Shown here in pieces: positions 1 to 64,000 of a DNA stretch of 64,000 nucleotides. The stretch lies in the UHGV virus genome UHGV-0200554; one strand, 5' to 3'. A program made the translations under genes and the position numbers. The number at the start of each line of letters is the position of its first letter. The stretch's first letter is position 1. The stretch comes from a virus. Below the pieces are notes generated by a model. The model did not search any database. It was not told where the DNA came from and saw nothing but the letters and a program-made list of their open reading frames with translations.

Positions 1-59
1 GGTTGACCCGCCAATCTCCCCTCCACAACTCTCCCAGTAATTTCCTTAAGTACTCGATC

Positions 60-230
60 TGTTTTTCAAAATCGAAATCGGATTCTGAAAATCTCGACAG
101 CTTTTCTCCTCGGTTCTCGATAGGTTTTTTATTTTCGATTTTGGATTCTGGATCTCGGTCTGGTTCTGGCTAGGCCTGCGCCTGAGGAACGAAAGCACTT
201 TTTTATTTTTGAAAGTGGATTTTGAATTTC
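60..230. repeat. Short-unit direct repeat tract (reiterated TCGAT / GATTCTGG units)
   Basis: Visible reiteration of aatcg, attctg(g), ctcg units over ~170 bp; ORF on minus strand here has no RBS. Confidence 0.3.
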
Positions 231-299
231 TATATAGAAAAAATTTACCCCCTACCATTTTTGGTAGATAGTCACGGTACGTAATTAGCCTGCTAACTA

Positions 300-500
300 A
301 ATTTTAGATAGTTTCATGAGTGATTATCACCGTTACTATAAATTGCCGTAACTATAAATCACCGTGCGTTACTATTTTAATTTCACCATGCAACTATAAA
401 TCACGGGCCGTTATTATTTATATAGAAAACTATTACTAACCGTGCGTTATTACCTCAATTTGCTTAGGTTACTATTAATCACCGTAAGTAACTATTTTTT
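300..500. repeat. Iteron cluster A: about 5 copies of AATCACCGTG..(A/T)ACTAT motif
   Basis: Copies near 325, 357, 399, 439, 477; related copies at 13831-13868. Confidence 0.5.
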
Positions 501-539
501 AAATGATAATCATTCTCAAAATATATTGCGTGCATCCCC

Positions 540-860
540 GGTGATTGTCTCCCGGCCCCTGGTGCCCCGGCTTGATTATATAATAACAGATCCGGCCCCC
601 ATGTCAACAGCTTTTTTAGAAAAATATTAGTTACAACATCCTGGCGCCACCTGGCAGGGCCATCATGACCATGATCCGGTCCGGCGCTTGCGCCCTGGTC
701 CATCCTCCGCACATTAGTTACAGCATTCCAACGACCGATCCCCGATAGTCTGCAACCTGGCGGGGCCGCCTGGTCCACTGGACCGCCTCCCCTGGTCCGG
801 TGGGGAGTCCGGCTTGCAATTCAAAATGTGATCTGTGTCAACCTTTCACCATGTAGCTAT
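540..860. other. GC-rich island with clustered CCTGG motifs
   Basis: Seven CCTGG within ~250 bp in an otherwise AT-rich genome; overlapping ORFs lack RBS. Confidence 0.35.
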
Positions 861-887
861 TGATCAGGTTACGGCCTAGTGTATTCT
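860..887 (+). promoter_or_regulatory. Putative sigma70 promoter (TTGATC / TATTCT)
   Basis: -35 ttgatc, -10 tattct; -10 and leader closely resemble promoter at 6496-6523. Confidence 0.4.
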
Positions 888-955
888 ATAGGTGAAGGGA
901 AACAAAGGGGAAACGGAAAGCAAAACACCAGGCCGCAAGGCAGGAGGAAAATAAA

Positions 956-1132
956 ATGAAAGGCATGGTTAACAACAACAACGTAAAAGAGAGGGAAATT
1001 ATTGTTAATGGTCGTGAGATTGACAATAAACGCCGGAAAGCTATGCGTGATGCCCTGGTCAACTGGTTGGATTATGAAAAAATGATGGTAATGGCAGCGG
1101 GTGCCGCAGCTGGTGAATTTAACCACAGATAA
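956..1132 (+). CDS. hypothetical protein (58 aa)
   Basis: ATG preceded by caggaggaaaataaa RBS; below the 60-aa ORF-track cutoff. Confidence 0.45.
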   Translation: MKGMVNNNNVKEREIIVNGREIDNKRRKAMRDALVNWLDYEKMMVMAAGAAAGEFNHR

Positions 1133-1148
1133 CCACAGGGGGGCAAAG

Positions 1149-1343
1149 GTGTTAGCTTATAATCTTCCAGGCCGTCGCCGTACGGTTGCCGACCAGGTAA
1201 CGGCAAAGGCAGACGTAACAATCAACAACGGGCAGGGCCTTTACAAGTTTAAACGGGGGAACAGCTATACGATCCAGTTTCTTAACCGTTGTGCTTTAAC
1301 ACCTGGTCAGATCAACCATTGGTTTAAAGCTAAAAAATTTTAA
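1149..1343 (+). CDS. hypothetical protein (about 64 aa, GTG start)
   Basis: ORF 1101..1343 trimmed to GTG after G-rich RBS; weak support. Confidence 0.3.
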   Translation: MLAYNLPGRRRTVADQVTAKADVTINNGQGLYKFKRGNSYTIQFLNRCALTPGQINHWFKAKKF

Positions 1344-1351
1344 AAAATTAG

Positions 1352-1380
1352 TTGACACCAGAAAGAAATAAAGTATTATA
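1352..1380 (+). promoter_or_regulatory. sigma70 promoter with upstream A-tract
   Basis: TTGACA, 16-17 bp spacer, TATTAT; A-rich UP-like tract upstream. Confidence 0.65.
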
Positions 1381-1428
1381 GATAGTGAAAGCAGTACACA
1401 AGGTTAACAAAATATAAGGAGTAACATC

Positions 1429-1830
1429 ATGAGCGCTTTTAACACTGATTTCGATTTCTCTGGTCTGGAAGAAGTTCGCGATCTTCGTAACTGCCGCCGC
1501 GAAAACGGTTTTTATAAATCTCTGGACCTGGTGGCACTGGACCACAAAATGGACCTGGAAGAAGTAGCAACGATTCGTTTCTACCAGTCACCGCGCGGTA
1601 ACACTGTTTACTGTGTAGTATGGGTACATGAAGCAGGGCACGAATTTTATGCCACTGCTGGCGGGAAAGCTGGTGGCTATGGTTACGATAAAGAGGAGGC
1701 CGCATTACGGGAAGCTATCGAGGCGATGGGTGTAAAAGCTGGCGATTATGCTCACCCTGAAAAATTTTTAATCCAGCTTGCTCGCTACTTCGGATATGAA
1801 AAAGCTAAAGTGATTGAAGCACACGCATAA
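1429..1830 (+). CDS. hypothetical protein (133 aa)
   Basis: RBS aaggag 8 nt upstream of ATG; promoter at 1352. Confidence 0.7.
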   Translation: MSAFNTDFDFSGLEEVRDLRNCRRENGFYKSLDLVALDHKMDLEEVATIRFYQSPRGNTVYCVVWVHEAGHEFYATAGGKAGGYGYDKEEAALREAIEAMGVKAGDYAHPEKFLIQLARYFGYEKAKVIEAHA

Positions 1831-1836
1831 GCTGCC

Positions 1837-1871
1837 TTTTAGATGGCCCCCTGGTGGGGCCATTGATAAAG
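1837..1871 (+). promoter_or_regulatory. Conserved palindromic intergenic element (TTTTAGATGGCC..GGCCAT..ATAAAG family)
   Basis: 8-bp perfect stem ATGGCCCC/GGGGCCAT; same module recurs at 3855, 4488, 4929, 7538. Confidence 0.45.
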
Positions 1872-1907
1872 GTAACTTGGGGCAACAATAACCGAGAGAA
1901 AGAAAAT

Positions 1908-2342
1908 ATGAAACGTTTACCACGCTGGATCCGCTTTATTAATAAACTTGCCGCAGATGAAAAAATCCAGGCTATGCATAAAGATAACCGCGAACGCCGT
2001 GCTGCCTTACGAGATTATCGCCGCATGTTGGCAAAGTTAGCCAATAAAAATGGCGTTCTTAAACCGTTCCGCAAAGTGATCCACCTGGTCGCTATGGGAG
2101 CGCCTAAGGTGGCAAACGTTCCAAACGTCCATAAGATTGATGACCGCGACGTTGTAAGAGATATTGATAAAGATTTTTCTCCGAAGGCCATCAATCAGCG
2201 GATCAACAGCTGCAAAAATAAGAAAGATCTTGATAATTTGTTAGATAGCCTCGACGCTTTAGGGTGTGATTATGATTTCTTAGATGACAAGATTAATAAA
2301 AAATACCGCGAATTGGCTGGTTATCGCGTCAACCGGATTTAA
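1908..2342 (+). CDS. hypothetical protein (144 aa)
   Basis: Track ORF 1854..2342 trimmed to ATG after gagagaaag RBS. Confidence 0.6.
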   Translation: MKRLPRWIRFINKLAADEKIQAMHKDNRERRAALRDYRRMLAKLANKNGVLKPFRKVIHLVAMGAPKVANVPNVHKIDDRDVVRDIDKDFSPKAINQRINSCKNKKDLDNLLDSLDALGCDYDFLDDKINKKYRELAGYRVNRI

Positions 2343-2629
2343 CATATCAGAATAGTTGGCCCTGGTGGATCCGATCCGTGCACGGTCCAGGGTATGCCCG
2401 AAAACCTCCCCCATTACGCCGCTACGCCTGTTTTGAAGGTGTGGCGGTGTAGTTGCACCTCTTTGCAAAACACCTCGCCATAATACTTATTTGATGCCTT
2501 ATTTTCGATACGCTCAAATAATGACCAATCAATCGCCCCCACCATGATTTTTTTCTTGCAATCCCCCAATGTATGAATACAATAACAATTGAAGGCAGTA
2601 TTAACAAAAACACAAGAAGGGGAAACAAA

Positions 2630-2800
2630 ATGGATAAAATCTATTACGTTGTTTATCGCGGCCTTAATGTTGCCTGGTACGACAATTTGGCTGAGGCAAT
2701 GGAAGAGGCGCACGACCGTTACGACCTGGGGCGTAACCGCCTTGAAGTGGTGGATAGCGACGGCGTGATCTATTGGTGTAGTGAGGATCTGGAATACTGA
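2630..2800 (+). CDS. hypothetical protein (56 aa)
   Basis: Track ORF 2573..2800 trimmed to internal ATG after aggggaaac RBS. Confidence 0.45.
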   Translation: MDKIYYVVYRGLNVAWYDNLAEAMEEAHDRYDLGRNRLEVVDSDGVIYWCSEDLEY

Positions 2801-2811
2801 AAAAAAAATAG

Positions 2812-2842
2812 TTGACACGACCGTTTGAAAGTGTAGTATATA
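2812..2842 (+). promoter_or_regulatory. sigma70 promoter with upstream A-tract
   Basis: TTGACA and gtagtatat extended -10-like region; A9 tract upstream. Confidence 0.6.
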
Positions 2843-2895
2843 AACCGAAGGGGAAAGAAATTTCCCAGAGGTAAAAAACAAAGAGGATAAAAATC

Positions 2896-3171
2896 ATGGC
2901 TATCATCGAAAAAGTAAACGTTCCAGCCACTTATAATAAAGGTTATAACGGTTGGAAAAATTACAATCAGTGGAACGTTGCACTGTGGATCAATAACGAC
3001 GAAAGTTTATACTTCTTTGCCCTGGGCTTGATTAATGAGTGTGGCAATAAAGACGCGGCAGCTGATTTGATGGTTTACCGCTTGAAAGAAGAGGGGATCA
3101 CTCATACGCCTGATGGGGTGCCTTACAATAAAACTAACATCCGCGCCGCTATGGTCGGAATGCCGCACTGA
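2896..3171 (+). CDS. hypothetical protein (91 aa)
   Basis: RBS aagaggat upstream of ATG. Confidence 0.7.
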   Translation: MAIIEKVNVPATYNKGYNGWKNYNQWNVALWINNDESLYFFALGLINECGNKDAAADLMVYRLKEEGITHTPDGVPYNKTNIRAAMVGMPH

Positions 3172-3247
3172 TAGCCGCCTTACCCTGGGGCCGTGGCAGC
3201 GCCCCATGAATAAGGTTACTACCCCCACAATAACAGGAGGTAACATT

Positions 3248-3358
3248 ATGAACATTATCGCGGCAATCATTGTAGGCTATGCCCTCTTTTTGCTGGGCTT
3301 GCACCTGGCGGCAGTTATCAAAGGCCTGATCGATTTCTTTAAAAAAGATGAAAAATAG
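3248..3358 (+). CDS. small hydrophobic membrane peptide (36 aa)
   Basis: RBS aggagg then ATG; single predicted TM (IIAAIIVGYALFLLGLHLAAVI). Confidence 0.4.
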   Translation: MNIIAAIIVGYALFLLGLHLAAVIKGLIDFFKKDEK

Positions 3359-3360
3359 TG

Positions 3361-3388
3361 TTGACAGGTGAGAGAAAATAAATATACT
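3361..3388 (+). promoter_or_regulatory. sigma70 promoter
   Basis: TTGACA, 16 bp spacer, TATACT. Confidence 0.65.
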
Positions 3389-3438
3389 TAACCATGAAAG
3401 CAGTAAACGAGATTAATAAAACACAGGAGAAAAAGATC

Positions 3439-3849
3439 ATGAAAACTACTTTCCGTAATGCAAATGGTTTAACTGCATTCGCTTTAGCTTGTGGATATGT
3501 TCAAATGGTAGAGGGGCGGGATCGTGAAATGGTGGATCTGTTTAAAGCCCACGGTTGCTACCATGTTCGCGCTTTTAATGCTGATGGCGAGCGGCAAGCA
3601 TGGTTTAGTGTGCCATCTTTAACTGATGCCCGTCGCCATTGGAAAGAACTGGTAAAACTGATTTTCGGTGCACGCATTGCACAAGTGAAACGCTGCAAAC
3701 GTTACGAAGTGCGCCACGTCCTGGACCTGAGAGGGGAGGCAGTTTACCAGGTTATCTATCGCTACGATGGGGAGTCTCGCCACGTCGGCTACTGTGAAAA
3801 CGTGGACGCGGCATGGATGATTGCACACCGCGACTATGTAAGCCTATAG
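3439..3849 (+). CDS. hypothetical protein (136 aa)
   Basis: Track ORF 3394..3849 trimmed to ATG after caggag RBS. Confidence 0.6.
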   Translation: MKTTFRNANGLTAFALACGYVQMVEGRDREMVDLFKAHGCYHVRAFNADGERQAWFSVPSLTDARRHWKELVKLIFGARIAQVKRCKRYEVRHVLDLRGEAVYQVIYRYDGESRHVGYCENVDAAWMIAHRDYVSL

Positions 3850-3854
3850 GTTAT

Positions 3855-3895
3855 TTTTCGGTGGCCTGGGTATTGACACCGGGCCATCTATAAAG
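3855..3895 (+). promoter_or_regulatory. Palindromic intergenic element with embedded TTGACA
   Basis: GGCC..TTGACA..GGCCATCTATAAAG; same family as 1837, 4488, 4929, 7538. Confidence 0.45.
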
Positions 3896-3933
3896 TAACC
3901 TAAAGATCCACACAACGAAGGGGGGGAACAATC

Positions 3934-4026
3934 ATGAAAAACTATTCTCACTATTTGATCCGTCGTGATGTTATGATTATGGCCCTGGGCTACCTGGTTA
4001 TGTTTGCTTTTCGTGTAATGCTGTAA
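3934..4026 (+). CDS. small hydrophobic peptide (30 aa)
   Basis: G-rich RBS then ATG; hydrophobic core; not in ORF track (short). Confidence 0.35.
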   Translation: MKNYSHYLIRRDVMIMALGYLVMFAFRVML

Positions 4027-4044
4027 AATAAATTAAAAAATTAG

Positions 4045-4072
4045 TTGACACAGTAGCAAAAATAAGTAAACT
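4045..4072 (+). promoter_or_regulatory. sigma70 promoter with upstream A-tract
   Basis: TTGACA, 16 bp spacer, TAAACT. Confidence 0.6.
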
Positions 4073-4117
4073 TAAAACTGAAAGAAGTAATTAGTAAACC
4101 ACAAAGAGGAAAACATC

Positions 4118-4477
4118 ATGAAACGCATCAATAAGGCTATGGCTAACGCAATCCGTGCTTATGTAGTTGACAGCTTAAACTTTGACGACATGGAACACGA
4201 CAACGACGTTGAGGAACTGAAAGCACGCTTTGAAGCTGAGCATTTTGACGGCTATTATATCCGTCGCTTTAACGGCAACCGTGTAAAAGCAATGGCCGAC
4301 TGGTTAGCAGGACTGCCGAGCGGTGTAGACATTGACTTCTGTAATGATGACATTTTAAACCGCTTGCGTGAGTTCGGAATCATTGACGAAAAAACTAAAG
4401 AAGACACTAAAGATCGCTACATTGACGAATGGTTTGAACTGATGGCGCGGTTTTATGTGGAACTAGCATACAAATAA
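4118..4477 (+). CDS. hypothetical protein (119 aa)
   Basis: RBS aagagga upstream of ATG. Confidence 0.7.
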   Translation: MKRINKAMANAIRAYVVDSLNFDDMEHDNDVEELKARFEAEHFDGYYIRRFNGNRVKAMADWLAGLPSGVDIDFCNDDILNRLREFGIIDEKTKEDTKDRYIDEWFELMARFYVELAYK

Positions 4478-4487
4478 AATAGCTTGC

Positions 4488-4545
4488 TTTTAGATGGCCT
4501 CGAAAAAAAAAAATAGTTGACACGGGGCCATCGATAAAGTAAACT
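4488..4545 (+). promoter_or_regulatory. Palindromic element split by promoter (TTGACA at 4517, TAAACT at 4540)
   Basis: ATGGCCTCG and CGGGGCCAT arms flank A11 tract and TTGACA; 17-bp spacer to TAAACT. Confidence 0.55.
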
Positions 4546-4583
4546 AACACACAGTAAGAAGTAACAACAAAGGAGAAAACATT

Positions 4584-4922
4584 ATGAACGCTAACATTGA
4601 ACTGATTGCACGTCGTGCCGCCCTGGTTGCAGCTATCGAACAATTGAACAATAAAATTGAAAACTTTGAAATTGATCCAGATGACTACGAAAACGACTAC
4701 GATGATTTACTAGACGAAGGCGGTGCGGTAGTGGTAGGCGGTTGCGAATTTCTCCCGTCTAGAATCCTCCGCGAACTGGATCCGATTGCTTATCGTTGCG
4801 GCCTGAATGATTATATAGACAACATTGATGTAAGCGATGACGCAAACTATTGTGATTTGTGTGACGATCTGGCTGACCTTGAGGCAGAACTAGGGGAAGT
4901 CGAGGAAGCGCTACGTAACTAA
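4584..4922 (+). CDS. highly acidic small protein (112 aa), DNA-mimic candidate
   Basis: RBS aaaggag; very high Asp/Glu content over most of the protein, few basic residues. Confidence 0.7.
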   Translation: MNANIELIARRAALVAAIEQLNNKIENFEIDPDDYENDYDDLLDEGGAVVVGGCEFLPSRILRELDPIAYRCGLNDYIDNIDVSDDANYCDLCDDLADLEAELGEVEEALRN

Positions 4923-4928
4923 GTTGCC

Positions 4929-4964
4929 TTTTAGATGGCCTCCCTGGCGGGGCCATCCATAAAG
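4929..4964 (+). promoter_or_regulatory. Conserved palindromic intergenic element
   Basis: TTTTAGATGGCCTCC..GGGGCCATCCATAAAG followed by GATAAT. Confidence 0.45.
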
Positions 4965-5001
4965 ATAATTTAGTGTAACCACAATAAAAAGGAGTTACGC
5001 A

Positions 5002-5250
5002 ATGGCAAAATTAATTAACTTTGCAGCGGTGGACCTGGTAAAAGCTGATTGGTATTATAGCAATGGTCGCGCCGTTTGGTGGCGTGAAGGGGGTGCCGAG
5101 GGCAAAGTAAAAGCGCGTATGATTAAAGGTTACCATTTAGATCGCCCTGTAATTCGTATCAATGGGAAGCTGGTCGCTTTCATGCATATCAAAGCGGTTG
5201 ACGATATTGAAAAAATTTTGAACGTCAACTATTTTAAAATGTTAGGGTGA
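5002..5250 (+). CDS. hypothetical protein (82 aa)
   Basis: RBS aaaggag upstream of ATG. Confidence 0.65.
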   Translation: MAKLINFAAVDLVKADWYYSNGRAVWWREGGAEGKVKARMIKGYHLDRPVIRINGKLVAFMHIKAVDDIEKILNVNYFKMLG

Positions 5251-5339
5251 CATGCCAGGCGGGGGCCGTTAGTCCGGCCCCCTCTATCCAACCAGGAGGA
5301 GGTGACACTATGCCCAGTTAACAACAGAGAGGAAAATAT

Positions 5340-5678
5340 ATGGACCTCATGACGTGCATACTCGCATTTATTGCAATAGGTGTAGTCTGGAACAAAGTAA
5401 AAAACCAGAGTTATTACGCCAGATGCCAGGCTTTTCGGGTGAATCCGTGGGATATTGATCCGGGTGCTGATTATGTTATCAAGTACCAGGACCGACACGG
5501 CAAACAATATGTAACGCCGTCGCCGATACCGGCCTATTGCTTGCTGGAATACACAGACAAGATAAAACAGGCAGGTTTTTTAATTGTTGACCTGTGGGGC
5601 CGCCACGGTGACGCGAAAAAATTTATTAAAGCAGTGGCTGCAAATATTGCAGCACAAGAAAACGACGATGAAGAGTAA
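5340..5678 (+). CDS. hypothetical membrane-anchored protein (112 aa)
   Basis: RBS agagagg; N-terminal hydrophobic segment. Confidence 0.65.
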   Translation: MDLMTCILAFIAIGVVWNKVKNQSYYARCQAFRVNPWDIDPGADYVIKYQDRHGKQYVTPSPIPAYCLLEYTDKIKQAGFLIVDLWGRHGDAKKFIKAVAANIAAQENDDEE

Positions 5679-5692
5679 CAGGAGCGCCGATT

Positions 5693-5914
5693 ATGAACAT
5701 GGTAAACTTTGAAAAAATTACTAAGCGCAATCATTTATCTGACGAACTACCGGAACGCCGCCAGCGTAACAACAAGCTGAATAAACCGCGTCGATTTGGT
5801 AAACTGTGGCGCAACTATTACGACCGTAATTTACGCCGCCTGTTACTTGAACGTGAACGCCAACAAATGAGATACGCAGCACGGCGGGAACGGATGAAAG
5901 CAGACGAAATTTAA
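5693..5914 (+). CDS. arginine-rich small protein (73 aa)
   Basis: RBS ggag; highly basic, Arg-rich, possibly nucleic-acid binding. Confidence 0.6.
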   Translation: MNMVNFEKITKRNHLSDELPERRQRNNKLNKPRRFGKLWRNYYDRNLRRLLLERERQQMRYAARRERMKADEI

Positions 5915-5919
5915 CCGAT

Positions 5920-5950
5920 AGGCCCCCAGGTGGGGGCCTTTCTTCATTTG
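5920..5950 (+). terminator. Intrinsic terminator
   Basis: AGGCCCCC-aggt-GGGGGCCT hairpin followed by T-rich tract. Confidence 0.6.
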
Positions 5951-6154
5951 TAACATAGCGCAATCAATTTTAAGGCCCTTAAAACGCCCTACAACGCAAA
6001 GAAGCCTAAAGGTGAACAATTGCATTACCCGCCCCCAATTAGTAATTTGTGATCAAGATCTCACAAAAATTAATAGGTAAAAACCTTATTTACTTCTTAT
6101 AGGATCTGCATACCATTTTAATTGAAAGAAGAAACACAGCAGGAGGAAAATAAA

Positions 6155-6364
6155 ATGGTCTACTGTGATTATGCCAATGATGCACTGGGCCGCTATGAGA
6201 AAGGCCGTTATTATGACCTGAGCGAAATAATTGATAACGAGGATTATTACATCGATAAGAATGATGATCATCTAGTCGTTATCCATCGCGTAGTCGATCC
6301 GATGTGCTTCGTGGACGTTAGCCCGATTGTGGCACGCTTTGAAATTATGGTATTGGAGGCTTGA
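6155..6364 (+). CDS. hypothetical protein (69 aa)
   Basis: Track ORF 6122..6364 trimmed to ATG after caggaggaaaataaa RBS. Confidence 0.6.
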   Translation: MVYCDYANDALGRYEKGRYYDLSEIIDNEDYYIDKNDDHLVVIHRVVDPMCFVDVSPIVARFEIMVLEA

Positions 6365-6366
6365 TT

Positions 6367-6474
6367 ATGTTACTTGAAATGCTGATGAATCCGATTATTT
6401 CTATGGGCCTGATCTTTGTAGTTGTCTGCCTGGTTGTTGGTTTTATCTTGAGCAATATGCGGAAGTAAAAATTT
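6367..6474 (+). CDS. small hydrophobic peptide (35 aa)
   Basis: ATG 2 nt after upstream stop; hydrophobic core. Confidence 0.35.
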
Positions 6475-6495
6475 TTAAAAAGCTATGAAAAAGTG

Positions 6496-6523
6496 TTGAC
6501 ACGGCCCCCCGGTTTGGTATTCT
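6496..6523 (+). promoter_or_regulatory. Putative sigma70 promoter
   Basis: TTGACA, 16 bp spacer, TATTCT; followed by purine-rich leader. Confidence 0.5.
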
Positions 6524-6670
6524 ATAGCTGAAAGGAAAAGAAAGGGAACAAGAAGGAAAGTTCCGGGAGCGGGAAAAGAAGGGTAAGGGAAAAGCCTTGA
6601 AGCATAGCTAACCGAAGGACCGAGGGAGCCGGGAGCGGCCCTAAAAGATACTCAAAGAAGTAAAAAGAAG

Positions 6671-6698
6671 TTGACAAGGTAACACAAAGCAGTAAAAT
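6671..6698 (+). promoter_or_regulatory. sigma70 promoter
   Basis: TTGACA, 16 bp spacer, TAAAAT. Confidence 0.6.
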
Positions 6699-6777
6699 AA
6701 AGTTGAAAGGGAAGGATGCAGGGAGCAACAAGGACCGGATAAACCGGGGGGAGCTGAAAGAAAACGAGGAAAATAAA

Positions 6778-6864
6778 ATGAAAGACTACTACAAAGCAAA
6801 CGAATATGAAAGGGTAGCAGATTTCATTAAAGAAATGTTAAAAGGTCTGAATAATAAAAAATGA
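6778..6864 (+). CDS. small protein (28 aa)
   Basis: ATG after acgaggaaaataaa RBS; below ORF-track cutoff. Confidence 0.3.
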   Translation: MKDYYKANEYERVADFIKEMLKGLNNKK

Positions 6865-6872
6865 GGTGGGGT

Positions 6873-6986
6873 ATGAAAAACAAGCAAGAAAGGCCCGAAG
6901 ATGACAAATTTACATGGCGTGAGCTTTTAAACATCTGGTACATCATTTACGGGCAACATTATAAACACAGAGGAGGGAGGTTATAA
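6873..6986 (+). CDS. small protein (37 aa)
   Basis: ATG after gaggtgggg RBS; followed by GGAGGGAGG..CCTCCC hairpin. Confidence 0.3.
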   Translation: MKNKQERPEDDKFTWRELLNIWYIIYGQHYKHRGGRL

Positions 6987-7033
6987 ACCTCCCACCACAA
7001 AGAAAGAAACAACAACCAAGCGAGGAAAATAAA

Positions 7034-7261
7034 ATGAGCAACGTTATCAAGTTCCCCATGAATCGTGTAAAACCATCTAAAGGTGTGGTTAATTTCGATA
7101 ATAAGGTTTACCGCATGGCCTGGATCGTTAGAAACAGCGACAATAAGGGCGATATCTGGGTAGAGGCATTCAGGCGGGAGGTTGATGCTATTTTTTCAAG
7201 AAGTGTAAGGGGAGGCCGGATCATTAGAGGATTTTTCAAAGCGGCACCGGAAGAGGTTTAA
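7034..7261 (+). CDS. hypothetical protein (75 aa)
   Basis: RBS gcgaggaaaataaa upstream of ATG. Confidence 0.6.
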   Translation: MSNVIKFPMNRVKPSKGVVNFDNKVYRMAWIVRNSDNKGDIWVEAFRREVDAIFSRSVRGGRIIRGFFKAAPEEV

Positions 7262-7266
7262 AAAGG

Positions 7267-7294
7267 TTGACAAATCATAAAAAACAAGTAGACT
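7267..7294 (+). promoter_or_regulatory. Putative sigma70 promoter
   Basis: TTGACA then TAGACT at 16 bp. Confidence 0.45.
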
Positions 7295-7336
7295 GATAAT
7301 CGAAAGCAGTAAACAATTTAAAAGGAGAACATAATC

Positions 7337-7531
7337 ATGAAACACATCAACATCGTAAACCTGAAAAAAGTTTGCAAAATTGCAATTTTTGTGGAAGGTG
7401 TCGAGGCTTATCGTTGCGACTACGAAGATTATAAAGATGCGTTAGCTTTCCTCCTGGACGTGGCACACCACAACAATCTAGACTATGAAGCCATCGAGGC
7501 AGCCGAAAAAGTTATGGCAATTGCCGCATGA
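7337..7531 (+). CDS. hypothetical protein (64 aa)
   Basis: RBS aaaggag upstream of ATG. Confidence 0.65.
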   Translation: MKHINIVNLKKVCKIAIFVEGVEAYRCDYEDYKDALAFLLDVAHHNNLDYEAIEAAEKVMAIAA

Positions 7532-7537
7532 GTTAGC

Positions 7538-7578
7538 TTTTAGATGGTCCACGATGCGAAAGTGGATCATCAATAAAG
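7538..7578 (+). promoter_or_regulatory. Conserved palindromic intergenic element
   Basis: TTTTAGATGGTCCAC..GTGGATCATCAATAAAG, degenerate copy of the family. Confidence 0.4.
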
Positions 7579-7612
7579 AAAACTCAACCACGAAGCAAGA
7601 AGGAGAAACATC

Positions 7613-7843
7613 ATGGACCTTATGACAGCTGTTGCAACATACGACTATAAAAACTTTTTTGATGTAGTCATGATTAAAAAACCAGCTAACGCCCGGATGC
7701 CTGCAAATGGTTACGGTAAAAAATTACCGACTAACTGGATGATCAATTTCGAGGGCCGTATGCGCCGCGTCTATGTTGATATCTGTGGCAATTCTGGACA
7801 CAGGTACATCATGGTTAAAGGCCGTAAATTTACTATCATGTAA
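7613..7843 (+). CDS. hypothetical protein (76 aa)
   Basis: RBS gaaggag upstream of ATG. Confidence 0.65.
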   Translation: MDLMTAVATYDYKNFFDVVMIKKPANARMPANGYGKKLPTNWMINFEGRMRRVYVDICGNSGHRYIMVKGRKFTIM

Positions 7844-7904
7844 CACGATTTCAACCAGGGCCGGAAGTCCGGCCCTATCATCAACCAACAAAGGGGATCA
7901 AAAA

Positions 7905-8024
7905 ATGAAAGACAAGCCTCGACCTTGCAGCGATACAATTTACCATCTGATAGCATGGTGTGAGATCCTGGCAATTGAAGCCCTTATGGGTGTTGGCATT
8001 TACTTTATAGCGATCTATAATTAA
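7905..8024 (+). CDS. small hydrophobic peptide (39 aa)
   Basis: Track ORF 7773..8024 trimmed to ATG after aaagggga RBS; C-terminal TM. Confidence 0.4.
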   Translation: MKDKPRPCSDTIYHLIAWCEILAIEALMGVGIYFIAIYN

Positions 8025-8057
8025 CGCGAAAGGAAATAGCCATGAGGAATAAAAGCA

Positions 8058-8414
8058 ATGAGAATCATCGACCTGTTAAACCGTATGCCGGACGTCAACG
8101 AGATGGCCCCCGATATGAACGAAATTGATCGAGAAGCTGCCGAAAAAGCGGCCCGTAAAATTAAATGCCGTGGGGCCGCTATCGGTGCGGTGCTTTTTGG
8201 CCTTGCTTATGCTCATATTGATTTGGTCCATAACATTTTCCACAATGCACCGATCAAAATCGTGTTAGCCTGGATTGTCTGCTACGTGTGCGGTGAGTAC
8301 ATTTACCCGGTTGCCAAAAAATTGGCCCCGTGGGCCGTCCTGGGTGCGGTGATCTATTATGTTGCGCCTGTGATTATTGCAATCGTAAAACATTACACAG
8401 CGCAACAAATGTAA
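8058..8414 (+). CDS. hypothetical membrane protein (118 aa)
   Basis: RBS aggaat; two or more hydrophobic segments. Confidence 0.65.
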   Translation: MRIIDLLNRMPDVNEMAPDMNEIDREAAEKAARKIKCRGAAIGAVLFGLAYAHIDLVHNIFHNAPIKIVLAWIVCYVCGEYIYPVAKKLAPWAVLGAVIYYVAPVIIAIVKHYTAQQM

Positions 8415-8424
8415 GAGATTCTAA

Positions 8425-8450
8425 GGGCCGCAAATAAGCGGCCTTTTTTA
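8425..8450 (+). terminator. Intrinsic terminator
   Basis: GGGCCGC-aaataa-GCGGCC hairpin followed by TTTTTTA. Confidence 0.75.
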
Positions 8451-8753
8451 TGGCCCCGCCTCCTGTGTTTAAAATCCTTCCTGTAAGCCCCGCCATTGAG
8501 ATTTACCCGCAAGATAAGCAAGTGTAAAGCCCCACCATTCCAGGCCGTTGCAGGCCCTGCCAGGTGCCTAAAAATCGATTTATACGCTTCCACTATTGCC
8601 AACCTTCAAAGCGATCCAGACTTAAAAGTGTTGCCCCTGCAAAATGAGAATAGTTATCATCTTATAAATTTTTCTTGCAATGTGGTCTGTTGTGTGTATA
8701 CTTATTCTTGAAAGGGGAATACCTCCCCCACCAACAACAAAGGAGTTAAAATT

Positions 8754-9035
8754 ATGTTCCCTAACCTATTCCCTGGTGCGGTTATCAATTTTGAAGCCCG
8801 TTATTTGCAAGCTGGTATGATTATCATTCGAAATGATCGCCCATTGAAATTAACTAGGGTAGAATACAATGAAGGCCAGGCCCCTGGCGAGGAAACTGTA
8901 GACTACTTCTTCATGTATGCAGATGAGGATCCAAATGATAACACTGGCGAATGGTTTAACTTCTTCCTGCCGGACGAAATGATTAAAGTGCTTTATTATC
9001 CTGGTAACCGTTATCCGCTTCATGCGCTTTTCTAA
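8754..9035 (+). CDS. hypothetical protein (93 aa)
   Basis: RBS aaaggag upstream of ATG. Confidence 0.65.
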   Translation: MFPNLFPGAVINFEARYLQAGMIIIRNDRPLKLTRVEYNEGQAPGEETVDYFFMYADEDPNDNTGEWFNFFLPDEMIKVLYYPGNRYPLHALF

Positions 9036-9050
9036 AAAAAATCTTCATAA

Positions 9051-9076
9051 AGGCTTGCAATGTGCAGGCCTTTTTC
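9051..9076 (+). terminator. Putative intrinsic terminator
   Basis: AGGCTTGCA..GCAGGCCT imperfect hairpin followed by TTTTT. Confidence 0.5.
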
Positions 9077-9130
9077 CTACTATAAAGGTGAAGAAAGAAG
9101 TAAGGCCAACAGTTAGAGGAGTAACAAATT

Positions 9131-9340
9131 ATGGGCATGGGAAGAGATAAACGTAAAGCGGCGAAAGCAAGAAAAGCGGCAGCAAAGGCCGCACCTGTTA
9201 AAGCTGTACCGTACCACGTCAATATAAACAACCTGGAAGTAATGAACAATCCGGCCCCTATGGAAGAATTTAACGATGCGGATTGGAGGGCGGTAGCAAG
9301 AATGGTTATCCGGCTTGAACGCCTTGCCAGGGAAGAGTAA
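9131..9340 (+). CDS. hypothetical basic protein (69 aa)
   Basis: RBS agaggag; Lys/Ala-rich N-terminus. Confidence 0.6.
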   Translation: MGMGRDKRKAAKARKAAAKAAPVKAVPYHVNINNLEVMNNPAPMEEFNDADWRAVARMVIRLERLAREE

Positions 9341-9361
9341 AAAAGTTAGAAAAAAAAACGG

Positions 9362-9390
9362 TTGACACAGAATAGAGAAGGCCTATAATT
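9362..9390 (+). promoter_or_regulatory. sigma70 promoter (consensus)
   Basis: TTGACA, 17 bp spacer, TATAAT. Confidence 0.75.
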
Positions 9391-9439
9391 AAAGTGAAAG
9401 AAGTAATTAGAAACAACAAAATAAGAAGAGGTAAGTATC

Positions 9440-9706
9440 ATGAAAATGGTAGACGTTAAAGGCATCAAGAACGTTAAAATGCAAAAAAATACTCCCGCAA
9501 ACGTTCTTAAAAAAGCCCTGAGCATCCTAGAAGCACACAACGCAAAAACGGTGCATCCTGTTAAATTAAATTGCGGTTATGGCTATAAATACAATATTAA
9601 TAAAGACTGGAGGCTGTTAAACCGTGATGGCGAATTTAAAGATTGGTTAATTGTTGAGCACTTGGAGTATAATCGTCTGGTTGGCGTAAAAGGCGCTCAT
9701 AAATAA
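9440..9706 (+). CDS. hypothetical protein (88 aa)
   Basis: RBS aagaagagg upstream of ATG. Confidence 0.65.
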   Translation: MKMVDVKGIKNVKMQKNTPANVLKKALSILEAHNAKTVHPVKLNCGYGYKYNINKDWRLLNRDGEFKDWLIVEHLEYNRLVGVKGAHK

Positions 9707-9751
9707 CGCCAGAACATGAAAACACAGCATAAAACACTAAGAGGGAACGCC

Positions 9752-9931
9752 ATGATTAGAGAATCCCAAATACTTTACGAAAATGGCAACTACTGGATCC
9801 TTGAGGCTAAACCGGGGGTTTACCAGGTGATGGTAAAAGGTTTAACGCATTCGACTTGCGATAGCGCCTACGCAGATTTTGATCTAGCATTGGCCCGGTG
9901 TGAGTACCTGGCACGAAGAGAAAACGCATAA
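9752..9931 (+). CDS. hypothetical protein (59 aa)
   Basis: Track ORF 9716..9931 trimmed to ATG after agaggga RBS. Confidence 0.45.
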   Translation: MIRESQILYENGNYWILEAKPGVYQVMVKGLTHSTCDSAYADFDLALARCEYLARRENA

Positions 9932-9986
9932 AAGAAAGGCCCCACCCAGGGGCCTTAACTTTATGAAAAAAAATCTGAAAAAATAG

Positions 9987-10014
9987 TTGACACCTTGCTG
10001 GGATAGTATATTAT
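9987..10014 (+). promoter_or_regulatory. sigma70 promoter with upstream A-tract
   Basis: TTGACA, 16 bp spacer, TATTAT. Confidence 0.6.
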
Positions 10015-10057
10015 TAAATTGAAAGCAGTACTAAACCACTTGAAAGAGGAAAAGATC

Positions 10058-10540
10058 ATGAAAGCGTTCAAATATGTTTTAGCGGCCCTGGCGATGGTTA
10101 TCGGTGTAAATGTGAATGCTGGCGGTTTTAGAGTCGAGGCCCCCGAGCATATCAATCCGGTTTATGTGAAAGAAATTTTAATGAATTGCGCCGGGGAAAT
10201 GGTTGCACCTGATGCGGTGTTTAATCCTGATGCACCGATCAACGTTAAAAAAGGTTGGCTGGCTAAAGCTGACAAAGAATGTAAAACATTGGTAAATAAT
10301 GTTATCGTTCACGCCCTGATTGTTGACCTGATTATCAAGAAAGGCCCTGAAAATATGAAGGGCATGGACGAAGAGGAGTTTAAAGAGTATTTCTATAACG
10401 AAGAAATGAAAGTGGAGAATTACCATTTTGATGAAAACGGTTATGAAGATGTTAAAGCTAACTTGAAAGATGTTTACAATCTTGCGCTTGAAAATCCTAA
10501 AGCCGCCCATGCTATCAAGGTGCGAATGATGGGAAAATAA
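10058..10540 (+). CDS. secreted/periplasmic protein with signal peptide (160 aa)
   Basis: Track ORF trimmed to ATG after aagagga RBS; N-terminal signal-peptide-like segment. Confidence 0.6.
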   Translation: MKAFKYVLAALAMVIGVNVNAGGFRVEAPEHINPVYVKEILMNCAGEMVAPDAVFNPDAPINVKKGWLAKADKECKTLVNNVIVHALIVDLIIKKGPENMKGMDEEEFKEYFYNEEMKVENYHFDENGYEDVKANLKDVYNLALENPKAAHAIKVRMMGK

Positions 10541-10545
10541 AAGTA

Positions 10546-10573
10546 TTGACAAGCTGCCAGGTTGTTGTAAGAT
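10546..10573 (+). promoter_or_regulatory. Putative sigma70 promoter
   Basis: TTGACA then TAAGAT at 16 bp. Confidence 0.45.
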
Positions 10574-10617
10574 GTAAATAAAAGAAGTACCACACCAAAT
10601 AAGAGGAGTACCAAATC

Positions 10618-10797
10618 ATGAAACGGAATATTAAAAAGGTCAACAACCTGGTAAATGTTGCAATGCGTGAACGTGAAAATGCTCTAGACCTTCTCCCCGA
10701 TGACGATATCGATGAGGAGGTGGCAGAAAAAGCCGTCTACCTGGCTAAAAACCTTGAGAATTTCGACATGCACGAACTGTTAAAAATGGCCCTGTAA
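10618..10797 (+). CDS. hypothetical protein (59 aa)
   Basis: RBS aagaggag then ATG; below ORF-track cutoff. Confidence 0.5.
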   Translation: MKRNIKKVNNLVNVAMRERENALDLLPDDDIDEEVAEKAVYLAKNLENFDMHELLKMAL

Positions 10798-10849
10798 GGC
10801 GGGGCCGATACCCCGCCAGCTATCCACCAAATCGAAAGGAGTGATTATT

Positions 10850-11146
10850 ATGTTTATCCCTGCAAACGGTTTATTCTTCTTTGACGGTATGATCGACAAT
10901 GCCGCCGTAATGGTCGAGATTGCCAACAAAAACGGCGGCCAGGTGATGGCATTCCGTGATGACCATGACCATGATCGATGGTTAGAGGTCGAGATCCAAA
11001 AAGTGGACGAAAAAAGCTATCTAGTGATCTACCGCCTCTTTGAAGACGGTCGCCAGGAGGCAGGGGATCAGGCCATCTTCCCGCGCTACATGGTCCAGGG
11101 TGCGATCATCGCTTTCGTGAACGATGTTTTCCCTGTTGAAGAATAA
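10850..11146 (+). CDS. hypothetical protein (98 aa)
   Basis: RBS aaaggag; ATG at 10850 preferred over GTG at 10841. Confidence 0.6.
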   Translation: MFIPANGLFFFDGMIDNAAVMVEIANKNGGQVMAFRDDHDHDRWLEVEIQKVDEKSYLVIYRLFEDGRQEAGDQAIFPRYMVQGAIIAFVNDVFPVEE

Positions 11147-11216
11147 CCGACTATACTCGAAAGCTGAAAATCAAAAAATAGCCCATCTAATCGCCACACA
11201 GGCGGGATAAACCTGG

Positions 11217-11249
11217 GGAGGCCTTGCAAGTGCATAGCCTCCTTTTTCA
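11217..11249 (+). terminator. Intrinsic terminator
   Basis: GGAGGC..GCCTCC hairpin followed by TTTTT. Confidence 0.6.
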
Positions 11250-11353
11250 TGCCCTTAAAACGCTTCCTGTTGCGTTTCCTGCGATACGGTCCAGGCCGTG
11301 ACGGCGGTCCGGTCCGGTGTAGGGTGTTCAAATGTTGTAACTAAAAATAATCC

Positions 11354-11381
11354 TTGCACCGATTCACAAATAGGCTATAAT
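11354..11381 (+). promoter_or_regulatory. sigma70 promoter
   Basis: TTGCAC, 16 bp spacer, TATAAT. Confidence 0.6.
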
Positions 11382-11425
11382 AAAAATGAAAGAGGTAATT
11401 ACCTCACATAATAAGGGGCAAAATC

Positions 11426-11683
11426 ATGAAAGGCTGGATTAAAAAGGTGACCGAAAAACGTTTTAACGCCATTTGGGATCTTATTGAAAAGGAAGAAGGT
11501 GCCTCAAGCCGCTACCTCAATAATCTTGAATTTCATTACGTGGAAGCGATGAATGCAGAACATGACCACAAAGGCGGCGCGGATGATTTTGCAAAAAGGT
11601 ACGGTTTTAATAATGCCAACGAGATGATCGAGGCGGTTGTACTCCAGGCAGAAGAAGACTACGCAGAAAGGGCGCTTGGTTAA
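11426..11683 (+). CDS. hypothetical protein (85 aa)
   Basis: RBS aagggg upstream of ATG. Confidence 0.65.
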   Translation: MKGWIKKVTEKRFNAIWDLIEKEEGASSRYLNNLEFHYVEAMNAEHDHKGGADDFAKRYGFNNANEMIEAVVLQAEEDYAERALG

Positions 11684-11726
11684 TACACGGGCCGAAAGGC
11701 CCACCACACAAAGAGGAGTAAAAATT

Positions 11727-11921
11727 ATGGCACTTAAAAAATTAACTGAAAAAACTCGTTGGGATATGATCGACGGGGAAGTCTATATTTTCGCCCGTAA
11801 ACCTGGCGATCAAAAATGGGTAAAAGCGTTCACTTGTCACCCTGCTGTTATTGACCTCATTAAAAGTAAAGGCCTACGTGAAGCAGTGGCACGTAGTCTA
11901 TTAATCCCTTGCAAAGAATAA
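11727..11921 (+). CDS. hypothetical protein (64 aa)
   Basis: Track ORF 11637..11921 trimmed to ATG after aagaggag RBS. Confidence 0.6.
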   Translation: MALKKLTEKTRWDMIDGEVYIFARKPGDQKWVKAFTCHPAVIDLIKSKGLREAVARSLLIPCKE

Positions 11922-11943
11922 TATAACTGACGAAATAATAAGA

Positions 11944-11967
11944 GGCCGCAAATAAGCGGCCTTTTTG
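11944..11967 (+). terminator. Intrinsic terminator (end of rightward small-gene block)
   Basis: GGCCGC-aaataa-GCGGCC hairpin followed by TTTTTGTT; near-identical to 8425 terminator. Confidence 0.75.
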
Positions 11968-12469
11968 TTGTCTGTAGTATAGTGAATCCGGTATTCAAAA
12001 CAGCGGATCATTCCGCGAACGCTATGCGTGATGTGTGCATAAAATAAAATGCCTATAAATTAACCACACCACAAAAAAGCTGTATGTGCATACATAGTTT
12101 TTAAGTTTTTTCAGTTTTCAGCTGTCAAATGTGGGGCATTTTGTGAAGTATCTCACACTTTTCGGCTGATGCACATTTTATATAGCTATGTCAACAACTA
12201 TAAATCTTTATAAAACAGTAAGTTACAAAGTCCATTTTTTGAAAAATCGGGTATAACTATAGGCGCGAAATTCTATTTTTCACGTAGCGTCACGATAAGA
12301 TGTATCTGATAGGTATGTTTTAATTATGCAATATTAATGCATAACCAACATGTGATAAATATTCTCAACAACCCGGCAGATGTATTAAATATGGTGACTA
12401 TTCCACCCCACATTATTTCAGACGGCAACTATTCCGATGTGTGATTAATATACTTTCAGGCGGTGATTA

Positions 12470-12620
12470 TTCTGTATCTCAATAATCTATATAATATAAT
12501 ATTAGTAATATAATTAGATTATGAGATACAAGAAAACATCTAAAATAGTAAAATTACAATTAATGAAAATATATAAATTGCATAAAATAAAATAAGACAA
12601 ATAACAATTTGCGAATGCAA
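12470..12620. other. AT-rich tract (candidate DNA unwinding element)
   Basis: About 150 bp of almost pure A/T (aataatctatataatataatattagtaatataatt...). Confidence 0.4.
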
Positions 12621-13060
12621 TGATCACAATATGCAACGATAACATGGCGCGACCGGAGGGAGCGACATAATAACGCTGAGTGACAATAACACCCCCGTGT
12701 TATTATCCAGCATTATTATCTCGCTAATTTATGATTATCTCATAAATTAACATGTAATAATCCTCAGCGTTATTATGTCCTCCAATAACAATAAAAATTG
12801 TTATGGTAACGCTGAGTTATTACTATGTTAATAAAAGGGCATAAAGCCCGGTACTATGTACCATTAAATAATCTAAAACGATTACGTTTTCTCAGCGTTA
12901 TTGTGTCAAATGTTATGATAACAGTATATAATTATCTTGCTAACTTTCAGTATACATATTCCGCGTAGCGTCATGTGGAGCGTGTAGTAAACCTGTAGCA
13001 AGATAAGAATAACGCTGAGGTATTGTACCGTATGCAACGATAACATGGCGCAACTATAAC
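12621..13060. repeat. Dispersed direct and inverted repeats
   Basis: ATGCAACGATAACATGGCGC at 12631 and 13032; ATAACGCTGAG x3 and its complement x2; TTCCGCGTAGCGTCATG at 12957 and 13555. Confidence 0.6.
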
Positions 13061-13216
13061 AGGCCTAAAGAGTAAGATAAACAATAGTTTATGTGTATAA
13101 TCGGCGGGGCCTCCTGGCTGCGCTGTGTGAAACTATCATGTATGGAAACAGTCCAGGATGTTATGATTTCAGCATGGGATTGTGTGTTTTTGAATTGTGT
13201 ACGGGTAAACTGTGTG

Positions 13217-13270
13217 GGGTAAGTATAGGGGAAGTATAGGGGAAGTATAGGGGAAGTATAGGGGAAGTAT
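13217..13270. repeat. Tandem 11-bp iterons (AAGTATAGGGG x4 plus partial)
   Basis: Perfect 11-bp tandem units at 13221, 13232, 13243, 13254; period matches one helical turn. Confidence 0.7.
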
Positions 13271-13578
13271 GCCTAACAAATTTCGTTCTTTTTGTCAACA
13301 ATTTTTCTATGAAAGTGGTCCGACCAGTTATAAGATGCATCTACGGAGCATGTTATGTAGCTGGTATGGTAGTGTGCCAGTGCAATATGATGCCCGGTCA
13401 TAGCTTGTGTGGTGTACCTGTTACACCAGTAAATAGAATTAATAGCAGGCTAACTACTACAATGATTAATCTTTTAGTGCTGTAATAAACCGCAATTATT
13501 CTCCTTTCGATTGTTTTCGTTTCCTTTCGTTTCTTATCGTTTGAGCTGTGTTTTATTCCGCGTAGCGTCATGCTGAGC

Positions 13579-13618
13579 TGTGGATAAGTCTGTGGATAAC
13601 CCTGCCTCCTGTGGATAA
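13579..13618. promoter_or_regulatory. Three tandem DnaA boxes (TGTGGATAA, complement of TTATCCACA)
   Basis: Exact 9-mer consensus at 13579-13587, 13591-13599, 13610-13618, same orientation. Confidence 0.65.
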
Positions 13619-13830
13619 CTGGCCTGCTATGCCTGCTGTGTGGTACTATTGAACTACTGTACAAATGATCATAAGTGCGTATAATCGGTGTTACGTATGA
13701 TGAACAATACGAAGTAATAATTATTCCCACATGAGAAGGCTTATCATTTACTTAAATGTTGCTGTGGAAAACTGTAACGCATGTTATTATTCAACCCCAC
13801 ACAATGAGGGCGTGAACAGTCCCCCCCTAT

Positions 13831-13868
13831 AATCACTGTGTGCAACTATTAATCACTGTGAGTAACTA
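13831..13868. repeat. Iteron cluster B (AATCACTGTG..AACTA x2)
   Basis: Two copies related to iteron cluster A at 300-500. Confidence 0.45.
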
Positions 13869-14419
13869 CCATGCAATAACTAGGCCAATGGTCGCAAGGC
13901 CCCGGCTATCAATTGCGTAAACAGCCTCGATATTTGAGAATCATTCGCATTATGAGAAGGAGTCGCGTTTCGCCTGCCTAATACCTCAGATGTGAGTCTG
14001 GGTGTATCGGCCCCGCACTACCCCTGCTTCAGGACAGGACCTGCGGTCCGGTGACAACAACTTGTTGTGCACCATTGAGGATATTTGCCCCGGTTTGTAT
14101 GAATACCTCTTCAGGCTGTGTACCTCCCCGTAGGGGGGGTATGGTGAGAGGTAGTACGAATAAAAAAAAAATGAAGCCCTCTTCAGGCCTGTGATATTTG
14201 TGTGGCTGATATTTGTGGGGAATCCAGTATTTACGGGACTCCTGGACAGGGCGGGGAGGTATACACAAAGGAGGTATTATGTTAAAGATATGTTAAAATA
14301 TGTGGTGCTCTTTAGGCATTATTCTTCAATGAAATCAAGTGCTTAGGCTATGTGTGGGTATTTTCTGTGAATAATTGGCATGTTAATCGGATCAAAGAGG
14401 ATTAAAGAAGGGAAATGAT

Positions 14420-14448
14420 TTGACTCTTCATGCCACTTGTGGTATATT
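14420..14448 (+). promoter_or_regulatory. Putative sigma70 promoter
   Basis: TTGACT, 17 bp spacer, TATATT. Confidence 0.5.
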
Positions 14449-14481
14449 TTCGATACTGGTAAAGGGGGTTCGGAGGTCAGG

Positions 14482-14856
14482 ATGTTTGAGTTCAAAGCTG
14501 ATGCTCAGGAGTTCTACAACAAAGTTGCTAAGCCTGTTGTGGAGTCTGTTCAGGAACACCCTGCAAGCAGACCTACTTCTGTGGGGATAAAAGGTGTTAG
14601 CAAGTACTACAGAGGTAAACATGTGTATTACAGGGCTTACATCTGGGTAACACGCCACACTGTGAACAAGCAGTTGATCAAAACGTTTAAAACTCTGGAA
14701 GAAGCTGTAGCTCAAAGGCAGGAATGGGAACAGGTGAAGGATATTTTGGACGGGAAAGTAGCGATGGTATTACCTTTTGAATGGGATATGGTGTATGCTT
14801 CTAAATACTGGGAAGTTTATCATGGAATGGCTCAGGAGCAGGATGAAGATTATTAA
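14482..14856 (+). CDS. AP2-domain DNA-binding protein (124 aa)
   Basis: ATG after ggaggtcagg RBS; AP2-like segment GVSKYYRGKHVYYRAYIWV..FKTLEEAVAQRQEW. Confidence 0.6.
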   Translation: MFEFKADAQEFYNKVAKPVVESVQEHPASRPTSVGIKGVSKYYRGKHVYYRAYIWVTRHTVNKQLIKTFKTLEEAVAQRQEWEQVKDILDGKVAMVLPFEWDMVYASKYWEVYHGMAQEQDEDY

Positions 14857-15324
14857 TGGACCGTGAAGGTCCGGCATGTAATGCCAGTTTATGGAATGTA
14901 ATTTGTAGGCATGGAAGCTATTATTTTGCTTAGCTCTGTAATGATTAGCAGGCTGTGTGCTACAACCTTGTTGTACCTGAATCCTTAGGTTTCTAATGAT
15001 TAGTTTGCTAAGTATTTATATGTGCCTAACCCCCTACCCCCGGTTCTAGTCTCCCCAACAACGCTGGTACTTAAACTCTACCGTTATTGTGCCTTACTGC
15101 CCATATTACATCGCAGTTGGCTGGTCACTATAACCGCTCCCGCTCTCCAACCTCGACAAGCTCGTGCGATACTCCATTCATTCGGATGTTCACGCTGTTC
15201 ACTCAGTCGATATTCCCCTATCTCCTTCAATCCGAAGAGAGAGAAACCCAGAATCGTATTCTGGAAAAGAGAGAGAAGATCTAAATTATAGCAGGAGATG
15301 AGAGGAATTGCAATATGGAGGATA

Positions 15325-15342
15325 CCTACCAGAATTGGTAGG
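15325..15342. terminator. Putative bidirectional terminator hairpin between convergent units
   Basis: CCTACCA-gaat-TGGTAGG perfect 7-bp stem; flanking tracts only weakly U-rich. Confidence 0.3.
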
Positions 15343-15371
15343 CATATGTGGACAGCACTTATTGACAAAAA

Positions 15372-15599
15372 CTACTCCGTATCGATATCTACCTCTGTGC
15401 CTTCCTCAGGTACAGATAACATAGCCATCTGTAGAGCTTCCTCCCAGTTAGTGCGCTCAGCCTGAGCCACCAACTCATCCGGGTCTTTACCCAATGCTTC
15501 AGCTAACCGAGATACATAGAGTACACCAGGGAGAAGTTCAGGATCAAATTCAAGATAGAGAATCCCATCCCCATCTTCTGTGAAAAGCTCAAGTCGCAT
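15372..15599 (-). CDS. hypothetical acidic protein (75 aa); last gene of leftward block
   Basis: ORF from track, acidic composition. Confidence 0.45.
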   Translation of the reverse strand: MRLELFTEDGDGILYLEFDPELLPGVLYVSRLAEALGKDPDELVAQAERTNWEEALQMAMLSVPEEGTEVDIDTE

Positions 15600-15854
15600 A
15601 CTGGCTCCTTATGTTGACTTCATACAGGTTGTACGATGCCTAAAGAGTGAAATTACTTTGTCTCTTCAGGCAACAGAGCTTGCGATTGTTGTGGATGTGT
15701 GGGCAGAGAAGCTACATAGTAGTGAATAGCTCCACGACATACTACAACAGTATGCATATCATTGTGACCGCTCCAGCTACACACAATATAGCACTTATGA
15801 TTGCTAATGAGAACAGGCAGTAGCTGATAGCTGTGTCTGTAATATCACTTACCC

Positions 15855-16016
15855 TCATACGCTTCTCCTTGTTGCTCTTGCTACTTCAAAATAGTCTACA
15901 TATCTTGATTCTTGCAGGATACGATAGCCTTCCCTATCTGCGTCTTCGATTGTGTGGAAGCGATCTCCAAGCTCCATACGCTCACCAGATTGTAAAACAA
16001 TTATCAGCTTGTACAT
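15855..16016 (-). CDS. hypothetical protein (53 aa)
   Basis: Track ORF trimmed to ATG after gaaggaggg RBS. Confidence 0.4.
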   Translation of the reverse strand: MYKLIIVLQSGERMELGDRFHTIEDADREGYRILQESRYVDYFEVARATRRSV

Positions 16017-16312
16017 AGACCCTCCTTCATAATGCAAACTGATAATAGCACAGACAGGAGAAGGAGTCAAGCATAAACCGTGAAGAAAATAGATTATTTT
16101 CTGAGCAGTGAAGGTAAGGCTGGAAAAATTTTGGACAGCTCGCCGCTGGCGAGGAAATGTACAGACCCCCCCTAAAACGTAATAAGAGGGCCTGTAATGG
16201 GTTTTTAGGTTAGGGTAGGGTGTTTGCTCAAGTTCTTGCGAAAAATGCGTCAGAATTGCATCTAGGCCCCTTAAATTTGAAATCTGAGGTCTGTTTTTAG
16301 TCTTAGGGTCCT

Positions 16313-16528
16313 CTAAAAGTCCTCCCTTTCACGAAGTATTTTAGTGAACCCTTCAAGCCAGGTAGTGTCTGTGATCATATCAAGATCCTGTGCAAGTGCA
16401 CGTCTGACGTTCCTTTTATGCACCGCAGTTAGTGTTACCCAAAAGTCCAGAGGCATGTTGGCTAGACAAGAATTGTCGAAAGGGTAATTATGCACCTTAC
16501 CTTCAGAGCAGAGCACACTGAAATCCAT
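16313..16528 (-). CDS. hypothetical protein (71 aa)
   Basis: ORF in leftward block. Confidence 0.45.
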   Translation of the reverse strand: MDFSVLCSEGKVHNYPFDNSCLANMPLDFWVTLTAVHKRNVRRALAQDLDMITDTTWLEGFTKILREREDF

Positions 16529-16544
16529 TTGGCATCACCTCCGA

Positions 16545-16835
16545 TCACTTATGATCAGCGTCGTAGTCTTTCCAGGGGAGAAATTCGCAATCAAGGCCGG
16601 GGGCAACAACCTCACCAGTAGTAAGACCTTGCAGGAAGATAGTCTGCCCAGTTTCTGTAACGATGCATTCAAAATTCCTCTGATGGGCATAAAGCACCGT
16701 ATAGATCTCGCCGAGGTACAACCCTTTGATACCGCCTGTTTTTACGCACATGACGCTCATAAGAGGGTATAAACCTTCTTCACAAGTTAGTTTGCTCAGT
16801 TCTCTCATAGTGTATCTCATTGTGTCCTCCATCAT
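16545..16835 (-). CDS. hypothetical protein (96 aa)
   Basis: ORF; 4-nt overlap with upstream gene. Confidence 0.5.
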   Translation of the reverse strand: MMEDTMRYTMRELSKLTCEEGLYPLMSVMCVKTGGIKGLYLGEIYTVLYAHQRNFECIVTETGQTIFLQGLTTGEVVAPGLDCEFLPWKDYDADHK

Positions 16836-17140
16836 CCAAAAATTGTTTCGAGATAGGCAGCTCTGCGGTTTTTCGTGAAATCCTGCAAATCATTGAGATC
16901 GGCATCAGTCCTGGTACACAAAGACTCCCTGCATGTGTTCAGCCAATGCAGATCTATCATAACCTGACAGAAGTCCCTGGGTAGCATATTATCCATAACA
17001 TCCTTCTTGTCAAGGTTTGGGAAGATTTCATCGATAGTGCTATCATCGGGACTAATGATACTGAATGTTCTGTCAATACCTGTGCAGACAGCTACAAGTG
17101 TAGGGCTGTCACCAGGCAACAATTCGTGATCACGAGACAT
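16832..17140 (-). CDS. hypothetical protein (102 aa)
   Basis: ORF in leftward block. Confidence 0.5.
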   Translation of the reverse strand: MSRDHELLPGDSPTLVAVCTGIDRTFSIISPDDSTIDEIFPNLDKKDVMDNMLPRDFCQVMIDLHWLNTCRESLCTRTDADLNDLQDFTKNRRAAYLETIFG

Positions 17141-17184
17141 GTAAACCTCAGATAAAGAAAAAGGGAGCCAAAGCTCCCTTCAGA

Positions 17185-17490
17185 TTATTCTGCTGAACGC
17201 TTGAAGAGGATATCAGTCTCTTCCATTGCGTCAACTTCGGCTTCCAGTTTCGCGCGACGTTTCTCTGATTCATATCTCTTATCGAATTCAGTAGCCACCA
17301 GTGACTTCAGGAATTTAGGAGAAATCAAGTGATCTTCTTTTTCCACCTTGATAATATCCTTCATTGCTTCCTTCATGTCTTTAATTTTCAACTGGAGATC
17401 AACCAGTTCTTCAACTGTTTTACGCAGACGTTCGCGTTCTGCTGGGTCAGCCGGAAGAGAAGTAAACAGTTCAACTTTAGTACGTGCCAT
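17185..17490 (-). CDS. hypothetical charged helical protein (101 aa)
   Basis: ORF; Lys/Glu-rich. Confidence 0.5.
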   Translation of the reverse strand: MARTKVELFTSLPADPAERERLRKTVEELVDLQLKIKDMKEAMKDIIKVEKEDHLISPKFLKSLVATEFDKRYESEKRRAKLEAEVDAMEETDILFKRSAE

Positions 17491-17508
17491 CTTTAGAGGT
17501 CCCCTTTC

Positions 17509-17721
17509 TTAATCTAAAATGTCTACAATTTTGAAGTACTCTGGGCATTCGATTACATTCAGGCAGATGTAACGGCTATCACCATCGTCATCAATCGTAT
17601 AGAAAGCTAACTCACCGTCAACAGCTGGATGGTGGACGACGTAACCATCGTAGATTCCACCTTTAGTGAACCCCCAGTAATCACCGAGGCATTTCACTGC
17701 AAAGCAATCACCGTTTGTCAT
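17509..17721 (-). CDS. hypothetical protein (70 aa)
   Basis: ORF; start overlaps stop of upstream peptide gene. Confidence 0.5.
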   Translation of the reverse strand: MTNGDCFAVKCLGDYWGFTKGGIYDGYVVHHPAVDGELAFYTIDDDGDSRYICLNVIECPEYFKIVDILD

Positions 17722-17843
17722 TTCTTCAACTCCTCACGAATCCGGTCACAAACCACTTTCAGCAGATACGACACCCCAGCAAGTATCCCGCCAAGTACAA
17801 GGGATACACCGAAGATCATCAATAGGACATAGATATCTACCAT
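17718..17843 (-). CDS. small hydrophobic membrane peptide (41 aa)
   Basis: ATG..TGA ORF with single TM (VLLMIFGVSLVLGGILAGVSYLL); not in ORF track. Confidence 0.4.
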   Translation of the reverse strand: MVDIYVLLMIFGVSLVLGGILAGVSYLLKVVCDRIREELKK

Positions 17844-17867
17844 GGAAACGTCCACAAGCCACCCCCC

Positions 17868-18125
17868 CTATCGAATACCTTTCAGGATATCTTCAAGTTT
17901 ATAGCCTTCGTCAATTGCATGGATAACTTCATCAGCTGTGTAGTAGTATTCTTTACACAAGCGGCAGGCTACAAACAGTTCACCACGAAGTTCCAGACGG
18001 CTGATATCAAACTCACTGAAACCCTGTTTACGAAGTTCTATCTTACACCATTCTACGGCAACCTTGCAAACAATAAACAGGATTAAGATTGCCAGAAGAA
18101 TGGCGGTCAAAGTACTGACTACCAC
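17868..18125 (-). CDS. membrane protein (85 aa)
   Basis: ORF with N-terminal TM (VVSTLTAILLAILILFIV). Confidence 0.5.
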   Translation of the reverse strand: MVVSTLTAILLAILILFIVCKVAVEWCKIELRKQGFSEFDISRLELRGELFVACRLCKEYYYTADEVIHAIDEGYKLEDILKGIR

Positions 18126-18134
18126 AGAGTCCCC

Positions 18135-18218
18135 TTAGATTAGAATGATAAGTGCGATGACTGCTGCCGCTGTAATAGTTATTGTTCCTAAAAACAACTT
18201 CAGCATTTCTTTGTTCAT
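18135..18218 (-). CDS. small hydrophobic membrane peptide (27 aa)
   Basis: RBS ggag; hydrophobic core; not in ORF track. Confidence 0.35.
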   Translation of the reverse strand: MNKEMLKLFLGTITITAAAVIALIILI

Positions 18219-18523
18219 GATATAATCTCCAAAATTTCATAACGGTTAGGTTTGAATATGAAGGCTTCTTCTTTTTGGTATTTGCTTTTTATCTTCTTGC
18301 CCCCTTTTTCTTTACGGCAGAAATAACAAATGATAACGTTATCTCTTACCATGTGGAACAGGATATCTTCTTCTGTCAACCCACAGGTAGAAAGGTCCTC
18401 GTAGGAGAGTGCTTTAGCTACAGATTCTTTGGTTGGGGTTTCACCAACAACTTCGTCACCTTCGTGAACCCCGTACTCTGCCAAAGCATCTCCCACACCA
18501 ATCAATCTAACTTTAACCAGCAT
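18215..18523 (-). CDS. hypothetical protein (102 aa)
   Basis: ORF in leftward block. Confidence 0.5.
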   Translation of the reverse strand: MLVKVRLIGVGDALAEYGVHEGDEVVGETPTKESVAKALSYEDLSTCGLTEEDILFHMVRDNVIICYFCRKEKGGKKIKSKYQKEEAFIFKPNRYEILEIIS

Positions 18524-18537
18524 GGGAGAGTCTCCTG

Positions 18538-18810
18538 CTATTCAACGATTTCGTAGCAATCACTGCAAACAATCATCGGGTCTGCTTCGAAGCCAGGGAT
18601 ATTTTCAAGAACGACCGCTTGGTTAAGAGTCAGCATAACCAGGAGAATACCAACATCTTCTTCTGCAACACCTAAGCTAAGCAGTTCTTCTTTATTCGGG
18701 TAGTGTGCATCAAGCACAGCACCTTCTTTGATCATACCAGACGCTTCAACCATTCCTTTCATGTCACTAGGCATCATGCAGTCTTCAACTTTAGTCAGGC
18801 GAATTTTCAT
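18538..18810 (-). CDS. small acidic protein, paralog family member (90 aa)
   Basis: N-term MKIRL, C-term CYEIVE; paralogous to 18810, 19279, 24896 ORFs. Confidence 0.55.
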   Translation of the reverse strand: MKIRLTKVEDCMMPSDMKGMVEASGMIKEGAVLDAHYPNKEELLSLGVAEEDVGILLVMLTLNQAVVLENIPGFEADPMIVCSDCYEIVE

Positions 18811-19103
18811 TATTCGTCCTCCTCTTCTTCAACAACATCCCAGAAATCACCAGGGATAGCCAGACCTTTATCTTCATCACCGTTTGGGAAAATGAAAACA
18901 ACCCCTTCGAGGATCATCATCAGAGTGACCTGCTGTAATGCATCTTCACCAGGATCAGGATCTCCGTGAGAAGTGATCTCTTTCAACACATCTGCCGGAC
19001 TTGGGACAAATGCATCATGAATTTCACCATCTTTGATACCGAAGATTTTTGCTGTTTCTTCGTCTACACCTTTAAGCACTACTTTAAAATCTGGTTGACG
19101 CAT
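18810..19103 (-). CDS. small acidic protein, paralog family member (97 aa)
   Basis: C-term FWDVVEEEEDE; shares core with 18538 and 19279 ORFs. Confidence 0.55.
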   Translation of the reverse strand: MRQPDFKVVLKGVDEETAKIFGIKDGEIHDAFVPSPADVLKEITSHGDPDPGEDALQQVTLMMILEGVVFIFPNGDEDKGLAIPGDFWDVVEEEEDE

Positions 19104-19170
19104 TGTGAGTACCTTTTGTAAAAGGGCACATCCGCTGTGCCGATGAGTTAGGGAGGTAACTGCAAGTTTA

Positions 19171-19275
19171 TCAGAGAAACTCTTTCAAAACTTTAGCTTG
19201 GGTGATCATAAAGACACCGTAAGCAAGAACTACAGGTGCTGTTACGACAGTTAAGAGATAAGCTACTGCCAACAT
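19171..19275 (-). CDS. small hydrophobic membrane peptide (34 aa)
   Basis: RBS gaggag; hydrophobic core; not in ORF track. Confidence 0.35.
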   Translation of the reverse strand: MLAVAYLLTVVTAPVVLAYGVFMITQAKVLKEFL

Positions 19276-19278
19276 GCT

Positions 19279-19551
19279 TTACTCCTCAACTACCTCGTAG
19301 TTTTCAGGTAAAACAATCAGGTTTTCACCACTACCCGGGGCATCAAAAGTAGCCATACCTTCCGGCAGGTGCAGTTCAACCAAAGTGAGCAGAGCTTCAC
19401 GTTCAGCTTCGCCCATACCTTCGAAAGTTTCGTCACCTAGGGCATCGCGAGCTACATCTTCCGGTGTAGGAATTTTAGCTTCTACGATCATACCTTCAGT
19501 CAGGCCGTGGATTGGATCAGCGATTTCAGTGTTCAGTAATTTAATTTTCAT
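19279..19551 (-). CDS. small acidic protein, paralog family member (90 aa)
   Basis: N-term MKIKL, C-term NYEVVEE. Confidence 0.55.
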   Translation of the reverse strand: MKIKLLNTEIADPIHGLTEGMIVEAKIPTPEDVARDALGDETFEGMGEAEREALLTLVELHLPEGMATFDAPGSGENLIVLPENYEVVEE

Positions 19552-19576
19552 TAGAAGGTCCTCTTTTTGGGTAGAA

Positions 19577-19654
19577 TTAATAGCCGTAGCCTAAGAAGTT
19601 AACAACAGCTATCAGGAAAATCATAACTAACAGACAAGCTATCTCTAAACGCAT
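19577..19654 (-). CDS. small hydrophobic peptide (25 aa)
   Basis: Short ORF with hydrophobic core; weak RBS. Confidence 0.25.
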   Translation of the reverse strand: MRLEIACLLVMIFLIAVVNFLGYGY

Positions 19655-19677
19655 TACATGTTCTCTTTAGTTGGTAG

Positions 19678-19791
19678 TTATTTCTCTTGTTTGTAGTGTT
19701 CACGGAGGAGCTGGATTACAAAGTCCAGCCCTCCGATGATACCACAGACAAGGAAAGTATAGATGAGAAACATTAAAATCATGTCGTACAT
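19678..19791 (-). CDS. small hydrophobic membrane peptide (37 aa)
   Basis: ATG ORF with TM (ILMFLIYTFLVCGIIGG). Confidence 0.3.
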   Translation of the reverse strand: MYDMILMFLIYTFLVCGIIGGLDFVIQLLREHYKQEK

Positions 19792-19917
19792 ACTACACCA
19801 CCTTGCTGCTAGTGTCAAGTGCTTATTTGGAAAATAGGTGAATTATTTTTTACCTTTCCCGCCTTTGCCTTTGCCACCTTTTTTGCCACATGCCATACAC
19901 AATCTCCAGTTAGTTAA

Positions 19918-20178
19918 TTAAAAGTGGCCTTGCGCTAGTTTAATGAGCGCATCTGCCATTTGACGAACCGCTTTGGCGTGTTCCAAAGGCGAAAGTCCGT
20001 CTTCAGGATCGAAGCGTAATGCTTCCATTACTGCTTTCAGTTCACCATCTTCCGCATGGATTTCACCACGTACCGGAAGTGCCCCAGGACACGATTGGTC
20101 CATACTTTCTTCAACGTAATCAACACCAGCGATAAGACCAAATGCACCGTTGTTGTCGATAACAAGTTCTTGTTTCAT
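19918..20178 (-). CDS. hypothetical protein (86 aa)
   Basis: Track ORF trimmed to ATG after agaggg RBS. Confidence 0.5.
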   Translation of the reverse strand: MKQELVIDNNGAFGLIAGVDYVEESMDQSCPGALPVRGEIHAEDGELKAVMEALRFDPEDGLSPLEHAKAVRQMADALIKLAQGHF

Positions 20179-20209
20179 CTTGGCACCCTCTTTGTTTCGA
20201 TGTGTGGTA

Positions 20210-20238
20210 ACTATAACAGATTCAAATCGTGTTGTCAA
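20210..20238 (-). promoter_or_regulatory. sigma70 promoter (leftward), extended -10
   Basis: Minus strand TTGACA, 17 bp spacer, TGTTATAGT. Confidence 0.5.
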
Positions 20239-20643
20239 CTACTTTTTAATCTCAATTTTGCCGTATGGAGGCATATCATCAAGATTACTGTTTTTAAGCA
20301 TTGTAGCACAATTTTTATCTGGTGTCCACTGTTTTTTATCATTGTCCCAATAATAAGGAGATCTGCTATCAGGATGTTTAATTATAAACACTTCAGGTGC
20401 TGTTGTCAAGTCAATTTTTTCAAAATCTACGTGGACTTTACCATTAAACCCGCCACGTTGATATCCACGGTCGAAATTTGATCTTGCAAATAAATATCCG
20501 GCTAACCAGCCAGCAGAGACACCATCCCCCGCGATGGCGTAGCCAATTACACGTTTTCTCTTCTGGTGGTCATCCTCAACATCCCAGGCATCTTCCACCA
20601 GAGTAGTTATTTTATACAGATTCACCTCTGTGGGCCTCCTCAT
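20239..20643 (-). CDS. hypothetical protein (134 aa)
   Basis: ORF in leftward block. Confidence 0.5.
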   Translation of the reverse strand: MRRPTEVNLYKITTLVEDAWDVEDDHQKRKRVIGYAIAGDGVSAGWLAGYLFARSNFDRGYQRGGFNGKVHVDFEKIDLTTAPEVFIIKHPDSRSPYYWDNDKKQWTPDKNCATMLKNSNLDDMPPYGKIEIKK

Positions 20644-20974
20644 AGTTCAGAATCATGGCATCTACAAACAACATCCGCATAACGTTGAGGTGTTTGTTCT
20701 TGCGGCTATAATACACGTATGCATCCCCGTTGTCAAACGGAAACTGTGTGTCACCATAAACTTTTTCCAGAGCATTTTCCAGCTCTTCCTGGAGCTGATA
20801 GTACGTCCCTGTATCAAGACCTTGATAAGAGGCATACTCAGCCAGGTTCCCACATAAACCGCGATGATCCTGGAACACAGGATCAGTGTCTTTAGCACCT
20901 CCCCATGCCCAGCTCCTGTACTCCATGTAAAACTGGTACATGAAGTCAGAAGGAATTACTGTCTCAATAACCAT
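20612..20974 (-). CDS. hypothetical protein (120 aa)
   Basis: ORF in leftward block. Confidence 0.5.
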   Translation of the reverse strand: MVIETVIPSDFMYQFYMEYRSWAWGGAKDTDPVFQDHRGLCGNLAEYASYQGLDTGTYYQLQEELENALEKVYGDTQFPFDNGDAYVYYSRKNKHLNVMRMLFVDAMILNYEEAHRGESV

Positions 20975-20983
20975 AACCCACCT

Positions 20984-21283
20984 CTACTCATCTACATATA
21001 TGAGCAGGATACGAGTATCCGGCACCCCAGTTACTTCCCAGTAGCCACCACCTGGATAAACTTTACCAAGCAGTACGCCGATATGGCGACGGATTTTCTC
21101 AACCATCTCTTCCATACGTTGTGCATCTTTGCGTCGGAACATGCGGAATGTGCCGTTTGACAAACGGTATTGGTATTCCATCATCTTATCGACTAATTCA
21201 GCTACACGGTTTACTACCGGATCGTCATCGAGGCCATCAAGTAAACGAACATGACGCATAACTCTCTCCTTACCAGCCTTCAT
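20984..21283 (-). CDS. hypothetical protein (99 aa)
   Basis: ORF in leftward block. Confidence 0.5.
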   Translation of the reverse strand: MKAGKERVMRHVRLLDGLDDDPVVNRVAELVDKMMEYQYRLSNGTFRMFRRKDAQRMEEMVEKIRRHIGVLLGKVYPGGGYWEVTGVPDTRILLIYVDE

Positions 21284-21331
21284 AGCGGATAATTGGTTGT
21301 GGGGGTTCAGGTGGACGTGGTTTATCGTCCT

Positions 21332-21595
21332 TTACAGCTTTTTTGGCGGTGCTGCCTTAGGCATATGAGCTTTAGTATGGATCTGGTCAGCAGTGTAATA
21401 CTGTGCACCCTGCTCTGTTAAAGCTCGGTCTTTCACATAGCAATCAGCAGCCCAAACGGCCTGTTCTTCACTATGCCATTTACGCTGACCATTTAGCCAA
21501 ATATCATGCCACATTGGGATAAAGCCAAGGTGAACTTTCTTCACCTGTGCCCTCCACCATACACCATCAAAGAAGATTTTAAATTCCACTTCCAT
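21332..21595 (-). CDS. hypothetical protein (87 aa)
   Basis: ORF; Trp-rich. Confidence 0.5.
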   Translation of the reverse strand: MEVEFKIFFDGVWWRAQVKKVHLGFIPMWHDIWLNGQRKWHSEEQAVWAADCYVKDRALTEQGAQYYTADQIHTKAHMPKAAPPKKL

Positions 21596-21867
21596 CAGTC
21601 ATCCTCCACCAGCTGTGCACCTGCCGGATAAATACCTGTTTCAACCCAAAGCTCACACTGAGCGTACCCTGGGATACGAGACAGCGAGCAAGGTTTAGAT
21701 GTAGTGTAGAAACGGCGTTCACCGTAACCGTTCTCCTGGAGGATCCAGAAACCTACGTCACCATCTCCAGGTATTTTCATGCCGTTCTCATCGAGCCACT
21801 CTATACTCCAGCGGCGATAAGCTACTGTGTGGAATTTACGTTTCTGCCACCAGTTAAAGAGCCACAT
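21595..21867 (-). CDS. hypothetical protein (90 aa)
   Basis: ORF; start-stop coupling. Confidence 0.5.
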   Translation of the reverse strand: MWLFNWWQKRKFHTVAYRRWSIEWLDENGMKIPGDGDVGFWILQENGYGERRFYTTSKPCSLSRIPGYAQCELWVETGIYPAGAQLVEDD

Positions 21868-22048
21868 CTGTAACCTCCTCCAGCTTCACATAACGCCACG
21901 TACGGCTGTAGAGGGCACCAGCGTCATCAAGAGTATCACGGATGTACTCAGGAGTCGTGCCTTCTTTAAAAACGAGAACCCTGACCAGATGCCAGTCTTC
22001 GTCAATAGACATACGACCAGATATGATGAAAGTTGTTTCTGTAGGCAT
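21854..22048 (-). CDS. hypothetical protein (64 aa)
   Basis: ORF in leftward block. Confidence 0.45.
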   Translation of the reverse strand: MPTETTFIISGRMSIDEDWHLVRVLVFKEGTTPEYIRDTLDDAGALYSRTWRYVKLEEVTDVAL

Positions 22049-22245
22049 CAGAAGATCTCCTCTTCAAAAATACCTCTCTCAATAGCTTTTATCATAAGCT
22101 CTTTAGTGAAAGCAGAACCTTTCCCCTTACTTATATTTTCAGACCTACACACCATTACAATGTTTGGAGTGTCTGAGTGCACGATGTAATACAAACCATT
22201 CTGTTTGTTGAAGTAATAAGTGTCGTATTTAAATTTGTTAGCCAT
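22048..22245 (-). CDS. hypothetical protein (65 aa)
   Basis: ORF; start-stop coupling. Confidence 0.45.
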   Translation of the reverse strand: MANKFKYDTYYFNKQNGLYYIVHSDTPNIVMVCRSENISKGKGSAFTKELMIKAIERGIFEEEIF

Positions 22246-22553
22246 TAGCGTCTACCTCTACCTTTTCTTTTTACTGCTTTCTTAGGTTTCTCAGCTTCAT
22301 CGTCTGCATTAAACATCTGCATGAGATGTGCCTGAGAATTCTTACCAAGGCCGGGTTTCTTCAAAGGATTATCATGTTCTTCAATGTCAATCTCTACTGA
22401 CTCAACCTCTCCGACCTTGTATGGCAATTCTAACAGAAGTTTACCATCCTTGTCAAATGTTTTTATAATAATTGTTTTCCCTTTTTCTTCTACCTCATAA
22501 CGGACACCCGCCGTATAGAAAAGTGTACCGTCATTATGATGGATCCACAGCAT
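22245..22553 (-). CDS. hypothetical protein (102 aa)
   Basis: ORF; basic C-terminal tail. Confidence 0.5.
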   Translation of the reverse strand: MLWIHHNDGTLFYTAGVRYEVEEKGKTIIIKTFDKDGKLLLELPYKVGEVESVEIDIEEHDNPLKKPGLGKNSQAHLMQMFNADDEAEKPKKAVKRKGRGRR

Positions 22554-22737
22554 CGCCTTCCTCCTTCAACATCTGGTGGTAGATATCCATAATGGCATCG
22601 TATGCAACATCAAAACCTTGCTGACGCAGCATATCTTCCAGAGGAGACTCCATTGTTGGGTTGTAGTGACGAGCTACGATATCCCGATCCAGTTCGTCAA
22701 AAATGCGTTGGAATACCTCAAATTGCTCTTTTGTCAT
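22534..22737 (-). CDS. hypothetical protein (67 aa)
   Basis: ORF in leftward block. Confidence 0.45.
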   Translation of the reverse strand: MTKEQFEVFQRIFDELDRDIVARHYNPTMESPLEDMLRQQGFDVAYDAIMDIYHQMLKEEGDAVDPS

Positions 22738-23123
22738 ATACGAACCCCATCTGCTGGCCCAGAGTATCGCTCAGGTTCCGTTACCGGATCACTGGCTGCT
22801 GGAGCTTCCATTCGCATCTGAGCCTGATCTCCATCCATATAAAGCCAGAACTCTATCTCTTCACCAGAAGAAAGGATAGCATAACCGTGGAAGAAATCTT
22901 TGTTCTTAGTCAACTTTTCGTCAATTGTTGCTTCGACACAAACTTCTTCATAGCCACTTTTTTGTAGCGTGTACGTTGCAACCTGGCAAGCATAAGCCTC
23001 TTGATCTCTGTAATCTTCACCCAGTGAATGAATGATGAAACCCAAGCCTAATCCGCAAAACAGGATAATGCCTAAAGCAAGCATACACTTGGCGAAAGCA
23101 ACACTGAACAGAAAATTTTTCAT
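22734..23123 (-). CDS. exported or membrane-anchored protein (129 aa)
   Basis: N-terminal signal or anchor (AFAKCMLALGIILFCGLGLGFII). Confidence 0.5.
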   Translation of the reverse strand: MKNFLFSVAFAKCMLALGIILFCGLGLGFIIHSLGEDYRDQEAYACQVATYTLQKSGYEEVCVEATIDEKLTKNKDFFHGYAILSSGEEIEFWLYMDGDQAQMRMEAPAASDPVTEPERYSGPADGVRI

Positions 23124-23221
23124 ACAATGAACCTCATAGCTTCAACAAACAGAAGACCTAATGCTGCACCGAACGCAAACCAGCACACCCCATCAATTAA
23201 CTCCTTAATGAACTTTTTCAT
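23120..23221 (-). CDS. small hydrophobic membrane peptide (33 aa)
   Basis: RBS agagaggg; ATGA overlap with downstream gene; not in ORF track. Confidence 0.4.
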   Translation of the reverse strand: MKKFIKELIDGVCWFAFGAALGLLFVEAMRFIV

Positions 23222-23253
23222 GTTGCCCTCTCTTACACATCCTTGTGTAACAT

Positions 23254-23709
23254 TTATTCAAAAAGTAGCTCTACGTGGTGTAAAATAAGCATTAATTGCA
23301 TTAACACAATGACAAGAACTACCCAGTTGGCTTTATTATTAACAATTTTACGAATCTTTTCAGAACGTGATTCAGGTAGAGATCTCAGGATACGCTCTAC
23401 TGAACGATTCATATCACGGATAGCCATTTTAAAACTGTCCGATCCTTCATCTTGCTCCGTAACCACGTCGAAAGCACAGTCTTTAGCGTTACCTCCAGAA
23501 CCACGAGTCACAATGAGTCGATACATTGACACAGAATAATGTGTATTCGACTCAGCGTCATAGATGCTGAGAACTTCTTTGGTATGGTCAATTGCTGATG
23601 AAAGTTTAATCGCACCAGCTGTCGTCTCAATTTTACCAGCCTCAAGGAGCATTAACCAATGCTTTTTATCCAGATTCTCAAGACTAGATCTGACGTACTT
23701 CACAAACAT
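23254..23709 (-). CDS. hypothetical protein with C-terminal TM (151 aa)
   Basis: ORF; C-terminal hydrophobic segment. Confidence 0.5.
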   Translation of the reverse strand: MFVKYVRSSLENLDKKHWLMLLEAGKIETTAGAIKLSSAIDHTKEVLSIYDAESNTHYSVSMYRLIVTRGSGGNAKDCAFDVVTEQDEGSDSFKMAIRDMNRSVERILRSLPESRSEKIRKIVNNKANWVVLVIVLMQLMLILHHVELLFE

Positions 23710-23922
23710 TTAATCCTCCTTGCCGAAAGTTAAAAAGAAGTTAAAATCATCAATCCAGTCCCAATTAGAGCGGATCATAGGCCACGATTTATCACCATGC
23801 TCAACATTGTGGGCGCGATAGTCCATCTCCCACACATCAATTAGCTGGTGCATATACTCTTTAGCCTGCTCAAGAGACATGTTGTCAGGATCAATTTTTG
23901 TAATGTCAATCATCTTCATCAT
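23710..23922 (-). CDS. hypothetical protein (70 aa)
   Basis: ORF in leftward block. Confidence 0.45.
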   Translation of the reverse strand: MMKMIDITKIDPDNMSLEQAKEYMHQLIDVWEMDYRAHNVEHGDKSWPMIRSNWDWIDDFNFFLTFGKED

Positions 23923-24019
23923 CCTCTTTTAGTTTGTGATAAAGGATAATTGCACCCGCTAAGATAACAAAAAACAGGCACACCCCAGTCAACATCTCAA
24001 CCAACATTGCTTGGCCCAT
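23906..24019 (-). CDS. small hydrophobic membrane peptide (37 aa)
   Basis: RBS gaagagg; TM core; not in ORF track. Confidence 0.35.
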   Translation of the reverse strand: MGQAMLVEMLTGVCLFFVILAGAIILYHKLKEDDEDD

Positions 24020-24153
24020 GATCAACCTCTTCAATTAGCTCAACAACTTCATGTAGCAAGTTTTGCAACAAAATTTGATCAGCCAATGTTTTAGCATTGT
24101 TTCTGTGGTCTTTTATGATGTGGAGCACTTGCCACAACAATTGGGCATGAATA

Positions 24154-24372
24154 TCATCTTCCATCACCACCTCCTCTCAGCTTACGCATATTCTTAACCC
24201 AATCGATTACACCGATCAGCAAGCCCAGGAACAGGAAAGGCCACAATCCTGCCAACCCAAGGATATTATGAACATCATCACCATCAATCCGACGTTTAGT
24301 CTTCATACACAGGATTGCCAGAACAATCATCAACAATCCTGCTACACCGAAATATAGTTCAACAATGCCCAT
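24154..24372 (-). CDS. two-TM small membrane protein (72 aa), holin-like topology
   Basis: Two hydrophobic segments and charged C-terminus; function not established. Confidence 0.45.
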   Translation of the reverse strand: MGIVELYFGVAGLLMIVLAILCMKTKRRIDGDDVHNILGLAGLWPFLFLGLLIGVIDWVKNMRKLRGGGDGR

Positions 24373-24383
24373 TGTGTCAACTC

Positions 24384-24899
24384 CTATTTAAATTCTGCCA
24401 TACTGCGGATCATCCGATCACGAGCTTTTCTGTGATGAGTACGCATACATTCTTCAAACACTCCAGAGATAAATCTTGAAATGTAATCTCTTTCAGCTTT
24501 AGTTAGGAGTTCTTCCTCTTCTATTTCGACAGTTTTGTAAGCATATAGACCACATTCGTTGTAGCCTTCATAATAATTCACAGCAATTTTAACAGGAAGA
24601 TCATGACCTTCAAGGGTGAACGGTGTTAACCGACGCTCTGGGTGGCCTGTTTCCTCACCTTCAACAAAATAAAGCGTATTATCATCGAACGCTTTGTCCA
24701 TGCAAGCCACAAAAGCAGCTACTGCCTCAGAAACACCAGCGATAAAGTAAGCATATTTAGCTTTAGCCATCATGATTTGATGACGTTTTACATCTGCTTC
24801 AGTGTGCTTTCCTGAAGCATAGTAATAATATGTGTGGATCTTATCCGGCGATACGTAAAAGTCTTCCCAAGTGTACAGTAGCTTGCTCATAGTGGTCAC
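24384..24899 (-). CDS. hypothetical protein (171 aa)
   Basis: ORF in leftward block. Confidence 0.5.
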   Translation of the reverse strand: MTTMSKLLYTWEDFYVSPDKIHTYYYYASGKHTEADVKRHQIMMAKAKYAYFIAGVSEAVAAFVACMDKAFDDNTLYFVEGEETGHPERRLTPFTLEGHDLPVKIAVNYYEGYNECGLYAYKTVEIEEEELLTKAERDYISRFISGVFEECMRTHHRKARDRMIRSMAEFK

Positions 24900-25129
24900 T
24901 CCTCAACTATTTCGAACCCTAAACCGCCATGCTCTGGGAGCGGCAGAAGGGACATGTAGTAGGTATATCCGGGGGATATTCTTCCCTCTTTTGCACCTGC
25001 CTCTAATAAATCAACACCACGAATTATAACAATTGTCGGATCGGTTGTCAAGCGTTTACAGGGAACAATTTTGCCAACACAATCACAGAGGGATGGGTAA
25101 CCGTGGTCGGTAAGGAATTTGACTTTCAT
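24896..25129 (-). CDS. small protein, paralog family member (77 aa)
   Basis: N-term MKVKF, C-term GFEIVEE. Confidence 0.5.
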   Translation of the reverse strand: MKVKFLTDHGYPSLCDCVGKIVPCKRLTTDPTIVIIRGVDLLEAGAKEGRISPGYTYYMSLLPLPEHGGLGFEIVEE

Positions 25130-25170
25130 TTAAACCTCCTGAAAGGCCATCCCTGGCAGGCTAAAGAAAC

Positions 25171-25581
25171 TTACTGAACTGTTTTTGGAGCTACCATTGA
25201 CAATTCTTCAATAGCGAAGAGTTCGTTACCCACAATGATATCTTCTTTTTCGCAGTTTTCAGGGTCTTCCGCGTAAATCAGAGCTACTTCATCAAATTTA
25301 CAACCGATGCGATTGCCCTTATTGTCTTCCATCTGCATACGAGGATGTTCAGTCATGCAGATGTATCCGTCTGTACCGACAGTACCTTCCATAGGTTCCT
25401 GACCTGCTACTAGGATCAGGATTGTTGCACCTTTAGGTACAAAACCCATCACCTGAACAGTGTCACCAACAATACTTTCACCGAAATGAGTTTTCTCAAA
25501 CATTGTGTCTTTCACCACTGTGGCGAATTCACCGTTCACTTCTTTCTTGCCGCTCTCACCTGTTACGATTTCGATTTTCAT
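25171..25581 (-). CDS. hypothetical protein (136 aa), N-terminus resembles the small acidic paralog family
   Basis: N-term MKIEIV like paralog family; acidic. Confidence 0.5.
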   Translation of the reverse strand: MKIEIVTGESGKKEVNGEFATVVKDTMFEKTHFGESIVGDTVQVMGFVPKGATILILVAGQEPMEGTVGTDGYICMTEHPRMQMEDNKGNRIGCKFDEVALIYAEDPENCEKEDIIVGNELFAIEELSMVAPKTVQ

Positions 25582-25593
25582 CGTGGACTCCTG

Positions 25594-25854
25594 TTATTTC
25601 CAAGTGTTCATGTATTTTATTAAATCTAACATATCCCTGCCATGATCCAGATCATAAATTTCATCAGCCGGAATCATGCCAGTCAGTCTTTTGAAGTGCT
25701 CATCCTTACGCAGCATCTCACGGCACCACCAACCGCTACCTTCAGGTTTTTCACCTTGTGTGATGAATAGCTCTGTATAGTGTTTGTTTTTGCGGAACCA
25801 GATGTTGAATTTAACGTAAGCCATAAGCACCTCCGATGTTTTGAATAGTAACAC
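25594..25854 (-). CDS. hypothetical protein (86 aa)
   Basis: ORF in leftward block. Confidence 0.45.
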   Translation of the reverse strand: MLLFKTSEVLMAYVKFNIWFRKNKHYTELFITQGEKPEGSGWWCREMLRKDEHFKRLTGMIPADEIYDLDHGRDMLDLIKYMNTWK

Positions 25855-25861
25855 ACATCTA

Positions 25862-26140
25862 TTACCATGTCAACATCAAAAACACAAATACAGCATCTTT
25901 TTCTGGATTCATCCCGATCACATCCACAGATATACCACCAGATCTTAGGTCAGCTATCATGTGAGGAATGTAATCTGACAGATGCTCAGGTATTTTCAGC
26001 GTGAATGAGCAGCCAAAGAAGCCTGCAACTGCCTTTTCTTTGGCTGTAGCCACAACTGCATCATAAAGCTCGTTCATCTCTTTAGGAAGCGTTACAGGAG
26101 CTTTCATGGCCAGGTTGTGTAGCGTATCTCTTGCGTTCAT
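25862..26140 (-). CDS. hypothetical protein (about 92 aa)
   Basis: Track ORF trimmed to second ATG with start-stop overlap. Confidence 0.4.
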   Translation of the reverse strand: MNARDTLHNLAMKAPVTLPKEMNELYDAVVATAKEKAVAGFFGCSFTLKIPEHLSDYIPHMIADLRSGGISVDVIGMNPEKDAVFVFLMLTW

Positions 26141-26658
26141 TATTCTGGTCCTATCCACATGAATGGTGGAAGTTTCAGCAGGTCCTGTTTATCCCACACA
26201 AAGAAGGCATACGCCTGACCATCAGTTCTGCCGTTCTCCTGGAAGGATGGACGCTTGGCAATGGTGATTATCGTTGTGGGTTGGTGGGTTTGCCACCACT
26301 CATAACGTGTCTTTGACTCAAGAAAATTCAGACGAAGTAGCATGATCACCACATCAGCATCACTCAGACCTTTCTCAATAAACTCTTGAGCTTTAGAGAA
26401 GGGCGGGTTGGTCACAATGCAGTTAACATGTGGGTAATCTGTTTTCAGATAGTCCACACCTTCCTGAATTTCACCCCAGGCTGAACCTAACGGCATATTG
26501 CTGTAGAACGGCCCTGTTGCACTGTTTCTGCACGGCTCCATGAACGTGAAGTGGTCAGGGAAGTCAATCAGTTCGAATAGTGCATCCGCTAAATATTGTG
26601 GGGTGACATATTCATCATAGGGTTTACGTTCACTATCTGGCTTGCGAGCACAGGTCAT
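26140..26658 (-). CDS. Putative phage Dam-type DNA N6-adenine methyltransferase (172 aa)
   Basis: NPPF motif (IVTNPPFSKAQEF) in a small protein typical of phage Dam family. Confidence 0.55.
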   Translation of the reverse strand: MTCARKPDSERKPYDEYVTPQYLADALFELIDFPDHFTFMEPCRNSATGPFYSNMPLGSAWGEIQEGVDYLKTDYPHVNCIVTNPPFSKAQEFIEKGLSDADVVIMLLRLNFLESKTRYEWWQTHQPTTIITIAKRPSFQENGRTDGQAYAFFVWDKQDLLKLPPFMWIGPE

Positions 26659-26675
26659 AAATAAATCTCCAGATC

Positions 26676-26698
26676 AAAAAAGCCCTCCGAAGAGGGCT
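26676..26698 (-). terminator. Intrinsic terminator with UUCG tetraloop (leftward)
   Basis: Minus strand AGCCCTC-UUCG-GAGGGCT followed by TTTTTT. Confidence 0.6.
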
Positions 26699-26712
26699 TA
26701 GCGTTATGTTAA

Positions 26713-27768
26713 TCAGCCCAGCAATTTATCATGAAGATCTTTGCCAGCTTTGATGATTTTTTTAACCAGACGACCACGGTTGTTGTCTTTAACTTCAATT
26801 TCTTCACCAGTTAAAGCACCGTGTAACTGAACCAGAATCTCACGGAGTTCTGCAACAGTGAAGTCTTTCAGCTCTTCTTCACTTAACGTTGCAACGTTCA
26901 GTTTAAAGTTACGACCATCGTCCATCAGCAGATTCAGATAAACATCTTTCGGTTTATCTTCTTCCTTGTCTTTAGCTTTCGCTTCATGGATAGCTTTTAC
27001 CAGTTCTTCCATAGAATTGCATTGACGAACTTCCGGTAAACCTTCTTCACCTAACAAGCCACGGTCTTTGTTGAAAGGCAGAGCCTGCTGACCAGCCTGA
27101 ATACGTGCAATATTCTCTTCGTCAAGGATGATTGCACCAGTGCGTTCAGCCATGTCTTCTTCGTTCAACCAGACCTGACCACCACCTTTAATTTTCGCAA
27201 TCTCTTCTTCAGTCAGAACACCAGTGTACATTTTATCAATCAAGCGATCAAAATGACGTTTGAAGAAAGTTACCTGATCGTGCATGTTAGCACCGTCACC
27301 ATAAGTCCCGCCCTGGTAGTTATGGAACATGAATTCACAGTTCGGAGACAAAGTACGTTCTTTTGCACCTAACCACAGAATAGTACCAGCAGAGCAGACC
27401 ATACCTTCAGCGTGAGTAACTACATGGCCCTGAGATTCACGCATTGCTTGGAGATAAGCCATAGCAATGTTAACGCAACCCCCTGGGCTATTGATGATAA
27501 TTCTAATAGAATCATCAGGTTGCAGCATACGAATCAGTTGTAAACGAGATAGATGGTCCTGAAGGTCTTCTAAGTCATCAATATAGATGACATGATCCAT
27601 AACCGGAGCAGGATAGCTGTATGTTTCCATGATGCCACCAGGCATACCGAACATTTTGTTCTGCATCGGTTCTACTGCTTTCTCGTTGCGTTCAGGCTGA
27701 CGACGATTGTTATAAAATTTGTTCATGATAGCGATCCTTATGTGAGGGTAGACTTGTTGTAGCGTCAC
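26713..27768 (-). CDS. ClpP-like serine peptidase with ~130-aa C-terminal extension (351 aa)
   Basis: INSPGG, GMVCSAG (Ser) and MFHNYQGG (His) motifs align with E. coli ClpP blocks. Confidence 0.7.
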   Translation of the reverse strand: MTLQQVYPHIRIAIMNKFYNNRRQPERNEKAVEPMQNKMFGMPGGIMETYSYPAPVMDHVIYIDDLEDLQDHLSRLQLIRMLQPDDSIRIIINSPGGCVNIAMAYLQAMRESQGHVVTHAEGMVCSAGTILWLGAKERTLSPNCEFMFHNYQGGTYGDGANMHDQVTFFKRHFDRLIDKMYTGVLTEEEIAKIKGGGQVWLNEEDMAERTGAIILDEENIARIQAGQQALPFNKDRGLLGEEGLPEVRQCNSMEELVKAIHEAKAKDKEEDKPKDVYLNLLMDDGRNFKLNVATLSEEELKDFTVAELREILVQLHGALTGEEIEVKDNNRGRLVKKIIKAGKDLHDKLLG

Positions 27769-27780
27769 TGCATCACCACC

Positions 27781-28098
27781 TTATCTTGCTACAACGTATT
27801 TGTAAGTGTTGTCGTTCTCTGGAATTCCTGCAATGTCAACAATGTACCAGATTACACCGTCTATGTCAACCTTTTCTCCAACAAATTTTACTTCACTTGT
27901 GAAATACTCCATAGACTCTGTGAACATCTTGTAAGACGAATTTGTCAAGATTGCCACACTTTCTACAGAACCGTCAGGATTCTTAATCCATGCATTACGT
28001 GTTCCCTTATTGGCTACGATATAACCTTCACCTTTAGGGACAAGGCAATACACTTTGTTTAGTCTTTCTTGCAATGATAGGAATCTCTTTTCTGCCAT
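27781..28098 (-). CDS. hypothetical protein (105 aa)
   Basis: ORF; promoter at 28125-28153. Confidence 0.5.
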   Translation of the reverse strand: MAEKRFLSLQERLNKVYCLVPKGEGYIVANKGTRNAWIKNPDGSVESVAILTNSSYKMFTESMEYFTSEVKFVGEKVDIDGVIWYIVDIAGIPENDNTYKYVVAR

Positions 28099-28124
28099 AC
28101 TTCGTTCTCCTCTTTATGGGACTA

Positions 28125-28153
28125 ACTATAACAGAAACGATGAGGGTTGTCAA
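28125..28153 (-). promoter_or_regulatory. sigma70 promoter (leftward), extended -10
   Basis: Minus strand TTGACA, 17 bp spacer, TGTTATAGT. Confidence 0.5.
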
Positions 28154-28221
28154 CAGTTTTCTTTCAATAAATTTTAAAATACTACCCACAAAGGGGGCCG
28201 AAGCCCCCGTGTTGTGAGTGA

Positions 28222-29010
28222 TTATTCAGATACCGGAGTCCAGATTTTATTTTTACGGTCTTCAATAAGGTTAAGAGCAATCTGGCGACCAATACCAGAA
28301 CGGACTACATCATCTGGACTATCGAAGTCTACCATACCAACTTCTTCGTCCGGGTGACGAGTGAAGAAGTCAGTAACCCATGCAAGGCCAGAACGACCTG
28401 CAATATCGCGTTGCGAGTTATCACCCATGATTACCAGCGTTGCCTGGTCTGAAACACGAGTGATGATCGACAACATTTCTTCCGGTGAAGTTTGCTGTGC
28501 TTCGTCAATCAGTACAAAGCAGCGTTCGTCGAAAGAACGACCACGAATTGATTCAACTTCGCAAATCTCAATGCGGCTGTTCTGACCATCACCAAGCATA
28601 GCTGCAAATGCACCACCACCAACCTGACGGCGAATAGTGTCCATCATGCTACGCAAATAAGGCCAAAGTTTCTGCATCGCATTACCAGGTTTAAACCCTG
28701 AAGTTTTACCAGTCTGAACATATGGACGTGCAACAATGATTTTATCAATCTCATTTTTGCGTAACTGTTGACCAGCAAAAGCTGAAGCCATGAACGTTTT
28801 ACCGCTACCGAACACACCGTTTACGATAACAATCTTCTTAGTTTGTAAGAAGTGCAGATATAACCCTTGTTTTTTGTTGAGAGGACGGATAGCAGGAGCA
28901 TTATACTCACGTTCTTCAGCAAATTTTTCCGCTGCGTGTCTCATACGCTCGTTTTTACGAGCTTCTTTAGCATCTTCACGCATACGACGAGTTTCGCGAC
29001 TTCTACCCAT
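28222..29010 (-). CDS. phoH: PhoH-like ATPase (262 aa)
   Basis: Walker A GVFGSGKTF, Walker B VLIDEAQ, PhoH-family length and layout. Confidence 0.85.
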   Translation of the reverse strand: MGRSRETRRMREDAKEARKNERMRHAAEKFAEEREYNAPAIRPLNKKQGLYLHFLQTKKIVIVNGVFGSGKTFMASAFAGQQLRKNEIDKIIVARPYVQTGKTSGFKPGNAMQKLWPYLRSMMDTIRRQVGGGAFAAMLGDGQNSRIEICEVESIRGRSFDERCFVLIDEAQQTSPEEMLSIITRVSDQATLVIMGDNSQRDIAGRSGLAWVTDFFTRHPDEEVGMVDFDSPDDVVRSGIGRQIALNLIEDRKNKIWTPVSE

Positions 29011-29104
29011 TTTGGGACTCCTTAGTTGAGGATAATTGGGGAATATTGTTTCAGACCGCTACACTTCAGCACCGCACGGCCTAATCAACGGCTGTTTTCT
29101 TGAA

Positions 29105-29464
29105 TCATCCCAGGAGTTCAGTTAAAGATTGATCAAGTCCGGCTGCTACGCCTTGTACACGAATGTTGAGTTTCTCTGTGTGGATCAGTTCCTCCAGCTC
29201 TTTCACGGAGAACTCTTTCGCCATTGCATCCACCATAATCTCCCGCACTTTGGCCTGAGTTTTAGCTAACAATGCTTTTTCAAGTTGTTTAGCTTTTGCT
29301 TCCAGGTCTTTCATTAGGCGAGGATCGGTAGATTTCTGTAGTAACAGGCGAATACCTTCCAATTCAAATTGAATACTTTCAGCATGGCCTGCCATCATAC
29401 GTGGAAATACTAAATCCACAAATTCTTGAGCCAAAGCTCTGCGTTTGTCTACATTAATCGGCAT
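29105..29464 (-). CDS. hypothetical helical protein (119 aa)
   Basis: ORF in leftward block. Confidence 0.5.
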   Translation of the reverse strand: MPINVDKRRALAQEFVDLVFPRMMAGHAESIQFELEGIRLLLQKSTDPRLMKDLEAKAKQLEKALLAKTQAKVREIMVDAMAKEFSVKELEELIHTEKLNIRVQGVAAGLDQSLTELLG

Positions 29465-29465
29465 T

Positions 29466-29588
29466 ATTCTTCTTCCTCTTCTTTTGCTTTACGTTTTGCC
29501 CTTTCCATTTCTTCATGTTTACGCCGACGTTTAAGCTCCAGTGCCATTTCTTTCTTCAGAGCTTTTTTCAGCATTTTCTTAGCCATCT
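29466..29588 (-). CDS. small Lys/Glu-rich protein (40 aa)
   Basis: RBS gaggagggg; not in ORF track. Confidence 0.35.
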
Positions 29589-29617
29589 CAAGGCCCCTCC
29601 TCTGTTTTGTTGAGCTA

Positions 29618-29647
29618 AGTATAACAAAGTTTACTGAGCTTTGTCAA
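29618..29647 (-). promoter_or_regulatory. Putative sigma70 promoter (leftward)
   Basis: Minus strand TTGACA, 18 bp spacer, TATACT. Confidence 0.45.
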
Positions 29648-29684
29648 CCAATCTTTTAAGTATCATGTATTGTTTGCTTGCTTT

Positions 29685-30170
29685 TCAATCAACCTTGTGC
29701 CAGATACCATCTTTCTTAACATAAAAGCACTGATTATCAGAGCCACGGAAAGGTTTCTTTGTTGGCAGGTCTTTCTCATATCTGCCATCGATAAGCATGT
29801 CAGCAAGGCATTCTACCTGGGCACGTACCCAAATCGGTAGTTCTTCCAATACGTAGCCAGTATACACTAAAATGGTCTTCTTGTCACCAAATTTTTTGCG
29901 GATTTCTCGCATTACTGAAAGAATGCCTTCCACGTTATAAGGTGCAAGAGGTTCACCACCGAGGAAACTGATTCCGTCGATGTAGTTATTATCCAGATCT
30001 TGAAGTATTTTGTCAAGATGTTTTTCTGAAAATGGTGTACCTTTATCTGGGTCGAAATAGGAAGCGTTAAAACACCCCTTGCAGTGATGTATGCAACCAG
30101 ACACCCACACAGCAACCCTGATACCTGGCCCCTCTGTATAAGAGGCCGAATCATAACCAACTATGTTCAT
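29685..30170 (-). CDS. nrdG: Anaerobic ribonucleotide reductase activating protein (radical SAM), 162 aa
   Basis: Trimmed to MNIVGYD start after ggagggagg RBS; CxxxCxxC-type cluster CIHHCKGCFN. Confidence 0.85.
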   Translation of the reverse strand: MNIVGYDSASYTEGPGIRVAVWVSGCIHHCKGCFNASYFDPDKGTPFSEKHLDKILQDLDNNYIDGISFLGGEPLAPYNVEGILSVMREIRKKFGDKKTILVYTGYVLEELPIWVRAQVECLADMLIDGRYEKDLPTKKPFRGSDNQCFYVKKDGIWHKVD

Positions 30171-30228
30171 CTTCCTCCCTCCAAAAAGATGCACATCCTT
30201 GTGCATCATTAGTAAATTACTCATCATC

Positions 30229-32364
30229 TCACAACATGCAGTGATCACCGCCTACATGTTTAACCCTCTCTATAACTTCCTGCTGTTTACCAACGTTGAA
30301 CGGACGAGCGTTTGGTGCACTCAAGTAACCAGATACACGCCGGATTACAGAGAGTGTTGCAGGATCATGGTTACCACATTCTGGGCATTCGAAACCTTTT
30401 GCTGTTGCCTTAGCTTCGCCTTTAAAGCCACATTTCATACAAAAATCAACAGGTTGGTTTACCCCGTAGTACATAATATGCTTGTAACCAAAATCAATAA
30501 GGGCTTCTAAAGCACCGAGGTTATTTCTCAGGTTTGGTGTCTCAATGTAACCAATGTTACCTCCGTTGGAGATCGTGGCAAAACCTTCCTCGTATAACCA
30601 TTTGTCAAAAGGTGTTGTATATAACCACACAGGTTGGTGGAAGCTGTTAGTCAGGTATTCACGTTCATGTTCCAGCACCCCAGGATACGCTCTGTCTAAG
30701 CAAGTAGCTGATTTATAGCATAAACTTTCGCTCGGCGTGCCGTACAAGCTAAAACCTAATCTGCTGCGTTCTTTGAACTCAACGCATTTATCCTTCATGT
30801 GCTGGAGGATACCCAGAGCAAGGTTTTTGTCGCCTTCCCTACCGAGGATTTGGCATGTTTCATAAACACCAATGTAGCCGATACTAATCGAAGCATAGCC
30901 ATCAAAAAACAAACTGTCTATGGTTTCTTCGGGGTCAAGACGGGCAAGAACACCCTCACACCACATGATCGGGTTCTGCCCCGCTTTTGTCCCTTTCAGG
31001 CGGTTGACACGAACCATGTGGGCATCGTATGCCAGTTCAAGATATTCATCAAGAACAGCGTAGAAGTCCGTACCCTCTGTCTTAGCTTTCGCTGCAATCA
31101 TAGGCAGGTTAAGGCTAACAACACCTAGATTGAAGCGCCCCAGATATTTCTCTTCACCTGTTTGTTGGTCGATATATTTAGAGAGGTAGCTTCTACATCC
31201 CATGCTTGTAACATCACCAGCAGTAGAACCTGTAACTTTTCTGTTCAAAGGCACAGAAACAAAGTCTGGGTAAATTCGTTCTGCTGAGCATTCCAAAGCC
31301 AGGCGTTTCAGGTCATAATTTGGGTCACCTGGGTTAAGGTTCACACCTTCTTCAAGGAAGAACAAAACTTTAGGGAATACCGGGGTTATATGATCCTCCC
31401 CAATACCACCTTTGTGAACCATAAGATAGTTTTTAGTAATCATCCTCCCAAATTTAGAAGTATCTAGACCTAAACTGATAGTCAAAAACGGAGTTTGGCC
31501 GTTGGTGCTGGTTAATGTGTTGATTTGATAGAGAAAACATTGCATACTATCGTACACATCTTTCTCTGTCATTTCATCGGCGACGCTTTCCGGCAAACCG
31601 TGTTTTTTACAGAAAGATAAGTTTTTATTATGTGTTTTTTCTACATAAGGTACAAGATAGCGGTCTATGTGGCTGTACGTCTGCCCACCATATTGCCCAC
31701 CAGAAACAGCAGCTGAAATTTGTGAAAGAACTGTTGCAGCTACATTAATAGAATTGGGTGTTCCTATAGTTGCGTTACCTATTGTAAATCCATGCTCCAG
31801 CATGTCTGGGTAATTTACAAGACAACAGTTTGTTAATGAACTGATAATATAGTCAAGATCGTGCACATGTATAAAACCATCGGTATGTGCCTTCGAAATA
31901 TGTTCCGGTAGGATCTGTGTCACAGCTAAGTGCTTGCTTAGAATCCCAGCCAGTAAATCACGATGAGTGTGCACATGCTTGGTGGGTTTGTTAGCATTCT
32001 CCTTGGTGAATTCATCACAGGATTGGTCAAGGAAACCATTAACATCTGCCAGTAGTTTACCACCAGCTTCACGATTGTTGTCACGGGTTTTACGGTACTC
32101 AATGTAAGCACGGGCAGCATCCAGATAACCATAGCGCATCAAAGCGTTTTCCACCATTGTGTGGATTTCAGGTACTGTAATCTCCTCTTCATGCTGAGCA
32201 TAACTTTCCAGCTCAGAAACAATCTCGTCAGCAACAAAGTGTGCTGCATGGAACGCTCTTACCACATCAGCCCCAGATGCCTCCAGGGCTTTTTGTGCAG
32301 CTACCACTATTTTACGAGCATCAAAAGGTTCTGTTGTCAGATCTCTCTTGATTACGTTTAACAC
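30229..32364 (-). CDS. nrdD: Anaerobic ribonucleoside-triphosphate reductase (711 aa)
   Basis: Length and multiple blocks match E. coli NrdD (NANK, RDLLAGI, HDLDY, NGQTPF, GDPNYD); C-terminal glycyl-radical motif RVSGYLS. Confidence 0.95.
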   Translation of the reverse strand: MLNVIKRDLTTEPFDARKIVVAAQKALEASGADVVRAFHAAHFVADEIVSELESYAQHEEEITVPEIHTMVENALMRYGYLDAARAYIEYRKTRDNNREAGGKLLADVNGFLDQSCDEFTKENANKPTKHVHTHRDLLAGILSKHLAVTQILPEHISKAHTDGFIHVHDLDYIISSLTNCCLVNYPDMLEHGFTIGNATIGTPNSINVAATVLSQISAAVSGGQYGGQTYSHIDRYLVPYVEKTHNKNLSFCKKHGLPESVADEMTEKDVYDSMQCFLYQINTLTSTNGQTPFLTISLGLDTSKFGRMITKNYLMVHKGGIGEDHITPVFPKVLFFLEEGVNLNPGDPNYDLKRLALECSAERIYPDFVSVPLNRKVTGSTAGDVTSMGCRSYLSKYIDQQTGEEKYLGRFNLGVVSLNLPMIAAKAKTEGTDFYAVLDEYLELAYDAHMVRVNRLKGTKAGQNPIMWCEGVLARLDPEETIDSLFFDGYASISIGYIGVYETCQILGREGDKNLALGILQHMKDKCVEFKERSRLGFSLYGTPSESLCYKSATCLDRAYPGVLEHEREYLTNSFHQPVWLYTTPFDKWLYEEGFATISNGGNIGYIETPNLRNNLGALEALIDFGYKHIMYYGVNQPVDFCMKCGFKGEAKATAKGFECPECGNHDPATLSVIRRVSGYLSAPNARPFNVGKQQEVIERVKHVGGDHCML

Positions 32365-32386
32365 AGCAAAACTCCTCTAATTTTTA

Positions 32387-32632
32387 TCATTGATAATCTT
32401 TTGGATCACCAATGCCGAACTCTTTTTCAGCAATATCTACATCGGTGTCCCGTATTTGAGCTTCCATCTCTTGTCTGTCAAGTTCTTCCATTATGTTGAT
32501 GACTTTTCCTTTAAATTCATCAAAATAAACATCATCGCGTAGTCGGTTATCATCTGTGAGGCCATTGAACCACAACCATCCAACATATTCTGCACGACTA
32601 CCAAAACCTCTTTCTTCCCATTTTTTACTCAT
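32387..32632 (-). CDS. hypothetical protein (81 aa)
   Basis: Track ORF trimmed to ATG after gaggg RBS. Confidence 0.5.
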   Translation of the reverse strand: MSKKWEERGFGSRAEYVGWLWFNGLTDDNRLRDDVYFDEFKGKVINIMEELDRQEMEAQIRDTDVDIAEKEFGIGDPKDYQ

Positions 32633-32645
32633 TTTGCCCTCTGTA

Positions 32646-33110
32646 TTATGCTTCAAGTCCAAACAATTTTTCAAGACGTTTGAAATCGTCAATGTCGAAA
32701 GGTTCATCTTCGCCTATAGACATTTGTTGCTCTTTGTCCTGGCGTTTTGTGTACTTACGAACGTTCACGCGGTCTTCAACCGGAATATCATACGGCAGAT
32801 CAGAAACCAGTAATGCATCTTCCGGTACTTCTTCTACGTCAAGAATATCCACACCATGATAAATTTCTGGATACAGGAAATCTTTCCGCATTGTGCCAGC
32901 GAAGATATCTGCTTTACGATAATGTGTGGTTTTGTTTTTACAACGGACGTTCTTGCCTTTCATCACATCTATGTTCTTGAGGTCAAAACCTACAGCATAG
33001 AGTGCAGCCCGTAGCCCGTTTCTTGTCTTAAGATTAACACCTGGCAACTGTGCCAGAAAATCAAGGGTCACAGAGATAAATACTTTCTTAGGTGTCATCA
33101 TATCGCTCAT
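32646..33110 (-). CDS. hypothetical protein (154 aa)
   Basis: ORF in leftward block. Confidence 0.5.
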   Translation of the reverse strand: MSDMMTPKKVFISVTLDFLAQLPGVNLKTRNGLRAALYAVGFDLKNIDVMKGKNVRCKNKTTHYRKADIFAGTMRKDFLYPEIYHGVDILDVEEVPEDALLVSDLPYDIPVEDRVNVRKYTKRQDKEQQMSIGEDEPFDIDDFKRLEKLFGLEA

Positions 33111-33216
33111 TTCTGTCTCTCCTTGAAGCCGTCCTTTGGGCGAGACGAACTTCTATTTTACACTATATCTTGCGGTTGATCAATTACAAATTATCTATCG
33201 TTGGGCAAGGTTTTGC

Positions 33217-33423
33217 CTATCGGCACCTCCTTACCCTAAGATGATACTCTTTCTCTTTTGCTATGTCAATGTCTGCTTTAAACACCAAGTAACGATTGAG
33301 CATTTCTTGACACATATCGTGATTGATCCTGTTGGCAAAGACCAACTTTCCGTCCTTATCCTGCACTTCCAGCCAGTCACCTTCATGCACTACAGGATCA
33401 CCACCTTTAGCACACCGACTCAT
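33217..33423 (-). CDS. hypothetical protein (68 aa)
   Basis: ORF in leftward block. Confidence 0.45.
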   Translation of the reverse strand: MSRCAKGGDPVVHEGDWLEVQDKDGKLVFANRINHDMCQEMLNRYLVFKADIDIAKEKEYHLRVRRCR

Positions 33424-33425
33424 GG

Positions 33426-34028
33426 CTACTCCAGAATAGTATCCATGAAGTCTTCGATATCATACCAGTCATCTGCCAAGCAGTCAACCGGATTAGTCAG
33501 CTCATAGAACTGTTCGTACGGAGTTTTCATTTTAATCAGGATCGTTTTAGCTGGATCAAACTGATTAAAGAACTCATTACGGTCGTCTATCATCACATCA
33601 CAATTGATGTTACCTTTGAAATGTGTAGCATAGAAACCGTGGCCCTGTGAGTGATCATCAAGGTCCATGAAATCTTGAGTCCAACGCTTCAGGAAGCGAA
33701 CTTTTGAAGCCTGATGGCCTTTGTGGCACATTGAGATAAACGCAATCTGATGACCCTGTTTAACCCATTTCTTAAGAACATCCATTGCATGACCATACGG
33801 ACGAAGACGATCATACAAGTATGGATCCTCCCAGAAATCTTTAGGTTTCAGCATATGCTTACTCGGTTCAGGGAAGTATTTACCCAGGTCGTAGAACAAT
33901 CTACCATTCTTAGGATGCTCTTCTGGCAGAGTGAAATCACCATTCACTCTGTACATCGCTTCCATCCAGTTCCACCATGCACTATCTGTAGGAACAAGTG
34001 TGAGATCAACATCAACGCCGATTAACAT
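33426..34028 (-). CDS. HAD-superfamily phosphatase, 5'-deoxyribonucleotidase-like (200 aa)
   Basis: N-terminal HAD motif I DxDxT (GVDVDLTL); size fits phage 5'-nucleotidases. Confidence 0.5.
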   Translation of the reverse strand: MLIGVDVDLTLVPTDSAWWNWMEAMYRVNGDFTLPEEHPKNGRLFYDLGKYFPEPSKHMLKPKDFWEDPYLYDRLRPYGHAMDVLKKWVKQGHQIAFISMCHKGHQASKVRFLKRWTQDFMDLDDHSQGHGFYATHFKGNINCDVMIDDRNEFFNQFDPAKTILIKMKTPYEQFYELTNPVDCLADDWYDIEDFMDTILE

Positions 34029-34032
34029 ACTG

Positions 34033-35091
34033 CTACTCCTTTAAACTGTACACCCAGGGTTTAAGTATCGTTTTTTCTATCTCTTTTACAGCTTCCTTGA
34101 CACTACCGTTGTTACTTACAGTATAGTGCTCGGCACAGGTATTTGTCAAGGGTTTTCGTGAATCGTTTTCCCAGGTACAACCTTGTCTTTCGAGATGTAT
34201 AACAATAACTCTGAACCCCGCGTCTATAAGGACCTGCGCCTCTTCTTCAAAACCTGAATCAGAGCACAACACCAGGTTGCACTTATCTAAACGTATAGAG
34301 TTAAGGGTAAACCTACCGAACCAATCTTTTCCGTATTTTGGTTTAACATACTCCTCACTTAAGAACTTGAACCACTCCCTGTTGGTATATAATTTACCAC
34401 AAAACTCTATGTGTGGGATCCTCTCTTTGAAATCCCTGTTGTCATAAAAAGTTTCAAGCCTTTTATACATTTCCTTAGACAACAGTTTGCGGCTCCAGTA
34501 CCATAAACCTGATTTAAAACTGGCCTTGAAATGGTGCAGCCTGAATGCGTTACATATAAAATCCTTGCCAGAGCCTGGAGGTCCATTTAGCAATACGACG
34601 GTTTTTATCTTAAGAGCATCCTCTGCAAAATCTCTAGCAAAAGCGGCTTCCTCAAAAGTATCATAGTTCCCTAGAAATATAGACCTGTTGCTGCCGTCAC
34701 CTATTCTAGCACACCATTTGCTATTATGTTTGCTAAAAGTTACTCCAGTTTTACCGCTTGTGTTGTTCGAATACTTATTGCACCGTTTAGCAGCGCTGTT
34801 GTTAAATGTTTTACTCGTGCATTCAAGATTCCACACATAGTCCCCTACGTGGACTCCGTGCTTGTGGTTTATTACCATATCTTCTGACAAGGGATAGTAA
34901 AACATTTCCCAGATAATCCTATGCCTTTTATATCTTTTACCATTGTACCAAATTCTCCAGTAACCCTTTTTTCCCTCTGGGCCTCCTGCAAGATCACCTG
35001 CGTTATGACTAAACCTCCCTTTTTTTCCTTCAGTTGCCTCTTTCCAGTACAGCTTGCCTTTATCATATGTGAAAATATTATTCCAATCCAT
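34033..35091 (-). CDS. HNH-AP2 homing-endonuclease module fused in frame to P-loop kinase-like domain (352 aa)
   Basis: HNH-like VINHKHG, AP2-like GVTFSKHNSKWCARI..FEEAAFARD, then Walker A GPPGSGKD. Confidence 0.6.
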   Translation of the reverse strand: MDWNNIFTYDKGKLYWKEATEGKKGRFSHNAGDLAGGPEGKKGYWRIWYNGKRYKRHRIIWEMFYYPLSEDMVINHKHGVHVGDYVWNLECTSKTFNNSAAKRCNKYSNNTSGKTGVTFSKHNSKWCARIGDGSNRSIFLGNYDTFEEAAFARDFAEDALKIKTVVLLNGPPGSGKDFICNAFRLHHFKASFKSGLWYWSRKLLSKEMYKRLETFYDNRDFKERIPHIEFCGKLYTNREWFKFLSEEYVKPKYGKDWFGRFTLNSIRLDKCNLVLCSDSGFEEEAQVLIDAGFRVIVIHLERQGCTWENDSRKPLTNTCAEHYTVSNNGSVKEAVKEIEKTILKPWVYSLKE

Positions 35092-35100
35092 AATAATCTC

Positions 35101-35268
35101 CTACTGTTGAACAACACCAAACCACGATGCTGGAAACATACCGAGGTATCTGTTCATACCGTGTGGGAGATATACCAGCACATCGCAACCGACCTGCTCA
35201 ACCAGGTAGACACAACCGATCTGCAAAGTTTTATCAGCATCTTCTTTGAGGCATTTTGCTTTTAACAT
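35101..35268 (-). CDS. hypothetical protein (55 aa)
   Basis: RBS aggagtgg then ATG; preceded by GGGGC-UUCG-GCCCC hairpin. Confidence 0.4.
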   Translation of the reverse strand: MLKAKCLKEDADKTLQIGCVYLVEQVGCDVLVYLPHGMNRYLGMFPASWFGVVQQ

Positions 35269-35306
35269 TATCCACTCCTGAGGGGCCGAAGCCCCTCCAG
35301 CTTCTG

Positions 35307-36290
35307 TTAGATGATCTGAATTAATGTTTCTTTCATTTCTTCGCGTGTACGGATGTTGCGACGATCACGAGCGATTGAACCACAGTCATCACAGCGATAC
35401 ACCTCGAACTTACTTACCTGGGTGTAAGCATGAACACCATCTTGCTTGGTCAGGTGTACACCACCACAGCGTGGGCAACGCAGAACAGGTTCTTCGTCCT
35501 GATAATACAGCGACATGTTCGGATGCTGTTTTGCAAACGGACGTGCAAGCAGGTATAAACCTTCCAAAGAGAGGATATCTCCTACATTATATTCACGCAT
35601 TTTAGCAAATGCATTCAAGTCCCCATGCACACAGGATACCCACATTTGGAACGTGTGGTCCATAAGTTTTTGATTTTCAAGTTGAAAATACTTACAGGCA
35701 TACTCCAACGTATTCGCATTTAAGTGGAATGCTTTCTTAATCATCTTCAAAGTATCCACTTCTTTATACGGAGATACTGGTGGCATATTGTGAAACGCGA
35801 ACCGCATGTTGCTCCAGTTATCATCAAAAGGGGCGTTATGGGCTATTGCTATATCGCAAGTATCCAAGTAATACCACAAATCTTCAATCAAATCATGGTC
35901 GTTGTGGATATCCTGTTGCCACATAGGGTAGTCAGGTAGACCACAGTCAACAACGGTTGGGCTATCGAGCCATTTACCAGCAAACGTCAGCATGTATGGG
36001 AAAATTTCAATCCCAGCAGGTTGGATGTTGGTTTTATAATGACCAAAAAACCACCCACAGGTTGGAGAGGTTTCTGTATCATATATCCAGATTTTAGCAC
36101 CACGGTTCTCTTCCATGAAACGCTCAGCAGCTTCGCCAGCAATCTCATTGAAGTTAGCCTGGGCTTTTTTCAGCTGTAGACGAACCCAACTTTCACGGGA
36201 TTCTTTACCTAATAACTCACGAGCTATCTGCCTATTGGTCCAACCCTGAGTCTTAAGCTCTACGATTTTTTCTACTGTTAAATCAGCCAT
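35307..36290 (-). CDS. DEDD-type 3'-5' exonuclease with N-terminal HTH and C-terminal zinc ribbon (327 aa)
   Basis: HTH-like WTNRQIARELL; exo motifs YDTETS, HNAPFD; CPRCGG..CDDCG. Confidence 0.5.
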   Translation of the reverse strand: MADLTVEKIVELKTQGWTNRQIARELLGKESRESWVRLQLKKAQANFNEIAGEAAERFMEENRGAKIWIYDTETSPTCGWFFGHYKTNIQPAGIEIFPYMLTFAGKWLDSPTVVDCGLPDYPMWQQDIHNDHDLIEDLWYYLDTCDIAIAHNAPFDDNWSNMRFAFHNMPPVSPYKEVDTLKMIKKAFHLNANTLEYACKYFQLENQKLMDHTFQMWVSCVHGDLNAFAKMREYNVGDILSLEGLYLLARPFAKQHPNMSLYYQDEEPVLRCPRCGGVHLTKQDGVHAYTQVSKFEVYRCDDCGSIARDRRNIRTREEMKETLIQII

Positions 36291-36300
36291 TTCATTATCC

Positions 36301-36531
36301 TTAGTAGAATCGTACGATATCCTGAACTTTGAAGTCTCGATACTCGCCTTTCTCTATGTCAAAAGCGTGCATCAGATAACAATCTTCAGGATGCCATTCT
36401 GTATGTCCGAACCAGATCTGTGGCTCTGTGACTATCCGATCAGAGTATTTACCTTTGTAGTTACGATAAAGAAATCTTAGTACAACTGCTTCACATGGTT
36501 TAAACACGGGTTTCTCTCTGATCTCCGACAT
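36301..36531 (-). CDS. hypothetical protein (76 aa)
   Basis: ORF in leftward block. Confidence 0.45.
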   Translation of the reverse strand: MSEIREKPVFKPCEAVVLRFLYRNYKGKYSDRIVTEPQIWFGHTEWHPEDCYLMHAFDIEKGEYRDFKVQDIVRFY

Positions 36532-37081
36532 AAAAGTCTCTCTCCTCTGTGTACTTAATAAATTCCTGCATGTAAGCCTCTATGGCTTCATGTTTGGTTA
36601 AGCCTTCAGGTATGTCCAGATTAAGGTCTTTCTTCGCTCTGGCGATGATTGTGGCCTTAGAACAGCGCCTTAGGAACTTAGTCATGTCATCTCTGTAATT
36701 TTTGTGGAACGGGAGATCACTATAGTCATTTTCAAGATAGTCAGCCATCCGGCGCAACGCCTCTGATAGACTGCAATCTGTGTACTCTGCAACGTATTTC
36801 ATCCAGTATTTCGTGATATACCCCTCCCAGGTATTCACACACTGTGATAAAACACCTCTACAGTGTCCGTCTGCATGGTCATGGTCGAGTACTGGTTTGC
36901 GAAGTGGCTCGCCAAGTACAGGATCCAGACCACCCTGTTCCTCAGACATTTCTTCACGTAAAGCTGCAATTTCTTTTGAATCCTTTAACCACTTGCGCGT
37001 TACAGGTGCTTTCACAGCCTTGCGTCTCGCTTTTACCTTGCGCTTCCTGATATCCCCTCCCACCAACAATAACCTATCCAC
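36500..37081 (-). CDS. Endonuclease VII-like nuclease (193 aa)
   Basis: LDHDHADGHCRGVLSQCVN matches the T4 endonuclease VII catalytic motif. Confidence 0.6.
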   Translation of the reverse strand: MDRLLLVGGDIRKRKVKARRKAVKAPVTRKWLKDSKEIAALREEMSEEQGGLDPVLGEPLRKPVLDHDHADGHCRGVLSQCVNTWEGYITKYWMKYVAEYTDCSLSEALRRMADYLENDYSDLPFHKNYRDDMTKFLRRCSKATIIARAKKDLNLDIPEGLTKHEAIEAYMQEFIKYTEERDFYVGDQRETRV

Positions 37082-37650
37082 AAAGCATCTGCTACGTCAG
37101 CCTTACCCATAGTCAAGTTCATACCGTCAAGAAACCCAGGCCACTTCCTTTCAGCAGCAGCGATCATAAGTTTCTTGTCCATTTTCACTTGCTTCGTAAT
37201 AGTATGCTCCTTGCCGGAACGTTTGTCAACCTTTATTTCTTCATAAAAGGCAAGTTCTGGTGGTAAAAAGCTATGAGCCTGCTTTTTAGCAGCCGTTACG
37301 TTCACTGTGTGGATTTTCGATATGTCTCCGAGCGTCTTCAACATGGTAAGCTCAATAGCATAGAACAGACCTGCCAAATCCTTGCCAGCGTTACCACGGG
37401 CAAGGTTGAAAGGCAAGTCTTCCATCACAAAGTGGTCTATCTTCCACTCTTCAGCGAGTGAGGCTATTTGTTCGCATAACCACTGTATACGTTCAACGGT
37501 AAAATGGGCTTGATAAGCCCCCTTTTTCACCTCTTTGGCACAACTGTCTGCTGTCTTAAAGACGGCTTTGTGTACCGGAACACCGTCCTGCCATATGCAA
37601 CAGGCCGAATGTGTTAATGATTGGTCAACAGAAAGTAAAATCACTGTCAA
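37033..37650 (-). CDS. RuvC-like Holliday junction resolvase (205 aa)
   Basis: ILLSVDQS, FVMEDLPF and C-terminal ADALWIG segments resemble RuvC acidic blocks. Confidence 0.5.
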   Translation of the reverse strand: MTVILLSVDQSLTHSACCIWQDGVPVHKAVFKTADSCAKEVKKGAYQAHFTVERIQWLCEQIASLAEEWKIDHFVMEDLPFNLARGNAGKDLAGLFYAIELTMLKTLGDISKIHTVNVTAAKKQAHSFLPPELAFYEEIKVDKRSGKEHTITKQVKMDKKLMIAAAERKWPGFLDGMNLTMGKADVADALWIGYCWWEGISGSAR

Positions 37651-37654
37651 CTCC

Positions 37655-38092
37655 TTATACCACAGGATCGAAATCCCTCAGCAAATTGATAATTATTTTC
37701 ATCTGATCTTCGTAGAATCGAGGGTGTACGGCCCCGTCATCATACAAATTCTTTCCCAGACCAATCTCAGATTCTTCTGTGAGACAGAAGCCTTGTTGTG
37801 TAAGCACCATAGCACCTTTATTCACCAGGTGCTGAAAGGCCAGCACAATGTTGTTGGCAATCTTTGAACGACTCCAACCCATCCGGTGGAGGATCGTCTC
37901 CAGAGGAATAAGTTGTGGATCTGGTTCTTTATATAGCTCCTCCTCCCGAAGCAGGATTTGAGGAAGATTGTAAGCCTGCTGCACTCTACACAGCAGGTCT
38001 ACCCTCTGCTCTTCATCAAGTTCGAGGATATCAGAAGCCCCCTTCACAAATAGCAAAGCATCCTCAAGGCTCGCCATATCTTGTGGGTTCAT
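37655..38092 (-). CDS. hypothetical protein (145 aa)
   Basis: ORF in leftward block. Confidence 0.5.
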   Translation of the reverse strand: MNPQDMASLEDALLFVKGASDILELDEEQRVDLLCRVQQAYNLPQILLREEELYKEPDPQLIPLETILHRMGWSRSKIANNIVLAFQHLVNKGAMVLTQQGFCLTEESEIGLGKNLYDDGAVHPRFYEDQMKIIINLLRDFDPVV

Positions 38093-38143
38093 ATCCCGCT
38101 CCTGTTTATTAGCCAGAGTGATGTATACGTGACTGACCGTCTT

Positions 38144-38365
38144 CTACTGGTCAACCAGCTTAACCATGCAGTGGCCTTCTTTCCACTTAGAAATCGACTT
38201 CTCACCGTTAGAATAGTAGACTTCCAGTTTAGCACGGTTATTTTTGATCTGTATGACTTTTGCTGTCTCCAGAGCACCATAACCGTAATACACTGCAACA
38301 GTATCACCTACGTACACTGCACTGCCACGGTAGTCATGGATGTAATCAGTACCTTCTGAAACCAT
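38144..38365 (-). CDS. hypothetical protein (73 aa)
   Basis: Track ORF trimmed to ATG after aaggtgg RBS. Confidence 0.45.
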   Translation of the reverse strand: MVSEGTDYIHDYRGSAVYVGDTVAVYYGYGALETAKVIQIKNNRAKLEVYYSNGEKSISKWKEGHCMVKLVDQ

Positions 38366-38375
38366 ACTATCCACC

Positions 38376-38579
38376 TTATTCGAAGAAGTGAGTTCGAGGA
38401 CAAGATCCTGCCTCACCTTGTTTCACCAGCTCGTACACTTCGCCTTGGCTCGTTTCATAGATACAAACTTTCTGCCCGTTGCCACGATAAGTGTCCACAA
38501 GGTAAGCTGTGTCACCTGCCAATGCAAAACCTGAAGCAAACACCACAGCAGAAATAAAGACAGCCCACAGTGTTTTCAT
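38376..38579 (-). CDS. small secreted protein with signal peptide (67 aa)
   Basis: N-terminal MKTLWAVFISAVVFASGFALA. Confidence 0.5.
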   Translation of the reverse strand: MKTLWAVFISAVVFASGFALAGDTAYLVDTYRGNGQKVCIYETSQGEVYELVKQGEAGSCPRTHFFE

Positions 38580-38641
38580 AGTGCCCTCCTCCTTATCAAC
38601 AAGTGAAGTATACCAGAAACAAAGCAGGCTGTCAAATAAAC

Positions 38642-39121
38642 TTAATCTGTAACCACACCTCCAGCATTACGGAAAACCCTCAGCATTTTTTCAATATCCT
38701 CAACCCGCTGATCATAAAGTTTACCAGAACCTGGAGGTGGTGGGAAACTCGCCCAGCGGCTACGGCATTTATAGATAGCTGAACGGATCCTCCCTTCATA
38801 AATGTCATCAAGGGCTTTACATTCACGGATCAGTTGTTTTGCTATAGCATCCTGACTTGCTGGGCCGAAATCTCTTAAGCCGAGCTGTTTCATATAATGT
38901 TTGGCATATTTCTCCAAGATCTGATATCTGCCGAATGCTGATGACGTTAAGCCCGGACGTAGTTTGACATAAATACCTGGGTGTTTACTAAGATCTTCTA
39001 TATACCTCCCGCCACACAAGATGTGATACGAAGCAGCTTCGCTACCGTAACGGTCAGTTCCTTCACTGAACGAAATCAACGAAAAAAATGCTCTCAATTG
39101 CTTATCCTTATTTAATTTCAT
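38642..39121 (-). CDS. Endolysin, lambda R-like lytic transglycosylase (159 aa)
   Basis: SEGTD and GRYQ blocks as in lambda R; same length class. Confidence 0.8.
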   Translation of the reverse strand: MKLNKDKQLRAFFSLISFSEGTDRYGSEAASYHILCGGRYIEDLSKHPGIYVKLRPGLTSSAFGRYQILEKYAKHYMKQLGLRDFGPASQDAIAKQLIRECKALDDIYEGRIRSAIYKCRSRWASFPPPPGSGKLYDQRVEDIEKMLRVFRNAGGVVTD

Positions 39122-39843
39122 TTGAACCTCCGATTAAACCACTCTTCCAACAAACCGTTATGCTTTGCATACTCTGCGGATTTTCTGACACATACAGCAT
39201 CCCACCACTCTGCATATTGCCCTAGGTGATACCTTTTACTATTTTCAGAAATCTGAACTTGCCACTTTTCAGCATCATGTCTCCATTTAACACCTGTGCA
39301 CCCCGACGTGTTATTAAGTTTAAGTGTTCTGCCTTTGTAAGTACCTAAAATTAGCTGTTTTCTTGCCTCTACAGCCTCGTCTTTGGTTCTAAAGTACCCA
39401 GCAAAAAGCGCCCCGCCTGTGATAGTGTTATATTCTGCATACCATAAACCGTTCTCACGTTTCTTATGAACGCCTGCGTGACCGTGTAAATTATTTTTCT
39501 GTAGTAAATTATTTCTTATACGATCCTTGTTATTCTCACTATATGTTCCCATAGCAAGATTTTCTATATTATCCTGACCTTTTATGTCATTTAAATGCCT
39601 GACAAGAAAGTTTTTTGTTAGGGAGTTATAAAACATATCATAAACTATTCTATGACGTTTCCTCTCACGAACCTCCGAGGATTTAATACCGATGTACCCT
39701 TGCCTATCTTTACAACCCGCTTTTGTGCCAGCCTTTATAAAGAGTTGACTTTTGCCTCTACCTCTGTAATGATTCTTTGTCCAAATTAGCTCCCCATCTT
39801 TGTACCAGAATGGGAAATTATCATTAAAGAAGAAATTAATCAT
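39118..39843 (-). CDS. HNH homing endonuclease with AP2 domains (241 aa)
   Basis: HNH-like LVRHLNDIKGQDNIENL; two AP2-like segments. Confidence 0.7.
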   Translation of the reverse strand: MINFFFNDNFPFWYKDGELIWTKNHYRGRGKSQLFIKAGTKAGCKDRQGYIGIKSSEVRERKRHRIVYDMFYNSLTKNFLVRHLNDIKGQDNIENLAMGTYSENNKDRIRNNLLQKNNLHGHAGVHKKRENGLWYAEYNTITGGALFAGYFRTKDEAVEARKQLILGTYKGRTLKLNNTSGCTGVKWRHDAEKWQVQISENSKRYHLGQYAEWWDAVCVRKSAEYAKHNGLLEEWFNRRFK

Positions 39844-39852
39844 TTGTTCTCC

Positions 39853-40407
39853 TTAACAATGTTTATTCCATACCGGAAGTGCGCCTGTCATATTGTAGGC
39901 CTCCTCCAGCGTTAACAATCTGCCCCACAGATCCCAACCGCAATCCATCTGCCTGCCGTAGCACTCTGTCCCAGTACCGTGATCATGCCCATACAGCTGC
40001 CTTGCACCGTAGCGTTTCTTGTTCCACGTAGCAAACTGGTAGTGGCTCATGCAGATTAGATCTTCAAAGTCTCGACATTCGTAGTAGTCAACCACTTCAT
40101 GACCAAACTCTTTCATGATTCGCACTGTGGTTTCAGTATCGTGATTCCCTCGGACAAGAATAATATGACCGTTCATAATATCCAAAAAGTATTGCAGATC
40201 ATGTGCAATATCTTTGTCCTTAGCACAACAAATGTCTCCCAGAAGGAACACAGTATCATCTGGAGACACTTGATCATTCCACGCAGTGATAATCCCCCTG
40301 TGCATGGAGTCCAGATTACCTTTGTACAAACCTCTGTGTTTTTGAGATGAATCAAATTTCAGGATGTTTTTATGCAATAAGTGCAGGTCTGCTGTTACGA
40401 ATTTCAT
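39853..40407 (-). CDS. Ser/Thr protein phosphatase, calcineurin-like metallophosphoesterase (about 184 aa)
   Basis: DxH (ADLHL), GD (LGDICC), GNHD (VRGNHD), GHDHG motifs; start trimmed to MKFVTADLH. Confidence 0.7.
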   Translation of the reverse strand: MKFVTADLHLLHKNILKFDSSQKHRGLYKGNLDSMHRGIITAWNDQVSPDDTVFLLGDICCAKDKDIAHDLQYFLDIMNGHIILVRGNHDTETTVRIMKEFGHEVVDYYECRDFEDLICMSHYQFATWNKKRYGARQLYGHDHGTGTECYGRQMDCGWDLWGRLLTLEEAYNMTGALPVWNKHC

Positions 40408-40736
40408 TCTTCGGGAACCTCCTCCCCATCCCACGCTTTATTTTTGAAAAGTACCAGAGAGTATGCCGGACCAGTCGCATCTTCCTGCACACTGGTGAAC
40501 ACACATAGTTTTTCACCCTCAATTATCTCACAATCTCTGTTCAGAGTCAATGCGAAAACACGATCACTTGCAAAATCATCTGTGCAAAGAATGAAAGCAT
40601 AATCATTTTCATCGTACAAGCGCCACATCCCTGTGGCTACGATGAACGTCGGCTTAAGCTGTGTTACACCAACTTTATGCTCGTCTTTGAACACTGCTGC
40701 CATGATTGCTAAATCACCGCCATCGATTTTATTCAT
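40404..40736 (-). CDS. hypothetical protein (110 aa)
   Basis: ORF; start-stop coupling on both sides. Confidence 0.5.
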   Translation of the reverse strand: MNKIDGGDLAIMAAVFKDEHKVGVTQLKPTFIVATGMWRLYDENDYAFILCTDDFASDRVFALTLNRDCEIIEGEKLCVFTSVQEDATGPAYSLVLFKNKAWDGEEVPEE

Positions 40737-41872
40737 TTTATAATCCCCACCCTACGTAAAGTAGAAGATAAAGAAGTTTTGTCATTGAAAACACGCTTCA
40801 TGTAAACAGCATCGAAAATAACGCCCATCCACTGACCAACCGAAATGTCCCGATCAATGCCGTTGAAGTCGGTGTATTTCACCCGCCCATCTGGGAACCA
40901 CTCTTTGTACTGCTGGATCGTTGCTTCCCACAGCTCCAGCTCACTCTCGCATACAGACAACAACTGGAATGCAGAAGCATCACCGAAGCGGCCTTTAGCA
41001 ATCAACCCCTGATAAGGTTTGATGTTATCAGCAGTATCCCCACACAACATTTGGTAGTGGAAGAACATCTGGCCCCAGCCACCAACATCTCCATTCGGCT
41101 TCATGAAAATGTGGCCTATAGAGTCATCGATCAGCATCGGTGTTTCACGAACAAAATCGCCTTTGTCGTTACGCATCGGATCGAACAGCAGACCAGGGGT
41201 CTGGCGTTGATCTTTATCAATACTGATCACCAGTTTGTCGAATTTACCTGTCTGTTGGTAATGTAGCCAACCGGAGTATTGCTGGATTGCCAACCAATCA
41301 TCAGCTTCCATACCATCGATCACCTGTGCGTTGAAGTGTTCCCGCAGGTATCTACGTGCATCCGGTAACATCAGGGGTCGCAACATGTCAGCCCTGTTGG
41401 CCTTGTACTGTTCAGGCATAGGGAGATCCAGACGGAAGTTACCTTCCCCACCGAGCACGCCAATGCATCTTTCAACCGGGATACCCAAGTGGTTGAGCAC
41501 AGCGTTAGCCTTGCATTTCAGTGTGTGGAGGCAATTCTCAACAGGCTCCGGTGTCTGTATATCCAGCACATCAAAATCGTCACGGGTCCAGGGTGTAAAC
41601 TCTTTACCAGCTTTTTTGCAACGTGCTTCACGGTTAGCATTCTCGGCTTTCAGCCAACCACCTACAGCTTTTTTCTGTCTTCCCCAAAACTCTGTTCTAG
41701 TTTTGAACTCTTTCTTGCGGCCTGACGCTTTGTGAGTGACCTCAATGGTTCGTTTCTCACAGCTTGCAGCAGCTTGATAAGCTACCTGATCAAAGTCGTA
41801 GTAGACCTTAGCATCAGGTTCAAGAAGATCTTTTAACTCCTCAATGGAGGTAAGTAATGGGTAGTCTCTCAA
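40733..41872 (-). CDS. FEN / RNase H-like 5'-3' exonuclease (379 aa)
   Basis: GMEADDWLA and ISIDKD motifs typical of phage flap endonucleases. Confidence 0.6.
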   Translation of the reverse strand: MRDYPLLTSIEELKDLLEPDAKVYYDFDQVAYQAAASCEKRTIEVTHKASGRKKEFKTRTEFWGRQKKAVGGWLKAENANREARCKKAGKEFTPWTRDDFDVLDIQTPEPVENCLHTLKCKANAVLNHLGIPVERCIGVLGGEGNFRLDLPMPEQYKANRADMLRPLMLPDARRYLREHFNAQVIDGMEADDWLAIQQYSGWLHYQQTGKFDKLVISIDKDQRQTPGLLFDPMRNDKGDFVRETPMLIDDSIGHIFMKPNGDVGGWGQMFFHYQMLCGDTADNIKPYQGLIAKGRFGDASAFQLLSVCESELELWEATIQQYKEWFPDGRVKYTDFNGIDRDISVGQWMGVIFDAVYMKRVFNDKTSLSSTLRRVGIIK

Positions 41873-41884
41873 AGTATCCTCCTG

Positions 41885-42448
41885 TTATTTGCCGCTATAA
41901 ATTTTATTGAACAGCACATCATCCCCGTTACCGAGCATTTCACCGTAAGCATCACCAAACCTTCCAGCAATAGCTTCAAGCGGGTACAGTATTGTTTTAT
42001 CCAGTTCAACCAAAGCCATACCGTAGCGCTCTGCGTAATGTTTTAGTGCACGGTGCAATGAGTCATCATCGTATTGAGATTTCTTAACATCACAAACTTT
42101 TCTGATGGCCTGCATATCAAAGAAACCTTTCTGATACCATTGTAGCATCAGTTGTCTGCGCTCATCAACAATAGTTTCTACCTCATGCAACACCTCATCA
42201 AGAGCATAGCCCTCTTTATGTGTGGAGGATTTACCACATTTAATGTAGTTACCATCTTTGCGTGGGGAAATTGTTTCGTGTTTCTTCTCCTCCTCCTGTG
42301 CAGGGGGTTTCAACCACAGGTCGGGGTGTTTACGGTCCTTAATATCAGAGTGATTTCTCTGATAACCATGTGTCCATGTGAACGTTTTACCAGGAATTTC
42401 GTATTTTTTGGCAAGTTCTTCACGATCTTTATCGTCTGTCACTTTCAT
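41885..42448 (-). CDS. hypothetical protein (187 aa)
   Basis: Track ORF trimmed to MKVTDDKD after ggaga RBS. Confidence 0.5.
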   Translation of the reverse strand: MKVTDDKDREELAKKYEIPGKTFTWTHGYQRNHSDIKDRKHPDLWLKPPAQEEEKKHETISPRKDGNYIKCGKSSTHKEGYALDEVLHEVETIVDERRQLMLQWYQKGFFDMQAIRKVCDVKKSQYDDDSLHRALKHYAERYGMALVELDKTILYPLEAIAGRFGDAYGEMLGNGDDVLFNKIYSGK

Positions 42449-42507
42449 AGTAGTCTCCATGTGCAATTTCAACGATCAAAGCCAGGGACTAGCCCTGGCG
42501 ATTGTTG

Positions 42508-43212
42508 TTACAGTTCGTCAACATCTACAAAGCTCGAAGGCTTCATGATCTTTCCTTTTCCATCAAGGAAGATGAAGCGTTTTTCACCTCTGTAGTATAT
42601 TTCTGAGCAAGTGAAACCAGTATAACGCCCTTCGAATCGGTTTGTCAACTCTTTTAGCTCCAAACCTACCAGTGACGGAATATCTACCTGCACAGCAGGG
42701 ACACCGTGTGCTGCACGAAGGTTCTGCAATGTGGCAAATTTACTGTCGTTTGATTCCAGAACTTTTTTCATCATACCTTCAGTATCGCCACGGAGCTGGA
42801 ACAGCAGAGCAGTTGACATACGGCAAAGTTTAGCAACGTTCATCGACTGATGATCACCAACCATCGCACGACTTAGGAGATGCATAAACGTTCCAATTTC
42901 AAACTTACTTTCTGTGTCACGCTCGAATAATTCCTTCCAGACTAGTGTCTCACGGAGCAAGTATCCGGCGTAGCTTGTCACTACGAAGAGATCACAAGCC
43001 TCTTTCATCAAATGATCAATATCACCTTTGTCAATTGCTTCCAGTACCTCATTGAACTCTTCTTCTACAAAATTTAGTTGCAGATCCAGAGGTGTAAACT
43101 TACCGCCTTTGGCTTGTGTGGCAGCAAGGTTCCATTCCCGTACATGATCAGCGGCCCATGTGAAATTATCGCTAAGTGAAAGTTCTTCCAGTTTACGGTA
43201 CAGTTTAATCAT
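42508..43212 (-). CDS. MazG-like nucleotide pyrophosphohydrolase domain protein (234 aa)
   Basis: EEEFNEVLEA..KEACDLF resembles the MazG EExxE..DLL core. Confidence 0.45.
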   Translation of the reverse strand: MIKLYRKLEELSLSDNFTWAADHVREWNLAATQAKGGKFTPLDLQLNFVEEEFNEVLEAIDKGDIDHLMKEACDLFVVTSYAGYLLRETLVWKELFERDTESKFEIGTFMHLLSRAMVGDHQSMNVAKLCRMSTALLFQLRGDTEGMMKKVLESNDSKFATLQNLRAAHGVPAVQVDIPSLVGLELKELTNRFEGRYTGFTCSEIYYRGEKRFIFLDGKGKIMKPSSFVDVDEL

Positions 43213-43706
43213 TGTTGTGAAGCCCCTTTTCGTTCAAGTTTAGCAATCAATATCCCCACCAACACAACCGCAATGCATTTTACCCCAAACTGCATAGCCA
43301 TAACACCTGGCATAATCTCAAGGAATGCAACCGGACTGAATATTAATGCATCCACAGCAGCAGTGCAGATATTTACAACCACTATGTTATCTGTGAATCT
43401 ATAAAGTATGTTGGCAGCACCGCAGCTTGCTACAACAGCTACAAAGCAACCTATCGCGGCCTGTGTGGCAACAGGAGATACAGCAGCTGTAACCATACCA
43501 GCTATTGCCACCATGCTTATAGACCAGAATGCTCCATACTGGTGGATCACGTTGTCACGCAGAAACATGTTTGCAGCAACACAACAAGAAGTCGTGATCG
43601 GGATAACCATCCATCCCCAAACACCAACTGCAATGTTACACAGTGTGAAGATCAGTATGTATAGTAATGCTTTTTGCAGCATTGGCATCCGATCTATGAT
43701 CGCCAT
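43209..43706 (-). CDS. Multi-pass inner-membrane protein, transporter-like (165 aa)
   Basis: Four or more hydrophobic helices; family not assignable by eye. Confidence 0.5.
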   Translation of the reverse strand: MAIIDRMPMLQKALLYILIFTLCNIAVGVWGWMVIPITTSCCVAANMFLRDNVIHQYGAFWSISMVAIAGMVTAAVSPVATQAAIGCFVAVVASCGAANILYRFTDNIVVVNICTAAVDALIFSPVAFLEIMPGVMAMQFGVKCIAVVLVGILIAKLERKGASQQ

Positions 43707-43710
43707 TTGA

Positions 43711-44355
43711 CTACCCCCTTATAAGATCTTCAGCTATCTCTACCCGTCGTGAGACTATCCTTTGATCATAGTCGAGATAACCATCCTTCACTTTACTCAA
43801 GATTCTTTCAGCTTTTAATTTATTTTTAACAGCTATGGCTTCCTCCAATGTGTTACAGCTTTTGCTTTTACCACGACCATCACGAACTTCATATTTTTTA
43901 CAAGGAGTTATACGTATACCTGGTGGATAGTCTGAAGCCTTTTTACCTCTCCTGGTCAACAACATATTATTTACATCCAAAGGAACAAAACAGCAGGTGT
44001 CTCTACTATACTCCTTTCTACCACTCTTATTAAGAATGTCTTTATCTAAAGCATAGTTTCTACCATACTTATCCTTCATGTGATACCCCGGGGCTGTTTG
44101 GCAAAAATCACAAAAATCTTGAAAATCCTTAAAACAATTTTTTACTCCAGCATAAGTGGGCTTATTTTTCTGGTAAGCCGACCCCAACCTTGTTCTCTGT
44201 TTAATATTAAACCATATCATACCTGCTTTTGTTACAACTTTGTAAGATTTATCACCTACAACAACTTCAACACAGTGGCACCATGTACCGTCTCTAAATT
44301 TAAAGTCAAAATCTAACAAATACCACTCTACAGGTTTTCTATTTCTCTTTTTCAT
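43711..44355 (-). CDS. Putative homing endonuclease-like protein (214 aa)
   Basis: Basic, Cys-rich; flanked by 4-nt overlaps between ligase and membrane-protein genes; weak motif support. Confidence 0.3.
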   Translation of the reverse strand: MKKRNRKPVEWYLLDFDFKFRDGTWCHCVEVVVGDKSYKVVTKAGMIWFNIKQRTRLGSAYQKNKPTYAGVKNCFKDFQDFCDFCQTAPGYHMKDKYGRNYALDKDILNKSGRKEYSRDTCCFVPLDVNNMLLTRRGKKASDYPPGIRITPCKKYEVRDGRGKSKSCNTLEEAIAVKNKLKAERILSKVKDGYLDYDQRIVSRRVEIAEDLIRG

Positions 44356-45653
44356 TCTAAAACCCCCCAGGTAATTGGGTCTACATCCCGTGTTGCTATA
44401 CCTGTAGGGAAACTGGGTATACCATCTTCTGTGAGAGCCTGGTACTTAAACGTAATAAATTTTCCTTTCAGGTTAGCCATCCTCCAGTACAACCGTTCAC
44501 CATGTGTGCCTTTCATTTTACACTTAAATACTTTACCATTTTTTAGCTGGCAAATCAAGACACCTTCACCGTTTTTATCCTCTTCAGCACCGATGACTTT
44601 GGCCTCATCTGTGTTAAATTTCTTCCATTTCAAAGCGTTACATGAACGTTGACCGTATTCATATTCACCGCAGAAATTACGCAGTACTGTACCTTCATAA
44701 CCTTCAGCCATGTAACGGCCTACAGATTCTTCACATTCTTCAACTGTGTGGAACAGTTCCGGTTCAGCAGTGAAGATGTGGTCAAGATCTTCAATGAAAT
44801 CTTTGATGCCGAGAAGATCTGCACAACGTCCATGCTCTGTTTCAGGATCCCACCACACTTTGTTACTTGGAATATCAAAAATGTGGTATTGCAGATCGTA
44901 GCTTGAGTAACCACCGTAACGCATGTCATCACGCACAGGTTCGACTTCAACAGGAAACTCTTCTTTGTTGAAGTTCAGATATGTCTGTTTTCCTGCCTTA
45001 ATCGCAGCCTGACGACGTTTTATGTCGGCAGCATAGTCTTTATCGATCTCGGCTTGAATCTCTTCCTGTGTGCGCCAGCGTTTCGCCAGAGACACTATTT
45101 TCTGCAACGGCAGACCATGAATGTAAATCTCACCATCAAAACGGCTGAAGCCTGTGCGGATACGGAGCTGTTTCAGCTGTTTGATAATGTCACCTTCGAT
45201 AGGGTACGATTTGTTACCGCGTGAGATAAACACTGGAGTATCCCCTTCGAAGTTTACCAGCAGTCGCAGACCATCCAGTTTGTGCGATCCCCAGCACGGT
45301 AGAATAAGCGATTTACCACGTTTCAGGTAGTCATGTACCAGCATAGGAATCAGGTTTTCTTCCACCACAAGGCTGCTTTCGTCTTCAACGTATCCCAGGC
45401 GAACTTGCTTCTCCCACTTGCTGGTTGCTTCCAGAACGGCCTGTTGTTCTGGGGTAGTCTCGTTGGCACGACCTACGTTTTTAGCTTTGCAGATCGTCTC
45501 TTTGTACTGCATTTTACCATCTTTCTTGCCGAACTCAACTATTACTTTTTCACCCTCTGTAAACACTTTCCACTGCTGTACGCTTCCGTCGCGGTTAAGT
45601 GCATAGAGGGTTGTTTTTACTTGATTCATGTATGGTGCTCCTGTTAATACCAA
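44352..45653 (-). CDS. ATP-dependent DNA ligase (433 aa)
   Basis: Motif I KLDGLR, motif III RFDGEIYI, motif IV EGYEGTVL, motif V LKWKKF. Confidence 0.8.
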   Translation of the reverse strand: MVLTGAPYMNQVKTTLYALNRDGSVQQWKVFTEGEKVIVEFGKKDGKMQYKETICKAKNVGRANETTPEQQAVLEATSKWEKQVRLGYVEDESSLVVEENLIPMLVHDYLKRGKSLILPCWGSHKLDGLRLLVNFEGDTPVFISRGNKSYPIEGDIIKQLKQLRIRTGFSRFDGEIYIHGLPLQKIVSLAKRWRTQEEIQAEIDKDYAADIKRRQAAIKAGKQTYLNFNKEEFPVEVEPVRDDMRYGGYSSYDLQYHIFDIPSNKVWWDPETEHGRCADLLGIKDFIEDLDHIFTAEPELFHTVEECEESVGRYMAEGYEGTVLRNFCGEYEYGQRSCNALKWKKFNTDEAKVIGAEEDKNGEGVLICQLKNGKVFKCKMKGTHGERLYWRMANLKGKFITFKYQALTEDGIPSFPTGIATRDVDPITWGVLE

Positions 45654-45928
45654 AATTCTGTCACTGTGTAGTACAACGCATCTTCACTTGTTGCACACAA
45701 GAAAACTACGTTCCATTTACTTCCTTTTACAAATCTTTTCTGATCCACACCTACTACCTGGTTCACCTTCACCCCTTCCATATCACCCAGCTGGAGAACA
45801 TCGTTCGGCTGGATGTAAACCTCATGCAGACCTTTCTTGCGCTTCAAAGCTATTACCATAGTGTTTAGGCCATGAGAAATCTCTTTAATATCATCAGGTT
45901 CAAGGTGGTGAACTCTATACGTGTACAT
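45644..45928 (-). CDS. hypothetical protein (94 aa)
   Basis: Track ORF trimmed to MYTYRV after aaggagag RBS. Confidence 0.5.
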   Translation of the reverse strand: MYTYRVHHLEPDDIKEISHGLNTMVIALKRKKGLHEVYIQPNDVLQLGDMEGVKVNQVVGVDQKRFVKGSKWNVVFLCATSEDALYYTVTEFWY

Positions 45929-45957
45929 ACTACTCTCCTTATTCTGTGTGATTATCA

Positions 45958-45987
45958 ATTATACCCAAAACACCAACGTATTGTCAA
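45958..45987 (-). promoter_or_regulatory. sigma70 promoter (leftward)
   Basis: Minus strand TTGACA, 18 bp spacer, TATAAT. Confidence 0.5.
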
Positions 45988-46006
45988 GTAGAAATAGCCC
46001 AGAGGA

Positions 46007-46204
46007 TTACTCCTCCAGGCAAGCTGCACCGTTTTCTTCCTCGAACTCATATCCGGCGACCACAAGATCTATCAGCCGGATCGCCAGACCACCATTAGGT
46101 GAATCCACCATTAAGTCCCAACCTTCAAGGTAGGCGTAGTAAACACCACCTGTTGAGAACAGGTAATCACCTATTGCTGGTGTTTTCGTACATTTTACAA
46201 ACAT
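46007..46204 (-). CDS. hypothetical protein (65 aa)
   Basis: ORF in leftward block. Confidence 0.45.
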   Translation of the reverse strand: MFVKCTKTPAIGDYLFSTGGVYYAYLEGWDLMVDSPNGGLAIRLIDLVVAGYEFEEENGAACLEE

Positions 46205-46308
46205 CTCTACACCTTTTATTCGCCTTCAAAAGATTTCTTTTGCAATTCATCAATAGCGTAGCTAACGATGAGATCTATCTGTTTTTAAGTAATTTCATCT
46301 TAAGCCCT

Positions 46309-46602
46309 CTATTTTGCAGATTTCCTTGCTACTTTCTTCGTAGCTCTGCGGCGTTTGTGGTAGATATCAAGAACAGCGTTCTCCTGGGCACATGTTTTGA
46401 CTGTTTTCAGGTTGTAGGCTTGCGCTATCGGAAGATTCAGTTCCCACCAGCCAAGCCAGTATAGCTCACTCTCTGTGAGCTTCTCCTCCTTTGCTTTTCG
46501 GTACAGCTTCTGCATACCCGCGATAATATCATCGAGCGGGGTATCAAACACAAAAGCTGTTTTATCAAAAGGTGCTTTCTTCGGCTGTTTTGCCTTAGGC
46601 AT
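46309..46602 (-). CDS. hypothetical protein (97 aa)
   Basis: Track ORF trimmed to MPKAKQ after aaggaggtgg RBS. Confidence 0.5.
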   Translation of the reverse strand: MPKAKQPKKAPFDKTAFVFDTPLDDIIAGMQKLYRKAKEEKLTESELYWLGWWELNLPIAQAYNLKTVKTCAQENAVLDIYHKRRRATKKVARKSAK

Positions 46603-46864
46603 CTTCCACCTCCTTAAATATCTGGTGCATCGATTCATCACTCATCACCAGAAAATCCCCAAAGAAGTCCACCAGCCAATCACCACGATGGAGAACATAC
46701 CCACCAAAATCATCATCGATGAGGGCTTGTGGTCGGAAATCTCTCGTCCGTACAGCATGACGAACAAACACCCCAGTATCGTGCCAGTGTTGCAATTCAG
46801 ACACGCTTGTGCTTGAGCCATCAAACTGGTGTGCTTCAATCGGTTTAATCAGTTCAAATTTCAT
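46595..46864 (-). CDS. hypothetical protein (89 aa)
   Basis: ORF in leftward block. Confidence 0.5.
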   Translation of the reverse strand: MKFELIKPIEAHQFDGSSTSVSELQHWHDTGVFVRHAVRTRDFRPQALIDDDFGGYVLHRGDWLVDFFGDFLVMSDESMHQIFKEVEDA

Positions 46865-47139
46865 TCCGGTAACTCCTCAACAGGGTAAACTAACAGGTGG
46901 CAATCATCATAACGCACATTCATATGTTGCCAGCAGATAAATCGGATCGCTACAAGGTTGATCAAGTTACGATCACCGTGCAGGCCGACACAGACATTAC
47001 GCCAGTTACTACCATTCACCACACAGGTGTCAAAGTACAATTTTTCATCAAACTTGTGTTCAATATCCTGAACAATACCTTTCAGAGCGGCAAATTGTCC
47101 ACCGAACACGAAGTCTCCTTCGAGATCTTTCAGTTTCAT
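46861..47139 (-). CDS. hypothetical protein (92 aa)
   Basis: ORF; start-stop coupling. Confidence 0.5.
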   Translation of the reverse strand: MKLKDLEGDFVFGGQFAALKGIVQDIEHKFDEKLYFDTCVVNGSNWRNVCVGLHGDRNLINLVAIRFICWQHMNVRYDDCHLLVYPVEELPE

Positions 47140-47140
47140 C

Positions 47141-47614
47141 TTAGTTACCTTTTGCGTAATTCTCCAACCACGAAAAATCAGTTTCCCAGACCTTGATCTT
47201 GCTTAGTTCTCTCCACTCTTCGAAGCACGCTTCATAATACTCCTGTGCCTGCTGTTCTGTCAACCAGTTTACGTCAGCAAAATGTTTTCTTGCACGGAGA
47301 TAAACATCCCTGCCGAGGCAATTGCAGCGGCCAGGATGCACACTCATATGGCAGTCTGGGCACAATGCGATCAGACCCACACAGGTGATCTTGTGATCTT
47401 CGAACAGGTACAACTCGTGGGCTTCCACAGGATGTTTAGGTCCTTTACCACCACAGACTTCGCATCTGTACTCTGCTTCTTTGTAACAGCGTTTACGGGC
47501 TTTATCCCACAAGCCACGACCGATAGCTTCACGTCCTGCTACCCCCCACAGCGGTTTAGGGATAAGCTGAACGATCAGCATTTTCTCTTCACGCATTTTA
47601 CGACCGTCTTGCAT
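47141..47614 (-). CDS. Zinc-binding HNH-like protein; first gene of leftward block (157 aa)
   Basis: CEVCGG..HPVEAHELY..CPDCH arrangement resembles HNH nucleases; RBS agaggtg. Confidence 0.45.
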   Translation of the reverse strand: MQDGRKMREEKMLIVQLIPKPLWGVAGREAIGRGLWDKARKRCYKEAEYRCEVCGGKGPKHPVEAHELYLFEDHKITCVGLIALCPDCHMSVHPGRCNCLGRDVYLRARKHFADVNWLTEQQAQEYYEACFEEWRELSKIKVWETDFSWLENYAKGN

Positions 47615-47655
47615 GTAGCACCTCTCTTCTTATGCATACTCTTACCAGTAGGCGA

Positions 47656-47684
47656 ACCATAACATAATTTTCATTTGCTGTCAA
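47656..47684 (-). promoter_or_regulatory. sigma70 promoter for the long leftward block
   Basis: Minus strand TTGACA, 17 bp spacer, TATGGT, upstream of 47614 start. Confidence 0.5.
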
Positions 47685-47759
47685 TACTGATTTAAACGCT
47701 CTCAAACGCTCTGTAACGCTGTTGGTAGTTTAGTAATGCAACTGTAGCACTTAGTCACT

Positions 47760-47930
47760 ATTAGCTCACCACAGAAGCTACCAGAGGCCTCAAAGCCGAT
47801 TTCTGGTGTTGGGATAAGGTTGAAGCGGCGGCGCAGACTTTCGACGGCTCCTCCCGGCAGCTTCGCTTTTCGCCGTCATCCCACATTAGCACCTCCCTCA
47901 CGGTCGGTGATCTTCCCACACAACTCAGGC
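47760..47930. other. GC-rich unannotated segment (possible ncRNA or gene remnant)
   Basis: Locally GC-rich with no ORF of 60 aa or more in six frames. Confidence 0.25.
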
Positions 47931-47978
47931 AGCTCTGTTGTCACAGACCTGCTATGTACCCACATACATCTTCTGGAT
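47931..47978. repeat. 12-bp inverted repeat flanking AT-rich loop
   Basis: TTCTGGATTGTT..24 nt A/T..AACAATCCAGAA perfect arms. Confidence 0.5.
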
Positions 47979-48288
47979 TGTTGATAATATAATATAAAAT
48001 TTATTAAAACAATCCAGAAAAATAACCACCCACAGCCTGATCATCTGCTACAAAGCACTGCTTTGTCACTCCAGTGCTGTTGTCAGTGGATCATGATAAT
48101 AATTATCATTAAGAAAGAGATCATTGATCAATTTGTAACATGCATAAAAAGTATGTTGAAGAGAGATCATGGAGGTGGTGGTAAATACCACAGAACTACC
48201 ATCAAACAGACAGCGGAGGGTGTGCTTGGTATTAGCACCCACCTCCTAGTCTATTTTCTTTCTTTAGAAAGAAGAAAATAGTTAGGTG

Positions 48289-48403
48289 GGCCATTATTTG
48301 GCCCTTAGAATTCAGTTTAAGGGCCATTATTTGGCCCTTGGAAGCGTTTTAAGGGCCATTATTTGGCCCTTGGATTGACTTTTATGGGCCATTATTTGGC
48401 CCT
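48289..48403. repeat. Four copies of 17-bp palindrome GGGCCATTATTTGGCCC at ~33-bp period
   Basis: Perfect copies at 48289, 48322, 48354, 48387; arms GGGCCA/TGGCCC. Confidence 0.8.
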
Positions 48404-48594
48404 TAGAATCACTCATATTGGTGGGATTTATGGTATTTTCTGTTTATTGTCAAACAGTTATAACAGTATTTCATTCTGTTGGTATCTTTATATAGACCGA
48501 TCAGTCTATTACAACTATTTAACAAATGCCGACACTGTACAAAATTTCTGAGTTTTCATGTTTGACATTTCGTTAACAAATCACCAATACAGTA

Positions 48595-49269
48595 TTATTT
48601 TCTTCTTTGAGGGAAGGGTATGTGGTCATATCCTTTCCCTGCATTATCATTCACCCATTTCAGGAAGTCTATTCTGTCTTCGAACACGTATTTCAGGTCA
48701 CAACCCTCTGTACGGTACAGCATCAGGTAGTTCACCTGATTGGCATCTGGTAATTCATTCACCATTGCCAGGCGACGTGCTGGTACTCTCGTGCACAGAT
48801 TTTTACCATCTTGTGGTTGCCTGCTGATCACAAGGCCAATTGACTCCAGGAACTTGATACTTTCTGCTACCTTCCGGTTCCTGTTGTGGTTCTTGTCATA
48901 TGGCAATCCTGCTTCCATAGCGATTACATGTGTGGAATCCCCGCACCAGTTGTTCCTGTGCATATCTTCATAGCTTGTCTGCTTACGAATCTGGTAGCAT
49001 TTGAACTGGATTCTGTTCTGATCAGCAAGATGACTCAACACTGCCTTGTCAATATTGGTCAGAAACAGGCAGCTTTTCTCTGCCCACACACTACCAGCCT
49101 CAGGGATTCTTCGCTTATCGAAATCTTTCCTGTTGGTCACATCTGCCGGATTTTTCACCCACACAGCAAACAGGTTGTCAACCTTCCGATGACAATCGTC
49201 GTTGCCAAAGCAGATGTTTTTGTTGAACCAGTTCTCCAGTACGCTTGATTTGATCTCTTGTTCTGCCAT
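48595..49269 (-). CDS. hypothetical protein (224 aa)
   Basis: ORF from track; no motif recognised. Confidence 0.55.
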   Translation of the reverse strand: MAEQEIKSSVLENWFNKNICFGNDDCHRKVDNLFAVWVKNPADVTNRKDFDKRRIPEAGSVWAEKSCLFLTNIDKAVLSHLADQNRIQFKCYQIRKQTSYEDMHRNNWCGDSTHVIAMEAGLPYDKNHNRNRKVAESIKFLESIGLVISRQPQDGKNLCTRVPARRLAMVNELPDANQVNYLMLYRTEGCDLKYVFEDRIDFLKWVNDNAGKGYDHIPFPQRRK

Positions 49270-49329
49270 CTCTGTTACCTTCTTCTGTTTTTAACAGAGT
49301 ATAGCAGGCACAAGGCCTGCTGTCAATGT

Positions 49330-49449
49330 TCACTCGTCACGTAATGCTTTGATCATCTGTTCGAAGAATCTCCTTGCATCGTCGTAGTGCTTGTTCAGGA
49401 GTGCTTCTTTATAGTAGTAACGATAAACAACGTATTCAACGCCACGCAT
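49330..49449 (-). CDS. small protein (39 aa)
   Basis: RBS gtgaggtgg then ATG; not in ORF track. Confidence 0.4.
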   Translation of the reverse strand: MRGVEYVVYRYYYKEALLNKHYDDARRFFEQMIKALRDE

Positions 49450-49457
49450 ATGCCACC

Positions 49458-49616
49458 TCACTTGTTGTCAGCTTCAATCATCAGGAGTAATGCATCTTTG
49501 AACCCCATAAAAAGAACGCCACAGCGAATTTGCGGGTACGCCCTCAGGATTGGGAGCATGTACACCTTCTCTTCGTCACAGAACGTTTGAACGCTGTAGA
49601 ATACGATTCTTCTCAT
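49458..49616 (-). CDS. small protein (52 aa)
   Basis: RBS ataggaggaaacc then ATG; first gene of short leftward unit. Confidence 0.45.
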   Translation of the reverse strand: MRRIVFYSVQTFCDEEKVYMLPILRAYPQIRCGVLFMGFKDALLLMIEADNK

Positions 49617-49630
49617 GGTGGTTTCCTCCT

Positions 49631-49659
49631 ATGTGTGCAAAACATATCACACCTTGTTG
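49631..49659 (-). promoter_or_regulatory. Putative leftward promoter in divergent control region
   Basis: Minus strand TTGACT, 17 bp spacer, TGTGATATGTT extended -10. Confidence 0.45.
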
Positions 49660-49672
49660 TGGAAGTCAAGAA

Positions 49673-49701
49673 TAAAATCATGTTGACAACGAGATCAGGA
49701 T
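49673..49701 (+). promoter_or_regulatory. Putative rightward promoter in divergent control region
   Basis: TTGACA present; -10 weak (TGTTAT / TATCGT). Confidence 0.3.
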
Positions 49702-49746
49702 GTGTTATCGTTCGCCAACAAGCGGATAAATGGAGGACTCATAACA

Positions 49747-50045
49747 TGATTAGTCAAGAAACAGTACACGATATGGCACTGGCATTCATCCGTGAGGGGT
49801 GTGATGTGTGTTACATACCAAACCCTCGCCATCAGAATGACCCTGAAGACCCATCTATTTATCTTTCTGTATCTGGCAGAGGAATGGACCATCTTATCTA
49901 TCTCGGACTGAGTAGTAAGAGAAGGGATGAATATATTGAAAAATACCAGCAGGCAATTGATCAGGCAAAAGAAGACGCACATGGTGAACAGATGTACAAT
50001 TTTATTCCTGGTTTGGACGATTGTAAGGATGGAGGTGCTTTATGA
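49747..50045 (+). CDS. hypothetical protein (99 aa)
   Basis: Track ORF 49530..50045 trimmed to ATG after ggagg RBS. Confidence 0.55.
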
Positions 50046-50767
50046 AGAAGGTTTTAGAGTTTCAATTTGAAATTGCTGAAATAGGTGGAGAAAGACGGAG
50101 GCTTGTTAATGCAAGAGATTTGCATAAACAGTTAGGCATTCGTACACGCTTTAGTGACTGGATTAAAAGGTCATTAATTAATCAAAATTTCTTGCAAGAT
50201 GTTGATTTTATCGTGGTTCTCAAAAATGAGTATGACGCAAGTAAGTTTGGTGGCATACGTAAGCAAGAGGAATATTTATGCACTGTTGAGACAGCTAAAC
50301 ACCTTGCTATGATGGCGAAGACACCGAAAGGTAAAGAGGTTCGTAATTACTTTATCGAAATTGAAAGAAAGTACCGCGAGTACATGATTGAGCAACGGAG
50401 GTTGGCAAGGAAGATGCTTAACATGGAAAGCTCAACAGATATGGTCTGCATAACTGTTTCGGCGAAGAAAATCGCTAAAGTGCTTGGGATAACCATGTCT
50501 GTGTTTGACCTGAATGGATTCTTGAGGACGGATGGTTACAAGCATAAACATTGGTATAACGCAACTCTTGCTGGTCAGGAGGTGTGGAATGATTGGGTTA
50601 TGAAAAGCAAATATGGGGGTCATAGGTTTACAAGCCAGAACAGTATTAACATTGTGCAATGCCTGCTTTATGAAAAAGGTATTAGTAAGCTGGAGGATGA
50701 CATTTGGCAAGAACTTGTTTGGATTGTGTTCATGAAGAATTGGGTTGATTATCTTGCCAACAGATGA
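50042..50767 (+). CDS. Rha / antirepressor-like phage regulatory protein (241 aa)
   Basis: N-terminal segment ..LHKQLGIRTRFSDWIKR.. resembles Rha/Bro-N type domains; from memory only. Confidence 0.4.
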   Translation: MKKVLEFQFEIAEIGGERRRLVNARDLHKQLGIRTRFSDWIKRSLINQNFLQDVDFIVVLKNEYDASKFGGIRKQEEYLCTVETAKHLAMMAKTPKGKEVRNYFIEIERKYREYMIEQRRLARKMLNMESSTDMVCITVSAKKIAKVLGITMSVFDLNGFLRTDGYKHKHWYNATLAGQEVWNDWVMKSKYGGHRFTSQNSINIVQCLLYEKGISKLEDDIWQELVWIVFMKNWVDYLANR

Positions 50768-50821
50768 TTGACAAACACAACCAAACATGCTAAGATTCTT
50801 CTTATCGAAAGGAGGTACACC

Positions 50822-51022
50822 ATGGATAATCCTGTTGCTAAAAACTGCAACAAGTTTAACAAAGCTGCAACTCATGCTGATCGGAAGAAAGGTTGGTGTC
50901 CAGATTTAGACGAAGGACTTGAAGAGTACTTCGAAGATGAACTGGAAGACCTAGCAGACAATGCTCAAGAGATTGCAATCAGGGAATATGCAGAAAGAGC
51001 GAAAGCTGCAAGAATTTGTTGA
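50822..51022 (+). CDS. hypothetical protein (66 aa)
   Basis: Track ORF trimmed to ATG after aaaggagg RBS. Confidence 0.5.
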   Translation: MDNPVAKNCNKFNKAATHADRKKGWCPDLDEGLEEYFEDELEDLADNAQEIAIREYAERAKAARIC

Positions 51023-51101
51023 CAATACCCTGTTTGTTTGGTAATATTAAAGCATGAGGTGAGGTAAACGATTTTAGTTTGAGAGGTCTACAGGAAATGC
51101 T

Positions 51102-51344
51102 ATGTTTAAGGTTAAGCTCGTTTTCAGATCCTTAGAAGGAGACTATTTAGAACACGAATCTGAACACAGATTCTTTGATGATGCTTTTGAAGTTGCAAAC
51201 GATATTGCCTGCGAGAACACAGGTTACGGACTGGAGTTCTGGGAAGGAGGTGCACAAATAGATAAAAGCAAAATCTTCTATTTTTACCCGGATCCAGAAT
51301 GCAGACATGTGAAATATGTGTTGTTCTTCTGTGTATTGCAATAA
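51102..51344 (+). CDS. hypothetical protein (80 aa)
   Basis: ORF from track; weak RBS. Confidence 0.45.
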   Translation: MFKVKLVFRSLEGDYLEHESEHRFFDDAFEVANDIACENTGYGLEFWEGGAQIDKSKIFYFYPDPECRHVKYVLFFCVLQ

Positions 51345-51380
51345 GGAGAGACATGAAAGACGAATTTGATGGCTTTTAGC

Positions 51381-51410
51381 TTGACAATGTTGAGTTAAAA
51401 CGCTATACTT
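51381..51410 (+). promoter_or_regulatory. sigma70 promoter
   Basis: TTGACA, 18 bp spacer, TATACT; ~230-nt leader with three GAGGGCT repeats. Confidence 0.5.
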
Positions 51411-51641
51411 ACAGTGTTCCCCATAGAGGGCTTGATAGTGCACCACACTGAAAAATGGTAGGAACGTAGAGGGCTACGGACGCGTAGGGTTCCAGCAACC
51501 TGTAATAAGGTCGAGTCCAAGTACGGTAATGGCTTCCCCTTTCCCTTCGAGGGCTTGAAAATGCCAGAGACGGACTGGCAATCTATTGACAATCTCCAGA
51601 GTACGTGATAAACTCAGCTTATTAACTATTCTGGAGGTTAT

Positions 51642-51989
51642 ATGGTGGACAAAAAAGAGAAAGCGAAAAAACGTCGTCGCAGGGGCAGACCCCTGAAAGA
51701 GGAATCAAACGCTATTCAACTTGATAAAAATCTTATTGAGATGAAAGAAGCGTTCATTGCAATGGTTCCAGAGGCACACAAAGTTCTCCGCGATATGATG
51801 AATAACCCCAAAACGAAAGAAAACATTCGTCAGGGCATAGCAACATACGTTCTGGAGAAAGCTGCTGCCATGCAGGAAGAGTACGACGAAATGTTCGGGG
51901 AAGAGGAAGAAGAATCTACTGTTGTAGATGCGACCCCAACACCGTTCTCTCCGTTTACTACAGAGATTATCCCGATCAACGATCAGTAA
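51642..51989 (+). CDS. DNA-binding protein with AT-hook-like N-terminus (115 aa); terminase small subunit candidate
   Basis: RBS ggagg; KRRRRGRPLKEE basic N-terminus, acidic C-terminus. Confidence 0.5.
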   Translation: MVDKKEKAKKRRRRGRPLKEESNAIQLDKNLIEMKEAFIAMVPEAHKVLRDMMNNPKTKENIRQGIATYVLEKAAAMQEEYDEMFGEEEEESTVVDATPTPFSPFTTEIIPINDQ

Positions 51990-52058
51990 TCATTGTTGTG
52001 TAGCCTTGGAGAGAGAAGAGTGCTTGGGCGGTAAGCACTGGAAACACCGCTCAGTAGT

Positions 52059-52134
52059 GCCCCGTTAGTTCAAATGGAAGAACAGTGGCCTTCTAAGCCA
52101 TAGGTTACAGGTTCGAGTCCTGTACGGGGTGCCA
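52059..52134 (+). tRNA. tRNA-Arg (anticodon UCU)
   Basis: Hand-folded cloverleaf: 7-bp acceptor, GTTC/GAAC D-stem, anticodon loop CTTCTAA, T-loop TTCGAGT, encoded CCA. Confidence 0.85.
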
Positions 52135-52178
52135 ACACTTTTAACCAAAACACTAATCATTTAAAGGAACTTAGTAAT

Positions 52179-52445
52179 ATGTATACATTAAAAATCGTAG
52201 AACGTGTAATGCCAGAAGGTGAACCGGAAGATACCAACATTCCATCTAAACCGTATCTTCGTGAGTCATACTATGACATGAATAAAAACACAGATGTTAT
52301 CTTCTATGAACCAAATCAGGAAGGTATCATCGCTGTGGTAATGGATGGTGAACAGAAGGTCTACATTTATGATGACACTTCTGCTTACCTGATGAATGAA
52401 AACGCTGTTACAGTACGTATCATTCATCGTGTTCAGTTCAACTAA
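52179..52445 (+). CDS. hypothetical protein (88 aa)
   Basis: RBS aaagga upstream of ATG. Confidence 0.55.
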   Translation: MYTLKIVERVMPEGEPEDTNIPSKPYLRESYYDMNKNTDVIFYEPNQEGIIAVVMDGEQKVYIYDDTSAYLMNENAVTVRIIHRVQFN

Positions 52446-52566
52446 GGTGGTTTCAGTTCATAATCAGTTTCATTGATACATCTCCTTTCATTGGTTTATA
52501 AGTTTTAACCCGCCCCGTTGACTGAAATGGTCACGGGGTTTTTTATTTGTATGTTCTGGAGGTTTC

Positions 52567-52968
52567 GTGCCAGCAGTACTTGCATTCCTGATAAAATATA
52601 AGCGCGTGATAAAATGGACTATCGCGGCTGTCTTACTGGTTGTAGCCTGCGCTGGAGTGCACAGTTGGTACAACACCCAGATACAAAATGCCTACAACGA
52701 AGGGGTCGCTGTAACAGAGCAGAAATGGGATAAACTGATGATGCAGCAGAAGCTACAGGCCAACCAGACGAAGTTGGAACACGCTTACGAAGTCAGAGAG
52801 CTTGAGCAAAAGCTGGCTAACATGCAGAACGCCATGAACGCTCCTGGAGCTTTTGGTGGGGCTACACAACAGCAGTTCCAGTCATCTCCAGAAGGGCAAC
52901 AGAACCGGATCCCAGATAAAGTGATCGATATCTACAACGAAAGTATTAACTCGGAGGTGCAGCAATGA
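52567..52968 (+). CDS. i-spanin-like protein (Rz-like; 133 aa)
   Basis: GTG start after ggagg; N-terminal TM then Gln/Glu-rich helical region; overlaps next gene by 4 nt. Confidence 0.5.
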   Translation: MPAVLAFLIKYKRVIKWTIAAVLLVVACAGVHSWYNTQIQNAYNEGVAVTEQKWDKLMMQQKLQANQTKLEHAYEVRELEQKLANMQNAMNAPGAFGGATQQQFQSSPEGQQNRIPDKVIDIYNESINSEVQQ

Positions 52969-53261
52969 GGTGGTTACTTGCATTAGCGATTGCACTCACG
53001 TTTTCTATGGCCCTGGTAGGTTGTAGCTCACCTAAAAGTACGCCAGTTACAGTTGCACCGCAGAAAGTTGAACAACTTGCTGTAGAGCCTCCTGCGGCAG
53101 CTATGATCCCACCAGCAATAGCTATCCCCTTGGTGAAAGGTGCACCAGATGCGGATAACTCTGCAATTATGAGGCAGAACAATCTCTCCTGTAGCAATGA
53201 TCGTGCCAAATTAATCATCTTGCAGGATTATGTAAAATCTTTATTCAATAAGGAGAATTAA
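52965..53261 (+). CDS. o-spanin-like lipoprotein (Rz1-like; 98 aa)
   Basis: Signal peptide with lipobox LVGC; proline-rich mature part. Confidence 0.5.
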   Translation: MRWLLALAIALTFSMALVGCSSPKSTPVTVAPQKVEQLAVEPPAAAMIPPAIAIPLVKGAPDADNSAIMRQNNLSCSNDRAKLIILQDYVKSLFNKEN

Positions 53262-54374
53262 TGGCTAAAATGTATGGCCCATGCTCCCGTAAACAACAAA
53301 TGATTCTGGAAAATGATGCCGACTTCCTGATCATTGGTGGGGCAGCGGGTTGTTTGTCAATGCGACATGAGGTGATGACACCTAACGGGTGGATCAGAAT
53401 ATCGGAATGGGATGGTCAAGATATCCTCCAGTTTGATAAAGAAACTGGTAAGGCCATGTTTATCCAGCCTGAAGAGTTTGTTAAGCTGGAATGCGACAAA
53501 CTAACCAGGATTGTGCAGGATGGTATTTGTCAGGAATTATCCGACGAGCACACAGTTCTGTACGTCCCAGAAGACGGAACAGCTTACGGTACACTTAATT
53601 TCGGAGAAGTGGCTGAACAGTATGCTAACGGTGAGTTGGCAATGCGTATGCAGACCACGTTTGTGAACATGGGTGGTACTGGCCTTGGCATTTCTGACGA
53701 AGAGCTGAAAGAAAGGGCAAGATATTACAAATTCACAGATGAGTGGTATAATTGTGATCGTCGTCAGTTGTTGCAGATCTGGTATGAGATTTACCTGAAC
53801 GGTAATGATCCCCATGCCTACGTTGTTCCAACGAAAGAACAGGCTGATTTCTTGCAATACCTCGGATCATCTTTAGGTTTCAACGCACAGATCTTCTTCG
53901 AAGAAGGTTACAAAGTTGTGTTCTCTAATGAACGTGCAGGTACGATTGCTCTTAATAACGATGCAACGTTCGAAGAGTTTGAGCCGGAAGATGGTTACAA
54001 ATATTGTTTTGCTACCACAACAGGCTATTTTATCACCAGACTGGAAAACTGCATTGCAGTGACTGGTAACAGTGGTAAATCCTTTCTTCTACAGCTTCTC
54101 CCACTAAAGATGATAGATGACCCCAACACTTCTGTGGTGATGTTCCGTAGGACAACTCCACAACTGGAAGGTGAAGGTGGTCTGTGGCCTAAAGCACTGA
54201 GTGTGTATCTGGATCTTCCTGAGTACATGAGGCCGAAATTCAGAGAGAAAGACCATAAGTTTACTTTTCCATATTATGATGCAAAGACGGGCAAATGGAA
54301 TAAGAAAAGAGACGGAGCAGTAATCAAATACTGCCATATGGAATACGTCCAAGATAAGCTGAATCATCAAGGGT
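53261..54374 (+). CDS. Terminase large subunit, exon 1 (contains in-frame intein)
   Basis: Walker A GGAAG..SGKS split by intein; ORF ends at TAA at proposed 5' splice site. Confidence 0.7.
53351..54070 (+). mobile_element. Intein (240 aa) inserted in terminase P-loop
   Basis: Starts CLSMRH (Cys1), block-B-like DEHTV, ends TGN followed by Ser; removal restores GGAAGSGKS. Confidence 0.65.
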
Positions 54375-54901
54375 AAACAAACCTGCCCTTCGTGCCTAAT
54401 TCGGTGAAACTCCTTGACAAAAGGACAATACCGAGCTACGGTTAAAGGATTAGTTGAAACCGAGTGTAACGACTATCCCCGATGAGTGTAGGGGAGTAGA
54501 ATCACAAGCGATTGGTGATCCAAACGGCACGCCAAGGAGGGAAGAGCTAGTCTGTTCCACATGGTAACATGTGGCGGGTGTCTTAGCACACCGCGTCGGA
54601 GTAGCGATCCGGCGGGACAAAAGTGGAATATACTTTAATATGTTTTGATGAGGGTTAACTGGTAGCTCTCGTAAAACCTCCCTAATTGCGGGGAAATCTT
54701 TACTATTGACACCACCAACCTATTATGGTAACATAATATTGGCTTCGGAGAAATACCGAAGGTATGGTAATAGCGTGTTGATTTAGATAATCCGCAGCGA
54801 AGCATCCTGATAGGATGTGTGCTCAACGACTATCGCTTACGGGCGTTAGGGCCAAGCGGCTGGGGAAACCCACAGTCTTTTAAGACTGCCGAAACGGGAG
54901 G

Positions 54902-55195
54902 ATGGGAATGTGTAAAACTAAAAAATGTGTAGATTGCCAGAGAGTCCTACCTCTTGAGGATTTCTTTTTATCTTCTAAGAGTAATGATGGGTACTCTGGT
55001 ACATGCAAGGAATGCTATATGTACTACAGAAAGAATGGATCTCGTAGAAACAAGGATATGGTTAAGAGAGATGATGCAGCAGCGTTTATTCAAGATTTGC
55101 TAGAGAAAGGTGAGCTTTTTGAATGCAAATCTTGTCATAAAAGTATGCTCGCTGACAATTTTACACAAAACGTGATTATGGTAGGGTATATCTAG
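54902..55195 (+). CDS. Intron-encoded homing endonuclease, N-terminal zinc-finger part
   Basis: CxxC pairs (CVDCQ, CKEC, CKSC); ends 18 nt before catalytic ORF in another frame. Confidence 0.55.
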   Translation: MGMCKTKKCVDCQRVLPLEDFFLSSKSNDGYSGTCKECYMYYRKNGSRRNKDMVKRDDAAAFIQDLLEKGELFECKSCHKSMLADNFTQNVIMVGYI

Positions 55196-55212
55196 TCACG
55201 GGCAGGTGTAAA

Positions 55213-55497
55213 ATGTGTGAGAAGTTCTATCAGCTTGAGAAGAAATTTCACATAACAAAAGACGAATATTTTCGTCTACTCTCAGATCAAGATTATAAAT
55301 GTGCCATTTGCGGGATATCACTTGATGAGTATAGGTCGCAAGGGTACAGAGATTTCTTTAGTGTTGATCATGACCATAAGACTGGCGCTGTAAGAGGTTT
55401 GCTTTGTGATAAGTGTAACAGAGCTTTAGGTTTTTTCCAGGAGGATGAGGAAACTCTTCTTAAAGCGGCAGAGTATTTACACACTCATAAGATATAG
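55213..55497 (+). CDS. Intron-encoded Endonuclease VII-type homing endonuclease, catalytic part
   Basis: VDHDHKTGAVRGLLCDKCNRALG matches Endo VII motif; stop overlaps intron S element. Confidence 0.7.
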   Translation: MCEKFYQLEKKFHITKDEYFRLLSDQDYKCAICGISLDEYRSQGYRDFFSVDHDHKTGAVRGLLCDKCNRALGFFQEDEETLLKAAEYLHTHKI

Positions 55498-55581
55498 TCT
55501 GGTCTGCATGGAGACATGCAGCTGCCACATGGTGGCGGGGCAAGAGTAGCGACCTTGCCCGAACACAAACGACACAGTTCG

Positions 55582-56693
55582 ATTGGGAGCAAATCGACTA
55601 CCTGATTTCTCGTATGAGGTCGAAATCGAAATACTCTTCACGGATGGTGATCAGCTGTAACCCGGATTCTGAACACTATTTAGCCAAACTGGTTCGTTGG
55701 TGGCTTGACGACGAGGGCTACCCAGATGAAAGCAAGTGTGGCGTTAAGCGCTATTTCATCCGTAGGGATGGGGAATTTATCTTCGGCGATACGCCAGAAG
55801 AGTTGATCGAGAAGTATACCTATGTTAACGGCAAAGGTGTTGAGATAATCCCAAAACCACTCTCTATCGCTTTTATCGGTGCAACAATCCACGATAACCC
55901 CATCTGCTTGCGTGATAACCCAGAATATCTTGCATTCCTGGAAGGTCTGCCAGAGCTGGAAAAAGCACAACTCCTCTACGGTAACTGGTTCGCTAAGCCT
56001 GAAGGTGCAAACTATTTCAGTCGCACATTCTTGAAAGATGCGGATCATGTCCCCCTCGGAGCAGTTTCTGTAAGAGCATGGGATAAAGCTGGTACAGAAC
56101 GTACCTCTGGCAACAAATTCCCCGACTATACAGCCAGTATCAAGGTCAGTAAGGATAGTGATGGTTACTACTACATCTCCGGTGACTATTGCCCTGAAAA
56201 CGTAGATGATGGCAGATATTCTACGGGCTTGCACGGTAAGTTCTGCAAGAAAGCTGGGGAACGTGATGTTATTATCAAGAAACAGGCAGAGTTTGATGGT
56301 GAGGACTGCGTAATTGTCTTCTCTGTGGACCCCGGTCAGGCAGGTAAGAGTGAGTTTCTTACTTCATCTCGTAAACTTCTTGCCGGAGGGTTCAGGGTAG
56401 AAGAAGACCCAATGCCGTCTAACAAATCAAAACTCACCCGTTTCTCCCCGTTTGCCAACCTTGCCCAACAAGGGATGGTGCGGCTTGTCCGGTCAAGTTT
56501 CGACCCGGATACACTGGAAGCATTTTTGACAGAGCTGGAGAAATTTAACGGCGAACGGTCAACCTTTAGCCGTAAAGATGATTGGGCTGACTCCATTGCT
56601 TCTGCAATTAACTACCTTGAAAAAGAGGAAGTTGCTATGCCATGTGTTATTCCGAAGATTGTTTCACCCTCTATGTATAAGAGGATGATTTAA
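55582..56693 (+). CDS. Terminase large subunit, exon 2 (nuclease domain)
   Basis: In-frame continuation from proposed 3' splice site; followed by UUCG-hairpin terminator. Confidence 0.6.
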
Positions 56694-56744
56694 GTAGTTG
56701 CCAATCTTAGATGAATGTGTTACAATAATCTATAGAGCATAACT

Positions 56745-56772
56745 AAGCCCTCTTCGGAGGGCTATTTCTTTT
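56745..56772 (+). terminator. Intrinsic terminator with UUCG tetraloop
   Basis: AGCCCTC-TTCG-GAGGGCT followed by ATTTCTTTTG. Confidence 0.65.
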
Positions 56773-56793
56773 GTCTAACTTGAGGGTAATCTT

Positions 56794-58353
56794 GTGTCCA
56801 AGAAAAGCCGTAGGAAAAACAACGCAGCAGCCAAAGCGAGGGCTGTGAAAAAAGCTGGAAATCAAGATGCCCAGGTGCACAATGTTCGTCTGGGAGAGAT
56901 TGGTTCCGGTGCACTGGCTCAGATCCAATTTGAATCTCAGCAGATGATGGTTGAGGAGTTGCGTTGGCCCAACCTTATCGCTACCGTAGAGACGATGAAA
57001 TGCGACTCAACAGTAGCTACCGCTCTGGATTCTAAATATGTACTGATCACCAAAGCCTTCAACGATTTCAAAATTCTCTGTAATGAAGAGAGTGAAGAAT
57101 CTAAGAAAGCAGCAGCATTTATCGACTATGCCCTGCGTAATCTCTCTAATCAGCAAACACTTCGTGATATTGCAAGAAGTGCAGCCACCTTTAATGAATA
57201 CGGCTTCTCAATATTTGAGAAAGTTTACCGTCGTGAACAGGAAGGGGAGTACGCTGGTAAATTAGTTATTGACAAGTTTGCATTCAGACCTCAAGCGAGC
57301 CTGTCCCGCAGTAACCCGTTCCAGTTTGATAAAAATAGTCGTAAACTTGAAGGTATATGGCAGTCACCGAATGCGTTTGTTAATTTCAAACGTAATTCAT
57401 ACGCTGGCCCACTACTTTCTGCTCCGGCAAACTTCAACGGTGAGGAGATTTTCATTCCGGCTAAGAAAATCATGATCATGACTCTTTCCGGTACAGAGTC
57501 CAATCCGGCAGGTGTTTCACCTATGATTGGTTGTTACAGATCCTTCCGTGAGAAAGTGCTGATCGAAAACCTGGAAGTGGTTGGTTGCTCCAAAGATCTT
57601 GGTGGTGTGCTTGAGCTGAAAATACCGTCCAACATTCTGAATAAAGCAAGTATCGACCCCACCTCAATGGAAGGTCAGATGGTTGCTAACCTGATGGCAG
57701 ATGCTGCAAATGCCCACTCCGGTGAACAGAGTTTCTTTATTCTCCCATCGGATCGTGATAAATCAGGTAAAGAACAGTATTCCATGGACCTGAAAGGGAT
57801 CAATGGTGCTGGTAAACAATACTCCACCAAAGATCTTGTTGATGCACGTAAGAAAGCTATCCTTGATAGATTTGGTGCTGGTTTTATTAACTTAGGTAAC
57901 GACAACGTTGGTTCTTACTCGTTGTCCGAGTCCAAACAGTCTTTACATGGTCACTTCGTTAACCGTGATATTGACATTATTGTTGAGGCTTTCAACAAAG
58001 ACTTCATTCCCCAGATGCTGGCGCTGAACGGTATCTACCTCTCCAATGAGGATATGCCGAAACTCAAACCAGGGTTGACTGAAAAAGTTGACATGGAAGA
58101 GTTCTCCAAATTCGTACAGCGTATTGGTGCAGTTGGTTATCTGCCTAAAACTCCGGGTGTTATCAATAAAATCCTTGAAGTTGGTGGTTTTGACTACCGC
58201 GTTGATGAGGATATTGACACTGAAGAGTTAATGCAAATACTGGGTCAGGATGTAAGTCGGTCAGGTGACGGTATGGCGGCGGGGACCAACGGTAATGGCA
58301 CGTCCAGAATGTCATCCACACGCGATAATTCTGTATCAAATATGGAAAATTAA
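56794..58353 (+). CDS. Putative portal protein (519 aa)
   Basis: GTG start after gaggg RBS; size and position directly after terminase. Confidence 0.55.
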   Translation: MSKKSRRKNNAAAKARAVKKAGNQDAQVHNVRLGEIGSGALAQIQFESQQMMVEELRWPNLIATVETMKCDSTVATALDSKYVLITKAFNDFKILCNEESEESKKAAAFIDYALRNLSNQQTLRDIARSAATFNEYGFSIFEKVYRREQEGEYAGKLVIDKFAFRPQASLSRSNPFQFDKNSRKLEGIWQSPNAFVNFKRNSYAGPLLSAPANFNGEEIFIPAKKIMIMTLSGTESNPAGVSPMIGCYRSFREKVLIENLEVVGCSKDLGGVLELKIPSNILNKASIDPTSMEGQMVANLMADAANAHSGEQSFFILPSDRDKSGKEQYSMDLKGINGAGKQYSTKDLVDARKKAILDRFGAGFINLGNDNVGSYSLSESKQSLHGHFVNRDIDIIVEAFNKDFIPQMLALNGIYLSNEDMPKLKPGLTEKVDMEEFSKFVQRIGAVGYLPKTPGVINKILEVGGFDYRVDEDIDTEELMQILGQDVSRSGDGMAAGTNGNGTSRMSSTRDNSVSNMEN

Positions 58354-58373
58354 AAAAATTTTCATAAACAGGG

Positions 58374-58402
58374 TTGCATTTTAATTTGCAGTGTGGTAGA
58401 AT
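58374..58402 (+). promoter_or_regulatory. Promoter with extended -10
   Basis: TTGCAT, 17 bp spacer, TGGTAGAAT. Confidence 0.5.
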
Positions 58403-58420
58403 AGTTTACATGAGGTAAAA

Positions 58421-58849
58421 ATGTCTACAACTGAAGAGATGATTTCATACGAGATCATCTACGAACCAAACACTAAAGATGCTCACGGCGAGTGGATGTC
58501 CGAAGAAACTCTTCGCAAAGCGAAAGAAAGCTGGGACATGGCATACGCCGCTGGCATCGCCAGAGAAAACCTTTTCCATCTCACCTCCACTGAAGCATTC
58601 ACTATCGAAAAAACCTGGATTCAGGAAGAACTTGATGTGGTTGTTGCAGAAACCGGACAACCTATCAAGGCTGGATCATGGGTAGCTAAAGTGAAATACA
58701 ATAACGAAGCCTTGTGGGAAGCTAAGAAAGCTGGCATTGTCGGTGGACTAAGCATCCAGTGCACAGGCCATGTTAACGAAGAGACAGGTGAGATTACAGA
58801 TATCAATTTCGGGGCCACAATCGTGGAAAATGAAGAGGGCGATGAATAA
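58421..58849 (+). CDS. head-module protein, function unknown (142 aa)
   Basis: RBS gaggt; between portal and scaffold-like gene. Confidence 0.55.
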   Translation: MSTTEEMISYEIIYEPNTKDAHGEWMSEETLRKAKESWDMAYAAGIARENLFHLTSTEAFTIEKTWIQEELDVVVAETGQPIKAGSWVAKVKYNNEALWEAKKAGIVGGLSIQCTGHVNEETGEITDINFGATIVENEEGDE

Positions 58850-59904
58850 TGGCAGACACCATCAAAATTCAAGAGAAGGGCATTGCACTGTGCCATGAAG
58901 CACAAGGTTTCAGTGCCAATAACCGTCCGATCTCTTTGCTGATGAAAAGTGATCTTGAACCAGAACAGTTGACAGCTGATATTGTCAAAGCTCTGCGTCA
59001 GGTCACGGTGGATCTTAGTTTTGAAGAATACCTCATGAGATTCTTCGGTTTGTGGGCCTATGATGCTAAAAAATTAGCCGCACTTCTGGGGTTTGAAATC
59101 GAAGAGGAAGCCTTCGCTAGAGAACACCCAGACAATGATTGGGCGCAAGCCGACGCTGAAATGGTTCGTGAATGGCTGGAAGAAGTAAACTCCACAGTAA
59201 CGATCCACAAAGCTGCTCAGGAAGGTAAAGACCTTTCTTTAGTCGAACAATATGAACTTCTGAAAGCACAGCAGAAGTTCGAGGAAGTAACCGCTGATCT
59301 CTTCGATGCAGAAGGGAACCTTATTAAAGCGGTCGAAGACCCAGTAGAACCTGAGGTGAAACATGAACCTCAACCGGAGCCGAAACCGGAACCTGTACCT
59401 GAAGAAGTAGTTCCAGTTAAGCCTGTGAAAGAAGTTCCTGAAAAAACCCCAGCTAATACTGATAACAATGAACCCGCAAATATCGAGGGGAATACGGTGG
59501 AAGATGTAACCAAATCTCAAGAGTACATTGACCTGTTGAAACAGTTTGAAGCATTGCAGGCTAAACAAGCAGAAGCCGATGCAATCATCAAAGCTCAGGT
59601 TGAACTCAAAAAAGCAGAAATGCTTGAAAAAGCTAAAGCTCTTAGCTTCGTAACTGAAGAAGATCATGAAATGCTGGTTGACTTCATGTTAGAAAAAGCT
59701 AATGAAGCAGTTGTCGCACTTCTTGAAAAAGCTCAGGCACGTATTGCTGAACTTGAAGCGGAAGTTAAAAAAACCAAAGAAGAATTCGCAACCGCCGAAC
59801 ACGGTAAAGACGGCGAACCTATTGTGGATGATGTTCAAAAATCCGCAGAAGAAATCCTTGCAGAAAACGTAGCGAAAGCTCTCGCTGCAAAAGCTAACAA
59901 ATAA
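58849..59904 (+). CDS. Putative scaffolding protein (351 aa)
   Basis: Pro/Glu-rich linker (EPQPEPKPEPVPEE) and long Ala/Lys/Glu helical C-terminal half. Confidence 0.45.
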   Translation: MADTIKIQEKGIALCHEAQGFSANNRPISLLMKSDLEPEQLTADIVKALRQVTVDLSFEEYLMRFFGLWAYDAKKLAALLGFEIEEEAFAREHPDNDWAQADAEMVREWLEEVNSTVTIHKAAQEGKDLSLVEQYELLKAQQKFEEVTADLFDAEGNLIKAVEDPVEPEVKHEPQPEPKPEPVPEEVVPVKPVKEVPEKTPANTDNNEPANIEGNTVEDVTKSQEYIDLLKQFEALQAKQAEADAIIKAQVELKKAEMLEKAKALSFVTEEDHEMLVDFMLEKANEAVVALLEKAQARIAELEAEVKKTKEEFATAEHGKDGEPIVDDVQKSAEEILAENVAKALAAKANK

Positions 59905-59916
59905 TTCAAGGGGAAA

Positions 59917-60294
59917 ATGATGATCACCACTCAATATTCTGATATCGTGCTCGGCAAAGTAGACGCAAGCGATGCTGGCTTCAACTTTAAAGAGATCGAA
60001 ATCACTCTGACTGATGACCATGTAGCAGGTGCTGTAGTTACCGCTACTGGTACTCTGGCTAACGCAGATGGTTCTGATACATTCGGTGTTCTGGTAGACC
60101 GTGCCTTACTGCCTGATTCTGCTGGTCGTGTAAACCTGGCTGAACCGCTGACTATTGGTCAGACCTATAAACTGGTTGTTGCTGTTCGCGGCGTTACCTT
60201 TGCAAAAGAACATCTGGTTATCGCTGACGGTGCAGAAGCTCCTGAAGCTGTTCTGAAAGCTCTGGAAGCTCGTGGTAACAAAGTTCAAGAATAA
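59917..60294 (+). CDS. Putative head decoration protein (lambda D-like position; 125 aa)
   Basis: Small Gly/Ala/Val-rich protein directly upstream of major capsid candidate. Confidence 0.4.
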   Translation: MMITTQYSDIVLGKVDASDAGFNFKEIEITLTDDHVAGAVVTATGTLANADGSDTFGVLVDRALLPDSAGRVNLAEPLTIGQTYKLVVAVRGVTFAKEHLVIADGAEAPEAVLKALEARGNKVQE

Positions 60295-60317
60295 TTGATT
60301 GATAACTGGAGAAAATA

Positions 60318-61322
60318 ATGATCACTCGTAAAGATGATTTTGGTATTGTTGACCTGGGTGCAACTCTTGAGCTGGTTCCACGCCAATTCCGTCTGATCAC
60401 TGGCATGAACCTTTTTGAAACCCACCTGGGTACTTCTACCATCGCACAAATCGAACGTGTTGACGAAATCGTAGCAGATATCCCTGCTCGTCGTCGTGGT
60501 GGTGAACGTAACTACGTAGGTAGCGAACGTGCTCAGATCAAAAACCTGAACATCCCGTTCTTCCCATTGGATAAAGGGATTACAGCAGCTGACGTTCAAA
60601 ACTTCCGTCGCTACTTTACTCCTGATGCTCCGAAAACTGTGGAAGATGTTGTAACTCGTGTAGTTCGCCGCATCCGTATCTCCCATGAAGCTCTGCGTGA
60701 AAAAGCACTGTTTGCTGCTGTCATGGGTAAATCCTATGCTCCTGGTGATGCAACCTGCAAATATGACTATTACACCCTGTGGGGCGTAACTCAGAAATCC
60801 ATCGAAATCGATCCGGCTGATGCTGCTCAGGACCCGATGGAAGTTATCGAAGAAGGTCGTCTGCACATTGCTCTGCAAGCTGGTGACAATGCTGGTGCAT
60901 ACCGCATTATTTGCCTGTGCTCTCCTGAATTCTTCAGTGCACTGGTTCATCATCCGCTGGTAGAACTGGCTTACACCTACTACAGCTCACAACAGGAACC
61001 TCTGCGTCGTCGTCTGGGTGCTGGCGGTGAAAATTCAGTCTATCGCGTATTTGAACACAAAGGCATGACCTTCATCGAAGATATCTCCGGCAACATCCCG
61101 GCAAAAGAAGCACGTTTAGTACCGATGGGTATTGATGCTATGTTCCAGCTGCACTTTGCTCCGGCAGATGACCTGGCAGAAGCAAATACTCCGGCACAAG
61201 AACTGTACATGTGGTACAAACACTCAGCTTATCTGCGTGAAGAAAAAGTTGAGTCTGAAACCTCTATGCTGGCTGTTAACACCCGTCCTGAACTGGTTGT
61301 TAAAGTCACTCTTCATGAATAA
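60318..61322 (+). CDS. Putative major capsid protein (334 aa)
   Basis: Strong RBS; size and synteny (portal, scaffold, decoration, capsid) as in lambda-like head modules. Confidence 0.55.
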   Translation: MITRKDDFGIVDLGATLELVPRQFRLITGMNLFETHLGTSTIAQIERVDEIVADIPARRRGGERNYVGSERAQIKNLNIPFFPLDKGITAADVQNFRRYFTPDAPKTVEDVVTRVVRRIRISHEALREKALFAAVMGKSYAPGDATCKYDYYTLWGVTQKSIEIDPADAAQDPMEVIEEGRLHIALQAGDNAGAYRIICLCSPEFFSALVHHPLVELAYTYYSSQQEPLRRRLGAGGENSVYRVFEHKGMTFIEDISGNIPAKEARLVPMGIDAMFQLHFAPADDLAEANTPAQELYMWYKHSAYLREEKVESETSMLAVNTRPELVVKVTLHE

Positions 61323-61346
61323 TCGTCACCTCGGTGACTAACCTCG

Positions 61347-61380
61347 AAGGGGGGAGGGGGAACCCTCTCCCCTTTCTTGT
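61347..61380 (+). terminator. Intrinsic terminator after capsid gene
   Basis: GGGGAGGGGG..CCCTCTCCCC hairpin followed by TTTCTTGTTTT. Confidence 0.55.
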
Positions 61381-61404
61381 TTTAGGGCTGTAAAGGAGAC
61401 TCTT

Positions 61405-62829
61405 GTGTTCTATCCAGTTGAATATGATCCGAAATTACGGATTTTCAATAACCAGGTAGACTTCTACGAATTTCTGGCAGAAGCTAATCCAGAAATCAAC
61501 GTAGGTCTGTCTGCGTTATTACCACCAACCGAATTTGTTGTTGGTGAAAAACACTTCCCATGCAGAACGATTGTGGATTTCTTCGAACAGATTGCAGAAC
61601 AGACTGGATTGCCAATCGACACGGAAGCCTCCACTATCCGTATGGGTGTAATTCTTTTGTTCTTCACAGAAGACTTGGGTGAGAGCATCTTAACACTTCA
61701 AAGCGGTGATGCTCATATTACGCTTACCCCTTCCGTGTTTAAAGAGGTAGATGCTGCTTCCAAGGTTTCAGTGGCAAAAGGTCATCTGTGGTATCCTGAA
61801 GAAATGCCCAGCAAGGTTACCATAAATGATGAGCAATGTGATGTTGTTTATGCAGAGGGTACTCAAACTTTCACCATTGGGTGGCCTAAGAAACGTTCTC
61901 AGGTTGTAAATCCAGGTCTGACTTCCGAACCGATTGTAAGAGAAGAGTGGGAAGAGAGTCCTAATACGCTACCAAATGAAAGAGCACTTAAAGAAGACGG
62001 TACTTTAAAAATGGGAACGGGTGTAAAAGGCACTTATGCTACAGTTACCAGTGATGGGGTAATTGAATTAGCACTCATTCCAATGATACCTGGTCGTAAA
62101 GTATTAGGTCCTGCTGGCGATGATGGTATTTTTACTAAAACAGAAAAAGGCGACGTTTCTTGTTTCTTTGGTGTGACTAGTTTGAAATATCCGTTAAAAG
62201 ATGTAATTGGTTTATATGATTCCATTACTTTAGATGTAATTAGTGATGGTACACCTATACAAAAAATGGACTTACAATTACATAATGGCGGTTGGTATGA
62301 CAAAAACGGAGAAATGTTAGAGGGTACTTACCTTGACGAATATACTATTCAAGAAGCCACTCGTGTATCATTCTATGCAGAAAGGGGTAGAGAACATAAG
62401 TTTGTTTTAAGTGCTACCTCTGGAGAAAACACGGAGAGCATAGAAGTTACCGTTATTGATGAGTACGTAGAACCGGATCCTGAACCAGAGCTGGAACCAG
62501 AGCCGGACCCGGATACAGGAGTTGACCCAGGACCTGATCCAGAATCATTACCTGAGCCAGGACCCACTGTGGGAGACAACGGTGAAACTACAGGGCCTGC
62601 TGAATCACAGGGTGCGGAGCCAGCTATAATGACAATGAGTATGGAAGAAGCTGCTCCCGATAGCGTCGATGCCATCCTACAGCAGGCTGCTGTTTTAGAA
62701 GACGAAGCAGACAAGAGTGGCTCTAAAGTGGCTCTTGAAGCATTCGCCAAACAATACGGTGTGAGCTTAGCTCGAAATAAAACTTTCGCCAATATGATGA
62801 AAGATTTCGAAGCAGCTCTTAGAGCATAA
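61405..62829 (+). CDS. Structural protein with Ig-like segment and acidic Pro-rich repeat (474 aa)
   Basis: GTG start after aaggagac; EPDPEPELEPEPDPD repeat. Confidence 0.5.
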   Translation: MFYPVEYDPKLRIFNNQVDFYEFLAEANPEINVGLSALLPPTEFVVGEKHFPCRTIVDFFEQIAEQTGLPIDTEASTIRMGVILLFFTEDLGESILTLQSGDAHITLTPSVFKEVDAASKVSVAKGHLWYPEEMPSKVTINDEQCDVVYAEGTQTFTIGWPKKRSQVVNPGLTSEPIVREEWEESPNTLPNERALKEDGTLKMGTGVKGTYATVTSDGVIELALIPMIPGRKVLGPAGDDGIFTKTEKGDVSCFFGVTSLKYPLKDVIGLYDSITLDVISDGTPIQKMDLQLHNGGWYDKNGEMLEGTYLDEYTIQEATRVSFYAERGREHKFVLSATSGENTESIEVTVIDEYVEPDPEPELEPEPDPDTGVDPGPDPESLPEPGPTVGDNGETTGPAESQGAEPAIMTMSMEEAAPDSVDAILQQAAVLEDEADKSGSKVALEAFAKQYGVSLARNKTFANMMKDFEAALRA

Positions 62830-62851
62830 AATTAAAAATTACACCACTACT

Positions 62852-62886
62852 GGCCCCACACCATTCCCGGTCTGGGGCTTTATTTT
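62852..62886 (+). terminator. Putative intrinsic terminator
   Basis: Imperfect GC hairpin followed by TTTATTTTTAT. Confidence 0.45.
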
Positions 62887-62940
62887 TATCAGCTTACATG
62901 TTATAATAATTAAGTGTTCATAATCCTCAAAGGAGATAGA

Positions 62941-63615
62941 ATGGCGTGGTATGAAGAAGAAGAGGTAGTCCCTACTCCTGGTGGGGGAGAGCCTGAAAAT
63001 CCAGATCCTGTAGGGCCAGATGTTGGTGAAGGCGAGGAACCCACAGATCCTGTGCCTGAGGAACCGGAACTGCCGACTGTACCAGATGAAGATATTGATC
63101 CAGATTTTAGTCAAGAAGATTCATTGTCAGCATTCGTTCGTATTCTGCTTGGTAATGTATCACCTGAAGTACTTCCACCGGAAACACTGGCTCTGTTTGT
63201 AGAAATGGCAGTAATGAAATACGATCTGGAAAACCATCCAGAAAGGTTGCCGAATGTCAAATATGATGCAATGGTCCAGGCTGTACGCTGGCTGATGGTT
63301 CAGGAAGTTGCGAGCGGTGAGTCCAGCATCAGTTCTCGTCTGGAAAAAGTTGGTGATGAAACTATCGAAGTCCGTATAGGTCAGACTACATGGCAAGGCT
63401 GGAAAGACTTCCTTGACTGGCTGGTTGCCAATCCAGATTATGTTGACTCTGAACTGGATTCCTGTGGCAGACTGGTTATCATCGGTGGTGTGCGTGAAGA
63501 TGAGTTCCAGAGAGTCAAACGTAATAGAAACAGTGTTTGTGGCTTTGATGTTTCTGGTATCACACCTATGAGTGGTTTACATGGACAACCAAAAAGATAC
63601 CCATCTCGCAGGTAA
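62941..63615 (+). CDS. hypothetical structural protein with acidic Pro-rich N-terminus (224 aa)
   Basis: Track ORF trimmed to MAWYEEEE after aaaggagat RBS. Confidence 0.5.
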   Translation: MAWYEEEEVVPTPGGGEPENPDPVGPDVGEGEEPTDPVPEEPELPTVPDEDIDPDFSQEDSLSAFVRILLGNVSPEVLPPETLALFVEMAVMKYDLENHPERLPNVKYDAMVQAVRWLMVQEVASGESSISSRLEKVGDETIEVRIGQTTWQGWKDFLDWLVANPDYVDSELDSCGRLVIIGGVREDEFQRVKRNRNSVCGFDVSGITPMSGLHGQPKRYPSRR

Positions 63616-63630
63616 TTTGCTAAATTAGTA

Positions 63631-63659
63631 TTGAAAATTGTTGCAGCCTGTGGTATAAT
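63631..63659 (+). promoter_or_regulatory. Promoter with extended -10
   Basis: TTGAAA, 17 bp spacer, TGGTATAAT. Confidence 0.6.
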
Positions 63660-63677
63660 TTATCTATTGGGGGCAAA

Positions 63678-64000
63678 GTGCTTAGAGTAAAATGCACTTC
63701 TAAAACCAATTTTAAGCCGCTTGAAAGGTTCCACAGGGAACTTATTAAGTTGGAAAGTAAAACAATCTCCTATGGATTCTACGACGAAGAACATTACTCC
63801 GGCCTGAATATGGCAACACTGGCTGCAATTCATAACTTTGGCTGGAATGGTCTTCCGGTTCGTAACTTCATGGAAACTGCTTTCGTATTTTATAATGCGG
63901 AACTCTCCAAGCAGATGGAACGACTGCTCCGCGCGATGGCGCGTGGGGCAAGTCCAGATACTATCCTGAAGCAAATCGGTAAAGGCGGGGCTGAGGCCAT
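63678..64000 (+). CDS. hypothetical protein, 5' partial at window end
   Basis: GTG after gggggcaaa RBS; frame open to end of window; minus ORF 63660..63974 judged antisense artefact. Confidence 0.4.
   Translation, partial: MLRVKCTSKTNFKPLERFHRELIKLESKTISYGFYDEEHYSGLNMATLAAIHNFGWNGLPVRNFMETAFVFYNAELSKQMERLLRAMARGASPDTILKQIGKGGAEA

Follow-up and report, generated by a model that had tools for sequence, protein, structure and literature searches.

A palindrome array best read as an iteron-like module beside a gene for a predicted winged-helix protein in a phage related to rV5

In the F plasmid, sopC consists of tandem 43-bp units with inverted-repeat sites and lies directly past the gene of its binder, SopB. 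Phages of the rV5 type are widely isolated on enterobacteria, and to our knowledge neither replication origins nor initiators have been mapped for these (Vequintavirinae-type) phages. At the lambda origin, two iterons together with the AT tract suffice for unwinding (PMC7466680). In PhiTE, a phage of the rV5 type, the pseudo-ToxI locus imitates an antitoxin RNA of the host, and its copy number expands and contracts (PMC3475682).

The window, by which we mean the whole stretch of 64,000 nucleotides of viral DNA analysed here, carries a tandem array of four palindromes past the stop codon of an orphan gene for a 224-aa protein. Judged by the comparisons below, the locus is best read as an iteron-like array with its putative cognate gene, the product of which belongs to an unannotated protein family.

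The palindrome array and its surroundings

The window comes from a large rV5-related myophage, whose terminase protein is 87% identical to that of rV5 and whose structural genes are ~77% identical in DNA. Its leftward block, a DNA-metabolism block, contains NrdD, ligase and HNH genes. For the 47-50 kb region no near match was found among GenBank phages, and megablast and blastn searches with the cassette that contains the array gave no matches in phage, plasmid or E. coli collections. Elsewhere in the window, the large terminase subunit is encoded in two ORFs (53261-54376 and 55614-56693) ~1.2 kb apart; the rV5 record joins this gene from three pieces, and an HNH endonuclease gene interrupts it. 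The segment 3850-20000 holds only small ORFs (<175 aa), many of them followed by individual GC-rich hairpins. Such regions are typical of the early regions of large phages. Recoding of stop codons was considered for the ORF-poor 4-20 kb region and dropped, since alternative genetic codes lengthen no ORFs there.

Four identical copies of GGGCCATTATTTGGCCC are found on the plus strand, at 48288-48304, 48321-48337, 48353-48369 and 48386-48402. The original prediction of four identical 17-bp palindromes at 33-bp spacing is thus real, although its coordinates (48289, 48322, 48354 and 48387) were one base too high; the start-to-start spacing, which equals the centre-to-centre spacing, is 33, 32 and 33 bp. 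Each dyad is built of 6-bp arms, GGGCCA and TGGCCC, around a 5-bp centre, and at copies 2 and 3 the symmetry extends into a longer palindrome (AAGGGCCA/TGGCCCTT). The four nucleotides after copies 1 to 4 are TTAG, TTGG, TTGG and TTAG, as the predicted TT(A/G)G requires. The spacers carry a loosely symmetric TTYYAW flank on either side of a variable core of 4-6 bp. Tandem Repeats Finder describes the array as 3.7 copies of period 33 (score 172).

A search for further copies had been proposed; none was found outside the array in the 64-kb window with up to 3 mismatches allowed, and in the 139-141-kb contigs of two relatives the palindrome matches fall only within their arrays. Shuffled sequences gave a mean of 0.17 matches to GGGCCATTATTTGGCCC, and none of 100 reached four. 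The array does not fit extragenic palindromes of the REP/BIME type, there being one locus in the window and not many dispersed copies.

The same prediction held that the palindromes lack a U-tract and are not simple terminators. This stands for the local hairpins, none of which is followed by a T-run. It does not extend to alternative hairpins between adjacent palindromes, which a terminator scan flagged on the plus strand, followed by TTATTT. These alternative plus-strand terminators were dropped because they are lost in two distant carriers (L038 and L051), and an intrinsic (Rho-independent) terminator was dropped because no local GC-rich hairpin with a U-run exists at the array. Pairing between spacers 1 and 3 was likewise discarded, being absent from a close relative (L006). 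RNA folding gave -13.3 kcal/mol per array unit on the gene strand and -17.3 kcal/mol on the other. Searches of the array against Rfam, with E-value and gathering thresholds, returned nothing credible and no ToxI or CRISPR-DR match.

About 1 kb of non-coding DNA surrounds the array. Read along the minus strand, the order is promoter-like site, 224-aa gene, AT-rich spacer, four palindromes, AT hairpin and GC-rich inverted repeat (Table 1).

Table 1. Coordinates of the features at the locus, in window positions
Feature	Position	Strand	Remarks
Sigma-70-type promoter-like site	49298..49326	-	TTGACA-17-TATACT with TG; closely precedes the 224-aa gene; consensus match only
Orphan 224-aa protein gene	48595..49269	-	Predicted central winged-helix domain, ~residues 100-167; proposed array binder
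AT-rich spacer, stop codon to array	48403..48594	.	190 bp, 70% AT
Palindrome array	48288..48402	.	Four 17-bp dyads, GGGCCA-TTATT-TGGCCC
AT-rich hairpin/element and conserved junction AGTTAGGT (= ACCTAACT on gene strand)	48251..48287	.	Abuts the array
Long GC-rich inverted repeat	48171..48246	.	20-nt arms, then T-rich runs on both strands
Exchangeable cassette	47950..48653	.	Swapped in L009-type phages, including the last ~20 codons of the 224-aa gene

The promoter-like site upstream of the gene has an identical copy in a close relative (L007, 3944-3972). The spacer evolves fast, with 78% identity to L007 and no indels, and it is missing in the distant lineage described below, where the array begins 5-15 nt past the stop codon. 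A small plus-strand ORF at 48384-48551 is open in three genomes, but its substitutions show no codon-position bias and it was rejected. Of two further palindromes predicted nearby, one is present at 48251-48281 (31 bp, 77% AT) with 10-bp perfect arms, and its stem is kept despite changed sequence in L037 and L038, where a C-G pair has become A-T. The other, at 47931-47978, contains only 4-5-bp inverted repeats; the inverted repeat near that position is 47971-47982/48008-48019, with 12-bp arms and a loop of 96% AT. The GC-rich inverted repeat looks, by eye, like a two-way terminator-like element, and the terminator scan did not flag it. The block 48165-48287 is identical to L007 at 123/123 positions and to L008 at 122/123.

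Several other observations were made in this non-coding DNA. The block 48165-48287 is near-invariant though differences amount to 5% in the adjacent gene and to 8-22% in the spacer, and it may encode a small RNA on the plus strand, running from the promoter-like site at 48080-48109 to the hairpin with its T-rich tail. Promoter-like sites are present on both strands ~180 bp from the array, and a 17-bp palindrome, ATGATAATAATTATCAT (48093-48109, within 48080-48131), overlaps the -10 hexamers of both; we take this palindrome to resemble a Fur box. At 47694-47720, 2.7 tandem copies of the 10-bp repeat AAACGCTCTC closely precede the promoter-like site of the HNH gene (47684-47656). A cluster of GATC sites at 48039-48170 was considered as an origin mark and dropped, as it is ordinary for this genome. 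Past the GC hairpin, a non-coding stretch of ~250-300 nt is seen in other genomes (L037 1085-1400, L038 1510-1780, L051 3080-3330, L062 4120-4370, L063 4110-4370); it is conserved across distant lineages, its stems appear to co-vary, e.g. GACCCCTACGGGGTC versus GACCTTAACAGGTC, and it has no Rfam match.

Conservation of the repeat and its co-variation with the adjacent protein

Relatives were collected by exact and pattern scans and by look-ups of the 224-aa protein, and they fall into three groups. Close relatives (L005-L008, L040, L042, L046, L052) carry 3-4 palindrome copies. A distant lineage (L037, L038, L051, L053-L059), the protein of which is 55-58% identical, carries two or three, and by tblastx these distant carriers share nothing with the window beyond the gene-array module. 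Sister phages (L009, L035, L036), on the other hand, are ~90% identical in the flanks, but the cassette of Table 1 is replaced by another one and the palindromes are absent. Scans of genomes and metagenomes for paired palindromes found only unrelated GC-rich repeats and four more members of the same clade; neither array nor cassette was matched in E. coli genomes or plasmids, and all paired-palindrome matches in GTDB representatives were unrelated. The pattern used for genomes covered 8-38 nt between copies, so that CRISPR-type spacing would be missed. So far, the module is known only from uncultivated (metagenomic) phages. In two distant lineages a tyrosine recombinase gene (200-208 aa) was seen as well (L054 6282-6884, L061 5446-6072); a link between recombinase and array was dropped, as the window has no homologue.

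At the 13 loci ascertained through the protein, a tolerant scan recovered 38 palindrome copies with no arm substitution, while the protein is 55-100% identical across palindrome-bearing loci. Compared with L007, palindromes match at 68/68 positions and spacers at 38/47 (Fisher p = 2e-4), the 224-aa gene being 94.5% identical, and in the distant lineage the AT hairpin region beside the array is only ~76% identical. The arms thus remain invariant while their surroundings diverge, which shows that the arm sequence itself, and not just its ability to pair, is under purifying selection. The 5-bp centre varies at one position only (NTATT). Relative to unchanged flanks it is flipped between lineages, reading AATAA on the gene strand here and TTATT in the distant lineage, and the array centre is orientation-insensitive.

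The 224-aa protein has no sequence match in Pfam, PHROG, NCBIfam, PADLOC or the PDB. AF2 reached a pLDDT of 41 with seven close sequences, and a pLDDT of 59 (pTM 0.62) with nine sequences that included the remote branch described below. In the model, residues 100-167 form a helix-helix-helix-strand-strand winged helix (pLDDT 70-86), a fold that we predict with moderate confidence. The best Foldseek matches of the model are weak and are to N-terminal domains of plasmid initiators, which is only a hint of kinship to initiators. Membership in a known Rep or O family was not found; the predicted fold is a generic winged helix. An HNH-nuclease reading of the motif WCGDSxH...NHNRN was dropped, since the motif is absent in the remote homologues and falls, in the model, on helices 2-3 of the winged-helix domain.

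Searching 1.8 billion representatives with a profile led to a remote branch of the family (P0009). Its relatives P0039-P0041 have lengths of 303-311 aa and share 25-30% identity with the window protein. Directly past the stop codon, these remote homologues carry another repeat in five copies, G(T/G)ATCA-N3-TGAT(A/C)C, spaced by 33, 22, 22 and 22 bp. A 22-bp period is typical of plasmid iterons. Past the repeats follow the same junction, CCTAACTA, and then an AT-rich stretch and a GC-rich hairpin. Across the family, spacings are ~22 or 32-34 bp (34 and 33/34 in other relatives), all near multiples of 11 bp; they are quantised in steps of ~11 bp, which is helical phasing. What is more, helix 3 of the model, the putative recognition helix, reads HNRN(R/H)K(V/I)xESIxFL in every GGGCCA lineage, and the same segment reads AG(K/Q)RxxVQRxLxKLEL in the GTATCA lineages. 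Repeat and putative recognition helix change together. The remote repeats fold as RNA with only 0 to -5.9 kcal/mol, compared with -13 to -17 here; the stability of an RNA hairpin is not conserved in the family.

Taken together, the co-variation, the selection on the arms, the phasing and the unstable remote hairpins suggest that the adjacent protein recognises the repeats as duplex DNA, and hairpin formation would then be incidental to dyad symmetry. This comparative evidence supports the proposal of a multi-site array for a dimeric, sequence-specific DNA-binding protein. Two genes had been named as candidate binders. The 224-aa gene is favoured by its array-linked homologues and by the putative recognition helix that co-varies with the repeat; nothing ties the other, an AntA-like protein encoded at 50042..50767, to the array. 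The L009-type phages have an intact 236-aa homologue with the same helix and no palindromes (a 117.8-kb contig was examined), and one such copy (P0004) lacks 11 residues of the wing. The protein, then, either has some role independent of the sites or is decaying in those phages.

Interchangeable modules and a proposed origin

In the L009-type phages, the replacing cassette contains a gene for a 132-aa winged-helix protein, 11-12-bp repeats (three direct, one inverted) spaced by 22-24 bp, and a tract of 84% AT. Four contigs of 118-141 kb from one metagenome include two with the palindromes and two with the 132-aa module, never both. In the same genome neighbourhood of rV5 lies gp075, a small winged-helix gene annotated 'replication initiation protein'. 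About 70 bp past it we found four 17-bp palindromes, TGTCCG-N5-CGGACA, with 21-22-bp spacing (6850-6935 on the reverse strand of NC_011041; L001), and after them an AT tract of ~140 bp (79% AT). The AT tracts of the rV5 and L009-type modules span 80-140 bp at 79-84% AT. The rV5 record has no repeat or regulatory annotation over the four palindromes, and we know of no characterisation of this array so far. No homologue of gp075 or of the 132-aa protein was found in the window. As further observations on the alternative cassette, its copies at L009 4729-5745 and L035 4729-5770 and in L074 carry GTA(C/T)GGAAACC repeats and ACTAAGT-type repeats, and in contig 157310 the gene upstream of it encodes an AntA N-terminus fused to the C-terminal ~60 residues of the 236-aa protein (P0008).

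In the mechanism we propose, the four palindromes would be dyad sites on duplex DNA, about three helical turns apart, so that the proteins bound to them would sit on the same face of the helix. The binder would be the winged-helix protein encoded immediately upstream on the minus strand, probably acting as dimers, and gene and sites would form a two-part module that moves as one between otherwise unrelated phages. The resulting multi-dimer complex would consist of an initiator-like protein on repeated sites beside AT-rich DNA, and the module would occupy the place that modules of a winged-helix gene, repeats and an AT-rich tract have in the sister phages and in rV5. That the 224-aa protein binds the sites, and does so as a dimer, we infer from the comparisons above; a role in replication rather than in transcription or partition is suggested by analogy.

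We hold it somewhat more probable than an even chance that the array is a set of evenly phased duplex-DNA sites for the adjacent winged-helix protein and that its job, most likely, is that of an origin or origin-control element. The origin role is ranked first because interchangeable modules of binding protein, repeats and AT-rich DNA resemble lambda ori. A bolder version, which we regard as tentative and rather doubtful, is that the locus is an origin module of initiator and iterons, not described before and based on an orphan winged-helix family, that is mobile between unrelated phages and has replaced the rV5-type module of gp075, palindromes and AT tract in this clade. If true, large virulent phages would swap origins, and the module would pinpoint the unmapped replication origin of rV5-like phages.

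Of the features by which iteron origins are recognised, the array has phased tandem repeats of one site and, as far as alignments can tell, a linked gene that co-varies with them. Against an origin at the array count the homologue that sister phages keep without sites, the modest AT-rich DNA beside it, 31 bp at 77% on one side and 190 bp at 70% on the other, and the position of the perfect DnaA boxes, which occur in the window only at 13579-13618, 35 kb from the array; the nearest box with one mismatch is at 47979. Not every iteron origin requires DnaA boxes. The minimum of GC skew, at 49.4-50 kb, coincides with the divergence of transcription. The three perfect DnaA boxes lie in a 2.4-kb region, 11960-14400, with no ORF of at least 60 aa and 37% GC, which also holds five tandem copies of an 11-bp repeat, GGGGAAGTATA (13217-13270), an AT-rich block (12450-12620) and several dispersed repeats of 12-25 bp; this region looks like an origin or regulatory hub. 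A non-coding element of the hub, 12138-12305 (110-170 bp), is 76-80% conserved in two other phages (L037 1709-1816, L063 4838-5005), where it lies 0.7-0.9 kb downstream of the array. Module and hub are thus neighbours in other phages.

Other readings and comparison with known systems

The array could act as RNA, its units being hairpins in the 3' UTR of the 224-aa mRNA that serve as stabilisers against 3' exonucleases, as processing sites or as sites for an RNA-binding protein. It always lies between the stop codon and the GC-rich hairpin, downstream of a strong promoter-like site, and is probably transcribed; each unit folds stably (-13.3 and -17.3 kcal/mol), the neighbouring AT hairpin holds its stem through base changes, copy number varies (2, 3 or 4), and the conserved NTATT centre is not what a pure spacer would predict. 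Yet the 38 copies contain no compensatory changes, which a structural hairpin would be expected to show, and the loop is flipped between lineages (AAUAA versus UUAUU on the gene strand) with the flanks constant. Since, in addition, the remote arrays barely fold (0 to -5.9 kcal/mol), spacing in 11-bp steps has no RNA rationale and an Rfam match is absent, we consider a structural RNA improbable. A more specific RNA would be a decoy against host defence, a tandem-repeat non-coding RNA that mimics a type III antitoxin or a CRISPR repeat. The flanks, GUUUA...UUAGAAU, are in our estimation loosely like the ends of type I-F repeats. A 33-nt unit in 2-4 copies within an accessory cassette would suit such a decoy, and pseudo-ToxI of PhiTE sets a precedent in an rV5-like phage (PMC3475682). 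The array, however, matches neither ToxI nor CRISPR-DR in Rfam, its spacer cores vary within the array and between genomes, unlike those of antitoxin repeats, no host genome with paired copies was found (gaps of 8-38 nt were covered, CRISPR-type spacing lying outside the pattern), and the co-varying upstream protein suggests a phage-encoded partner; a decoy is the least probable of the readings, and very unlikely. ToxI-like type III antitoxin repeats proper, which are identical throughout a unit of 34-45 nt and precede an endoribonuclease toxin gene, fail on the variable spacer cores, the missing toxin-like gene downstream and the missing Rfam match.

Among readings on DNA, a protein-bound array might control transcription, as a roadblock or insulator at the end of an early gene or as a remote operator. 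Its position is suggestive, where a short, early-looking unit meets the leftward block and beside the two-way terminator-like hairpin, with promoter-like sites ~180 bp away on both strands that the palindrome at 48093-48109 overlaps. It had originally been taken for the operator of the promoter of the 32-kb leftward block, and here the comparisons speak against it: the array follows a stop codon, no conserved promoter-like site lies within, next to or across it (the TTGACA at 48447-48452 is lost in L006), and the ~90% identical sister phages retain 47615-47950 upstream of the leftward block, a region with a promoter-like site in the window, but have no palindromes. Sites that lie past their own regulator gene and move with it between unrelated phages fit replicon or partition modules better than operators, and we give transcriptional control as small a chance as the structural RNA. 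Somewhat less probable again is a binder other than the 224-aa protein, such as a host protein, a terminase small subunit at a pac site, a recombinase or a centromere-type partner, with the gene linkage coincidental. In its favour, the gene occurs in L009-type phages that have no sites, a small tyrosine recombinase is encoded 1.5-2 kb downstream of the array in some distant carriers, and a pac site must exist somewhere if rV5-like phages are circularly permuted, as reported (PMC3475682). But the repeat changes together with the upstream protein across three lineages, the window contains no homologue of the recombinase, close relatives lack the array, which speaks against a core function such as pac, and no match to array or cassette was found in E. 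coli genomes or plasmids, those to the pattern in GTDB representatives being unrelated.

With recognition by the adjacent protein as the preferred reading, the locus offers a testable pair of one orphan protein and a 115-bp array; the sister phages add naturally occurring 'swap' variants, and rV5 an analogous array that has apparently gone unnoticed. Even if the role proved to be regulatory, a putative DNA target and a predicted winged-helix fold would be gained for an unannotated protein family, and the alignments suggest that arrays of binding sites and recognition helices co-evolve here as a portable unit.

Compared with described systems, the array is like the pseudo-ToxI of PhiTE in being a short tandem repeat of variable copy number in a non-coding accessory locus of an rV5-like phage (PMC3475682). 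It differs in that pseudo-ToxI is a pseudoknot mimic with the whole unit identical, whereas the array conserves the dyad only and co-varies with a phage protein, and in that no host counterpart was found here (gaps of 8-38 nt covered). With sopC and SopB it shares tandem inverted-repeat units directly downstream of the gene of the binder, which is a proposed one here. The unit differs in length, 43 bp against 33 bp, the 224-aa protein has no match to ParB or ParA domain families, homologues of these two were not detected near the array, and the phage looks virulent, with no obvious need for partition. A centromere of the ParB-parS or SopB-sopC kind thus fails on the ParB-family binder and the ParA partner, although the architecture, with sites after the gene, is similar.

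Iteron plasmid replicons with winged-helix Rep proteins (RepA_N, e.g. PDB 4pql, 4pt7 and 5kbj) resemble the module in combining a winged-helix protein with tandem repeats at multiples of 22 bp, and RepA_N N-terminal domains are the best Foldseek matches of the 224-aa model. The gp075 module of rV5 has four 17-bp palindromes of identical 6-5-6 geometry and AT-rich DNA after a small winged-helix gene; its protein and repeat sequence are different, and its spacing is 21-22 bp compared with 33 bp here. In lambda, the iterons lie inside the O gene at a spacing of ~2 turns, while the array of the window follows its gene at ~3 turns; sequence similarity to O is lacking (the Pfam scan was empty) and the AT-rich flank is weak in the window. 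On the other hand, the four inverted repeats of lambda ori, to each of which a dimer of the initiator O binds, and their linkage to the initiator gene have their counterpart at this locus, binding being predicted here; lambda ori is flanked by AT-rich DNA, as is, more modestly, the array, and the sufficiency of two iterons in lambda matches the 2-copy arrays of the distant lineage.

Follow-up and report, generated by a model that had tools for sequence, protein, structure and literature searches.

Positions 53261 to 56693 of the window, by which we mean the whole 64-kb stretch of DNA analysed, hold the large terminase (TerL) gene of an unclassified, rV5-like phage related to the Vequintavirinae, with a coding sequence spread over three exons and interrupted by an intein-like insert and two group I introns (Table 1). 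The first open reading frame (53261..54376) ends, as the first-pass annotation had noted, at the TAA of 54374-54376, and T54374, the final base of exon 1, supplies the U of the 5' splice-site U-G pair. Exon 3 encodes the remainder of the ATPase domain, including the SCNP coupling motif, and the RNase H-like nuclease domain, with its stop codon at 56691-56693. The assignment of the gene to the large terminase holds: after in silico splicing, the 515-aa product matches positions 1-211 of 215 of the Pfam Terminase_6N profile in one stretch with 78.2 bits, as against 30.1 bits for the exon 3 ORF alone and no match for the exon 1 ORF alone. Our analysis yielded directly the anatomy of the gene, its exact junctions, the covariation of the RNA folds and the presence/absence polymorphism of the elements, along with a modelled intein fold; we infer, with a probability of about 0.88, that the three elements remove themselves by RNA and protein splicing.

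Table 1. Features of the interrupted TerL gene.
Feature	Position	Strand	Description	Basis
TerL exon 1	53261..54374	+	N-extein aa 1-30 (53261-53350), intein (53351-54070), C-extein aa 271-371 plus first base of a Leu codon	ORF list; collinear with intron-less L006 and rV5-like TerL
Intein	53351..54070	+	240 aa inside Walker A (GAAG^SGKS)	Missing at exactly that point in L008 and rV5-like TerL
Group I intron 1	54375..54623	+	249 nt, ORF-less, IA-like type (P7.1 and P7.2 present)	RF00028, covariation, homologues
Intron 1 helices			P1 54369-74/54385-90; P3 54391-96/54526-31; P4 54401-06/54429-34; P5 54411-15/54421-25; P6 54435-43/54458-65; P7 54469-75/54548-53 (bulged C54470); P7.1 54476-80/54491-95; P7.2 54501-05/54515-19; minimal P8 54532-34/54539-41; P9 54557-63/54568-74; P9.1 about 54575-94; P9.2 54595-600/54608-13	
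TerL exon 2	54624..54655	+	32-nt mini-exon between the two introns	NHQGLEYT(L/M)(I/V)CFDEGTQF unbroken in L006, L008 and rV5-like phages
Group I intron 2	54656..55571	+	916 nt, endonuclease gene in P8 loop	RF00028, covariation, homologues
Intron 2 helices			P1 54650-55/54665-70; P3 54677-82/54896-901; P4 54687-92/54791-96; P5 54696-99/54785-88, with large extension 54700-54784 containing GGTATGGTAATAG; P6 54797-54822; P7 54826-32/55495-500; P7.1 54834-45; P7.2 54861-88; P8 54909-16/55476-83; P9 55504-10/55515-21; P9.1 55524-36; P9.2 55538-44/55554-60	
Endo VII-type homing endonuclease gene	54902..55497	+	Located in P8 of intron 2; broken into a zinc-finger part at 54902..55195 and a catalytic part (DHDHKTGAVRGLLCDKCN) at 55213..55497	
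TerL exon 3	55572..56693	+	Starts TQFDWEQIDYLISRMRSKS	Pfam Terminase_6N and Terminase_6C; tblastn collinearity with relatives

Two group I introns and the exon between them

The first-pass annotation had proposed a single 1.2-kb group I intron running from 54375 to about 55581, after which the terminase frame would resume near 55582 (or 55614). That the interruption is group I intron RNA bearing an Endo VII-type endonuclease gene was confirmed, and the core elements it had pointed out do occur, among them GGTATGGTAATAG at 54761-54773; they form, however, two complete sets rather than one. A search with Rfam RF00028 gave two significant matches, at 54328-54574 (38.0 bits; E 1e-7 local, 4e-6 over the whole 64-kb window) and at 54620-55521 (47.9 bits; E 1e-10 local, 4e-9 over the whole window), which the default Rfam scan had missed because neither reaches the gathering score of 50 bits. 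Both introns show the canonical P1-P9.2 fold with a bulged-base P7, a U-G pair at the 5' splice site (T54655, the final base of exon 2, in the case of intron 2) and a terminal (omega) G at the 3' end (G54623 and G55571). In intron 1, P8 has just 2-3 bp, further weakened in the window by an A-G mismatch, and P10 is weak (about 2 bp). Intron 2 is 89% identical in nucleotides to the rV5-like introns, and its ORF-less homologues at the same site reach up to 81.7 bits against RF00028 (L005). In alignments comprising few distinct sequences (3 for intron 1 and 6 for intron 2), 95.2% of cells pair in the canonical structure of intron 1, compared with 35-44% in controls with slid partners, and compensatory pairs number 9 against 0-1; for intron 2 the values are 97.1% compared with 33-44%, and 20 against 0-3.

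The junctions were fixed by comparison with uninterrupted relatives. L006, which has the intein and no introns, is continuous across them (...NHQGLEYTLICFDEGTQFEWSQ...), and L008, which has neither, encodes a 515-aa TerL with GGAAGSGKSF; both read through every junction. Intron 1 was delimited by comparison with L006 and rV5, and alignment with relatives places the resumption of the terminase frame at 55572. Between the introns lies a short exon that had been overlooked, TG GAA TAT ACT TTA ATA TGT TTT GAT GAG GGT, which encodes (L)EYTLICFDEG with the Walker B motif LICFDE (54635-54652) and is the same in L026.

This exon bears directly on whether one intron, with the endonuclease in its loop, might instead join exon 1 straight to exon 3. 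Removal of 54375-55571 in one piece would shift the frame and lose Walker B, giving a dead-end product of 400 aa, whereas LEYT(L/M)(I/V)CFDEG stands between both points in all orthologues. RF00028 finds two complete ribozyme cores, and in the relatives the introns are independent of each other, with insertion sites separated by 11 codons and either one occurring in the absence of the other: intron 1 alone in L013, L025 and phage TH18 (and alongside intron 2 in L026), intron 2 alone in rV5-like phages, L005 and L007. A single intron is therefore extremely unlikely, even though the 5' splice sites are alike (AAGGGU and GAGGGU), the intron 2 guide GCUCUC could form 5 of 6 pairs with the last bases of exon 1, and tandem group I introns have been shown to skip exons in SIOphi TerL and Twort orf142 (PMC11878797); a 54374/55572 joining could arise as a by-product of such skipping.

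The two ORFs reported earlier within the intron proved to be one broken gene, with a zinc-finger-like part and a catalytic part that matches Pfam PF02945 (Endonuclease_7) with 80.4 bits; PHROG endonuclease VII families were also matched. The split results from the loss of one T in the run at 55159-55162 (T4 in the window, compared with T5 in rV5-like phages, where the 197-aa ORF is intact), and putting this T back gives one continuous ORF with a Pfam score of 77 bits. Gene and ribozyme share sequence: the intron 2 P3' strand GGGAGG (54896-901) is also the Shine-Dalgarno sequence of the endonuclease, its second ATG (54908) lies within the P8 5' strand, and its stop codon TAG (55495-97) within the P7 3' strand.

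The insert in the Walker A motif

The 240-codon insert was recovered exactly as first described (...IIGGAAG^CLSMRH...IAVTGN^SGKSF), the rV5-like orthologues reading GGAAGSGKSF without it, and structural modelling supports its interpretation as an intein. When its AlphaFold model (pLDDT 91.7) was compared with the PDB by Foldseek, the top 50 matches listed were all inteins or close Hint-domain relatives (BIL, hedgehog), with probabilities of 0.98-1.00 and a best E of 1.9e-7, and the family profile matched the AceL NrdHF intein 6zgq in the PDB (E 3.3e-6). A search against Pfam and NCBIfam models gave no match, no curated intein HMM recognising the insert. Its key residues are Cys1, S64xxH67 in block B, Cys219 in block F (F:4), Thr238-Gly239-Asn240 and Ser at +1; the penultimate His (Gly instead) and the block F His are lacking. 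What is left of a LAGLIDADG endonuclease domain spans residues about 106-205, with the first LAGLIDADG half deleted and LNGND as the second motif. In an 8-sequence family alignment, C1, H67, C219, T238 and N240 are invariant down to 30% identity; a 61-sequence alignment has zero strictly invariant columns, with C1, H67, C219, T238, G239 and N240 each conserved in at least 90%. The same family occurs at GxxG^[S/C]GK, the P-loop of many NTPases, in PhoH, kinases, DnaC/IstB, DnaA and others.

These features also bear on the possibility that splicing fails at one or more sites, so that separate polypeptides assemble into a working terminase or the intein stays as a permanent inserted domain. A permanent domain of 240 aa within GAAG^SGKS would abolish the P-loop, and the intein catalytic residues are kept across exteins as unlike as PhoH and DnaC. 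As for separate polypeptides, exon 2 has only 32 nt, without a start codon or ribosome-binding site, and the first in-frame start of exon 3 is at residue 14 (ATG 55614); the frames align only upon exact ribozyme-type excision, and compensatory changes maintain the ribozyme folds. On the other side, each piece has its own 'terminase large subunit' CDS in the GenBank records of TH18, APECc02 and Av-05, the His normally found at the penultimate position is missing from the intein, one intron-like insertion of phage CB7 failed to splice (PMC7344957), and the NrdA of Aeromonas phage Aeh1, split by mobE, is cited in the same paper as a functional assembly of separate polypeptides. We consider the absence of splicing very unlikely.

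Related phages and known systems

In relatives, the intein and the introns at four sites occur in every combination. L026, a 130-kb contig from a separate assembly, has the same architecture as the window at 96% identity, with mismatches at 4/249 positions in intron 1, 0/32 in exon 2 and 13/596 in the endonuclease gene, compared with 13/74 and 12/79 in adjacent exon sequence. Between these two phages, which have diverged, the block from intron 1 to intron 2 is more alike than the exons that flank it, which would fit a recent spread by recombination or homing during co-infection. The exon differences lie at 3-nt spacing and therefore indicate purifying selection. The frameshift in the endonuclease gene, and the Av-05 record as an example of intron repeats scrambling the assembly of a TerL gene, might suggest that TerL is a decaying pseudogene of a defective element, or that intron-bearing alleles were fused into a chimera during metagenome assembly. 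Set against this are the selection on the exons, the recurrence of the architecture in L026, three exons that are intact and in frame, a deduced precursor 93.5% identical to the uninterrupted L006 precursor, and the intact portal, protease and capsid genes adjoining TerL, which together make a dead or artefactual locus exceedingly improbable. In TH18-type isolates the sole TerL gene bears the intein and intron 1, which speaks for viability.

Bacillus prophage SPbeta is the classic example of a phage in which elements that self-splice at the RNA level and at the protein level share a gene or operon: its ribonucleotide reductase genes, in work attributed to Lazarevic et al. in 1998, reportedly contain group I introns and an intein; the gene and the intein family differ from those of the window. 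A TerL group I intron with a homing endonuclease was described in Escherichia phage rV5 and other Vequintavirus (Kropinski et al. 2013, PMC3606486), and BASEL phages such as the rV5-like WalterGehring (MZ501111) have it annotated as a joined CDS, which in WalterGehring crosses the second site only. This intron is the same element as intron 2 of the window, with the same site after FDEG (Walker B), the same P8 Endo VII-type gene and the same P1 and terminal G; rV5-like phages, however, have this element only, without intein and intron 1, their endonuclease ORF (197 aa) is intact where that of the window is split, and the P7.1/P7.2 module of the window is of the L007/Av-05 type rather than the rV5 type. 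Escherichia phages vB_EcoM_TH18, 18-1-2, 19-1-2, 24-2-1 (ON075799 etc.) and Av-05 (NC_025830) share the intein at the same Walker A site, although neither intein nor introns are annotated in the TH18-group and Av-05 records. TH18 likewise totals an intein and two introns, with an intron 1 homologue (82% identity) after HQG that is shifted by one nucleotide relative to the codons; its intein has 329 aa and both LAGLIDADG halves, compared with 240 aa and one half deleted in the window, and it has no mini-exon because its second intron, with an HNH endonuclease, lies elsewhere (after ISATI). In Av-05 the intein (241 aa) shows the same LAGLIDADG deletion, and intron 1 is missing.

Among more distant systems, the TerL, DNA polymerase and RNR genes of Bastillevirinae/Twortvirinae are multi-intron (PMC11878797), and resemble the window in that a single terminase gene can hold two or three group I introns, with a tiny exon between introns and an exon-skipping hazard; they differ as unrelated phages of Gram-positive hosts, with other endonuclease families and without an intein in the same gene. 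The AceL NrdHF-1-1 class 3 split intein (PDB 6zgq; PMC7891396) is the sole significant PDB sequence relative of the window intein family and the second-best fold match to the model. Both have Ser B:7, His B:10, a non-Trp hydrophobic residue at B:12, Cys F:4 and Thr G:5, and both lack His at F:13 and G:6; the AceL intein is split, lacks the endonuclease domain, starts with Ala (obligate class 3 mechanism) and resides in an RNR-related protein, whereas that of the window is contiguous, with Cys1 kept and an endonuclease remnant present. Inteins are frequent in terminases, P-loop insertions among them (Novikova et al. 2016, PMC4760082; Kelley et al. 2016, PMC5050341). Those of mycobacteriophage TerL also lie within the ATPase Walker A (PMC5050341), and phage inteins with non-His penultimate residues such as Gly occur (PMC5050341, PMC4760082). 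The classic P-loop site, in contrast, is between Lys and Thr/Ser of GK[ST], three residues downstream of the window site (GxxG^SGKS), and the family of the window intein escapes the Pfam and NCBIfam intein models. The first-pass count of two selfish elements stands as regards their reality and becomes three, while its description of the arrangement as striking was overstated: each kind of element was known, and the rV5 terminase intron, terminase inteins and multi-intron terminases are all published (PMC3606486, PMC4760082, PMC5050341, PMC11878797).

Proposed splicing and mobility

In the pre-mRNA, two independent IA-like group I ribozymes would act, each with an internal guide pairing with its exon end (AAGGGU/GCCCUU for intron 1 and GAGGGU/GCUCUC for intron 2), followed by guanosine-dependent cleavage after the wobble U at 54374 and 54655 and ligation after the terminal G at 54623 and 55571. 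Ligation of exons 1 and 3 with the 32-nt Walker B exon between them would give a 2268-nt ORF, whose translation would yield a 755-aa, 86-kDa precursor with its P-loop split by the 240-aa intein. Protein splicing via Cys1 and/or block-F Cys219, Asn240 and Ser+1 would then release a 27.6-kDa intein and a 515-aa, 58.7-kDa TerL with Walker A (GAAGSGKS) restored. RNA splicing of TerL introns was demonstrated by RT-PCR in the related Certrevirus CB7 (PMC7344957).

The three elements appear to be past their mobile prime, since intron 1 is without an endonuclease, intron 2 carries a frameshifted Endo VII gene and half of the LAGLIDADG domain of the intein is gone. Exon skipping, as has been seen in SIOphi TerL (PMC11878797), is a risk where a 32-nt exon is flanked by ribozymes whose 5' splice sites lie in nearly the same context; in the window TerL, skipping would be lethal to the affected transcript. 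With an intein and two introns stacked in one gene, and many variants of the stack in related phages, this terminase offers a good natural system for the study of selfish-element gain and loss.

Three elements in one terminase gene

The gene for the large terminase subunit (TerL) of this phage contains, in addition to an in-frame intein, two group I introns that divide its coding sequence into three exons, as detailed in the table. In the predicted mRNA, the exon joins read ...CAAGGGT^TGGAATAT...GAGGGT^ACACAGTT (^ marks a junction here and below), and splicing in silico yields an ORF of 2268 nt encoding a 755-aa, 86.3-kDa precursor, from which an intein of 27.6 kDa and an extein of 515 aa and 58.7 kDa would be derived. 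When all three elements are removed in silico, the product matches positions 1-211 of 215 of the Pfam Terminase_6N profile in one stretch with 78.2 bits, against 30.1 bits for the exon 3 ORF alone and no score for the exon 1 ORF; it also matches Terminase_6C (33.3 bits) and PHROG 979 (E 1e-199). A contiguous ATPase domain, with Walker A, Walker B and the coupling motif, together with an RNase H-like nuclease, is found only after this removal.

Features of the TerL region in the window
Feature	Position	Remarks
tRNA gene	52059-52131 (+)	Rfam, 68.3 bits; 1.1 kb upstream of TerL
ORF directly upstream of TerL	52567-52968 (+)	overlaps the next ORF
ORF directly upstream of TerL	52965-53261 (+)	stop overlaps TerL start ATG 53261
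TerL exon 1	53261-54374	
First ORF	53261..54376	371 aa
Intein	53351-54070	240 codons
Intron 1	54375-54623	249 nt
RF00028 match, intron 1	54328-54574	38.0 bits, E 1e-7 (local search)
Exon 2	54624-54655	32 nt; (L)EYTLICFDEG, Walker B
Intron 2	54656-55571	916 nt
RF00028 match, intron 2	54620-55521	47.9 bits, E 1e-10 (local search)
P8 strands, intron 2	54909-16 and 55476-83	
Short ORF in intron 2	54902..55195	
Short ORF in intron 2	55213..55497	Pfam Endonuclease_7, 80.4 bits
Exon 3	55572-56693	
Last ORF	55614..56693	matches C-terminal part of Terminase_6N, and Terminase_6C

The phage is related to the rV5-like Vequintavirinae, with 74-82% nucleotide identity in TerL and the structural genes, and no close record for it was found in the GenBank phage set. 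Alignment with intein-less or intron-less terminases fixes every junction. The annotation of the rV5-like phage WalterGehring gives TerL as a joined CDS that reads NHQGLEYTMVCFDEG^intron^TQFEWEQ; its Walker A region reads GGAAGSGKSF and is thus without the insert. The IMG/VR contig L006 carries the insert and neither intron, reads ...NHQGLEYTLICFDEGTQFEWSQ... across the intron sites, and encodes a 755-aa protein that aligns collinearly, with 93.5% identity, to the one predicted from the three exons; the intron-less site of this type reads TTTGATGAAGGG^ACACAATTT. A further related locus, L008, has neither insert nor introns, and its TerL is 515 aa long. Across L006, L008 and the rV5-like sequences both intron sites are continuous, and exact excision restores the frame.

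The first-pass annotation had described an insert of 240 codons, and its coordinates and motifs are correct: the first ORF reads ...IIGGAAG^CLSMRH...CIAVTGN^SGKSF..., which makes the insert exactly 240 codons long. The single group I intron that it had placed downstream gives way to two, as Rfam in E-value mode returns two separate group I matches. Were exon 1 joined straight to exon 3, the frame would shift and the product would stop after 400 aa; the single-intron model is rejected because of this frameshift and the loss of Walker B. Other 3' splice sites for intron 1, after G54611 or G54614, are ruled out by the orthologue alignment.

Outside the gene, a small cluster of tRNA genes occupies the position of the window's tRNA gene in relatives, and the two overlapping ORFs directly upstream of TerL are positioned as the WalterGehring genes annotated as i-spanin and o-spanin.

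Two group I introns and the endonuclease gene of intron 2

The group I intron model that the first-pass annotation had named, RF00028, gives significant matches to both introns in E-value mode, each below the curated gathering score of 50 bits; a default scan of the window at that threshold reports only the tRNA and no intron. Local E-values vary with the search space, and in a search of the whole window they are 4e-6 for intron 1 and 4e-9 for intron 2. Among homologues, the ORF-less copy at the intron 2 site of the related locus L005 scores 81.7 bits, and the intron 1 copy of phage TH18 scores 34.1 bits.

The secondary structures were derived from only three distinct sequences for intron 1 (window, L013 and TH18; RNAalifold was also run) and from six for intron 2 (window, L007, two rV5-like copies, L005 and the 5' part of the Av-05 copy). 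For intron 1, 95.2% of paired cells can pair, compared with 35-44% when partners are slid, and compensatory double changes occur in 9 pairs, compared with 0-1 in the slid controls. The corresponding values for intron 2 are 97.1% versus 33-44%, with 20 versus 0-3 compensatory pairs. Both introns possess the group I core P1-P9, with a P3/P7 pseudoknot, a bulged base in P7 and covariation, and P3 and P7 are 100% paired in both. In each, the 5' splice site lies at a wobble U-G pair in P1 (U54374-G54385 in intron 1, U54655-G54665 in intron 2) and the intron ends in an omega G (54623 and 55571, respectively). The P1 of intron 2 is GAGGGU/GCUCUC, preferred since it spans the splice site and does not vary among the homologues; the P1 proposed by Rfam, a hairpin within exon 2, was dropped in its favour.

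Intron 1 comprises P1, the P3/P7 pseudoknot with a bulged C in P7, P4-P6, P7.1, P7.2, a minimal P8, P9, P9.1 and P9.2. Its weak points are a P8 limited to 2-3 bp and a P10 of roughly 2 bp. From P7.1 and P7.2, which are typical of phage introns of subgroup IA, we infer that it belongs to this subgroup. The two introns resemble each other, sharing blocks like GTAGAATCA..CAAGCGAT, the P9 hairpin and a P9.2 loop GTAGCGA, and they align with a score of 116, whereas shuffled sequence gives 55 +/- 11. No further introns, inteins or endonuclease copies were found within the window, and a pattern scan of IMG/VR for additional copies of intron 1 returned the L013 contig only. The insertion point of intron 1 is offset by 1 nt relative to codons between GGG T^TG (window, L013 and L026; 54374/54624 in the window) and GGT^TTG (TH18; 3736/3982), an apparent one-base slide, and the P1 pairing AGGGU/GCCCUU and the restored ...HQGL... 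are kept at both points.

The two short ORFs of intron 2 belong to an Endo VII gene located in the P8 loop. The intron's P3' strand (GGGAGG, 54896-901) doubles as the Shine-Dalgarno sequence of this gene, whose second start codon lies within P8 and whose stop codon TAG (55495-97) lies in the 3' strand of P7. In the ORF-less copies of L007 (344 nt), L005 (233 nt) and Av-05, a short P8 hairpin replaces the gene. The catalytic domain (PF02945) scores well above the Pfam cutoff of 23.6 bits, and PHROG endonuclease VII families match with E 3.6e-33. The window's ORF is not intact: a run of four T at 55159-55162, where the rV5-like reference has five, divides the 197-aa ORF, and restoring one T yields a full-length ORF with 90% nucleotide identity to the rV5-like gene. 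In the related locus L009, the matching run carries one T too many (T6), and the 130-kb contig L026, which comes from a different assembly, has T5 at this position together with +1 indels in an A-run and in another T-run (about 8199 and about 8712). The ORF is intact in three other loci (L001, L002 and L010). Breaks in three independent sequences would fit recurrent decay after fixation of the intron. Homopolymer sequencing errors could also produce them, every break in the window, L009 and L026 being a homopolymer change.

An intein family at the Walker A loop

Neither Pfam nor NCBIfam intein (Hint) models, the kind of search the first-pass annotation had pointed to for the insert, match it even at E<=10. 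A protein search with the insert alone retrieves two near-identical matches only, and profile searches were needed to reach the wider family, of which 62 relatives were found. The family profile matches the sequence of the PDB entry 6zgq with E 3.3e-6 when built from eight sequences and only with E 0.096 when built from a shallow alignment, and an AlphaFold model from a 3-sequence alignment has an unusable pLDDT of 41.8. With 61 sequences, the model attains a pLDDT of 91.7 and a pTM of 0.89. Its best Foldseek matches in the PDB are the PhoVMA intein 7qst (E 1.9e-7) and the class 3 split intein AceL NrdHF, 6zgq (E 2.2e-7), followed by TliVMA, DnaE, PI-SceI, DnaB and others with probability 1.00; the list consists of inteins, with a small number of BIL and hedgehog Hint domains at lower ranks. 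The insert is thus predicted by modelling to adopt a Hint fold.

The intein catalytic set is present, with C1, S64-D-E-H67, N240 and S+1. Cys1, His67 in block B, the block F motif DG.KYCF (which places Cys219 at F:4), Arg230 and Thr238-Gly239-Asn240 are invariant among the eight sequences. In the 61-sequence alignment, at least 90% of members retain each of Cys1, His67, Cys219, Arg230, Thr238, Gly239 and Asn240, although strict invariance is seen in no column; family members have Ser or Cys at position +1. The penultimate His is missing in the window's intein (Gly239), as in some other phage inteins (PMC5050341). Family members reside in PhoH, guanylate and dNMP kinases, IstB/DnaC, DnaA, Terminase_3, T2SSE and other proteins, always at the point GxxG^[S/C]GK of the Walker A loop (GxxG^[S/C]GK[ST] in fuller form). 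Another TerL, P0009, carries a 152-aa mini-intein of this family, and the Walker A site is empty in L008, L009, L010, L012 and the rV5-like phages.

Class 3 inteins have no nucleophile at position 1 and use a Trp(B:12)-Cys(F:4)-Thr(G:5) triplet, whereas the window's intein has the triplet Val69-Cys219-Thr238 and retains Cys1. Its closest solved relative, AceL NrdHF (6zgq), is an atypical class 3 intein with a Met-Cys-Thr triplet (PMC7891396). The two share Cys at F:4, Thr at G:5, a residue other than Trp at B:12 and the lack of His at F:13 or G:6 (PMC7891396), and differ in that the window's intein family keeps Cys1. The family may join the class 1 nucleophile Cys1 to the full atypical class 3 signature, and the window's intein could splice by either a class 1 or a class 3 route.

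The intein has also lost much of its endonuclease domain. Compared with the 329-aa inteins of TH18 and protein P0005, which contain LQVAVMADG ... LDEIFHWDGS, it is about 90 residues shorter and lacks the first LAGLIDADG motif, and its second motif is degenerate (IYLNGND); the endonuclease is thus very probably dead. The TH18 intein gives only a weak match to LAGLIDADG_3 (E 0.068). Most family copies (proteins P0008-P0064) have a full LAGLIDADG domain.

Distribution among relatives, predicted splicing and significance

The TerL family has four intron sites, after HQG, FDEG, I(G/S)ATI and RKDD, and the combination of elements varies among related loci. L008 carries none, L006 the intein only, and the rV5-like phages, L009 and L010 intron 2 only. 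The intein occurs together with an ORF-less intron 2 in L007, with an ORF-less intron 2 and an RKDD-site intron in L005, and with an RKDD-site intron in L011. L012 has only an intron at the IGATI site, and L013, L025 and TH18 combine the intein, intron 1 and an IGATI-site intron. The intein with introns 1 and 2 is found in the window and L026, the only loci in which both introns occur together, so that the 32-nt exon exists only in these two. The introns at the extra sites lie at 5195-5477 in L005, about 6012-6844 in L011, 3905-4887 in L012, 4027-5000 in L013 and about 4327-5311 in TH18. In TH18, the I(G/S)ATI-site intron encodes an HNH endonuclease; the RKDD-site intron is ORF-less in L005 (72.4 bits in Rfam) and 834 nt long in L011. 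Neither site is occupied in the window.

Between the window and L026, mismatches number 4/249 in intron 1, 0/32 in exon 2 and 13/596 in the endonuclease gene, against 13/74 and 12/79 in the adjacent sequence of exons 1 and 3, where most follow a 3-nt spacing. This pattern would fit a lateral spread of the introns after the host genes had diverged. Part of the low divergence can be put down to constraint on the ribozyme core, though not that of the endonuclease ORF. The intron1-exon2-intron2 block may move between phages as a single unit. The 89% identity of intron 2 to the rV5-like copies, against 74-82% in the surrounding genes, would likewise fit such lateral spread, and may be an indirect trace of homing driven by the Endo VII.

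Further upstream, identity between the window and L026 is 94-99% directly before the spanin-like genes (52100-52700), falls to 73-86% over them (52700-53300) and is 92-97% in the intein, a mosaic recombination pattern near the start of the terminase gene. In phage Av-05 (NC_025830.1; 1-3792 and 118500-120938), the stretch of TerL that codes for aa about 383-488 is found on the other strand. The breakpoints fall in two TerL introns, within their near-palindromic P9 hairpins (CTGCATGG..CATGCAG). Misassembly from the intron repeats is more likely here than a real inversion, which would kill TerL; the RefSeq record is about 15 kb shorter than its relatives.

We propose that both ribozymes would splice independently with guanosine, and that the 755-aa precursor would then undergo protein splicing, rebuilding GAAGSGKS. 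TH18-type phages are plaque-forming isolates whose sole TerL gene holds the intein and intron 1, so both must be removed efficiently in that lineage, and the TerL intron of the related Certrevirus CB7 splices as judged by RT-PCR (PMC7344957). The window's arrangement carries a hazard of its own: each 5' splice site has the sequence (A/G)AGGGU^, and the intron 2 guide could also base-pair with the last bases of exon 1. Skipping of an exon, as known from SIOphi TerL and Twort orf142 (PMC11878797), would leave the window with a non-functional transcript. A GTP-sensitive gate on terminase production could arise from the balance of correct three-exon splicing and lethal skipping. The joint reading, an undescribed and widespread GxxG^[S/C]GK[ST] intein family combined with an intron1-exon2-intron2 mobile unit and such a gate, is tentative, and we assign it a probability of about one in five.

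The SPbeta RNR carries an intron and an intein within one phage gene. Among terminases, the rV5 TerL intron and its endonuclease have been published, in a report that cites the earlier LL-H TerL intron (PMC3606486), and the literature also describes terminase genes interrupted by two or three group I introns, with very small internal exons (PMC11878797). Terminases are common intein hosts, with the P-loop as an insertion hot spot (PMC4760082, PMC5050341), and TH18-group phages in GenBank already hold an intein and two introns in TerL, unannotated. No description of an intein in a Vequintavirinae terminase was found in the literature searched. New here are the stacking of elements such that Walker A is split at the protein level and Walker B stands alone on a 32-nt exon, and the combinatorial polymorphism of elements among close relatives; a third novelty would be an intein family missed by standard models, with class-3-like predicted chemistry.

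With splicing as predicted, the true TerL is a protein of 515 aa, made from three exons minus the intein. Automatic annotation would instead give two or three 'terminase' fragments and stray ORFs, as in the existing records of TH18, APECc02 and Av-05, and would omit the 32-nt Walker B exon. Protein engineers use the nearest solved relative of the intein, a class 3 split intein that splices fast, as a tool. Close relatives, several of them from one metagenome, display nearly all combinations of the intein and the four intron sites within this one essential gene, with endonuclease genes at differing stages of decay. Such a set offers a compact natural setting in which to follow homing elements through their cycle from gain and fixation to degeneration and loss, to study interference between neighbouring introns, and to ask whether introns and inteins gate late gene expression.
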